NCBI GenBank assembly: GCA_030614005.1
Contig: JAUWKS010000002.1
Location: forward strand, 120,001-152,000
DNA from: Candidatus Heimdallarchaeota archaeon
Lineage (GTDB): Archaea; Asgardarchaeota; Heimdallarchaeia; JABLTI01
Reading direction: 5' to 3'
Length of the DNA: 32,000 nucleotides
In this document: in pieces, positions 1 to 32,000 of the stretch
How the letters are laid out: every line of letters begins with the position of its first letter
How positions within the stretch are numbered: position 1 is the stretch's first letter
The notes under the pieces: model-generated
Told to the model about the DNA's origin: nothing
Database searches by the model: none
Seen by the model: the letters and a program-made list of their open reading frames with translations, nothing else
Translations under genes and position numbers: made by a program

Positions 1-58
1 AAAACATTGGGAATGAACTACCTTTGGATTTTTAACATATTATTATATAAAAACAGTA

Positions 59-1411
59 TTGAGTAGATATGGAAATAAAAATATGAGGAAACTGAGAATG
101 GGATTAAAAAAAGTTGATAACAAAATTCTTACAATACTAATAATTGGACTAGTTATATCTATAACTGGAACAGCAATCTTTTTGGGAATATGGTTCAAAC
201 CAATAAAAGTAATAGAAATATATGAGGATAAAGATTTTTCACGAAAGTATCACTTTCCCGGAAAGGGAACTAAAGGTGACCCTTATATTATTGATGGATA
301 CAAATTATCAGGCAATAAATATCATAATATCAAAATATATGATGTTACGAAACATTTTATCATTCAAAATTGTGTTTTGGAACACTCTGATAAAGGTATT
401 GATCTAAGAGGATTAGCTGATGGTATTGCAATGATAATCAACAATACCATACAAAATAATGATTGGGGGATAAGAGCAAATGCATGTGTTAATTGCTTCA
501 TAAGTGGAAATAGTTTTTTTAACAATAATGTTGGGATTAGTGCAGGTTCAGGCAATGGTTATACTATACAAGCAAACACCTTTAGTAATAACTCTAATAC
601 TGCAATGAATTTAATATGGAACTATAATACAAAGATACAAAATAATATTATTGAAACAGTAAATCAAGGGTTGAAAATTACTTATTCTGATTTAGTACTT
701 ATAGAAGGAAACAACTTTAGCGAGTGTAGTGATATAAGTTTAACAGCACAATATTTAACTGAAACAACCATTGCAAACAACTCAGTAACAAATTGTGGAA
801 TAGGATTTGCGATTGCTTTTACTGAAACAATCAATATAGATAGGAACAATTTTACAAATAATAACAACGGAGTATTAGTAAGTGTAACAAGCGATGGTTT
901 AATAGAGCATAATTATTGTGCTAACAATAAATATTATGGAATAAGAGCTTACAATTTGATATATAGTAGTATAAGGAATAATAGACTGATTTCCAATAAT
1001 GGTAGTGGGTTAATAATCGAGCTATGTTTTGCCACAGAGATAAACAATAATACTTGCTACAATAATACTCAAGGATTGGAAATTTCTTGTTCAAGCATAT
1101 CAAAAATCAGCTATAATACATTGGAGCATAATTTAGTGTATGGTATAGTAATGCAAGGAGTAAATACAACTGTTTGGAATAATAATTTTATAGATAATAA
1201 CTATCAAAATAACCCTGAAATTACTTCACAAGCAAAAGTAGAAGGAAATTGTACAGATTGGGTAGGATTTCCAGAATGGTTCAATAATACAACAAAACAA
1301 GGAAACTATTGGTCAGACTTAGCGTGGACGATAGGAATAGAATACACCATCGATCCAGGAAATTATACGGATAGCTATCCACTAGAAGAACCGGTAATAA
1401 TCAATAGCTGA
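59..1411 (+). CDS. Membrane-anchored right-handed parallel beta-helix (NosD/pectin lyase-like) protein, probably a host gene
   Basis: N-terminal hydrophobic helix (ILTILIIGLVISITGTAIFLGIWF), many Asn-rich IxNNxxxNNxxGI repeats, and a C-terminal GNYWSD...DSYPL motif typical of archaeal NosD-like proteins. The true start may be a downstream ATG. Confidence 0.85.
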   Translation: MSRYGNKNMRKLRMGLKKVDNKILTILIIGLVISITGTAIFLGIWFKPIKVIEIYEDKDFSRKYHFPGKGTKGDPYIIDGYKLSGNKYHNIKIYDVTKHFIIQNCVLEHSDKGIDLRGLADGIAMIINNTIQNNDWGIRANACVNCFISGNSFFNNNVGISAGSGNGYTIQANTFSNNSNTAMNLIWNYNTKIQNNIIETVNQGLKITYSDLVLIEGNNFSECSDISLTAQYLTETTIANNSVTNCGIGFAIAFTETINIDRNNFTNNNNGVLVSVTSDGLIEHNYCANNKYYGIRAYNLIYSSIRNNRLISNNGSGLIIELCFATEINNNTCYNNTQGLEISCSSISKISYNTLEHNLVYGIVMQGVNTTVWNNNFIDNNYQNNPEITSQAKVEGNCTDWVGFPEWFNNTTKQGNYWSDLAWTIGIEYTIDPGNYTDSYPLEEPVIINS

Positions 1412-1528
1412 AGCAAATAAAAAAACACCTTAAAACATAAGCTTAGAAAAGATTAAAAAGGAAAAAAGAACAGAAAAAAAGTAATTACGCCCTGATAGTG
1501 TAGTACGGCTCATCATCTTCGGCTGTCA

Positions 1529-1567
1529 AAGCCAAGAAATGTGCACTGCAAGCTTTTGGCTGCAGAG
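1529..1567 (+). other. tRNA intron 1 (39 nt, canonical 37/38 position)
   Basis: BHB: central helix CTGT/GCAG, bulges CAA and AGC, inner stem AGCCAA/TTGGCT, outer stem TCGG/CCGA. Confidence 0.9.
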
Positions 1568-1577
1568 CCCGATGGAC

Positions 1578-1610
1578 ATGAATGTGCAAAGAAAAACGCA
1601 TTCACCATTA
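1578..1610 (+). other. tRNA intron 2 (33 nt, non-canonical, variable loop/T-stem junction, about 48/49)
   Basis: BHB: outer CCCG/CGGG, central ATGG/CCAT, bulges ACA and TAA, inner TGAATG/CATTCA. Cleavage after the second nucleotide of each bulge restores GGAC-ACGGG. Confidence 0.88.
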
Positions 1611-1730
1611 ACGGGTTCGAATCCCGTTCGGGGCGCTTTTTCCCCATTTCCCATAATACATAATTATATAATCAAATAGTTATTTTATAAAAAAGTTTTC
1701 TTTGTCAAGATTTTTCTAGATAAAAAATAG

Positions 1731-1766
1731 AACAGATAAAAAAGGTAAAGACCTAATTTATCTGTT
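1731..1766 (-). terminator. Long stem-loop followed by a T tract on the minus strand; likely 3' end of the cas7/cas5-HD transcript or of a guide RNA
   Basis: AACAGATAAA-aa-AGGT-aaag-ACCT-aa-TTTATCTGTT inverted repeat. The minus strand continues CTATTTTTT. Confidence 0.55.
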
Positions 1767-1770
1767 ATCA

Positions 1771-1794
1771 GAATCCCATTCGGAGCGCTGTTTC
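1771..1794. repeat. Degenerate copy (21/24) of the tRNA-Asp 3' end plus trailer (1619-1642); att-like remnant or guide spacer
   Basis: gaatcccAttcggAgcgctGtttc vs gaatcccGttcggGgcgctTtttc. Mismatches at 1778, 1784 and 1790. Confidence 0.85.
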
Positions 1795-1833
1795 TACTTC
1801 TTAACAGTTTCTTATTACTGTCTTAACTACTAG

Positions 1834-2838
1834 CTATGTTAACGCTTTTTTCTTTTCGCTACTCATGCTAGTAATTCGATGCATCTCAGCATCTCTGATA
1901 GTGTTAAGATCTTCATCTTCTTCATCTATCGATGTTGAGACATTTCTTACTAGGTATACTTTTTCTCTGCTAATTTTCAACCATTGATTGTAGTAGCTAG
2001 TTATTGCAAGATTTACCATTAGTAGTAAGTGGTTTTTGAGTGAGTTTCTTGCATATCTAAAAGACACTACTACTCTATCTAATTCTATAGATTTGAGTAT
2101 ATAATCATACAGTTTATTGGTTGATTCTTGTCTTGCCTCTATTTCTTTTGCTAATTTAACAAAGTCTATCTTACCGTTTTCGAAATCATATCGTCCCTTT
2201 GTCAAATAGCTGGTTTTTCTGTTCATGTATGCCGCTACTTGGTCGAAGTATCTTACTATTGGGTGTAAATTATTCCCTTTTATTTTCCTCACATGATGAT
2301 TTTGACATGCTTCTCTTATTTCCTCATCATTGATTTCTACTTCTTGGAAAATCTTACTCATATGCCTCTCTGTATGCACAAAATCATGAAGCATCAGAGC
2401 TCGAAGTAATCTTTGTAGTTTCTTAGGATAATTTGTTCCCAAACCCTTTCGTATTCTGAATTTCTTTCGTTTTGGTTCTGAAGGTATTTTCTTGTATTTT
2501 TCTTCTTTATACTCTAACCACTTTACTTTTCCAAGGCCATCATTCTTTTTACTTCCTAGATATTCCTTCCTAAGATATTGTTTGATTGTTTCTTTTCCTC
2601 GAGTTTCATTACAATCTACTGTTGTTACTCTTACGAATCCTCTATATGCTAGGTATTCATCGGGTATTTTTCGTTCCCCTTTAATCAATTTTCCAACATA
2701 ACTTTTGAGTGGTTTTTCATTTGTTTCTAATTCTCTAACTATTCTTATCCAGACCTTTCCTTTCTTAAGAAGTGGTTTTGAAGCAATTATTGGTGAGAGT
2801 AATTCACCAGTCAGAGTATAGAGTGTTCTTATTTCCAT
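1834..2838 (-). CDS. Cas5-like RAMP domain fused to a circularly permuted (Cas10-type) HD nuclease
   Basis: The N-terminal ~110 aa end in the RAMP G-rich loop YLGSKKNDGLGKV. The C-terminal part has LMLHDFVH, NHH, YFDQVAA and a late SLKNHLL motif, the motif order seen in Cas10 HD domains. Overlaps the cas7 stop by 10 nt. Confidence 0.72.
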   Translation of the reverse strand: MEIRTLYTLTGELLSPIIASKPLLKKGKVWIRIVRELETNEKPLKSYVGKLIKGERKIPDEYLAYRGFVRVTTVDCNETRGKETIKQYLRKEYLGSKKNDGLGKVKWLEYKEEKYKKIPSEPKRKKFRIRKGLGTNYPKKLQRLLRALMLHDFVHTERHMSKIFQEVEINDEEIREACQNHHVRKIKGNNLHPIVRYFDQVAAYMNRKTSYLTKGRYDFENGKIDFVKLAKEIEARQESTNKLYDYILKSIELDRVVVSFRYARNSLKNHLLLMVNLAITSYYNQWLKISREKVYLVRNVSTSIDEEDEDLNTIRDAEMHRITSMSSEKKKALT

Positions 2839-3596
2839 GCTTTCAACACCTCATCCATCTCTTTCCAGAGATTTTGTTCTGATTCTTTTTCGATTACTTT
2901 TCCTTTCTTTACAGTTCTCGTCCTTGTTACTTCTTGCAAATTCACTTCTAGTAGGTCTATTTTCCCAGCACCGTTATTTGCCGATGCACCCCACCGTATT
3001 TCGGGCATGTAAAGAATACTTTTCAAAAGGAATCCTAGTAACTCTTGATCTAGCTCTTTTAGTAGTTCGATCTCCAAGTTAAATTCACCAGCAATGAATC
3101 GTTCTCTAAAATCTTGTGTGCTTCTCTTTGAATCTTTCATTAGAGCATTTCGTATTTCAGTAGATAGATGTACTTTCTGTGCGTCATTAATTTCTTCTTT
3201 GATGTTATCGGATGTTATTATCACAGGATTAAATCTCACTACGGATTGTTTCTTTAAGGACCCCATTAATTTATGTCTAATGCATTCTTCTTCTGGATAG
3301 CATGAACCATTAAGATGATACCCTTCAGGTAGTAATGGTTCTCCTTTCTGTGTTGTCTTTTTATCAGATATGTGACATACTTCTATTTCTCTTTGTTTTG
3401 CCAGTTCCATCATTGCGTGATTCAATACGCCTCTTAATCCTTTTACTAAGTATCTCTTACCCTCTTTTCCACCATTTGGATTATAGACTAATAGCAGATT
3501 TTTCATATTCCCTCTTGCCATCTGACCATTTCCAGGTTTCGCTATGGAGGTTCTAACAGTTATTTTTATTCGCTTAAACGTTCGAGAGACAAACAT
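2829..3596 (-). CDS. cas7: Cas7-family RAMP backbone subunit (Csm3/Csc2/Csf2-like)
   Basis: KGLRGVLNHAM helix, Cys-containing insertion (EVCH...GSC...ECIRHKLMGS), VVRF strand, C-terminal WGASANNGAGKI G-loop. Likely start is ATG 3596 (MFVSR) after a GGTGA SD; the ORF track start at 3608 overlaps that SD. Confidence 0.82.
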   Translation of the reverse strand: MFVSRTFKRIKITVRTSIAKPGNGQMARGNMKNLLLVYNPNGGKEGKRYLVKGLRGVLNHAMMELAKQREIEVCHISDKKTTQKGEPLLPEGYHLNGSCYPEEECIRHKLMGSLKKQSVVRFNPVIITSDNIKEEINDAQKVHLSTEIRNALMKDSKRSTQDFRERFIAGEFNLEIELLKELDQELLGFLLKSILYMPEIRWGASANNGAGKIDLLEVNLQEVTRTRTVKKGKVIEKESEQNLWKEMDEVLKAWK

Positions 3597-3708
3597 AAGT
3601 TTCACCATATTAATGTAATATATATTTAATATATATTATTTATCTATTTAAACGCTTCGCTGAGAATATTTATATTTAAATTTAATTAGTACAATATAGT
3701 GATGTGCT

Positions 3709-3885
3709 TTGGCAGAAAATGATGAAGCGGTGTTAATTTATTTCAAAAGAAAAGTAGGTAAAATTGGTGACAGTTTACATATTACAATACCTAAAGAAAT
3801 CGTAGAGGCTCTAGACATTAAACAGGGAGACACTTTGGGAATTTTTGCAAAGGATTACAAAACAATCGAAGTGAAAAAACAATGA
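3709..3885 (+). CDS. AbrB/MazE/SpoVT-family DNA-binding protein (58 aa, TTG start; not in ORF track)
   Basis: My translation: MAENDEAVLIYFKRKVGKIGDSLHITIPKEIVEALDIKQGDTLGIFAKDYKTIEVKKQ. Has the swapped-hairpin signature (ITIPKEIxxxLxIxxGD). Its stop overlaps the next ATG (ATGA). Confidence 0.85.
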   Translation: MAENDEAVLIYFKRKVGKIGDSLHITIPKEIVEALDIKQGDTLGIFAKDYKTIEVKKQ

Positions 3886-4331
3886 GTTTAACAACAACTG
3901 AATGGATAACAATAGGATTTAGTATAACCAATACACTACTTGCTTTTGCAGTTTTCATATATATATGGTATACAAACAAGACAAAAGGTCCTAGAATATC
4001 TATTGTTGATTATATCTCAAGAAAAATGGATTCTGATGAGATAACTATTAATTTTCGATATGTAAATAGTGGAGATACAAAAACTATTTTGATTTTTACT
4101 GGGTTTATTGAATTTAGAGATCAAGCATTTGAAAGTTCAGTTACAAAAAAAGAAGCAATAAGTCCAGTAAAAGAGATACAACAAAATCATGTACATTTTA
4201 AAAATTCACTTCCGCAAGGGGGGATTGTAATCGATGAGACAATATTACAAATTAGAGGATATTATTTTGATCATAATGGAAAGAAGAAAAAATTAAAACA
4301 AAAACCAATTCAACTAAATGAAATAAAGTAA
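3882..4331 (+). CDS. Hypothetical membrane-anchored protein
   Basis: Single N-terminal TM segment (WITIGFSITNTLLAFAVFIYIWY) followed by a beta-rich soluble part. Coupled to the AbrB gene. Confidence 0.6.
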   Translation: MSLTTTEWITIGFSITNTLLAFAVFIYIWYTNKTKGPRISIVDYISRKMDSDEITINFRYVNSGDTKTILIFTGFIEFRDQAFESSVTKKEAISPVKEIQQNHVHFKNSLPQGGIVIDETILQIRGYYFDHNGKKKKLKQKPIQLNEIK

Positions 4332-4382
4332 ATTTCGTGGTGTTCTTATTTTTCGTACAAATAAAGCTAAGAGGAACGAGAC

Positions 4383-5957
4383 TTGACAGTACTCAATTGG
4401 CAGAATGATCCAATATACTTTGATGATGTATCTAAAGAAGTCAATCACTGGATAAATGCCAATGAGTTGATGGAAAATAATCGACAAGTGGAGATCTTTC
4501 TTCCAAACACAGAAACACTCAATCTTTTCCCGATCCTAGTACGAAGAGCGGATTTTCTCCGGGTAAACTCTTCCGATCGCATCCTTGCCAGGTTGCCTTT
4601 CATACAGCTTACAGAGAAGGAAAAGGTACTATTCAAAAACCAAGAATTACTCGTATCCGAAAAATTGCGTGATTACTTTTACCAATCTGATAATCGCAAG
4701 ATCCTTGAGTGGCGAGACATCCTTCGGAACTATCTTGAGCGTGGAGCCATTCCTTTACCGTTCTTCCGTTGTTATCCTGATGAGTGGGGGCTCGATTTCC
4801 AAGACCGAATCCTTGAATTCTCTCGAGGGGAAACTTTTGCAATGCCTACTAGGTTAACTACTGAGCTTGCTTATCTTTGTGGCATGGTCAATGGTGATGG
4901 CAATCTCACTAAATATGTTCTCAATATTGTTGATTATTCCATTGAAAACATTCGACAGTTAAAGGAACAGTTCGAACGATTATTCCAACAAACAGGAAGG
5001 ATTCAACTACAAACGGAGAATTGCCCAAAACTCATTATTACTAATCTCTGGGTTGCACGTTTATTTTCCTTTCTTACGGATCAACCAATTGGTGGTAAGA
5101 AGTACAGTAATTTACGTGGACCACTACTCTTTCTAGAGCAACCCTTACGTTCGCACTATTGGTCGGGAGTTATGGATGCGGATGGAAGTTATACTAATAG
5201 AAACATTACATTTACAAGTGCAAGTAAAAATTATACGCAAGATTTTATCTCATTTATGAAATCAATAAGTATTCTAGCAAAACAGTATTCGAGAAATGAT
5301 GGAACGTTTCAAGTATATATTTCAAGAAAATTTCATGATATATACAAGTCACAATTATTATGTTTACACCCTGAAGAGAAATTACAATTTAATAAATTAC
5401 AAAAGGGAATCAGTAAAAACTATGGTGTACGAATCAGAAAAAAATTTGTTGATTTTGATAAAGATAAGATGATAAACGGTTTTTTTGACTTTAGATTCCT
5501 TACACAAGTCCATATTATTGGCTTAGGAGATTTTCTTCGAATCGAAAGAGAAACTAAAACCTTAAAGTCCTTTTCAAAAGAATTAGGAGTGAGTGATAGT
5601 TTTCTCTCAATGCTTGAAAACGAAAGAAGTGCAATACCAATTGAATTATTATTGAAAATCCTTCAAAGAAAAAATAAACAATTAATGCATTTTCTTTTGT
5701 TAAATAAACAACACATTCTCTATAGAAAGGGAAGTTCCAAACCTATTAAATTAAATTTGAAACCTAACAAAGAGCTTCTCTATTTGGCTACAAAAATGAC
5801 TTTCCACAAAGCTTCTATTAGTTTACCTTTAAAAAAGCAAGATTTACAAGATAAAATTACAGACCGTTTTGGAGTTATTATAAAGAAAAATAGAATTGAT
5901 AATAAATTACTTCTCTATTATTTTACTACTTTTTGTAAGCTAAAAAAAATTGATTGA
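4383..5957 (+). CDS. Free-standing double-motif LAGLIDADG endonuclease with unknown N-terminal domain and XRE-type HTH (copy 1)
   Basis: Motifs LAYLCGMVNGDG and YWSGVMDADG, both with the catalytic Asp. HTH LKSFSKELGVSDSFLSMLENERSAIP. No intein splicing residues seen. Confidence 0.85.
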   Translation: MTVLNWQNDPIYFDDVSKEVNHWINANELMENNRQVEIFLPNTETLNLFPILVRRADFLRVNSSDRILARLPFIQLTEKEKVLFKNQELLVSEKLRDYFYQSDNRKILEWRDILRNYLERGAIPLPFFRCYPDEWGLDFQDRILEFSRGETFAMPTRLTTELAYLCGMVNGDGNLTKYVLNIVDYSIENIRQLKEQFERLFQQTGRIQLQTENCPKLIITNLWVARLFSFLTDQPIGGKKYSNLRGPLLFLEQPLRSHYWSGVMDADGSYTNRNITFTSASKNYTQDFISFMKSISILAKQYSRNDGTFQVYISRKFHDIYKSQLLCLHPEEKLQFNKLQKGISKNYGVRIRKKFVDFDKDKMINGFFDFRFLTQVHIIGLGDFLRIERETKTLKSFSKELGVSDSFLSMLENERSAIPIELLLKILQRKNKQLMHFLLLNKQHILYRKGSSKPIKLNLKPNKELLYLATKMTFHKASISLPLKKQDLQDKITDRFGVIIKKNRIDNKLLLYYFTTFCKLKKID

Positions 5958-6033
5958 AGAAATAAATTATAATATTTCAGAAACAATAGAAGTGAATTGA
6001 TTACTAACTATTTTTGAAATAAACTATTGGGTA

Positions 6034-6156
6034 TTAGATATTAACTGTATACAACAACACAATAAAAACAATTCTAGCCATCTGCCCGTTACCAGGTTTC
6101 GCTATTGATGTTCTAGCGGTTATTTTTATTCGCTTAAATGTTCGAGAGACGTTCAT
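6034..6156 (-). pseudogene. cas7: Truncated 5' fragment of a second cas7 (28 homologous codons, then unrelated sequence and stop)
   Basis: MNVSRTFKRIKITARTSIAKPGNGQMAR vs MFVSRTFKRIKITVRTSIAKPGNGQMAR. 6073-6150 matches 3513-3590 at 69/78 nt. GGTGA SD retained (tcacc 6163-6167). Confidence 0.9.
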
Positions 6157-6280
6157 TTTTGTTCACCAATAAATTAAAGCATCATATTATTATGTTGTTA
6201 ATCATCATATATAAGCACTTCTCTGACCAATTTGAACAGCATTTTTAAATATTTTAAACCATCATTTATAGTGATTAGAT

Positions 6281-6457
6281 ATGGATGAAGAAAAAGATCC
6301 TAAAATTATCTTTAAGAGAAAAATAATCTTTAGCTCTGGAACACATCGGATTAGTATTCCATTAGAATTAGTTGAGGCACTCAATATTGAACCAGGAGAA
6401 GAAGTATTATGCTATCTTGATGGTTCAAAGAAGATAGTTTTTGAATTGACAAAGTAA
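6281..6457 (+). CDS. Second AbrB/MazE/SpoVT-family protein (58 aa; not in ORF track)
   Basis: My translation: MDEEKDPKIIFKRKIIFSSGTHRISIPLELVEALNIEPGEEVLCYLDGSKKIVFELTK. Same divergent position relative to cas7 as copy 1. Confidence 0.82.
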   Translation: MDEEKDPKIIFKRKIIFSSGTHRISIPLELVEALNIEPGEEVLCYLDGSKKIVFELTK

Positions 6458-6507
6458 TAATTTAGAACAGATTTTACCACAATTATTTGTAGAGAGTATT
6501 TAATTTA

Positions 6508-7263
6508 TTATCCATCCAATTTCAACAATTCGAGTGTTTCAGCATCCAGGAGGGTTTCTAATTTTTCCAATTCTACTGTTACGTTTTCTCCTACTTCTTG
6601 ATAGTGACAAAGGGTACAATATGCTTTTAGTGGAACATCCTTAATCTTGATATGATATAATCCTTGACGATATTTGTAAGCTTCACCAGAATGCTTTGCT
6701 TCTAAAGTTTCGGATCTGCATAGAGGACATTTCTTTATATTGTATTCTTCTGGTTTTATTGTTCGAATCGATCGTAATTGCTTCTCCACCATATTGATGA
6801 TTTGTTCTTCTTGTTCCTCTACTTCCAAGCTAAATGATGTAGTCTTGCAAGTACTATTACTACATACTTGTGCAGGTTTTTGTTCTAAAATTAACTCATA
6901 GTTAGTACCTTGTATCCACGAGCTCACTGTTCTTTTTATCAATAATCCGTCTTTACACACATGACAGTATATACCCGTTCTTTTATCCACGTAAGATAAC
7001 AATTCAAGGATTGAGTCAAATTTGAGATTATATTTGGCATAATCAAAAATATTAATTTGATAATGAGTAATTGTATTTCTTAGGGTTCGCAAAGCATTTC
7101 TATCTTGTGGGGTTAATGGGGACCCCTCTAATTTTCTTTCATATTTCGTTAGTAATGCGTCTTTTTGTTTTTTTGTAATATATTCTTTTTTAAGAGCATC
7201 TTCTATAATTTCTCTAAATTTCTCCTCTTCTTTGCCTGCGAATATTTGTGTCATTTCTCTCAC
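6508..7263 (-). CDS. Protein with two YgiT/MqsA-type zinc fingers; putative antitoxin or regulator
   Basis: CHVC...KPAQVCSNSTC and CPLC...DVPLKAYCTLC, each resembling YgiT-type CxxC...vPa.vCxxC. Adjacent to a DUF4258 gene. Confidence 0.65.
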   Translation of the reverse strand: MREMTQIFAGKEEEKFREIIEDALKKEYITKKQKDALLTKYERKLEGSPLTPQDRNALRTLRNTITHYQINIFDYAKYNLKFDSILELLSYVDKRTGIYCHVCKDGLLIKRTVSSWIQGTNYELILEQKPAQVCSNSTCKTTSFSLEVEEQEEQIINMVEKQLRSIRTIKPEEYNIKKCPLCRSETLEAKHSGEAYKYRQGLYHIKIKDVPLKAYCTLCHYQEVGENVTVELEKLETLLDAETLELLKLDG

Positions 7264-7331
7264 GGTTTTTTGGGGTTAAATGGTTAATATGGTTATTGTG
7301 TTTACTAGTAAGTAGTTATTTAAATATTTCC

Positions 7332-7343
7332 TACACATGTGTA
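7332..7343. promoter_or_regulatory. Perfect 12-bp palindrome TACACATGTGTA in the divergent TA promoter region; candidate operator
   Basis: Seen directly between the two divergent starts. Operator function is inferred. Confidence 0.35.
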
Positions 7344-7390
7344 AAATAAACATACACAAGTCTTAAATAGTTGTCCCCTTCTGTAAAAGT

Positions 7391-7705
7391 ATGAACAATT
7401 TGAGAGAAAAGGTAAAAGAGTTTGCTATTCGCTTTCAGAGAGGACATGGAGAGCTTCGTTGGAGAGAGCGAAGTATACCACCAGATGAAATTGAGGATAT
7501 TGTTCGACAATGGGATGTTATTGACGACACAAAAGATGGACGGTACTTGTTATGGGGGGAGTTAGATAATAAACGTATAATACATATACCTTGTTTTCTG
7601 GACATGCAAACTAAAATAATATGGGTACTAACAGTTTATTATCCGGATGATGAGAATTTCACAATGGAATCTAATTATAGAGTAAGGAAAACGATAAGCA
7701 AATAG
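7391..7705 (+). CDS. DUF4258-family (RelE-like) putative toxin
   Basis: H-x-x-x-R-x-x-ER-x-I start, GRYLLWG, IHI, and a VLTVYYPD...RVRK ending, matching the DUF4258 pattern. Confidence 0.75.
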   Translation: MNNLREKVKEFAIRFQRGHGELRWRERSIPPDEIEDIVRQWDVIDDTKDGRYLLWGELDNKRIIHIPCFLDMQTKIIWVLTVYYPDDENFTMESNYRVRKTISK

Positions 7706-7788
7706 ATTGTATTAGAAACAAATTTTTGCAGTATTTTTAGAGAAGAGTATTTATTCCTCATTTAACCAAAGCTGCTGAGGAAAAATAA

Positions 7789-24693: not shown

Positions 24694-27600
24694 ATGAGTA
24701 AAGCTGTTTCTTCCACAAAAAAACTTCCTCTTTGTCTTTCTATGGGTGTGACAGAGGTGCTAGAAGGAAGGGAGAGCATAACAGGTAAAGACCTTCTAGA
24801 TTATTTTTCTTTACAGGATAAAACATCTTTTCTTACTAACACGAAAAATTTTGTTCTTGTTTGTGGAAATAAACAGAGACCAAATGACTATGAGCCTAAC
24901 AAATTCCTCGGCTCTTTTGGTGTTCGAAGAGCACTAGCAATGAAGAATTACACTCGATTGCCTGTAATTATTGTTACCAATAACCGTTTTGAAACTTCTA
25001 TGCTTATTGAGCAGTTTAATAAACTAACTTCTTGTTTCAAACTATACACATCAAAGAAAAGTCAAAGAGAAAATATTAATGAAGAAATTAAAGCGGACTA
25101 CCCGAATGAAGCAGACTTTATACTGACAACATATAGCTCTTTCTGGGATCAAACAACAAACAAGGATGATCCATCTTCAGAACAAATTATCTTAATCAAT
25201 CCATTAAGACTAAAATATATCATCGAGGATGTAGGCAAATTAGATGTCATTTTTGGCTGTATACATAGGCATAAGCGAATAAGACCGAATTATTCCTTCA
25301 TTCTTGATGAAGCACACTACCCAATTCTATCAAAGAAAGATTATCAATTCTTATTTAAAGCAGGCAATAGTCTTTTCTTTAGATGCAAAGAGAGAATGCT
25401 TTTAGAATATAATAATCCATTCAGAGAAGCTATTTCTCACCTAACTAGTGATCAATTCCAGCTATTTATTTTCACAGATCTTTTTAGGGGAAGAAAACTG
25501 ATAAAAGAACTGGTTAAAGAGTTCAAATCAACTTTTACTTATAAAATGTACCTCTACAGTAATGGTATTTTTCCAACAATTGATGAAAAATTGCCTTCAA
25601 AAGAACTTCTTAAAGAAAAGAATAGGCTTGATAAGAAAGTTTTAAGTGGAATTGTAAAACAAATACATTTATTCACAAAAGGAAGCAACACCAAAACGAT
25701 AACAGGAAAAGTAACTTACAGCGATTTTGATTTTAACGTTGGCCTCAGTAAACAAGAGATATCTCGAACGTATTCCTGGGATAAACCAAAAGAAGCAGCA
25801 AGATTCCTTCCGGTAGTCACTAAGGAAGAAGGAAGATTCAAACTTAGCGCTCTAGGAGAAGAAATATTTGGTGTGTCATCATGGTTTAGTGGTGTTGAGG
25901 ACAATTTTAGCGAACTTTTAGCTCACTTTTCTAGGATCCTTTACAAAAACAAGAAGGAAAACCACAAATTTTCCGTGAAAGAGATAATCATTTTTTATCT
26001 TCAAATGATAGATTGCAATTATGAAACAGTGAAAAGATTTGAGGAGGCAATTCCTGAAAAGTTAGACACAGAAAAAAAGAATGACCAAATGATCGCAATC
26101 CTTGAAAAGAAATTCAAGCCACTAGTTAAAAATTTCAAAAGAGTTTCAGCAAAAAAAATCCTTGGTGCTTTTGAAAAATTAATGAATACTGAAGCATACA
26201 TTTTCTATCAACAATTCAAGAATTATAAGAAAGAAGAGAAACGTTCCTGGGAAGAGAGAAGGAGAAAAGCGGTCCTAAGAAAAGCAAATTATCAGCCCTT
26301 AGCTGTGAAATTCACAGGTGATTATTATCACATGTTTTGGCAAGACGCCAAGAAGTTATTGGAAGAATTAGTTGAAGAAGGGCGACTTGTCAGGATTATT
26401 TCTTACAATGGTAGAGGAAAACCGATACTAAAGTACCTTACTCAAGAATTACTGGATGCGAACCCTCATTTCCAAAAGAATTGCGGGAACTGTCAATGGT
26501 ACAATCAACGCTTCAAAACATGCACCTTTTTACGTTTAAAACAAGCGAAAAACCCGAGTACAATGACAAAAGAAGAATTTGAATATGCTAATGATACACT
26601 AAGATTTGAAGCAACTGCTTGTGAGAAGTACATAGAAAAAGATGATTTTCAGTCGATGGAAGGCAATGTTAAGTTCACTGCTACCGTTGAGAAGTTAACT
26701 AAAGATATGAAGAATATATCAATGAGCTTTTTATCAGGAGATATTGCAGAGTACAAGTATCATTGTCTTTCTTGCCAGGAACAAATAGAAGAATTTGGTA
26801 CAGGTGATAGAATCTTCTTTCCAAGGAGAAGAATTATTTGTCCTAACTGTTCGACAGTTTATCTTCAACTAAAAGATCGGAAAAAAGTAAAAGTGAAAAT
26901 GGAGGAAAGAGATCATCAAAGAAGCTTATACTTCAAAGAAACTGGGACCATTACTGACGTTTTGAGGAAGAAAGATTCTGCTCGTGTTTTTGTCATACAT
27001 GACATAGATAGTGCTAGATTAAGAATCAACGAAGAAAATGATGAGCCACCTTATTTTCTAGTGATAGGTAAAAATGAAATAGCTCTGGATTTGGTGCAGT
27101 TTGTCTATTTTTCAGGTATACGTCATCAAGAATTAGAAGAAACAATGTGGTTACTAGCGGACCTTGATTCTGAAAGATACAAATACAAAATTAAGCGAAC
27201 AGAACAAAAGTCAAAGAAGAAAAAAGCAAAAAGTCGATATAAAAGACCCTTTTCAGCTGAAGACTATTCCAATATCATAAAAATAATCAAAAAAAGCTCC
27301 GATAAAGAAATATTCAACCATCAATTTTTGGAAGCAAGGCTTATCTCAAATATTGCTGGAATGTTATCAATAAAATATGAAATAGAAATGGAAAGCTTCT
27401 CTGACTGGCATTACAATCACCAATTGTTGGAAATGGTTGATTTGCATATGAAAGTAATTGGCGGAGAAGTAAAGTCAAGCTATTATGGAACTCAATTAGA
27501 AGCACTTAGCAACAAGCACTTTTTTGACTTTTTGAAGGGAGAAGCTGCGAGAGTAGGTCTCTGGTCAAAAGGGCGAGTGAATAGCAGGCTAGTGATAGAT

Positions 27601-28872
27601 ATGCTTAAATCCTTCAGCCAAAAGGTTAGTAGTGCTTTTTCACCTTTAGATGCTTTACTGAATCAAATGTTGCGCTCATTCAGAGTAGAATTAGATCCGT
27701 TGTTTCACAGGATGGGCATGGATCCTGCAATGTTAGGTCCAGGTTTGTTTCATAGACGAAAAACAAAATCTGATATTGACCAGCTAGGTTTTTACTTCGA
27801 CTTAATAGAAGCTGTGCGAGTTCTAGTGCTTGTAACTATTGTTAAAGCTATTCGAGATGGCACCCTCGGTTTTGATGATTGTAAATACGTACTAGGTGAG
27901 GATGGACAAGAGATCTATCAAGTGAAAGGTTCTTCCCTGGATAAATTCACCAATCTGGTTTCAGAAGCTCTTGAACAAACCGTTTCACATCAAGGGCAAA
28001 GAATGACTTTTAAACAAGCTTTTGAATTCAATCTTTTGTGCTTAAGAGTTGCTTTTGAAAAATGTCTTTCAGAGATAGAAGAACATAAACAAATTACTTT
28101 GAAAAAAATCAAGAAGTGTTTTGATGATTCACTTTTTATTTCATTTACTTTCTGCCCTGAAGGACTAGAAGAGAAGTTAATAGATTTAAATCGATTTGCA
28201 AGTAAAGAAGGAGTAATTTTCTTTGGAAAAGAACAAGAAGTTTTGGAACGAAAAGAAACAAGAGAAAAATATAGAAAAGAAGTAAAGAGTCATTGGTACA
28301 ACGAAAATGTGATTAAAAAGCTAAATGCTTTTCGGTTGACCAAACATCAAATTAAAGAGCAAGATAGAAGTTTGCTTGTTATTTTGTTGTTATTGTACAA
28401 TACTTTTGAAAGAGATTTTACAATTGATGAATACTCAACTAATCATTTTAAGGAATTACTTGGAATAACTCAAAACCAAGTACAGAGATTACTTGATCAA
28501 ATGGTTTCCAGTGGATTGCTTCTTCGAGAGAAAGTAAATAGAAAGAATTTCTACGAGTTAAATCTTAAAAATCTAAATGTTAAGGACTTTCGTTTTCTTC
28601 TTGGAGTAAATCTCTCTTTAGAGGAACATCTTCAAAGAGAGTTTATCATCAATATTCCTCCTCATTTAGAGCGAGTTGAAAAGATTATTTCTCAAATCAA
28701 ATTGCTTCCTACTAATCAACAAAAAGTCATAAGAAGTAATTTTTGGTTTGATTGGGAACCAACAGAAATTATTCGAAGAGTAATTGTTTGGGCAGAAGAG
28801 AAAGCTGTAACTAGTAAAGCATTTTTCAAAATGATAGGTGATATTCATGGTAAAAAGCAGTTACATTTTTAA
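24694..28872 (+). CDS. cas1: Giant multidomain Cas1-family integrase: degenerate SF2 helicase-like N-terminus, wHTH/Cys clusters, Cas1 domain, C-terminal wHTH
   Basis: LEALSNKHFF, SPLDALLNQML, GMDPAMLGPGLFH and FYFDLIEAVR match the Cas1 core. CGNCQW, CLSC and CPNC parallel the 674-aa Cas1. LTTYSSF and FILDEAH lie in the N-terminus. Confidence 0.82.
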   Translation: MSKAVSSTKKLPLCLSMGVTEVLEGRESITGKDLLDYFSLQDKTSFLTNTKNFVLVCGNKQRPNDYEPNKFLGSFGVRRALAMKNYTRLPVIIVTNNRFETSMLIEQFNKLTSCFKLYTSKKSQRENINEEIKADYPNEADFILTTYSSFWDQTTNKDDPSSEQIILINPLRLKYIIEDVGKLDVIFGCIHRHKRIRPNYSFILDEAHYPILSKKDYQFLFKAGNSLFFRCKERMLLEYNNPFREAISHLTSDQFQLFIFTDLFRGRKLIKELVKEFKSTFTYKMYLYSNGIFPTIDEKLPSKELLKEKNRLDKKVLSGIVKQIHLFTKGSNTKTITGKVTYSDFDFNVGLSKQEISRTYSWDKPKEAARFLPVVTKEEGRFKLSALGEEIFGVSSWFSGVEDNFSELLAHFSRILYKNKKENHKFSVKEIIIFYLQMIDCNYETVKRFEEAIPEKLDTEKKNDQMIAILEKKFKPLVKNFKRVSAKKILGAFEKLMNTEAYIFYQQFKNYKKEEKRSWEERRRKAVLRKANYQPLAVKFTGDYYHMFWQDAKKLLEELVEEGRLVRIISYNGRGKPILKYLTQELLDANPHFQKNCGNCQWYNQRFKTCTFLRLKQAKNPSTMTKEEFEYANDTLRFEATACEKYIEKDDFQSMEGNVKFTATVEKLTKDMKNISMSFLSGDIAEYKYHCLSCQEQIEEFGTGDRIFFPRRRIICPNCSTVYLQLKDRKKVKVKMEERDHQRSLYFKETGTITDVLRKKDSARVFVIHDIDSARLRINEENDEPPYFLVIGKNEIALDLVQFVYFSGIRHQELEETMWLLADLDSERYKYKIKRTEQKSKKKKAKSRYKRPFSAEDYSNIIKIIKKSSDKEIFNHQFLEARLISNIAGMLSIKYEIEMESFSDWHYNHQLLEMVDLHMKVIGGEVKSSYYGTQLEALSNKHFFDFLKGEAARVGLWSKGRVNSRLVIDMLKSFSQKVSSAFSPLDALLNQMLRSFRVELDPLFHRMGMDPAMLGPGLFHRRKTKSDIDQLGFYFDLIEAVRVLVLVTIVKAIRDGTLGFDDCKYVLGEDGQEIYQVKGSSLDKFTNLVSEALEQTVSHQGQRMTFKQAFEFNLLCLRVAFEKCLSEIEEHKQITLKKIKKCFDDSLFISFTFCPEGLEEKLIDLNRFASKEGVIFFGKEQEVLERKETREKYRKEVKSHWYNENVIKKLNAFRLTKHQIKEQDRSLLVILLLLYNTFERDFTIDEYSTNHFKELLGITQNQVQRLLDQMVSSGLLLREKVNRKNFYELNLKNLNVKDFRFLLGVNLSLEEHLQREFIINIPPHLERVEKIISQIKLLPTNQQKVIRSNFWFDWEPTEIIRRVIVWAEEKAVTSKAFFKMIGDIHGKKQLHF

Positions 28873-31800
28873 CAAGAAAGAAATCTTCCCGATTAATCCT
28901 GGTAAACCCCGAAAATGGATCACTATTCATAACCTTCCTGCTACTGAACCAAGGAAAATAACTGGTCTCACATGGCAAGAAGTACTACCTGGTTATGCTC
29001 AAGCTTTAGCAGAAGTGATCGAAGAAATAACTGGTAGTAAGAACCCCTATGAGCACCAAGAACAAGCAATAAAGCATTTATTGAATAATTCTGCTAATAA
29101 GAAATGCCTGGACCTCATAATTAAAGGTGGAACTTATTCAGGAAAATCACTATCTTTCATCGTTCCTGGTATCATCAAGCAAATAAATGAGGAAACGGAT
29201 TTTACAGTCATTTTTTACCCTTCGAAACAATTACTCCTAGACCAATTTGAAAGAGTGAAAGAGTATTTGGTGAAATTCGAGGAAAAAACAGGCATCAGAT
29301 TAATTTGTGAAAAGTACAGTGGAGATACTGGAAATACTAATTACTCTAAAGGGGTAGCTCGTGTAAATGATCAAGAGCTGAATAATTTAGAACAGAACCC
29401 GCCGAATGTCTTGCTTGCCACTTTTGACAAATTTTGGCATCATTATGAGAGTGGGAACAGCAGTCCGTTAATAAAGAAAATAGCATCTGCAAATTATCTT
29501 GTTTTTGATGAGATACATGCATTTGACGGTTACGCTGCAGGTAACATTAAGGGCTTTATTGCTATTCACAAGAAAGCTAATCCTCAGGGGCAATTTATAC
29601 TTTCCTCTGCTACTATAGCTAATGTTGAAGGATTCAGAGACGATTTCTTGCCTAATGCTAAAATAATTACTTGCCCACCAGTGAGAGGAGAACAAGTGTA
29701 TGTTGGCACAACAATTGAACACACAGTTTCACTGCTTGCAGATTTCTGGAAAGAAATGGAAAAAATGCCAGGAAAAACCGGTCTTGTTTTCCTTGATTCG
29801 AAAGAAAACATCGAATTATTAACAGACCTACTCTGTAGGAAACTCAAGCAGGATGACCCTTTCTTTGATCCTGACACTGTGCAGATGATCCACGCAGATT
29901 TGGAATATTATCATCGTAAAAGAGTGCAAGATGAGCTTCGAAAAGGAAATAGAAATATTATTAGAATTCTCATCTCTTCCTCAGTCTTGGAGCTTGGTGT
30001 AAATATCCCTAACATTCAAACAGTATTTAATATTGGCATTCCGATAACACAGAAAGATGGTATTATTCAAAGGATGGCTCGCAATCGCTCTGTTCCCGGT
30101 GAAAGAAGAACGAATGTTTTTCTGTTCGACCTTTCTAAGAAACGTGACAGTTTTTACTGGAACAATAAGGAAATCCTCAAGGACATTCTTGAAACGAATG
30201 CTTGTAACCCTATTCTTTATCCCAAACTTAACCCGAAGATATTGGCGGGGCAAATTATCTTGCACCTTAGATACGGTATTAATGACTTTGGAGAGATAAT
30301 GCAATTCTTCCTTGATCAAGGACCACAAGTTTATCGCTTAGCAAGACAACAATACACTAAACTTGTTAGTTTAAATGTCCTGAAAAAAAGCAGCGATGGT
30401 AAAGTTCTCTTCACAAGCCAAGGAGAAAAAAAGCTAAAAGTGCAAGCAAAAAAGAAAAATCATCTTGTTCCGTTCTCCATACGAGCTATTAAAAATAATT
30501 GGTCTATTAAGAAAAAATTTGGAGAAAGTTCTTACTGGCATGAAAATAGAAAATCTAGTCTTGGTAAGATCTCTACCAAGGATGTTTTAAAGAAAGGATT
30601 GCCTGACAATATTATTACTCGTAACAAAAAACAGTATCTTGTTACGGATAAAGATCAGCAATTAAGAACTATTTACGTTAAAGAATTACTTTCTAAAGAA
30701 AAAAGTGCTGGAAATTTTTCCGGAATAACTAATCGTTTACTTGACCCTCAGATAACTCCTGGTGTTTTCTCTAAGAAAGTTAAAGGAACAAAAATAGTTG
30801 ACATTAGTTTTGGTCAAGTTTCAATTAAGCAACAACCTTTAGCTATTGTTAACTCTAATCCCGAAAAAATTAGTTCTAATAATACTCATGTAAAGGATAA
30901 CAAGAACTTTTTTTGGCAAGAATTAACCCCAAAACGCTCGGAAGAATTGGCTAATACTGAAAAGTCAGATGGATTAGCCATTACATTAACTTCTGATATT
31001 CCAAAACCAAAAGAACTTACAACTAAGAAATTACTAGAATATTTTGGGCGCGTCCTACAAGTTGAGATTGAAACCGTTCTTTCAATTCCAGGTAGTGAAT
31101 TCGCACTTGCGATTAATACTAATCAATTAGCAATTTATGATAAAGGAGACCCAAATGGAAACTCAGAGTATTTGTTTAGTCATTTACAAAAAGTCGCTGC
31201 TCGAACGCTCAAAAGATTGACAGATTGTTCTTGTGAAAATGGTTGCAAAAATTGTTATGGTGAAATTCTTGGCTTATTTCCTAAAGGAGTAAAAGAATCA
31301 CTAAAAATACTTTTCAAGGATTTAACGCTGATTTCTGAAGTGGAGTTTGATGATGAATTGTTGCATGAAATCAATCCTGAGCAAATGAATTTCAAAGAAA
31401 ACAGAATTATTGCTTTTTCAGATATTCATCTTACAAACAAGCTTTGTTTCCAGGAAGAATTTTTCGAAGCGCTCAAAGAGCAGAGTAAACAAGCTGATAT
31501 TATCATCATCAATGGTGATTTATTAGATACTATTTCAGAAGATAGTTATCAGGCTTTTAGTGAATTCAAAAGCATGGCTATACGTGAAGGTTTTTGGTCG
31601 AAACTAGTTCTGATACGCAGTTCTTCTATTCATGACGGCAATCTTGAGCAATTCACAGGTTTCCTCCATCAAGATTATGTTGAAGTTGAGATCGGTTCTG
31701 AACAAGTATTATTCGTCCACGGAAATAGGATCGGCATAAATCCTAGTTTAGTAGATAAAACAAGTATAGGAAAAGCTGTCTTTGAAGCAAAAAAGGCTTT

Positions 31801-32000
31801 AATAAAGCCGGGCAAGATTTGGCTTCCTGTTATTCTCCCTGAAACTCATCTTGTTATTGGCCATGTTCATCTCCGATTTTATAATGAACGCTTTCGAGTT
31901 TATGGTTCTGGTCACTGGACAAAAAAAGGTGACCCTTACAATCAACGATGCATGATAATTCTTGACCCTAATTCTTTAGATGTGCCAAAAATCGTTTCAT
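28847..32000 (+). CDS. DEAD/DEAH helicase with DUF1998 (YprA/Hrq1-like) fused to a calcineurin-like metallophosphoesterase; 3'-truncated by the window and absent from the ORF track
   Basis: ATG 28847 after a GGTGA SD, overlapping the cas1 end. Checked in one frame: PYEHQ, GGTYSGKS, VFDEIH (29507), SSAT, CSCENGCKNC (31226), FSDIH (31421), NGD, VHGN, GHVH (31862). No stop seen in the segments I translated; at least 1051 aa. Confidence 0.88.
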   Translation, partial: MVKSSYIFNKKEIFPINPGKPRKWITIHNLPATEPRKITGLTWQEVLPGYAQALAEVIEEITGSKNPYEHQEQAIKHLLNNSANKKCLDLIIKGGTYSGKSLSFIVPGIIKQINEETDFTVIFYPSKQLLLDQFERVKEYLVKFEEKTGIRLICEKYSGDTGNTNYSKGVARVNDQELNNLEQNPPNVLLATFDKFWHHYESGNSSPLIKKIASANYLVFDEIHAFDGYAAGNIKGFIAIHKKANPQGQFILSSATIANVEGFRDDFLPNAKIITCPPVRGEQVYVGTTIEHTVSLLADFWKEMEKMPGKTGLVFLDSKENIELLTDLLCRKLKQDDPFFDPDTVQMIHADLEYYHRKRVQDELRKGNRNIIRILISSSVLELGVNIPNIQTVFNIGIPITQKDGIIQRMARNRSVPGERRTNVFLFDLSKKRDSFYWNNKEILKDILETNACNPILYPKLNPKILAGQIILHLRYGINDFGEIMQFFLDQGPQVYRLARQQYTKLVSLNVLKKSSDGKVLFTSQGEKKLKVQAKKKNHLVPFSIRAIKNNWSIKKKFGESSYWHENRKSSLGKISTKDVLKKGLPDNIITRNKKQYLVTDKDQQLRTIYVKELLSKEKSAGNFSGITNRLLDPQITPGVFSKKVKGTKIVDISFGQVSIKQQPLAIVNSNPEKISSNNTHVKDNKNFFWQELTPKRSEELANTEKSDGLAITLTSDIPKPKELTTKKLLEYFGRVLQVEIETVLSIPGSEFALAINTNQLAIYDKGDPNGNSEYLFSHLQKVAARTLKRLTDCSCENGCKNCYGEILGLFPKGVKESLKILFKDLTLISEVEFDDELLHEINPEQMNFKENRIIAFSDIHLTNKLCFQEEFFEALKEQSKQADIIIINGDLLDTISEDSYQAFSEFKSMAIREGFWSKLVLIRSSSIHDGNLEQFTGFLHQDYVEVEIGSEQVLFVHGNRIGINPSLVDKTSIGKAVFEAKKALIKPGKIWLPVILPETHLVIGHVHLRFYNERFRVYGSGHWTKKGDPYNQRCMIILDPNSLDVPKIVS

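Follow-up and report, generated by a model that had tools for sequence, protein, structure and literature searches.

A composite island beside a heimdallarchaeal tRNA-Asp gene, with an ARAMP-type block and a probable Cas1-TnpB transposon

The ~33 kb between a tRNA-Asp gene and the conserved DUF6320 gene of a Candidatus Heimdallarchaeota genome are a variable, composite island that is absent from congeners. The island was analysed in a window (the whole stretch of DNA studied) of 32,000 nt. Its best explanation, which we hold as a whole to be likely, is assembly from independent units, namely an ARAMP-type block (module A) and a transposon (module B) that is autonomous and corresponds to the published aCas1-TnpB elements, with Cas1 as integrase. 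Both module kinds, ARAMP with a distinct Cas1 and aCas1-TnpB transposons, have already been described computationally, so the ‘third kind’ of element suggested in an earlier note on this DNA is not retained; in the present DNA, ends and empty sites are directly visible. To our knowledge, Cas1 is a working integrase in two settings only, CRISPR adaptation and casposons, and for its Asgard relatives a role as transposases in other types of element has been proposed but never put to the test. The locus supplies exact termini, empty and occupied sites in sister genomes, short MITEs as possible substrates and a defined four-gene machinery for bench tests.

The left anchor of the island was located using ARAGORN with introns allowed and by alignment with congener genes, which gave two introns; it was missed by ARAGORN without introns and by Rfam. 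The following features lie outside the two modules (L019 is the orthologous locus of a sister genome).

1489-1636, plus strand: tRNA-Asp(GTC), interrupted by two introns, anchoring the island on the left
1771-1792, plus strand: imperfect direct repeat of the 3' end of tRNA-Asp, resembling an att remnant
14528-19771, plus strand: NERD-NACHT STAND NTPase, 1747 aa, with no counterpart at this place in L019
19805-20284, minus strand: 159-aa ORF of no family, missing in L019

Gene order in congeners is PolB, p151, tRNA-Asp, DUF6320, and the distance from tRNA-Asp to DUF6320 is 85 nt in G006 versus ~33 kb in the present genome. The PolB gene 9 kb upstream belongs to the host chromosome and keeps its syntenic position in every congener. 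In the sister genome, modules A and B are separated by 135 kb. The earlier note had pictured insertions stacked at one tRNA; a variable, tRNA-adjacent island built by separate events stands, and a single family stacked by tRNA homing is rejected because of this separation. The segment at 1771-1792, previously taken for a tRNA-matching guide, repeats the 3' end of tRNA-Asp in direct orientation, with two mismatches in 22 nt. It is the sole such fragment in the island, its match score of 29 is barely higher than the shuffle maximum of 28, and it is missing at L019. A second tRNA-Asp copy on the right, which the same note had proposed to look for, was found neither in the window nor in the following 18 kb. 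An alpha/beta hydrolase gene was dropped as a right-flank marker, being present in one congener only.

Module A spans window positions 1834-14196 and contains the following features.

1834-2838, minus strand: RAMP-HD protein (Cas5-HD-like), 334 aa, with RAMP fold and invariant HD motif, left end of the module
2829-3608, minus strand: RAMP (Cas7/Csm3-like), 259 aa (Pfam RAMPs, 2e-7; PADLOC Csm3)
3709-3885, plus strand: AbrB/MazE-like protein, 58 aa (PF04014, 1.2e-10)
3882-4331, plus strand: predicted membrane protein, 149 aa, no family
4383-5957, plus strand: LAGLIDADG-HTH paralog a
6034-6156, minus strand: truncated copy of the RAMP 5' end (88% nucleotide identity to 3513-3590)
6281-6457, plus strand: second AbrB-like ORF
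6508-7263, minus strand: zinc-ribbon protein (YokU-like), 251 aa, conserved in L019
7391-7705, plus strand: DUF4258-like protein, 104 aa
7789-9360, plus strand: LAGLIDADG-HTH paralog b
9954-10739, plus strand: wHTH protein, 261 aa
10702-12726, plus strand: Cas1-fold protein, 674 aa, with wHTH, Zn ribbons and full Cas1 fold
12713-13438, plus strand: 241-aa protein of no assigned family, a conserved partner
13438-14196, plus strand: Cas4-like PD-(D/E)XK nuclease (PD-(D/E)XK_1, 1.3e-9)

Module A behaves like a discrete block of 9.6-12.4 kb with borders at the stop codons of both outer genes; its right end falls within a few nt of the stop codon of the Cas4-like gene. No terminal repeats were seen, and no right-hand repeat was detectable in the window. 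A second copy lies at C67:~37187-46800 and is missing at the corresponding site in G005, G006 and G008; a deleted remnant was found in G010. In G008 the module also stands beside tRNA-Asp but is inverted, and a 37-nt repeat of the tRNA's 5' half accompanies it. Sharp borders and recurrence at different sites favour a mobile element, which may now be fixed, since G000, G010 and G009 have it at one common site.

The full and truncated cas7 genes and the Cas4 named in the earlier note were recovered, as the RAMP genes at 2829-3608 and 6034-6156 and the Cas4-like nuclease. The latter carries a C...CxxC...C pattern; it was matched by no Cas4 model, and a PDB sequence search with it returned nothing. 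Paralog a belongs to a 2.5-kb insert that the sister genome lacks; direct repeats of the 5' end of the RAMP gene, 78 nt long, flank this insert. Residues H151, D152, H159, H181, H182, D199 and H270 of the RAMP-HD protein are invariant. All of the top 50 PDB fold matches of its AlphaFold2 model (pLDDT 83) were RAMP subunits; the fold fits RAMP generally, with Cas5 as a candidate label. RAMP and HD genes are paired without Cas1 in four of seven cases in the present genome.

Module A matches the published array-less ARAMP kind. ARAMP is described in reviews as an array-less Asgard derivative of CRISPR with Cas7-like and Cas5-like RAMPs, a distinct Cas1 and a PD-(D/E)xK or HNH nuclease (Makarova et al., 2020, via PMC8730458 and PMC12669027). 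By these review descriptions, module A shares the Cas7-like RAMP, the distinct Cas1, the PD-(D/E)xK nuclease, the lack of an array and the Asgard host; the present block in addition is sharply bordered and turns up at more than one site.

Module B and its surroundings comprise the following features.

20484-20907, minus strand: left remnant of a 269-aa gene split by module B and intact in L019
20908-32075: module B, an 11,168-bp (11.2-kb) probable transposon ending 75 nt past the window
20908-21080, minus strand: omega-RNA-like structured region made up of the 3' end of tnpB and the terminal repeat, kept in MITEs (MFE z -4.0; compensatory changes)
20933-22573, minus strand: TnpB, 546 aa, with D/E/D RuvC motifs present
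22745-24373, plus strand: LAGLIDADG-HTH paralog c
24694-28872, plus strand: Cas1 fusion protein, 1392 aa
28838-32014 (the window stops at 32000), plus strand: DEAD helicase with MrfA Zn domain and metallophosphoesterase

Module B is demonstrably a discrete insertion with defined ends. The right boundary and TIRs for which the earlier note had proposed extending the contig are there: the module ends at 32075, and a perfect 18-bp subterminal TIR is found at 20915-20932 and 32038-32055. That note had left the tnpB gene out of its module set and had placed the modules at a tRNA; the target of module B is a protein-coding gene. Comparison with empty sites, also suggested there, was informative in both directions, with the interrupted gene intact in L019 and the site of a sister-genome copy (L051:8168-19322) empty in the present genome (C99:~2074). 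MITEs of ~330 nt share the termini of module B, and at least 12 MITE ends were counted elsewhere in the genome. Module B and the MITEs occupy many unrelated sites that have only ACC in common; the flank on the tnpB side has ACC at its end in every case. In another species, too, the four genes form a conserved unit enclosed by TIRs.

In the published text description, aCas1-TnpB elements (TnpB groups Cas1H-Asgard-1 and -2) are flanked by repeats and have a divergent Cas1 linked to TnpB, with Cas1 proposed as the transposase (Altae-Tran et al., 2023, PMC10691335). Module B shares the Asgard host and the linkage, between flanking repeats, of TnpB to a diverged Cas1 and, set against that text, additionally carries the LAGLIDADG-HTH and helicase-phosphoesterase genes. 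The hypervariable region and the GTTCACTCA motif, described downstream of tnpB in those elements, were not found near the tnpB of module B. As in IS200/IS605 and IS607 elements, tnpB lies at the terminus and points its structured 3' region outwards, insertion takes place next to a short motif without duplication, and there are MITE derivatives; module B differs in its true TIRs, its length of 11 kb and the absence of a TnpA from the assembly. Some casposons target tRNA 3' ends. Casposons have PolB inside the element, which is absent from the modules here, and combine TIRs with a 14-15-bp target duplication, whereas module B has TIRs and at most 2-3 nt (CC/ACC) shared at its junctions. The lack of such a duplication is unusual for Cas1 chemistry.

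The window proteins of 674 and 1392 aa are very divergent relatives of Cas1, in agreement with the two Cas1 proteins without an array that had been noticed earlier. Neither had a Pfam or NCBIfam Cas1 match, and PADLOC gave a single weak one. In PDB, Cas1 was recovered by fold search only: when four Cas1-like paralogs were made into a profile and run against the PDB sequences, Cas1 was not among the matches, and with the AlphaFold2 model of the 674-aa protein (pLDDT 91) all of the top 50 PDB matches in Foldseek were Cas1 or casposase. The best was the casposase of a family 2 casposon from Methanosarcina (6opm, E 1.8e-8). The 1392-aa protein shares the Cas1-like core with the 674-aa protein (BLASTP, 9e-6), and H509 and D519 are near-invariant across the family.

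Whole-genome absences refer to the host assembly, which is 90% complete. This assembly has no CRISPR-like array, no canonical Cas1 (PF01867), no canonical CRISPR adaptation module (cas1 and cas2 beside an array), no Y1 TnpA (PF01797) and no serine recombinase (PF00239); its single tyrosine recombinase match (PF00589) lies on another contig (C58). No large ORF matched TnsA/B/C or TniQ in Pfam, and there is no PolB within the window. The earlier report of an island without PolB, TnsABC or a tyrosine integrase thus held, each unit having a Cas1-fold protein and no conventional recombinase. CASTs combine TnsA/B/C or TniQ with a CRISPR array, none of which was found here, and tRNA-integrating elements of the integrase type have a tyrosine recombinase, of which the present elements have none. 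The Cas1-fold protein is the probable integrase, given that the search turned up no other recombinase; at 90% completeness, a recombinase could be unassembled.

The three LAGLIDADG paralogs of the earlier note (4383-5957, 7789-9360 and 22745-24373) were confirmed. All are LAGLIDADG_3 plus HTH_3 proteins with both catalytic motifs invariant, and they resemble intein homing endonucleases (best PI-PfuI, 1.3e-6). The gene is present in at least 13 copies per genome and is the sole one common to all architectures, a constant partner of every Cas1 variant. When co-occurrence was measured, as that note had advised, a Cas1-like gene was found downstream in 22 of the 28 loci that had an intact LAGLIDADG-HTH gene and sufficient downstream sequence. 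The slot upstream is filled by TnpB or by the RAMP pair, depending on the copy, which bears on the recruitment of RNA-guided modules by mobile elements. In the paper collection searched, none combined LAGLIDADG, Cas1 and Asgard. Loci related to the island elements were almost all in Heimdallarchaeota MAGs. Relatives at tRNA genes have repeated tRNA 3' ends of 24-37 nt as their boundaries, and these repeats contain mismatches as in att sites. No integrase was found inside them (no PF00589 in L043 or L069), and no TIRs scored above shuffles.

From the observed folds, gene linkage, borders, empty sites and absence of other recombinases, we infer the catalytic roles as follows. The Cas1-fold protein would join element ends to the target as an integrase or transposase. 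The ends may be processed by the Cas4-like nuclease or by the helicase-phosphoesterase, and LAGLIDADG-HTH would bind or nick specific DNA, which may be the target or the element end. Retention could be favoured by TnpB, which together with its omega RNA would cut the vacated or empty site, as in IS605 and IS607.

Module A, and perhaps also the Cas1/helicase core of module B, might instead be array-less CRISPR-derived immunity of the ARAMP type, with nucleases directed against invaders in a tRNA-linked defence island that moves passively. HRAMP and ARAMP are seen as probable defence systems in the review sections drawn on here (PMC8730458, PMC12669027); neighbouring genes include the NERD-NACHT STAND gene, the AbrB/MazE-like gene and additional RAMP-HD pairs, and the common site of module A in three genomes also fits. 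We consider this unlikely: sharp-bordered blocks recur at unrelated sites, one of them at tRNA-Asp in both orientations, the relatives bounded by tRNA repeats have no other integrase, LAGLIDADG-HTH is present in at least 13 copies per genome, and module B is an insertion. Movement by LAGLIDADG-HTH itself, with a homing cut at a long site such as a tRNA gene, repair copying the element in and the Cas1-like protein as an accessory, would suit the presence of this gene in all architectures, its invariant catalytic motifs, its likeness to PI-PfuI and the imperfect repeats at tRNA-linked copies. Homing needs homology on both flanks, however, and only one short repeat was seen; nor can it explain module B and the MITEs, because many unrelated sites share only ACC. 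We regard it as very unlikely.

A conventional Y1 or serine TnpA, unassembled or lost, could have moved module B and the MITEs in trans, with Cas1 and helicase as cargo. Insertion next to a short motif without duplication and a terminal tnpB are typical of IS605/IS607, and the assembly is incomplete at 90%. Against this, Y1 and serine recombinases were not found in the genome, the four-gene unit is kept between TIRs in another species, and recurrent aCas1-TnpB linkage is reported in the published description (PMC10691335), which together make trans mobilisation highly improbable. The model of the earlier note, in which a Cas7/Cas5-HD RNP with a tRNA-matching RNA would pick the Cas1 integration site in the manner of CAST, appears the least probable of the readings weighed. 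The RAMP pair and TnpB do take the same place upstream of LAGLIDADG-HTH in different copies. Transcripts reading through the end of the RAMP-HD gene would also run antisense to the tRNA, given that this gene stops 45-90 nt from a tRNA or from a fragment of one. But the fragment is missing in L019, other RAMP-HD copies have no tRNA nearby, the G008 element has different genes in the position of the RAMP pair, and array and repeat are both absent.

A broader version of the Cas1-integrase reading is conceivable, though quite unlikely. The Cas7-like/Cas5-HD pair and TnpB would be interchangeable terminal modules of one Cas1-driven superfamily, each recognising the empty site by means of RNA that runs across the element end into flanking sequence. 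A RAMP complex derived from type III would thus have taken on, in an independent recruitment, the same homing or retention role as TnpB. Integration by the Cas1-like enzyme would then involve either a stagger the size of a CRISPR repeat, 24-37 nt at tRNA genes, or next to none, as in module B.

Low-depth contigs (~4x) from four cold-seep DNA runs included none that spans module B and no circular junction, which weighs on neither side. Those that break at element ends are consistent with the other copies.

The window (GC ~32%) corresponds to C9:120001-152000 of the source assembly (G000; 3.62 Mb, 126 contigs, 90% complete). Its genes were mapped by listing ORFs and scanning them against Pfam, PADLOC and NCBIfam.

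Features of the window
59-1411, beta-helix surface protein
1834-2838, minus, RAMP-partner gene (334-aa RAMP-HD)
2829-3608, minus, RAMP gene
3709-3885, AbrB/MazE-like gene, followed by a small membrane protein
4383-5957, 7789-9360 and 22745-24373, three LAGLIDADG_3+HTH_3 proteins
6034-6156, truncated copy of the RAMP 5' end, listed with a second AbrB-like ORF
one each: zinc-ribbon protein, DUF4258 protein, wHTH protein
674-aa protein (single weak PADLOC Cas1 match), then a 241-aa protein and a PD-(D/E)XK protein
14528-19771, NERD-NACHT protein, STAND NTPase, 1747 aa
20933-22573, minus, TnpB
1392-aa protein, no family match in the three scans
to 32014, DEAD helicase with MrfA zinc domain and metallophosphoesterase domain

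No tRNA was found in the window by ARAGORN in default mode or by Rfam. Once introns were allowed, ARAGORN returned tRNA-Asp(GTC) at 1489-1636, and alignment with congeners (related genomes, numbered with G below) gave it two introns. Positions 1771-1792 are an imperfect direct copy (19-22 nt) of its 3' end. From 1489-1636 and loci L019 and L095-L103, two introns were counted in G000, G009 and G010; G004, G005 and G008 have a single one, and the tRNA-Asp of G002, G003 and G006 is intronless.

Congener gene order is PolB, p151, tRNA-Asp, (hydrolase), DUF6320; the upstream PolB is chromosomal and outside any element. The distance from tRNA-Asp to DUF6320 is 33 kb in G000 versus 85 nt in G006, and the island was therefore delimited as window 1637 to ~34,600. 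Between p151 and tRNA-Asp, G000 has five beta-helix/NosD-like surface-protein genes (G000:C9:113468-121411, including window 59-1411); in G002, G003 and G006 none of them lies there. Just past DUF6320 (G000:C9:155465-162448, or L001:5465-12448), there is a RAMP and RAMP-HD pair and, after it, a 564-aa protein and a HerA-like ATPase of 968 aa, with neither Cas1 nor LAGLIDADG genes.

The sister genome (isolate HM7_B34, locus L019) has module A (window 1834-14196) at the equivalent place by tRNA-Asp. It lacks the NACHT gene, module B (20908-32075), and the 2.5-kb insert that bears LAGLIDADG paralog a and has, in G000, a 78-nt repeat of the RAMP 5' end on either side. A 159-aa ORF alongside the NACHT gene is also missing here in the sister genome. 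MAG SMAG_U14241 (L023, L033, L054), labelled Bathyarchaeia, shares the tRNA-Asp context and carries these elements of the Heimdall type; the label may be wrong.

Both proteins read as Cas1 in the earlier note were confirmed, the 674-aa protein by fold and the 1392-aa protein by similarity to it. Sequence profiles (Pfam, NCBIfam, PDB profile search) did not reach Cas1 from the 674-aa family, for which a HMMER search of 1.84 billion proteins gave just 46 cluster representatives. An AlphaFold2 model with 38 of the HMMER-found sequences as input had pLDDT 91.3 and pTM 0.83. Its 50 best PDB matches were all Cas1 or casposase, with 6opm, a casposase-DNA complex, at the top (E 1.8e-8); ~370-470 alignment columns cover nearly whole Cas1 chains. 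R451, R455, N479, H509 and D519 hardly vary across the family. The 1392-aa protein shares with the 674-aa protein a wHTH/zinc-ribbon region (BLASTP 3e-4) and the catalytic region (BLASTP 9e-6). The 334-aa RAMP partner has 91 homologs, all unnamed and almost all from Heimdallarchaeota. It was assigned as a RAMP-HD fusion because the HD signature is invariant in the family and the 50 best PDB matches of the N-terminal domain are all CRISPR RAMP subunits; the predicted fusion is consistent with the label "Cas5-HD". The LAGLIDADG proteins resemble intein-type homing endonucleases joined to an Xre-type HTH, and all 11 aligned paralogs retain both GDG/DADG motifs.

At least 13 LAGLIDADG-HTH genes were found in G000 (tBLASTn against its own genome, and ORF clustering), each followed by one of several operons with a Cas1-like gene: type A (wHTH, Cas1(674), p241, PD-(D/E)XK), type A' (PD-(D/E)XK on the opposite strand, wHTH, Cas1), type B (Cas1(1392), helicase-phosphoesterase) or type B', a split, more distant form of B. 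The upstream slot, mostly divergent, holds a RAMP and RAMP-HD pair, TnpB or other genes. Across species-representative genomes, a scan gave 70 loci, almost all in a few Heimdallarchaeota MAGs and more than 20 in a single one; the G000 architectures recur at loci in other such MAGs. Where the LAGLIDADG-HTH gene is intact and at least 5 kb of sequence follows it (28 loci), a Cas1-like gene lies downstream in 22. Four of the seven RAMP and RAMP-HD pairs in G000 stand without LAGLIDADG or Cas1-like genes.

These are well-resolved cases of known kinds of element, and not the third kind proposed in the earlier note. In reviews (PMC8730458, PMC12669027), ARAMP systems are Asgard derivatives of type III that lack an array and have homologs of Cas5 and Cas7; most also have a distinct Cas1 together with nucleases, for instance PD-(D/E)xK. 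The reviews add that some Asgard Cas1 homologs may be part of new mobile elements. Module A fits the ARAMP kind. Module B fits the Asgard aCas1-TnpB loci with flanking repeats, whose aCas1 was proposed to be the transposase (Altae-Tran et al., PMC10691335). The GTTCACTCA motif given in that paper is absent near the tnpB of module B. This analysis adds the history of a single composite island, exact element ends with empty sites, and LAGLIDADG-HTH as a constant partner that has TnpB or a RAMP pair in the adjacent slot.

A second module A copy lies at C67:~37187-46800, with borders at most ~45 nt from the RAMP-HD stop codon and at most 4 nt from the PD-(D/E)XK stop codon. Its site holds only a rearranged remnant in G010 and nothing in G005, G006 and G008. 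In G008 the module is at tRNA-Asp in reverse orientation, and unrelated genes occupy the position upstream of its LAGLIDADG gene; beside the PD-(D/E)XK stop codon is a 37-nt copy of the tRNA-Asp 5' half, with one mismatch, ending in the anticodon loop. Relatives of types A' and B' have as their bounds a tRNA gene and imperfect repeats, 24-37 nt long, of that gene's 3' end: L069 (tRNA-Ala, 10.2 kb), L043 (tRNA-Leu, 8.0 kb, Orc1/Cdc6 gene inside), L050 (tRNA-Pro, 14.2 kb) and G000 contig C110 (tRNA-Ala, four repeats). In all four it is the 3' end of the tRNA that points towards the element, and neither a recognisable integrase nor TIRs were found in them. At C110:34604-58449, the last ~37 nt of tRNA-Ala(TGC) recur after the gene as direct copies at 51068, 54643, 57389 and 58413, an arrangement suggestive of integrated segments stacked in tandem. 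A B'-type LAGLIDADG/Cas1-like/helicase unit lies in the first of these segments, which is 16.4 kb long. A tRNA-Leu(TAG) lies ~100 nt upstream of LAGLIDADG-HTH at C63:33684-37250, L043:8067-11572 and L054:248-2064; at C63 and L043 it stands between that gene and a co-oriented tnpB, which in L043 is outside the repeat-bounded element.

Module B was inserted at C9:140908-152075, where L019 has an intact 269-aa gene, and ~290 nt of that gene were lost with the insertion. The sister's own module B (L051:8168-19322; 66-84% protein identity to the G000 copy) is 135 kb from its module A on the same contig, and the corresponding site is empty in G000 contig C99. The left end reads GTTCC-T7-ATGGACAAATAGGACAT... 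and the right end, at C9:152075, ...ATGTCCTATTTGTCCATA...GGCAACAGTTGACACC, with a perfect 18-bp subterminal TIR. The tnpB-side flank terminates in (R)ACC. Module B termini were found at 31 places in G000, many at contig ends. They belong to MITEs of ~330 nt (one end, the last ~170 nt of tnpB, the other end), a family that probably caused many of the assembly breaks. MITEs were seen on C1, C5, C11, C26, C30, C39, C45, C50, C66, C75, C76, C79, C85, C116, C117, C124 and C126, most of them no more than 300 nt from a contig end. The retained tnpB 3' region has a stable fold (z = -4.0) and compensatory changes between copies, as would be expected of an omega-RNA scaffold reading into the flank. Contigs from three cold-seep runs join L108:7087 back to L108:3787 (window 26587 and 23287) with 22 extra letters, at depth 13-38 versus ~4x for the genome; they may be a related element arranged otherwise, or a chimera.

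Two findings speak against a simple casposase-like mechanism: no clear target duplication of the staggered-cut kind was found at the module B junctions, and the tRNA-linked relatives have repeats that resemble att sites. The assembly contained one tyrosine recombinase, on another contig, and no Y1 TnpA, serine recombinase, canonical Cas1 or CRISPR-like array. Since no other suitable recombinase was found there, the Cas1-fold protein is the best candidate for the integrase that moves the elements.

Follow-up and report, generated by a model that had tools for sequence, protein, structure and literature searches.

Array-less derivatives of CRISPR-Cas systems are found in Asgard archaea (ARAMP) and in haloarchaea (HRAMP) (Makarova et al. 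2019, 2020; summarised in PMC8730458 and PMC12669027). Distinct Cas1 proteins and HNH or PD-(D/E)xK nucleases accompany ARAMP in “most” cases (PMC8730458) or “most often” (PMC12669027). The same two reviews make no mention, for either ARAMP or HRAMP, of a dedicated RNA, of an AbrB partner or of insertion upstream of housekeeping genes. Also of relevance are type IV-C, with its Cas10-like large subunit, and type I-D, with Cas10d, in which the HD domain is carried by a subunit of the effector complex and not by Cas3 (PMC8730458, PMC13676074).

The stretch of DNA analysed here, a window of 32,000 nt from a Heimdall-group archaeon, contains a small cassette whose features are listed in Table 1. 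The preferred reading, to which a probability of roughly 55% is given, is that the locus represents one copy of an Asgard-restricted, array-less cassette that stems from type III effectors and works as an RNA-loaded Cas7/Cas5-HD ribonucleoprotein in a conflict-related role. By comparison with the review descriptions, the cassette most likely belongs to the ARAMP/HRAMP class, which is catalogued but uncharacterised. Kinship with these systems had been suggested in the initial annotation of this DNA, and it is plausible in view of the Asgard genomes, the diverged Cas5 and Cas7 homologues and the array-free searches. As in ARAMP, the host is an Asgard archaeon, the Cas5- and Cas7-like proteins are highly diverged and nearer to those of type III, an array is absent, and a nuclease is associated; a PD-(D/E)xK gene is also present in the neighbourhood. 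Unlike in ARAMP, for which the reviews name HNH and PD-(D/E)xK enzymes, the nuclease of the cassette is a Cas10-type HD domain fused to the Cas5-like protein, and a putative Cas1/Cas4 block is found within 10 kb in only 6 of 44 cassette loci. The 674-aa protein (positions 10702-12726) encoded next to the PD-(D/E)xK gene displays only a winged helix and a zinc ribbon in Pfam and PDB profile searches, and no Cas1 signal was detected in it by Pfam, PDB profile search or Atlas.

Table 1. Positions of the cassette genes, RNA elements and neighbouring features in the window
Feature	Position	Strand	Remarks
cas7-like gene	2829..3608	-	259 aa, P0002; alternative start at 3596 (internal Met)
cas5-HD fusion gene	1834-2838	-	334 aa, P0001
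cas5-like RAMP/RRM domain of fusion gene	2479..2838	-	P0001 residues 1-120
Cas10-type (permuted) HD nuclease domain of fusion gene	1939..2427	-	P0001 residues 138-300
Cassette RNA element, partly deleted copy	1788..1899	-	CM R2 36 bits
Divergent AbrB/MazE-type small gene	3709..3885	+	58 aa; Pfam MazE_antitoxin
Antisense copy of tRNA-Asp 3′ end	1771..1789	-	19 nt, 2 mismatches; directly 3′ of RNA element
Hairpin then T tract, terminator-like	1731..1766	-	16-bp inverted repeat
Orphan second RNA element copy	20332..20471	-	CM R2 79 bits, E 1.5e-14
cas7-like N-terminus fragment	6049..6156	-	78% aa identity to P0002 residues 5-42
PD-(D/E)xK gene (PDDEXK_1)	13438-14196		about 10 kb from cassette; adjoins gene for 674-aa protein

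The translated aa sequence of the cas7-like gene, P0002, matches the Pfam RAMPs family (PF03787; E 2e-7, 32.1 bits, cut-off 22.1) and the PADLOC Csm3 profile. A Foldseek search of the PDB with its AF2 model (pLDDT 81.7, pTM 0.81) gives 158 matches at E≤1e-3, and the best 50 are exclusively Cas7 subunits, from types VII, IV-A, III-A and I, with E values down to 6e-8. Backbone subunits of the Cas7 kind have a fold built on an RRM, with a thumb and a G-rich loop. Thus a RAMP fold is predicted, and the Cas7 assignment of the initial annotation is borne out. The Cys/His cluster is kept (C78, H98, C103 and C109). In Cas7 RNases of the Csm3/Cmr4 type a catalytic Asp is conserved in the loop after strand 1. 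The alignment of 31 Cas7-like sequences displays no invariant acidic residue in this loop (residues 24-45, with pLDDT below 50 in the model). The earlier remark that an Asp is not obvious at the Csm3 catalytic position therefore agrees with the family alignment, in which a conserved Asp or Glu after strand 1 appears to be absent. In the genome, all RAMP profile matches lie inside the cas7-like genes of this cassette family.

The N-terminal domain of P0001 is modelled with a pLDDT of about 90 and has a G-rich loop (G95, G101, G103, with W107). Its best VIA match is 9g9a_G (Z 7.7), a chain of 302 aa and thus Csm4-sized, Csm4 being deduced from the length; type IV, Cmr, I-A, I-D and Cas6 RAMP chains follow, and Foldseek also lists RAMP chains. 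Among Swiss-Prot models, Csm3 and aCascade Cas5 give weak matches of similar score. The description “Cas5-like RAMP” in the initial annotation thus holds as far as a RAMP/RRM domain is concerned, but these matches do not separate Cas5 from other RAMPs, since Cas7, Cas6 and Cmr chains also reach Z 5-7. In the Csm4/Cmr3/Csf3 class, Cas5 is a RAMP with an N-terminal RRM and a G-rich loop; it caps the 5′ handle of the crRNA and touches the large subunit. The domain is likely a Cas5, an identity favoured by the order of the genes and by its being fused to an HD domain of Cas10 type. It is Csm4 that directly partners Cas10 in Csm complexes.

For the HD domain, the first two of 48,161 PDB chains ranked by VIA are 6ifk_A (Z 8.3, 146 aligned positions, 22% identity, chain residues 2-233) and 6mua_A (Z 8.0, 15% identity, chain residues 1-226). 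Both are N-terminal HD domains of Csm1 (Csm1 residues ~1-230); for a domain made of helices, a Z near 8 counts as no more than moderate. Other HD proteins do not occur among the best 50 VIA matches (Z at least 4.9), most of which match the N-terminal domain. The motifs are arranged as H151-D152, H181-H182, D199 and S266-L-K-N-H270, i.e., HD..HH..D..SLxNH, and H151, D152, H159, H181, H182, D199 and H270 are invariant across 47 homologues. In permuted HD domains of the Cas10 type, the HD motif comes first and the motif I histidine last. The proposed permuted HD domain of Cas10 type, with intact ligands, is therefore upheld by the two best structures, the motif order and the invariance of the ligands. 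At the sequence level no link of the HD domain to Cas10 was found: neither the family profile nor the HD domain by itself revealed Cas10 or HD relatives among PDB sequences. The Pfam HD family (PF01966) gives weak matches in 16 of 47 family members (best E 0.0018) and none in P0001 itself. Fold searches of AlphaFold clusters and Swiss-Prot were uninformative on this domain. P0001 ends after the HD domain, without palm domains, GGDD cyclase motif or D4. The longest family member among 1.84 billion representatives has at most 536 aa, and a full Cas10 was not found in the family.

The two reading frames overlap by 10 nt, the cas7-like/cas5-HD pairing is kept in 35 of 46 loci, and P0114 is a natural Cas7-Cas5-HD fusion; these features suggest that the two proteins act together. 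Complex prediction weakly supports this. The pair gave an ipSAE of 0.58, against 0.29 for the best control; of the 78 solved pairs 51 reach the mark applied, as do 2 of the 108 mismatched pairs, and passes at or below 0.60 are more often wrong than right. At least 60% of the contacts agree between runs, and the pLDDT of the partners is at least 57. The pass may reflect likeness to known structures, because Csm3-Csm4-like complexes have already been solved. The initial annotation described only two coupled genes. The overlapping pair on the minus strand is indeed present, but an AbrB/MazE-type gene and an RNA element are further conserved parts of the cassette. The product of the former matches MazE_antitoxin, the profile of the swapped-hairpin domain of the AbrB/MazE/SpoVT family (PF04014; E 1.2e-10, 41.6 bits, cut-off 24.7). 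Each of the 20 Heimdall loci examined has a homologue of 53-62 aa upstream of cas7 and divergent from it. The AbrB/MazE-type protein is a probable repressor of the cassette.

Searches for an array gave negative results at both scales. The window yielded neither a tandem nor a CRISPR-like array, and a k-mer script found no CRISPR array in the genome (3.62 Mb, about 90% complete). Profile searches of the same genome gave no matches to Cas1, Cas2, Cas6_C or Csm1. Thus the array, Cas6 and palm-bearing Cas10 of a type III CRISPR-Cas system were not found, and the array-less status that had been proposed from the window extends to the genome as assembled. The case that had been named as refuting the proposal, a complete type I or type III locus elsewhere, gained no support: within the about 90% of the genome available, array, Cas1, Cas2, Cas6 and Csm1 were all without a match.

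A structured and covarying RNA-like element of about 140 nt overlaps the 3′ end of cas5-HD in the Heimdall loci. In the window, the element covers the codons of the disordered C-terminal tail of cas5-HD and extends 46 nt beyond the stop codon (E 2e-8 locally with model R2). It retains helix 1 and its 3′ end, with 15 nt in place of the central 42 positions of the model; the cassette of the window may be impaired, because the central domain of its element is deleted. The element is intact in other copies, such as copy B of contig C9 and the copy on contig C67. Conservation of the nt sequence persists even where the cas5-HD reading frame closes earlier. Median nt identity is 74% in the element and 64% in the region coding for HD; of 45 pairs, 43 have the higher value in the element. 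Pairing extends to 92.8% of the cells of the Heimdall alignment, against 31-44% in slid controls, and there are 7 compensated pairs. Many pairs are G-U, and this settles the sense strand as that of the element. A probably related element of about 125 nt is present in Borrarchaeota in 2-3 copies per locus, with 96.4% pairing, against 41-50% in controls, and 12 compensated pairs. The Heimdall model R2 weakly detects one Borrarchaeal copy, at the expected place, and the Borrarchaeal model R1 has no matches in the Heimdall loci or in this genome. Rfam gave no matches in the window or for the Borrarchaeal element. The orphan copy of the window has a C-terminal remnant of cas5-HD upstream, detected by tblastn, and adjoins a TnpB gene. 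The element may be the RNA partner of the Cas7-like and Cas5-HD proteins; however, it could instead act as DNA or as a cis-regulatory segment of the mRNA. It is poorly suited as a programmable guide, since it is conserved and not variable.

Two other sources of a guide were considered. The initial annotation supposed that the adjacent element may supply it. One form of this view is that the anti-tRNA-Asp fragment, together with the preceding ...GTAGAAAC, forms a solo repeat-spacer unit and is the dedicated guide of this copy. The fragment matches the 3′ end of tRNA-Asp over 19 nt, where none is expected by chance, and its mismatches are at positions 6 and 12 from the element end; only 3 of 171 possible two-mismatch placements have both at multiples of 6. 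A terminator-like hairpin follows downstream. However, at the orthologous locus of G234, a genome of the same genus, the cassette end abuts the tRNA-Asp gene directly and a separate fragment is absent, so that the fragment probably represents a local duplication. When the flanks of 19 loci were searched for guide-to-target matches, this window alone gave a positive result, with none in the 18 other loci. In addition, the ...TAGAAAC end recurs, whole or in part, in several copies, where it spaces a motif resembling a ribosome-binding site from the next start codon, and thus it is no repeat tag peculiar to the window copy. Integration at a tRNA gene usually leaves a duplicated tRNA 3′ end as its scar. 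The supposition about the adjacent element is therefore not supported, and a guide of this kind is considered very unlikely. (An intron-bearing tRNA was found by ARAGORN with the intron option and was missed in default mode.) It is extremely unlikely that canonical crRNAs are supplied in trans from a CRISPR-Cas locus elsewhere in the genome. The incompleteness of the assembly, and the frequent failure of arrays to assemble, leave some room for such a locus, but the 3.62 Mb searched gave no array, Cas1, Cas2, Cas6 or Csm1, and the cassette family is multi-copy and has its own RNA element.

The distribution and siting of the cassette bear on three further readings. The cassette homologues carry the names Heimdallarchaeota or Borrarchaeota, and the cassette is described here as Asgard-restricted. 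Its occurrence is patchy: of 300 Asgard genomes 35 have it, a genome may hold 7 copies or more, and C-terminal remnants are numerous; seven diverged copies are present in this genome. Most Heimdall copies immediately precede another gene, in many cases one with a housekeeping function; EF-2, S19e, ABCE1, Rpo7-like, Snf7, tRNA and gltX genes are among those found downstream. At the S19e site, 3 genomes of the genus have the insert and 8 do not, and in G300 the insert displaces the S19e promoter-leader motif 1.95 kb upstream. These features would suit a homing cassette, i.e., a selfish element directed at conserved genes and their 5′ leaders, in which transcripts running from element to flank would guide the complex to the empty allele, and a break made by the HD domain would trigger copying, helped by the Borrarchaeal SF2 helicase or by nearby LAGLIDADG or Cas1-like genes. 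The cas5-HD clades are site-specific, 17 loci have a divergent LAGLIDADG-HTH gene upstream, and the flank in the window is antisense to tRNA-Asp, with the two mismatches noted. An analogy, drawn for this reading only, is with the CASTs that have homing guides (I-F3, V-K), which also bring nuclease-poor class 1 modules on elements that settle beside conserved genes or tRNAs; unlike these, the cassette has no Tn7-like genes and no array, it has a nuclease, and its guide is hypothetical. Homing is nevertheless considered fairly unlikely. Paralogs are only 35-60% identical, so that recent spread within the genome has not taken place, and site-specific clades fit old vertical inheritance with losses as well. 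The cassettes at all 3 occupied S19e sites are decayed, the flank is in the sense orientation relative to the next gene in most loci, Borrarchaeal copies are not upstream of same-strand genes, and terminal repeats were not identified.

The siting is also compatible with a role in cis, whereby the element would be mainly the 5′ leader of the downstream gene, and the RAMP-HD complex would bind or cut it so as to adjust that gene or turn it off, for example as a dormancy switch. Most Heimdall elements end a few tens of nt before the next start codon, ahead of a locus-specific hairpin and a ribosome-binding site, and orphan elements persist before S19e and before a gene for a 159-aa protein despite the decay of the cas genes. 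This reading is judged unlikely, as in Borrarchaeota the elements lie on the flanks of cas5-HD itself and the genes after them are on the opposite strand, the next gene in the window and in G234 is a convergent tRNA, and an ordinary promoter suffices at the empty S19e sites. An addiction module resembling toxin-antitoxin systems, with the RAMP-HD nuclease as a toxin checked by the AbrB/MazE-type protein and no RNA guidance, would account for the family of the conserved divergent gene and for cassettes that are multi-copy, patchy and often decayed. It is improbable, however, in that the AbrB gene is divergent and not co-transcribed, and a plain protein pair gives no role to a Cas7 backbone protein or to a conserved structured RNA.

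In the preferred reading, a conflict-related ribonucleoprotein, the Cas7-like subunits and a Cas5-HD cap would assemble on the RNA of the cassette in place of a crRNA. The HD domain would be the only nuclease, because the RNase Asp of Cas7 appears from the alignment to be missing, and engagement of a target or signal by the complex would set off its cutting of ssDNA or RNA. Repression of the operon would fall to the AbrB-type protein. Most likely the cassette has a conflict-related role, either in defence or in its own selfish upkeep as an insert upstream of other genes, often housekeeping ones. A broader proposal, that each array-less Asgard RAMP cassette encodes a structured RNA that loads Cas7/Cas5-HD and replaces the crRNA, giving a hard-wired class 1 ribonucleoprotein nuclease, is tentative, with the odds somewhat against it. 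A cassette whose insertion sites are the leaders of housekeeping genes would possibly make use of such a complex.

The proposed complex resembles type III-A Csm in its Cas7 fold and a Cys/His cluster like that of Csm3, in a RAMP domain similar to chains of Csm4 size, and in an HD domain that shares the fold and motif order of Cas10. It differs in that the cassette lacks the palm/GGDD cyclase, Csm2/Cas11, Csm5, Cas6, a crRNA array and cOA signalling, in that the catalytic Asp of Cas7 does not appear to be conserved, and in the fusion of the HD domain to a small RAMP. With types IV-C and I-D the cassette shares a reduced class 1 effector with the HD nuclease domain carried by a subunit of the effector complex. 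An SF2 helicase is additionally present in the Borrarchaeal loci, comparable to the Cas3′ of type I-D, but the helicase is nearer to the BrxH, SngC and HamB profiles than to Cas3. In contrast to the cassette, types IV-C and I-D retain a large subunit, CRISPR arrays and, in most cases, Cas11; in the cassette a RAMP domain of 120 aa carries the HD domain, and there is no array.

ARAMP and HRAMP have been catalogued since 2019-2020, and the RNA element is the new lead. We know of no account of the use of RNA by HRAMP or ARAMP or of their function. The cassette provides a very small test case, with about 600 aa of protein, one repressor, one candidate RNA and seven natural variants in one genome, and its nuclease is identifiable as a Cas10-type HD domain. 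If the RNA of the cassette is indeed the partner of the two proteins, this would show a CRISPR effector rewired from programmable guides to a fixed RNA, and would offer a compact ribonucleoprotein for biochemical study. The siting upstream of genes, often housekeeping genes, and the polymorphism of occupied and empty S19e sites bear on how CRISPR derivatives persist in Asgard genomes.

The cas7-like protein P0002 and the cas5-HD fusion protein P0001 are encoded by ORFs that overlap by 10 nt, in DNA of about 33% G+C, in a genome of 3.62 Mb (126 contigs, about 90% complete). Nearly all their named homologues are in metagenome-assembled genomes of Heimdallarchaeota and Borrarchaeota and are annotated merely as hypothetical; the pairing is kept across loci, mostly with a gene overlap. 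The metagenomic protein P0114 (536 aa) joins a Cas7-like half, which shares 32% identity with P0002 (E 1e-23), to a Cas5-HD half; it represents a natural fusion or else an ORF that an indel has merged. The complex prediction for P0002 and P0001 scored 0.58, versus 0.29 for the best control; this lends weak support to joint action and may mirror the likeness to solved Csm subcomplexes. The initial annotation described a two-gene unit. The overlapping pair stands, but a divergent AbrB/MazE-type gene and a structured RNA element are conserved with it; a divergent gene of 53-62 aa is found upstream of cas7 in all 20 of the 20 Heimdall loci examined there.

Features of the cassette and its surroundings (window positions unless residues are stated)
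Feature	Position	Strand	Remarks
tRNA-Asp(GTC)-like gene	1489-1636	+	59-nt intron; ARAGORN intron option
Anti-tRNA-Asp fragment	1771-1789		directly after RNA element
RNA element of P0001/P0002 cassette	1788-1899		36 bits
P0001 ORF	1834-2838	-	334 aa, second gene of pair
P0001 beta-rich domain	residues 1-120		AF2 model
P0001 helical domain	residues 138-300		AF2 model
P0001 disordered tail	residues 300-334		AF2 model
P0002 ORF	2829-3608	-	259 aa, first gene of pair
AbrB/MazE-family gene	3709-3885	+	MazE/AbrB match E 1.2e-10
149-aa ORF	3882-4331	+	N-terminal transmembrane-like segment
LAGLIDADG-HTH genes	4383-5957; 7789-9360
YgiT/YokU-type zinc-finger protein	6508-7263	-	251 aa
DUF4258 protein	7391-7705	+
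674-aa protein	10702-12726	+
159-aa ORF	19805-20284		no Pfam match
Orphan RNA element	20332-20471		79 bits
Same orphan element with decayed cas5-HD C-terminus	20332-20520	-
TnpB-like gene	20933-22573	-

P0002 scores above the threshold for Pfam RAMPs (E 2e-7), and the PADLOC Csm3 models match it too. In a Foldseek search of the PDB with its AlphaFold2 model (31 homologues, pLDDT 81.7, pTM 0.81), the best 50 matches are exclusively Cas7 subunits, i.e., type VII Cas7, a type IV-A3 effector, type III-A Csm and I-A, I-B, I-C and I-D Cas7, with a best E of 6e-8 and 158 matches at E<=1e-3. The Pfam and Foldseek results thus uphold the Cas7 RAMP assignment made earlier. Residues C78, H98, C103 and C109 form an invariant Cys/His cluster in the family, and some Csm3 proteins bind zinc through such a cluster. 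The catalytic Asp of Csm3 is located in the loop after strand 1. No conserved acidic residue is seen in this loop in the alignment of P0002 sequences, in agreement with the initial reading, which saw no obvious Asp there.

P0001 has no Pfam match. Its AF2 model (47 homologues, pLDDT 85.4) displays three parts and was compared structurally and exhaustively with 48,161 PDB representatives. The top two chains are Cas10/Csm1, 6ifk_A (Z 8.3, rmsd 3.7 Å, 146 residues aligned, 22% identity, model 138-301 against chain 2-233) and 6mua_A (Z 8.0, model 138-299 against chain 1-226), and both alignments span the Cas10 N-terminal HD domain. No other HD proteins are among the best 50 matches listed (Z>=4.9), but N-domain matches dominate this list and the absence therefore tells little about other HD families. 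H151-D152, H159, H181-H182, D199 and H270 (in SLxNH) are invariant across the family, and their order is that expected of a permuted Cas10 HD. No link to Cas10 was found for the HD domain at the sequence level, so that the assignment rests on fold and motif order, with a Z of about 8 being moderate.

The N-domain best matches a 302-aa chain of the Enterococcus Csm complex (Z 7.7), which by its length is probably Csm4, followed by type IV, Cmr, type I and Cas6 RAMP chains. As modeled, the N-domain is clearly a RAMP. The N-domain is fused here to a Cas10-type HD, the domain that Csm4 usually contacts, and on the basis of gene order and of this fusion a Cas5 identity is favoured. The proposal of a Cas5-like RAMP fused to a Cas10-type HD thus holds for the RAMP fold and for the Cas10 HD fold and motif order; the Cas5 part is favoured only. 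In copies A, B and D of the same genome (contig C9, at 63 kb, 97 kb and 156 kb) a CPxC...CxxC zinc-ribbon insert lies between RAMP and HD, and their Cas7 carries a 60-aa insert.

Tandem-repeat and repeat searches of the window, and a k-mer scan of the genome (about 90% complete), revealed no CRISPR array. Profiles for Cas1, Cas2, Cas6 and Csm1 had no matches in the genome, and every RAMP profile match there is a cas7-like gene of the cassette family. The array-less state that had been proposed thus holds. HRAMP and ARAMP are Cas5/Cas7 systems that derive from type III, lack an array and have HNH or PD-(D/E)xK nucleases; most ARAMPs also possess a distinct Cas1 (PMC8730458, PMC12669027). The cassette resembles ARAMP, as the reviews describe it, in its host and Cas5/Cas7 core; its nuclease is a Cas10-type HD fused to the Cas5-like protein. 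The core is probably of the known ARAMP/HRAMP type, and the new leads come from the RNA element and the cassette's pattern of insertion.

At the Heimdall loci about 140 nt are conserved, from the last cas5-HD codons to past the stop codon. The element is kept even where the cas5-HD frame closes 100-150 nt earlier, thus the constraint is not on the protein. Its median nucleotide identity is 74%, versus 64% for the HD coding region, and is the higher in 43 of 45 pairs. The predicted helices are 92.8% paired (31-44% with partners slid) and show compensatory changes in 7 pairs (0-3 in slid controls); G-U pairs are frequent and fit the sense strand. R2, the covariance model of the Heimdall element, finds 8 copies in the genome. 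Five are intact, each at a cas5-HD 3′ end, and two are orphans with cas5-HD remnants. One orphan (97 bits) lies upstream of S19e on contig C94 (G000 C94:1813-2390; loci L058, L059); the other, in the window, is directly upstream of the 159-aa ORF and adjoins the TnpB-like gene. The copy of the P0001/P0002 cassette is weak because 15 nt replace its central helices.

Borrarchaeal loci (L033-L048 and L055) have a different-looking structured element of about 125 nt, in 2-3 copies per locus that flank cas5-HD: between cas7 and cas5-HD, after cas5-HD, and sometimes a third (e.g., L038:9648-9798, 10757-10907, 11257-11407). Copies after cas7 and after cas5-HD are two distinct subtypes. The element is 96.4% paired (41-50% in slid controls) with 12 compensated pairs, includes a 10-bp hairpin with many compensatory changes, and has no Rfam match. 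One Borrarchaeal copy is hit weakly by R2 (E 0.017) where it would be expected, and short motifs recur in the same order in both consensus sequences; thus the elements are probably homologous. The RNA element is the best candidate for a partner of the RAMP proteins.

The sequence directly after the element in the window is antisense to the 3′ end of the tRNA-Asp(GTC)-like gene, which ARAGORN misses in default mode. Our reading is that this fragment probably arose when about 150 bp at the tRNA 3′ end were duplicated locally. It had been suggested that the adjacent element supplies a guide, and the two mismatches, at positions 6 and 12 from the element end, have an intriguing periodicity. However, at the orthologous locus of a same-genus genome the cassette ends about 20 nt from the tRNA gene with no separate fragment, and nothing comparable was seen at 18 other loci. 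In several other copies the ...TAGAAAC end is likewise present, in full or in part, and separates a ribosome-binding-site-like motif from the start codon of the next gene. A guide is thus very improbable.

The start codon of the 149-aa ORF and the stop codon of the AbrB/MazE-type gene overlap (ATGA), so that the two might be paired. Beyond the AbrB/MazE-type gene, 17 loci have a LAGLIDADG-HTH gene of about 530 aa. The two such genes of the window are in part 73-78% identical in DNA, and flank on both sides the adjoining YgiT/YokU-type zinc-finger and DUF4258 genes, which look like a toxin-antitoxin module. Just 6 of 44 loci have, within 10 kb, the four-gene block to which the 674-aa protein and a PD-(D/E)xK nuclease belong. 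Pfam and PDB profile searches of the 674-aa protein detected only an N-terminal winged helix and zinc ribbons, with no signal of Cas1 at the sequence level. In Borrarchaeota a 1330-aa SF2 helicase is directly upstream of cas7 in 7 loci (e.g., L043:4588-8580); it is nearer to BrxH, SngC and HamB profiles than to Cas3, and its DEAD/Helicase_C assignment leaves out the C-terminal 950 aa.

The genome has seven full copies of the gene pair, of which the window's contig holds four and other contigs three, at amino-acid identities of 34-62%, as well as remnants. Past the element, most Heimdall loci have a locus-specific hairpin, a ribosome-binding site and then the start of a same-strand gene. Housekeeping genes are frequent at this place: EF-2 (six genomes), S19e, ABCE1, Rpo7-like, Snf7, tRNA genes or gltX, some identified solely by reading translated starts. 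The cas5-HD clades track the insertion site. Three genomes of the genus have a decayed cassette upstream of S19e, and in eight of the genus or family this site is empty and the promoter-leader is an ordinary one. The promoter-leader motif is conserved at the empty sites of same-genus genomes; in one occupied genome it is 1.95 kb upstream of the S19e start codon, with the insert in between. The cassette family is found in 35 of 300 Asgard genomes, mainly in three families; single genomes hold up to seven or more copies, and fragments are numerous. Among 1.84 billion representative proteins it has only 137 matches, none longer than 536 aa. Thus the family, patchy, multi-copy and fragmented, behaves as a gain-and-loss cassette and not as a core function.

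Follow-up and report, generated by a model that had tools for sequence, protein, structure and literature searches.

The locus described here raises the question of what a giant relative of Cas1 does in an archaeal genome. Cas1 writes CRISPR memory and is believed to descend from a transposase, and Cas12 descends from TnpB. The protein in question (P0001, a giant Cas1-family protein of the "aCas1" type) has 1392 residues and is encoded on the forward strand at positions 24694..28872 of a 32,000-nucleotide stretch of Candidatus Heimdallarchaeota DNA, referred to below as the window. Its identification is based on the open reading frame, its homologues and its folds. Eighteen homologues were found, 17 of which are full length and could be aligned. 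These have lengths of 1367-1392 residues and identities of 32-78%, are colinear from end to end, and come from differing assemblies and sources. The named ones belong to Heimdallarchaeota MAGs, and among 399 genomes of the phylum the family is limited to one genus. With at least 17 Asgard (Heimdall-type) homologues of similar length the frame is genuine and complete, and it is therefore not an assembly fusion, a danger that the original prediction had pointed out. There is hardly any reason to regard the long frame as an artefact of assembly or gene calling, or as a functionless, decaying pseudogene. A paralogous copy (C8) does carry three in-frame stops, but the catalytic and zinc-binding residues are invariant in the family, and contigs from four public cold-seep runs span the gene at ≥99% identity with no differences listed. 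The conservation of the family has already refuted this explanation.

The segment between residues 759 and 1155 (26968..28158, forward strand) has a complete Cas1 fold, as judged from Foldseek, VIA-align, invariant residues and motif alignment. It consists of an N-terminal beta domain (residues 759-835) and an alpha-helical catalytic domain (residues 848-1155). All the top Foldseek matches are Cas1 proteins, the best being the casposase 6opm_C (E 9.6e-9). VIA-align superimposes about 250-273 residues, covering both domains, with Z scores of 19.9 for 4n06_B (273 residues aligned, model residues 224-620), 19.6 for 7kft_E and 18.7 for 6opm_B. Residues E936, H1020, D1036 and E1039 are invariant in the 17 homologues and line up with the E, GxxH and DxxE motifs of distant relatives that are positive for Pfam Cas_Cas1. 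This set is probably equivalent to E141, H208 and D218/D221 of the E. coli enzyme, an assignment that follows the motif pattern given in PMC4046053. The giant protein itself has no match to Pfam PF01867 or to NCBIfam. The Cas1 assignment therefore rests on structure and on the distant relatives, three of which (P0043, P0046 and P0050) pass the Pfam model; otherwise only the paralogue P0002 has a weak PADLOC Cas1 match (E 5e-4). The "clear Cas1 core" proposed earlier is thus confirmed by structure and by motif alignment, but it is invisible to the family libraries. According to the model, the Cas1 part has both domains and an intact catalytic set and is apparently an active integrase.

The N-terminal part contains a degenerate SF2 RecA1-like domain (about residues 45-235; 24826..25398, forward strand), delineated from strands 53-229 of the AF2 model, VIA-align and conservation. 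The strings VIIVTNN (residues 91-97), FILTTY (142-147) and FILDEAH (202-208), noticed in the sequence beforehand, are all present; the model places them on three beta strands (91-95, 142-146 and 199-205) that belong to a single RecA-like alpha/beta domain. The RecA-like fold, on which the original prediction depended, matches SF2 helicases: VIA-align gives a Z score of 20.1 with 273 residues aligned to the Ski2/Hel308-type structure 2p6r_A, and of 18-19 to the Brr2, Hjm and PolQ helicases. Model residues 11-400 span Hel308 residues 6-600, yet just 273 residues are matched. The RecA1 fold is followed, in Hel308-like order, by a helical and winged-helix region at the position of the Hel308 winged-helix and ratchet domains (residues 250-535; 25441..26298, forward strand; AF2 model and VIA-align).

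The residues required of a helicase have been lost. The Walker A motif, which the earlier reading had failed to find, is indeed missing: GxxxxGK[ST] does not occur, and the loop after strand 1 (GNKQRPNDYEPN) is variable in the 17-sequence alignment. D205 is the sole invariant residue of motif II; DEA is changed to DSA or DAN in divergent members, where E206 and H208 are both substituted. No second RecA-like domain with motifs IV-VI is present in the model (mean pLDDT 74), in which residues 230-374 are strandless and form four helices and a low-confidence stretch, and Pfam finds no Helicase_C match. Given the Hel308 fold and the loss of Walker A, of a conserved DExH and of RecA2, the proposal that Cas1 is fused to an inactivated SF2 helicase-like domain is supported. 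The model shows the N-terminus as a dead remnant of a Ski2/Hel308-like helicase, devoid of the ATP-binding loop and RecA2. Some distant Pfam-Cas1-positive relatives bear an intact helicase.

The central block comprises a wHTH (residues 538-594) and two Cys4 zinc modules (together 26305..26862, forward strand), assigned from the secondary structure of the model, invariant cysteines and paralogy to the 674-residue Cas1. Eight cysteines are invariant in the 17 sequences: C597, C600, C610 and C643, and C691, C694, C716 and C719. The resemblance of this wHTH, CxxCQW and zinc-ribbon block to the 674-residue protein, noted previously, is reproduced by BLASTP (residues 554-706 against 52-217, E 3e-4), which also matches the core of the giant protein (947-1138) to residues 437-632 of the paralogue (E 1e-5). 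The C-terminal wHTH that had been predicted occupies residues 1220-1292 (28351..28569, forward strand); it superimposes on the DsrD and Zalpha wHTH domains with Z of about 8.5 in VIA-align and has weak matches to HTH families. The suggestion that functions of operon 1 are fused in the giant protein was not sustained, the family profile giving no match to the 261- and 241-residue proteins (E 0.3 and 0.26).

The giant cas1 gene is the middle member of a three-gene operon. Its end overlaps the start of a gene for an SF2 helicase with MZB (DUF1998) and calcineurin-like phosphoesterase domains (28838..32000, forward strand), recognized by Pfam as DEAD (7e-17), Helicase_C (2e-12), MZB (2e-6) and Metallophos (3e-4). 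The full gene encodes 1058 residues and ends 14 nucleotides past the window. Translation of the giant cas1 is coupled to that of this SF2 helicase-MZB-phosphoesterase, which is apparently active and also lies downstream of the Cas1-like gene in L001-L003 and in L040-L042. The conserved upstream partner is a 542-residue protein with LAGLIDADG_3 and XRE-HTH domains (22745..24373, forward strand; Pfam), found at the same position in L001, L002, L003, L005 and C63. The gap between this gene and the cas1-like gene holds a conserved structured non-coding element (24400..24500, forward strand), followed by TATA-like boxes. It has 78.6% nucleotide identity to C63, compared with about 39% for the proteins, shows compensatory changes in 9 of 22 predicted pairs, and has no match in Rfam. 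Divergent from the operon is a TnpB gene (20933..22573, reverse strand; OrfB_IS605 and Cas12f1-like TNB by Pfam and PADLOC). L001, L002 and L003 also have the four-gene module, amid unrelated flanks, and tnpB adjoins the module in these three as well as in C8 and C63. TnpB lies within about 1 kb of three of the four modules in this genome, a 3.6-Mb genome with only 13 TnpB matches. A RAMP protein is encoded in the same window.

The boundaries of the element were established from an empty site. A copy in a sister species (L001, an 11.1-kb block) interrupts a site that is empty in the present genome (C99, at about position 2071), giving exact junctions, and the window copy sits within a 283-residue gene of which the sister species has an intact version. 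The TnpB-side end ("RE", 20902..20932) consists of GTTCCTTTTTT and the 18-mer TATGGACAAATAGGACAT (20915-20932). The other end lies past the window (G000:C9:152038-152075), where, in coordinates continued from the window, the reverse complement of the 18-mer occupies 32038-32055 and the terminus is near 32073-32075. The element is 11.1 kb long, with four genes between asymmetric ends, and the two copies of its subterminal 18-bp inverted repeat are set back from the ends by 11 and about 18-20 nucleotides. Two species share these inverted repeats together with the extended ends. The 11.1-kb unit, made up of the three-gene operon and the divergent tnpB, has inserted in one piece at different genomic locations. 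This mobile, TnpB-carrying context of the gene had gone unnoticed in the earlier reading. In this genome, mini-elements with both ends number about 10 or more; they are in essence omega-RNA scaffolds enclosed by the element ends. The three copies of a second module subfamily are 86-94% identical in nucleotide sequence; the mini-repeat at its TnpB end is present at least 15 times.

What moves these elements? Neither the element nor the 90%-complete genome has a Y1 (HUH) TnpA (PF01797), and no serine-recombinase TnpA was found in the genome either. The genome being just 90% complete, TnpA could be absent from the assembly only. No canonical Cas1 (PF01867) was matched in a six-frame search of the genome, the window has no tandem repeats, and a simple k-mer finder detected no spaced-repeat CRISPR array in the genome. 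We consider it somewhat more probable than the opposite that the giant protein is a CRISPR-independent, highly diverged aCas1-type integrase and serves as the transposase of the TnpB unit and the mini-elements. It would then fill the role of TnpA in IS605-type elements and move both the 11.1-kb unit and the short mini-elements that bear omega-RNA and have the same ends. The wHTH, the zinc modules and the dead helicase domain may recognize the element ends or branched DNA; as suggested earlier, the dead domain may bind nucleic acid or else dock the downstream helicase. Excision or strand transfer may be served by the partner helicase-nuclease, which would unwind or process the DNA of the element. 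With its guide RNA, TnpB could cut vacated sites, so that the element would be restored by recombination.

The insertion sites speak against a transposase role of the giant Cas1. A comparison of the filled site with the empty one allows a target duplication of no more than 4 bp (AACC), a value from a single paired junction that is ambiguous over 4 nucleotides. The flanks of the mini-elements fit no target duplication, insertion being at AGGG^T, and all copies have the flank ...AGGG at the far end and, at the TnpB end, ...GGAACGG up to the boundary and T beyond it. Such short duplication, such a fixed site and asymmetric ends count against the transposase, as does the failure to find inverted repeats around L002, L003 and the subfamily-2 copies. 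The insertion looks more like that of IS200/IS605 elements than like that of casposases, which duplicate 14-15 bp. Tentatively, we suggest that the giant Cas1 might form a new transposase machinery with the helicase-nuclease and act on TnpB/omega-RNA elements by IS605-like chemistry; insertion would be target-specific and duplicate little or nothing, in contrast to the staggered integration of casposases.

The same insertion pattern, with a specific target and no clear duplication, also fits a second explanation, that the three-gene block is cargo on an IS605-like element moved by something else. The block would then serve in defence or DNA processing outside CRISPR and would be related to the ARAMP-type Asgard Cas1 systems; Cas1 would work alongside the helicase-nuclease and attack branched or foreign DNA as a structure-specific nuclease. 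The Cas1-like, helicase-MZB and phosphoesterase trio is kept in the absence of TnpB in L040, L041 and L042, three lineages that are more distant, where it neighbours AbiEii, MmeI-type restriction-modification and NurA genes. In operon 1 of the window, a related, paralogous Cas1 stands with a NERD-NACHT ATPase and a PD-(D/E)XK nuclease, the kind of module swapping typical of defence systems. Both observations fit a defence-type cargo, and the subfamily-2 copies abut hsdM fragments, the window includes the RAMP protein, and defence roles have been predicted for some Asgard Cas1 systems (PMC8730458). However, the genome has no TnpA of either known kind despite its amplified mini-elements; the block is situated exactly at the tnpA position, inside the ends and divergent from tnpB; and it has several copies in a single genome, one of them decayed (the C8 copy of subfamily 2). 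Moreover, TnpB also adjoins distant, unrelated Cas1-fusion lineages that lack the helicase partner. We regard the cargo explanation as rather unlikely.

A very improbable third explanation is that Cas1 is an adaptation-like enzyme for TnpB that inserts or swaps short guide segments beside omega-RNA scaffolds, forming a primitive, array-less CRISPR-like system. The linkage of Cas1 to TnpB is recurrent, the mini-elements are basically omega-RNA scaffolds between element ends, and in published aCas1 loci tnpB is followed by a hypervariable region with the GTTCACTCA motif at its borders (PMC10691335). This motif has three matches in the window (at most one mismatch), which is fewer than expected by chance, and none is near tnpB, so that a hypervariable region flanked by it was not found beside this tnpB. 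The first nucleotides past the TnpB-side end are identical in all copies and are therefore unlike a hypervariable guide. No array was found, and insertion of the whole unit was seen directly.

The element joins Cas1 to TnpB; its ends are defined, its Cas1 has an intact active site, and an empty site and mini-elements are known for it. As such it is a concrete set of substrates with which to ask whether Asgard Cas1 is a transposase and which integration geometry it uses. The general idea has already been published, so the value of the locus lies in these testable details and not in a new category.

A fusion of this kind has a precedent in Hef/XPF, where a nuclease is joined to an SF2 helicase domain, inactive in the XPF of eukaryotes. 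There, as here, a helicase-like domain is fused to a DNA-cutting enzyme and is presumably retained for binding branched DNA, and XPF (9qee_A) is among the structural matches of the giant Cas1. The nuclease fold is different, however, and RecA2 is wholly lost in the giant Cas1. The relatives with an intact helicase and the family with a dead one document a helicase-integrase fusion decaying to a DNA-binding module, as from Hef to XPF. The Cas1-Cas2/3 (type I-F) and Cas4-Cas1 complexes likewise combine a Cas1 integrase with an adjacently encoded helicase-nuclease or nuclease, but the element genes include no Cas2 or HD domain, no CRISPR array was found, and the partner combines a YprA/MrfA-type helicase with a metallophosphoesterase.

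IS200/IS605 elements resemble the present element in having TnpB and an omega-RNA region at one end, asymmetric ends, mini-elements derived from the ends, and insertion beside a conserved short motif (here AGGG) with no clear duplication. They differ in that the present element has no Y1 TnpA, an 8.9-kb three-gene operon at the tnpA place, and an 18-bp inverted repeat common to both ends. Makarova et al. (2020, CRISPR J 3:156) reportedly described Asgard aCas1-TnpB transposons, and a transposase role for such Cas1 proteins has been proposed in the literature. Casposases and casposons (PDB 6opm; Krupovic et al. 2014, PMC4046053) share the Cas1-fold integrase, C-terminal HTH, CRISPR independence and residence in a mobile element with inverted repeats. 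Here, in contrast, there is no PolB between the ends, the ends are asymmetric with a subterminal inverted repeat, the duplication is at most 4 bp where casposons have 14-15 bp, and the giant Cas1 is four times longer than a casposase, with no detectable sequence similarity to casposases. The closest relatives are the Asgard aCas1 homologues situated beside TnpB in predicted transposons (Altae-Tran et al. 2023, PMC10691335). These have the same kind of host, an extremely diverged, CRISPR-less Cas1 at the TnpA place by tnpB, and a repeat-flanked locus. As aCas1-TnpB transposons are already published, the giant Cas1 element belongs to a known kind. It is distinguished by its 1392-residue Cas1 with a dead Hel308-like N-terminus, an exact architecture that is possibly among the published aCas1 groups, and by the LAGLIDADG-HTH and helicase-MZB-phosphoesterase genes that accompany Cas1.

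The giant Cas1 is encoded by an open reading frame of 1392 codons on the + strand (24694-28872). A search of 5.8 billion proteins found 18 homologues, of which those with names come from Heimdallarchaeota MAGs. The 17 that were aligned are 1367-1392 aa long and 32-78% identical, and they are colinear from end to end, showing that the giant frame is genuine and represents neither an assembly fusion nor a chance frame. Its distribution is restricted. In a set of 399 genomes from the phylum, members turned up exclusively in the genus of the window, where 8 of the 10 other species have one.

The original prediction, drawn from the motif strings VIIVTNN, FILTTY and FILDEAH, was that of a Cas1 fused to an apparently inactivated SF2 helicase-like domain. 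The strings are present, and AlphaFold2 places all three on beta strands of one alpha/beta domain when residues 1-535 are modeled (mean pLDDT 73.7). A Foldseek comparison of this model with the PDB returned SF2 helicases only (best E 3.6e-5), including DHX36, MLE, the PolQ helicase, Brr2, Hel308 and the helicase-like domain of XPF. Using VIA-align, 273 residues were superimposed onto Hel308 (2p6r_A) with an rmsd of 3.7 and a Z score of 20.1, residues 11-400 of the model corresponding to residues 6-600 of the chain; Brr2, Hjm and PolQ gave Z scores of 17-19. The helicase motifs are degenerate in the 17-sequence alignment. Strand 1 is followed by a loop that varies in the family and has no GK[ST] of Walker A, and D205 alone is invariant in motif II, with divergent members having DSA or DAN instead of DEA. 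Residues 230-374 of the model contain no beta strand, and Pfam detects no Helicase_C; the second RecA domain has apparently been lost, as judged from a model whose confidence is moderate. Lacking Walker A and RecA2, and with motif II decayed, the N-terminal domain is not an active helicase, and the original description of it holds. It is, more exactly, a remnant of a Ski2/Hel308-type helicase, in which RecA1 and a winged-helix and helical region are left and, judging from the model, RecA2 is missing. When the N-terminal alignment was compared as a profile with the helicase of P0050, a distant Cas1 relative in which it is intact, no significant match resulted, which leaves shared descent of the dead and the live domain unsupported.

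The remainder of the protein (residues 536-1392, pLDDT 73.7) is modeled as a wHTH, two zinc modules and a complete Cas1 fold, in that order. The eight cysteines of the zinc modules are invariant in the 17 aligned sequences. The top Foldseek matches of the Cas1 region are all Cas1 proteins, the best being the casposase 6opm_C (E 9.6e-9), and the VIA-align Z scores are 19.9 for A. fulgidus Cas1, 19.6 for RT-Cas1 and 18.7 for casposase. The VIA-align match spans both the beta and alpha domains (residues 759-1155), which confirms by structure the Cas1 core recognized earlier in the sequence. The C-terminal wHTH, also anticipated, follows the Cas1 fold at residues 1220-1292. A complex prediction for two copies of the Cas1 region scored 0.01, below the mark, and is neutral on a dimer.

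The tie of the giant protein to Cas1 is structural and transitive only. Pfam and NCBIfam do not detect Cas1 in it, a six-frame search of the genome with PF01867 found nothing, and there was no Cas1 among the PDB sequences matched by the protein alone or by a profile of its Cas1 region. Canonical Cas1 and, by a simple finder, CRISPR arrays are absent from this 90%-complete genome. In a profile search, 1.84 billion representatives yielded only 36 proteins at E <= 1e-3, the named ones all from Asgard archaea, and several of these distant relatives pass Pfam Cas_Cas1. Three of the relatives (P0043, P0045 and P0050, about 1140-1170 aa) have intact DEAD and Helicase_C domains, P0050 also having a wHTH. 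The giant protein's Cas1 is predicted, very likely correctly, to be catalytically competent, because motifs E (YEG/LEA), SRxxR...N, GxxH and DxxE are all in register in the superfamily alignment and E936, H1020, D1036 and E1039 are invariant throughout the 1392-aa family.

The end of the giant Cas1 gene is overlapped by the start of a gene for a 1058-aa protein having DEAD, Helicase_C, MZB (DUF1998) and calcineurin-like phosphoesterase domains. Upstream lie a gene for a LAGLIDADG_3 + XRE-HTH protein and then a divergent tnpB. This four-gene module is found with its order kept in three other assemblies (loci L001-L003), where the giant Cas1 is 78%, 54% and 44% identical and the module is each time situated between unrelated genes. 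In a 37%-identical relative the LAGLIDADG-HTH gene and an MZB protein are retained, and TnpB is lacking. TnpB lies within about 1 kb of three of the four giant-Cas1 modules of this genome, which has 13 TnpB matches in 3.6 Mb, and it also directly adjoins the helicase-Cas1 P0045 and the 863-aa relative P0046.

Three LAGLIDADG_3 + XRE-HTH paralogues, each about 525-540 aa long, are encoded in the window (4383-5957, 7789-9360 and 22745-24373), the second of them upstream of operon 1. Their N-terminal 250 residues are LAGLIDADG-like by language-model features (score 0.86, taken as a lead), a resemblance suggesting two-domain, meganuclease-like proteins. A structured non-coding element, about 80 nt long, separates each Cas1-like operon from the LAGLIDADG-HTH gene (24400-24500, and 9395-9500 upstream of operon 1, in the window; also L001:9690-9800, L002:9710-9800 and L006:5275-5375). 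Its TTACA loop is conserved, compensatory base changes occur in it, and two TATA-like boxes come after it. At 78.6% in nucleotides, its conservation far exceeds that of the flanking proteins (about 39% in amino acids). An Rfam search of 20500-25000, which includes the element, gave no match.

The 11.1-kb unit is bracketed by an 18-bp inverted repeat, TATGGACAAATAGGACAT, at 20915-20932, with the reverse complement 38 nt beyond the window end; an identical 18-mer pair brackets the L001 module. Alignment of all copies places the true ends outside the 18-mers and shows them to be asymmetric. On the tnpB strand the TnpB side ends in ...GGAACGG, and on the other side AGGG is followed across the boundary by (N)NN(C/A)AACTG.... 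In sequence, the two ends are GTTCCTTTTTT plus the 18-mer and the 18-mer plus ...CAACAGTTGA. On contig C99 of this genome the sequences that flank the L001 insertion adjoin each other, and this empty site reads GAGTTAACCCTAATTC. In the filled site, GAGTTAACC is joined to GTTCC... at the left junction and ...CAGTTTC to AACCCTAATTC at the right. The 11.1-kb unit was therefore inserted whole, in one piece. The empty and filled sites permit a target duplication of 4 nt (AACC) at most, and the flank statistics of the mini-elements described below fit zero duplication.

In the window the element splits a host membrane-protein gene (about 20400-20900 of the window and 152076-152900 of contig C9), which encodes 283 aa and is intact in the sister species (contig C17 of genome G081); about 310 bp of it are gone here. 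An in-frame rejoining of this gene with a TT duplication beside the 18-mers was ruled out by the position of the true ends, and is also contradicted by the missing segment. Contigs of four cold-seep DNA runs, compared at a depth of about 4 with the 14-kb region containing both junctions, had no element-spanning joint and no circle junction, and the loose contig ends at 18-mers come from other copies. None of the RNA runs has the 14-kb stretch.

Short elements bounded by the 18-mer, about 290-330 bp in length, also occur in this genome at 10 or more contig ends (among them C5:1-340, C124:1-340, C1, C26, C30, C39, C45, C66, C75, C76, C85 and C126). These mini-elements have about 140 bp in common with the omega-RNA region, the 3' end of tnpB. 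They carry the two ends of the 11-kb element around a core that is GC-rich and omega-RNA-like, have two sequence subtypes of the TnpB-side end, and break the assembly.

A second subfamily of the three-gene module, at about 39% protein identity, has three copies (C63:35573-44907; C48+C29; C86+C8+C18) that are 86-94% identical to each other in nucleotides, on contigs of otherwise unique sequence. The Cas1 gene of the C8 copy has three in-frame stops. The right edge has no clean terminus, two copies showing hsdM 3' fragments of differing length, and no inverted repeats were found around the subfamily-2 copies or around L002, L003 and L005. The 3' end of the subfamily-2 TnpB is a second amplified repeat family of 15 or more copies with a sharp boundary common to all (C8:about 7400-7930, C29:3796-4282 and contig ends C99:1-338, C87, C104, C76, C72, C93, C70, C57 and others).

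Y1 TnpA and serine recombinase are absent from the 90%-complete genome, and on balance the giant Cas1 is probably the transposase of the element. Together with the helicase-phosphoesterase it would form the transposition machinery, in the place that tnpA has in an IS605-like layout. Its DNA-binding modules may read the subterminal 18-mers or branched intermediates, and TnpB would supply homing.

The main alternative, that the block is defence-type or DNA-processing cargo, seems less likely. It is favored by the defence-like neighbourhoods of relatives without TnpB. Three more distant Cas1-like proteins (843-1357 aa) are without it, each being followed by a DEAD-MZB helicase and then a small protein, with a metallophosphoesterase score in two of the three lineages. 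At one of these loci a Rad51/RecA-like ATPase gene (L042:6093-6977) directly precedes the 1357-aa Cas1-like gene, replacing the LAGLIDADG-HTH gene. The lack of a clear target duplication, as in IS605, also speaks for cargo, as does operon 1 (9954-19771), where a related Cas1 is paired with PD-(D/E)XK and NERD-NACHT proteins.

The five genes of operon 1 encode a wHTH-like protein (261 aa), a wHTH/zinc/Cas1-like protein with a weak PADLOC Cas1 match (674 aa), a protein of unknown kind (241 aa), a PD-(D/E)XK nuclease (252 aa) and a NERD + NACHT ATPase (1747 aa). The operon resembles one of the non-CRISPR systems with Cas1 that have been described from Asgard archaea. As had been noted, the wHTH/zinc block of the giant Cas1 mirrors that of the 674-aa protein; the two are paralogous in this block and in the Cas1 core. 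The further suggestion that separate operon-1 genes are fused in the giant protein was dropped, a comparison of the family profile with the 261-aa and 241-aa proteins having shown no similarity. Elsewhere in the window, two overlapping genes on the - strand (1834-3608) encode a 259-aa protein of the RAMP superfamily and an unknown of 334 aa, with no CRISPR array nearby, and this pair may be an ARAMP-type remnant.

The reading of the giant Cas1 as a transposase has precedent in the literature. Koonin and Makarova 2022 (PMC8730458) describe the diversity of Cas1 homologues in Asgard genomes as unprecedented; some belong to defence-like ARAMP systems, and others may be linked to new mobile elements. 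According to Altae-Tran et al. 2023 (PMC10691335; citing Makarova et al. 2020), "Asgard Cas1s (aCas1s)" stand in for the TnpA next to TnpB in two Asgard groups. The GTTCACTCA motif is absent from the vicinity of this tnpB, as is the hypervariable region with which it is associated in published aCas1 loci (PMC10691335). Among the papers returned by a literature search, none has the phrases "helicase-Cas1" or "Cas1-helicase". This example adds a structure-based identification of the dead domain as Hel308-like, exactly defined element ends together with an empty site, and a helicase-nuclease partner that is conserved. The element, with its giant-Cas1 block standing where tnpA does in IS605, belongs to the known and published aCas1-TnpB kind, of which it is a new and well-delimited member.

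Follow-up and report, generated by a model that had tools for sequence, protein, structure and literature searches.

The right-hand end of the window, by which we mean the whole stretch of 32,000 nucleotides analysed, is occupied by an element of 11,141 bp (20915 to 32055) bounded by two 18-bp terminal inverted repeats (TIRs) (Table 1). In order, its genes encode TnpB, a LAGLIDADG-HTH protein, a fusion protein with an Asgard-type Cas1 (aCas1) and, finally, a protein comprising a helicase, an MZB domain and a metallophosphoesterase (MPE) domain, hereafter called helicase-MPE. In most loci that reach far enough upstream, a LAGLIDADG-HTH gene likewise lies ahead of the Cas1 gene. The frame of helicase-MPE is open from the ATG at 28847 to the window end (1051 codons without a stop), with GTG 28838 as an alternative start codon. 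On the genome contig, it closes 14 nt past the window end and contains no internal stop, which bears out the initial annotation in its description of a true fusion. The reported overlap with the end of cas1 and the presence of a Shine-Dalgarno sequence are also correct: as the upstream ORF stops at TAA 28870-28872, the two genes share 26 nt (28847-28872). The gene is translationally coupled to its neighbour and is the last of the element, with its stop codon 24 nt from the right TIR.

Table 1 Features of the element and of the helicase-MPE gene, in window coordinates
Feature	Position	Strand	Size, residues or remark	Basis
Left TIR, TATGGACAAATAGGACAT	20915..20932	+	18 bp	
TnpB	20933..22573	-	546 aa, left end of element	Pfam OrfB_IS605, Cas12f1-like_TNB; PADLOC Cas12f 1e-25
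LAGLIDADG_3 + HTH_3 protein	22745..24373	+	542 aa, conserved cassette head gene	Pfam
Cas1 fusion gene	24694..28872	+	1392 aa, directly upstream of helicase-MPE	Fold and transitive profile search
Divergent Cas1 domain	26974..28413	+	aa 761-1240; Zn-ribbon motifs before, winged-helix region after	
Shine-Dalgarno-like AGGTGAT	28836..28842	+	4 nt 5' of ATG, within 3' end of upstream gene	Sequence reading
Helicase-MZB-MPE gene	28847..32014 in contig (28847..32000 in window)	+	1055 aa	Open frame, Pfam
SF2 helicase core	29051..30082	+	RecA1 aa 69-260, RecA2 aa 302-412	Pfam, motifs, conservation
MZB/DUF1998 zinc-binding domain	31112..31255	+	C794, C796, C800, C803	Pfam and conservation
Calcineurin-like MPE domain	31385..32000 (window part)	+	aa 847-1055	Pfam, AF2, Foldseek, VIA, conservation
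Right TIR	32038..32055		Perfect reverse complement of left TIR, just past window end	

With regard to the helicase-MPE protein, sequence comparison confirms a YprA/MrfA-type (DUF1998) SF2 helicase with a four-cysteine MZB domain and a calcineurin-like MPE domain. Pfam matches DEAD (E 7e-17) and Helicase_C (E 2e-12) to the two RecA domains and MZB/DUF1998 to aa 756-803 (29 bits for a cut-off of 24.2), with no Pfam match for residues 441-750. The helicase motifs are GGTYSGKS (aa 94-101, Walker A), DEIH (221-224), SAT (254-256) and QRMARNRS (408-415), and the zinc cluster is CxCxxGCxxC (794-803). These motifs, previously described as intact, are invariant or near-invariant, like those of the MPE, across 27 full-length homologues (51-72% identity, almost all labelled as Heimdallarchaeota MAGs), and the four cysteines are invariant. 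The protein thus exhibits the two-RecA SF2 core and the C-terminal 4-Cys cluster of the YprA/MrfA family, and sequence searches place it with other members of the family. The PDB sequence matches are weak and comprise YprA/MrfA 6znp (5e-6) and a 2108-aa DEAD/DEAH helicase, 9tu7 (1e-6), while every Atlas look-alike cluster contains DEAD, Helicase_C and MZB. According to Roske (2021) and Bell (2025), the family reportedly also has an N-terminal strand (NTR) and an OB-CON canopy between RecA2 and MZB. The dN/dS values of 0.08-0.22 across the helicase core, the middle region, the MZB and the MPE indicate that all parts of the protein are under purifying selection.

The MPE domain lies barely above the Pfam cut-off (Metallophos, aa 853-995, 21.7 bits for a cut-off of 21.5). 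Its AlphaFold (AF2) model (pLDDT 90.8) matches 171 PDB chains at E<=1e-3 in Foldseek. The motifs are those listed in the initial annotation: DIH (D859-x-H861), G890-D891, H958-G959 and GHVH (1005-1008), with SSSIHD (925-930) instead of the usual GNHD. The metal-ligand motifs DxH, GDxxD, H (IV), GH (V) and GHxH (VI) are therefore present, and six of the seven canonical metal ligands are retained along with the histidine of motif III; across 34 relatives, both fused and split, no variation is seen at D859, H861, G890, D891, H929, H958, G959, H1006 and H1008. In contrast, the Asn metal ligand of the GNH[DE] motif III is missing. The clade exhibits SS[ST][IH]HD at this position because of a 2-residue insertion, with the His and Asp kept and the Asn lost, so membership in the MPE superfamily rests on the fold and on the remaining motifs. 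The corresponding residues are GN-HD in distant relatives and GGM[GK]HE in an intermediate clade. Given its conservation and the dN/dS of the domain (0.11-0.19), the replacement of GNHD by SSSIHD is a clade-wide remodelling of motif III under purifying selection and not decay, and it may have altered the activity of the MPE. The series GNHD, GGMxHE and SSxIHD provides natural variants for how an MPE site tolerates the loss of the Asn ligand.

The structural neighbours of the MPE model comprise several enzyme types. The highest VIA score is obtained with LpxH, a pyrophosphatase (Z 16.9, rmsd 2.8 over 170 residues), followed by YfcE (15.4), the PolD DP1 exonuclease (14.7) and Mre11 (13.3); Z is 13-15 for YfcE, DP1, Mre11 and SbcD. 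The cyclic-nucleotide phosphodiesterase Rv0805 is also among the closest folds. A helical insertion at about aa 959-986 of the model is located at the position of extra residues in LpxH, the best structural match. The modelled fold is thus not diagnostic of a nuclease, as LpxH and YfcE are the closest, about 2-4 Z above the DP1 exonuclease and Mre11. A Mre11/SbcD nuclease identity was rejected: the domain, of about 210 aa, has no capping domain in the model, Pfam detects no Rad50/SbcC-like gene in the element, and the likeness to Mre11 is at the superfamily level only (Z 13).

The upstream gene had been called cas1. Neither Pfam nor NCBIfam matches Cas1 in the 1392-aa protein, whereas the fold and a transitive profile search do. 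The profile search yields 76 matches, some of which bear Pfam Cas_Cas1. For the AF2 model of the Cas1 region (pLDDT 86), the listed Foldseek matches with E<=1e-3 consist of Cas1 and casposase entries and one untitled Aquifex protein; they include 7kft (1.8e-9) and the casposase structure 6opm (3.4e-9). E936, N990, H1020 and D1036 are invariant or near-invariant in 42 sequences, and weak winged-helix matches follow at aa 1244-1313. The modelled fold and the profile search therefore confirm that the upstream gene encodes a genuine, very divergent Cas1 homologue of the Asgard type.

The linkage to cas1 proposed in the initial annotation extends well beyond this locus. All 31 loci whose flanking DNA was long enough have the helicase clade with an MPE, either fused or encoded by a downstream gene, beside an Asgard-type Cas1, and none of them shows a fusion unlinked to cas1. 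At the 16 fused loci with upstream DNA (four in the same genome, five in other genomes of the genus and seven on metagenome or MAG contigs), the aCas1 fusion gene is always immediately upstream. In the 14 split loci, which show three gene arrangements and come from at least three Asgard families, a helicase of about 775-815 aa and a downstream MPE gene of about 210 aa adjoin aCas1. At one locus from another family, an independently fused helicase-MPE of 995 aa lies 3.8 kb from aCas1. In the phylogenetic tree, the MPE-linked helicases form a clade of their own beside the ordinary YprA helicases of Asgard cells, from which they are set apart with an SH-aLRT of 100. Split forms surround the fused clade of the genus, and the second fused form has a different place in the tree, so that the helicase and the MPE were probably fused twice independently. 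Genomes contain several divergent helicase-MPE copies. The pairwise identity matrices of aCas1, helicase and MPE at 20 loci are highly correlated (r = 0.95-0.97, Mantel 0 of 2000), which indicates that aCas1 and helicase-MPE are inherited as one unit. TnpB varies in orientation and subgroup among the copies, whereas the aCas1-helicase junction is constant. Since TnpB is dispensable, as no TnpB lies within 6.6 kb of the C110 copy, the conserved partner of helicase-MPE is Cas1.

In this archaeon of the Heimdall group (Asgard), the genes lie in a transposon-like element with TIRs at its ends and not in a CRISPR adaptation module. The window contains no CRISPR array, and Pfam detects no Cas2 family in its ORFs of at least 100 aa and no polymerase domain in the four element ORFs. 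About 25 copies of the TIR sequence, most of them at contig ends, are present in the genome, which also contains two MITE-like pairs of about 290 bp. An orthologous element in G081:C17, at another site, is bounded by an identical TIR. The G081 version of the insertion site in G000 is an uninterrupted 283-aa gene, relative to which the G000 site is without 97 codons of the host gene. Internal-deletion derivatives retain the MPE end and the TIR. The element yielded neither a clean target-site duplication nor an exact empty site, and for the C63 copy and the C110-type elements, the search gave no clear TIRs. Movement of the element by Cas1 is predicted, and the unoccupied G081 site, the multi-copy TIR and the deletion derivatives are indirect signs of it.

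Based on these observations, we propose with moderate confidence that helicase-MPE is a 3'-5' helicase-nuclease that processes DNA for a Cas1-type transposase, with the MPE in the nuclease slot of YprA helicases. The constant pairing with a divergent Cas1-type integrase makes the preparation of DNA for this integrase the most likely function. Cas1 integrases join free 3'-OH ends to a target and do nothing more; as the element ORFs include no polymerase and no Cas2, helicase-MPE is the best candidate for end processing. By analogy with MrfA, the helicase would load on a 3' single-stranded tail or a nick and unwind the DNA, and the MPE, placed where YprA helicases have their C-terminal or downstream nuclease, would cleave the displaced strand or trim it. 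This could free or trim the element ends (excision, preparation of 3'-OH ends) or clear flaps in integration intermediates. Such a role would parallel that of Cas4, DnaQ or Cas2/3 alongside Cas1 in CRISPR adaptation. More tentatively, a clade of YprA helicases known to date only from Asgard, mainly Heimdall-group, genomes could, with a remodelled MPE in the nuclease slot, be the obligate partner of a Cas1 transposase in a polymerase-free, casposon-like transposon, which would use this helicase-nuclease for excision or end processing.

Alternatively, the LAGLIDADG-HTH protein, aCas1 and helicase-MPE could form an array-less, CRISPR-derived defence system that rides on a TnpB/TIR element, with helicase-MPE as an effector that degrades invading or replicating DNA, comparable to DruE of Druantia III. 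Save for the 'YprA-only' and MrfAB branches, the YprA clades in a 2025 survey are defence systems with a C-terminal or downstream nuclease (bioRxiv 10.1101/2025.09.15.676423), which gives a strong prior for a defence role. The best PADLOC matches of the helicase are SngC (1.7e-16), DruE (2e-11) and BrxHI (1e-10), the window is rich in defence-type genes, with a RAMP protein and a NERD-NACHT protein, and several divergent copies per genome are also compatible with defence islands. Nevertheless, the PADLOC matches are limited to the generic helicase core, and PADLOC finds no other Shango, Druantia, DISARM or BREX component among nine window ORFs, including the four element genes. The TIRs enclose exactly these genes and belong to a family with MITE-like members and end-retaining deletion derivatives; because TnpB is not a transposase, the element has no other candidate for this function than aCas1. 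Moreover, cargo genes usually vary, but helicase-MPE belongs to the constant core. We therefore consider a defence role unlikely. An interference effector similar to Cas3, also put forward in the initial annotation, is highly improbable; in such a scheme, the helicase-nuclease would shred target DNA on recruitment by TnpB or by a different RNA-guided protein. An SF2 helicase with a metal-dependent hydrolase does resemble the domain logic of Cas3, TnpB lies within the element, and weak matches to Cas3 helicase models are observed (E 1e-8 to 1e-5). However, this similarity is that of SF2 helicases in general (TIGR01587 scores 24.8 bits for a cut-off of 102 bits), no HD domain is found by Pfam, the window contains neither Cascade genes nor an array, and the gene accompanies Cas1 and not TnpB, as illustrated by the C110 copy and by the variable orientation and subgroup of TnpB.

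Two other explanations concern the chemistry of the protein. As MrfA and MrfB form an excision-repair pair (PMC7797055), helicase-MPE could act after integration, by removing displaced strands or flaps or by restarting synthesis across Cas1 integration gaps, and the proofreading exonuclease of PolD DP1 is nearly as similar to the MPE as its best match (Z 14.7 and 16.9, respectively). However, transposition gaps are normally filled by host repair, and the sequence gives no distinction between this function and end processing, so this quite unlikely explanation is a variant of the main one rather than a true alternative. It is very doubtful that the MPE is a phosphatase or phosphodiesterase acting on small molecules or ends (3'-phosphate, 2',3'-cyclic phosphate or a nucleotide signal). 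LpxH, YfcE and Rv0805 are its closest folds, and the domain is small, with a helical insertion and no Mre11-type capping domain in the model. Nevertheless, its position is that of the nuclease in a family of DNA helicases, it was probably fused to the helicase twice, and it is separated from nuclease-type MPEs by small Z-score gaps.

These results have several implications. To our knowledge, the Cas1 transposons with studied biochemistry all carry their own polymerase, and Asgard Cas1 elements have only been predicted. Our analysis identifies a constant partner of Asgard Cas1, namely a helicase with a phosphoesterase and not TnpB. The LAGLIDADG-HTH protein, aCas1, helicase-MPE and the defined 18-bp ends constitute a concrete set for reconstituting the transposition chemistry. 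If the proposed role is correct, the MPE would be an addition to the nucleases recruited by YprA-family helicases, of a type new to the family, and the element would provide a natural non-CRISPR precedent for the coupling of Cas1 with a helicase-nuclease as in Cas1-Cas2/3.

The aCas1-TnpB loci of Asgard archaea were reportedly described by Makarova et al. in 2020 (CRISPR J 3:156), and this type of element has already been predicted in the literature. Divergent Asgard Cas1 proteins beside TnpB, flanked by repeats, were predicted to form a new transposon family with Cas1 as the transposase (Altae-Tran et al. 2023, PMC10691335, groups Cas1H-Asgard-1/-2). The present element shares with them a divergent aCas1 with the Cas1 fold and catalytic residues, TnpB and flanking repeats, here 18-bp TIRs. 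In contrast, the constant partner of Cas1 is here helicase-MPE and not TnpB. The available part of PMC10691335 makes no mention of a helicase or phosphoesterase partner of aCas1; the word 'helicase' occurs there twice, neither time tied to aCas1.

In Bacillus subtilis, MrfA is a DNA-specific 3'-to-5' helicase and the partner of the exonuclease MrfB (PMC7797055). Like MrfA/YprA, with which its sequence similarity is weak, helicase-MPE combines an SF2 DExH helicase, a C-terminal 4-Cys MZB and an adjacent metal-dependent nuclease, here a putative one. However, MrfB is a DnaQ-like exonuclease in chromosomal repair, whereas the MPE is fused and belongs to a Cas1 element. As a general rule, the nuclease of YprA helicases is C-terminal or encoded by a downstream gene, and it is of the PLD, PD-(D/E)XK/Vsr, RNase H-like, EEP or DnaQ-like type (10.1101/2025.09.15.676423). 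In that article, words beginning with metallophosph and the words calcineurin, phosphoesterase, Asgard and transposon are absent, and 'Cas1' occurs only within Cas11. DISARM DrmAB, Druantia DruE, Dpd, ARMADA, BRIGADE and TALON share the layout of a YprA helicase with a nuclease slot. None of the partner genes SngAB, DruA-D/DruH, DrmB/C/methylase and BrxA-L is detected by PADLOC among the element genes, the others of which match only Cas12f/TnpB models, HTH models and weak winged-helix models.

Cas1 integrases are thought to derive from transposons, the casposons. Like these, the element is a TIR-bounded mobile element with a Cas1-fold integrase, and a casposase ranks among the best structural matches to the upstream gene product. 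Casposons often bear additional nucleases and helicases (PMC9939771). They differ in having a family B polymerase beside Cas1, which is not found among the four element ORFs. In the present element, no long target-site duplication is seen and Cas1 carries an N-terminal extension of about 760 residues.

In CRISPR adaptation, Cas1 is coupled to a helicase and/or a nuclease (Cas2/3, Cas4, Cas2-DnaQ) that prepare 3'-OH ends, and the element similarly couples a Cas1 integrase to a helicase with a putative nuclease. It differs from these modules by the lack of an array in the window and of Cas2 among the ORFs of at least 100 aa, as well as by unrelated helicase and nuclease folds. The Cas4-like role suggested in the initial annotation is reasonable as a comparison with operon 1 of the window. 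Operon 1 has its own divergent Cas1 (10702-12726; PADLOC Cas1 E 5e-4), in which the same catalytic residues align, followed by a PD-(D/E)XK protein with a Cas4-type 1+3 cysteine pattern. The window therefore contains two cassettes that pair Cas1 with alternative nucleases, a Cas4-like nuclease in operon 1 and helicase-MPE, as a putative nuclease, in the element.

The gene under study joins a helicase with an MZB (DUF1998) zinc cluster to a calcineurin-like metallophosphoesterase (MPE). Its frame is open from the ATG at 28847 to the end of the window and, when the contig is extended, continues uninterrupted to a stop at 32014, giving a protein of 1055 aa. The 26-nt overlap with the end of the upstream ORF, described in the initial annotation along with a Shine-Dalgarno sequence, is indeed present, and AGGTGAT lies 4 nt ahead of the ATG. 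Four domains were returned by a Pfam scan of the protein. The helicase, zinc-cluster and MPE motifs named at the outset are all found at the kind of position indicated, and are invariant or nearly so among 27 full-length homologues (51-72% identity), the close ones being labelled Candidatus Heimdallarchaeota MAGs. The last 216 residues exhibit an MPE fold in the AlphaFold model (pLDDT 90.8).

Features of the helicase-MPE gene, the surrounding element and the neighbouring cassettes (window positions unless residues are indicated)
Feature	Position	Basis or remark
DEAD	residues 69-260 of helicase-MPE	Pfam
Helicase_C	residues 302-412 of helicase-MPE	Pfam
MZB/DUF1998	residues 756-803 of helicase-MPE	Pfam
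Metallophos	residues 853-995 of helicase-MPE	Pfam, barely over cut-off
aCas1 fusion ORF	24694-28872	TAA at 28870-28872
Terminal inverted repeat (TIR), perfect, 18 bp, TATGGACAAATAGGACAT	20915-20932 and 32038-32055	
Operon 1 (second Cas1 cassette)	9954-14196	
Three LAGLIDADG_3 + HTH_3 paralogues	4383-5957, 7789-9360, 22745-24373	523-542 aa
NERD + NACHT protein	14528-19771	1747 aa

The coupling to Cas1 proposed initially is right, for a very divergent Asgard Cas1 (aCas1) embedded in a 1392-aa fusion protein encoded directly upstream. The Cas1 within this protein has no Pfam and no NCBIfam match, PF01867 scores no higher than 9.3 bits across the whole genome (on another contig), and no PDB sequence was matched by a profile of ten relatives. 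The identification is based on a large profile search, on Pfam applied to its matches, and on the fold. A profile comprising residues 761-1240 and nine relatives matched 76 proteins in a library of 1.8 billion representatives, and Pfam Cas_Cas1 was detected in the corresponding region of four of the ten hits tested, three of them above the cut-off. Folded with 42 sequences, the region reached a pLDDT of 86, and the model gave 54 Foldseek matches at E<=1e-3; the matches listed are Cas1 or casposase entries and one untitled Aquifex protein, with E values of 1.8e-9 for 7kft and 3.4e-9 for the casposase 6opm, and Cas1 4n06 also matched. Residues E936, N990, H1020 and D1036 are conserved, as is E1039 in the close set, and their contexts (QLEA, PLDALLN, GLFH and FDLIE) we take to be Cas1-like. 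With regard to a helicase remnant in the N-terminal half of the fusion, the HMM of the element's helicase gave no signal (E 0.8) and Atlas no usable match.

The linkage between the two genes was surveyed by running aCas1, helicase and MPE HMMs over the flanks of all usable loci. The source genome (3.6 Mb, 126 contigs) comprises four fused copies, which are about 59% identical, as well as two split ones, in which a helicase-MZB gene of 771 or 818 aa is followed by an overlapping MPE gene of 211 or 213 aa. Among 399 Asgard genomes queried with the whole protein, the full-length fusion is restricted to the window's genus, and all matches beyond it are ordinary YprA-type helicases that have DEAD, Helicase_C and MZB; the MPE-only profile has a match in 22 of the 399. 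The aCas1 fusion gene lies directly upstream in 16 fused loci, and aCas1 adjoins 14 split loci, either as a stand-alone gene of 500-540 aa or as a fusion of 850-1477 aa; at the split locus of G121, another Asgard genome, it is downstream instead. A second helicase-MZB-MPE fusion (994/995 aa) occurs in another Asgard family, at L100 (G061:C40:1039-4020) and L101 (G057:C21:9149-12133, minus strand), and L101, on the sole contig that is long enough, has an aCas1 ORF of 1002 aa on the opposite strand, at a distance of 3.8 kb. Rather than being common apart from cas1, the helicase-MPE combination is thus found with aCas1 at all 31 loci with enough flanking DNA (16 fused, 14 split and one of the second fusion). 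This does not hold for fragments, for the deletion derivatives or for L096, an orphan MPE of a distant genome. TnpB is not constant: its orientation varies between copies, and none is present within 6.6 kb of the copy on contig C110.

A helicase tree sets the helicases linked to an MPE apart from cellular and bacterial YprA helicases (SH-aLRT 100). The fused clade of the genus (support 100) is nested in split forms, with a split pair from G084 as its sister, and the fused form of the other family groups with distant split forms. Because the fused clades branch apart among split forms, this tree, which comes from a quick search and has long branches, suggests that helicase and MPE were probably fused twice independently. 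Motif III of the MPE tracks the helicase tree, every variant being fixed within its clade: GN-HD in distant lineages including the second fusion (canonical GNHD in L100/L101), GGM[GK]HE in the C110/C88 type, and SS[ST][IH]HD in the fused clade and its split sister. Compared with two relatives, the window copy has a dN/dS of 0.08-0.22 throughout its segments, the value for the MPE being 0.11-0.19. The replacement of GNHD by SSIHD, already remarked upon in the initial annotation, is therefore not decay but a remodelling conserved in the clade, with loss of the asparagine ligand. The identity matrices of aCas1, helicase and MPE correlate with r = 0.95-0.97 over 20 loci, paralogous copies within single genomes included, and by this comparison of sequences the three are inherited as one unit.

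The stretch of 11,141 bp, TIRs included, shows signs of being a mobile element. Exactly four genes are enclosed, namely TnpB (minus strand), a LAGLIDADG_3 + HTH_3 protein, the aCas1 fusion and helicase-MPE, and the right TIR lies 24 nt past the helicase-MPE stop. The genome has about 25 copies of the 18-mer, most of them less than 300 nt from contig ends, and two TIR pairs about 290 bp apart resemble MITEs. A sister genome, G081, carries the whole element (84% identity, same TIR) elsewhere on its contig, and its counterpart of the insertion site holds an uninterrupted 283-aa gene; the site is therefore unoccupied in G081, though not a clean empty site. At the junction (20533-20914 and C9:152056-152270 on the window's contig), the interrupted host gene lacks 97 codons, residues 66-162 of the G081 orthologue, so the arrangement is not that of a simple insertion, and comparison of the junction with the orthologous site revealed neither a clean empty site nor a target-site duplication. 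For the C63 copy and for elements of C110 type, a search of the surroundings for TIRs yielded nothing convincing. Internal deletions are seen in at least two derivatives, L048/L077 (G081:C6) and L050/L084 (G083:C174), which retain the MPE end and look like non-autonomous copies; that of G081:C6 also retains the TIR, and at a third locus (L079/L103) only the MPE end beside the TIR was seen.

Several further observations concern these ends and copies. The MITE-like units of about 290 bp (e.g. C5:17-303 and C124:15-309) contain the TnpB-proximal, omegaRNA-like end, and the TIR is also present at contig ends of C1, C26, C30, C50, C66, C76 and C85. Many TIR copies share outside flanks, CGTTCCTTTTTT on one side and TTTCATGACAGC on the other, the first being exact and the second similar at the window's element; this reflects either a sequence-specific target or true element ends further out. 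Each deletion derivative joins N-terminal residues of the LAGLIDADG protein (aa 1-259 or 1-215) straight to the helicase C-terminus, MZB and MPE, and the right TIR, where examined, follows the stop by 28-38 nt. The 84%-identical orthologue L043 (G081:C17) has one in-frame TAG at codon 441, where the helicase core gives way to the middle region; the gene is either split or a recent pseudogene, unless the TAG is a sequencing error. Between C110:28000-45000 (L011) and G081:C11 (L093), host flanks are 82-86% identical and the intervening element, of split type without TnpB, 64-72%, the homology shifting right at the MPE stop; these are either different variants at one site or an element that evolves far more quickly than the DNA around it. 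An MPE fragment of 170 aa and of GGMGHE type (C110:51226-51711; L102 9224-9733), 6.6 kb upstream of the head gene of the C110 element, may be a remnant of a tandem or earlier insertion.

Elsewhere in the window, operon 1 encodes a 674-aa protein whose N-terminus is a winged-helix/Zn region and whose Cas1 domain has intact catalytic residues (PADLOC Cas1 E 5e-4), followed by an uncharacterised 241-aa protein and a 252-aa PD-(D/E)XK protein with a Cas4-like cysteine pattern (C24 ... CxxCx5C). The LAGLIDADG_3 + HTH_3 paralogues each head another cassette (RAMP-type, operon 1 and the element), and such a head gene also precedes split-type elements in other genomes. The NERD + NACHT protein, a defence-type STAND NTPase, is flanked by the two Cas1 cassettes.

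Architecture, coupling, conservation and linkage are established by the data above; the role proposed here draws on related systems. The reaction of Cas1 enzymes is the joining of 3'-OH ends to a target; in CRISPR adaptation and in casposases, such ends must be made by other enzymes. MrfA, the member of the helicase family that has been characterised, starts from a 3' tail, unwinds DNA in the 3'-to-5' direction and has a partner exonuclease, MrfB (PMC7797055), and in the YprA helicase family the nuclease is either C-terminal or encoded by the following gene (bioRxiv 10.1101/2025.09.15.676423). By analogy, the simplest reading is that helicase-MPE is a helicase-nuclease which, on behalf of aCas1, unwinds, trims or releases the ends of the element or the integration intermediates, a role to which we give about an even chance. 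A repair-type function after integration would be a close variant of this, although we consider it unlikely. The MPE may also not be a nuclease at all, which seems rather improbable; the fold comparison is compatible with it, since the VIA Z-scores (LpxH 16.9, YfcE 15.4, PolD DP1 exonuclease 14.7, Mre11 13.3) are too close to assign the domain to a nuclease or a non-nuclease subfamily.

A role in defence, though doubtful in our estimation, is the main true rival, because most of the YprA family as described consists of defence clades and because the element has a defence-rich neighbourhood. The Cas3-like effector that the initial annotation offered as an option is very improbable, with essentially no specific support. 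Of that annotation, the fusion and its coupling to Cas1 are confirmed; its interpretation as a processing partner or Cas3-like enzyme is only partly supported.

Loci with aCas1 and TnpB flanked by repeats are described in PMC10691335, which cites Makarova 2020 for them, and summarised in PMC8730458, and the type of element is one already predicted. Neither of these texts mentions a helicase-MPE partner of aCas1, and an earlier description in Makarova 2020 is possible. Metallophosphoesterases are not among the partners listed in the 2025 YprA survey (bioRxiv 10.1101/2025.09.15.676423), nor does it list an Asgard or transposon clade. As far as we have seen, four results are new: the count of linkage over 31 loci, the two probable fusions, the series of motif III variants and the test of co-divergence. 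Helicase-MPE combines known themes, a YprA helicase with a putative nuclease partner, inside a predicted aCas1 transposon. The family is narrow, but gives a defined system in which polymerase-free transposition driven by Cas1 could be tested.
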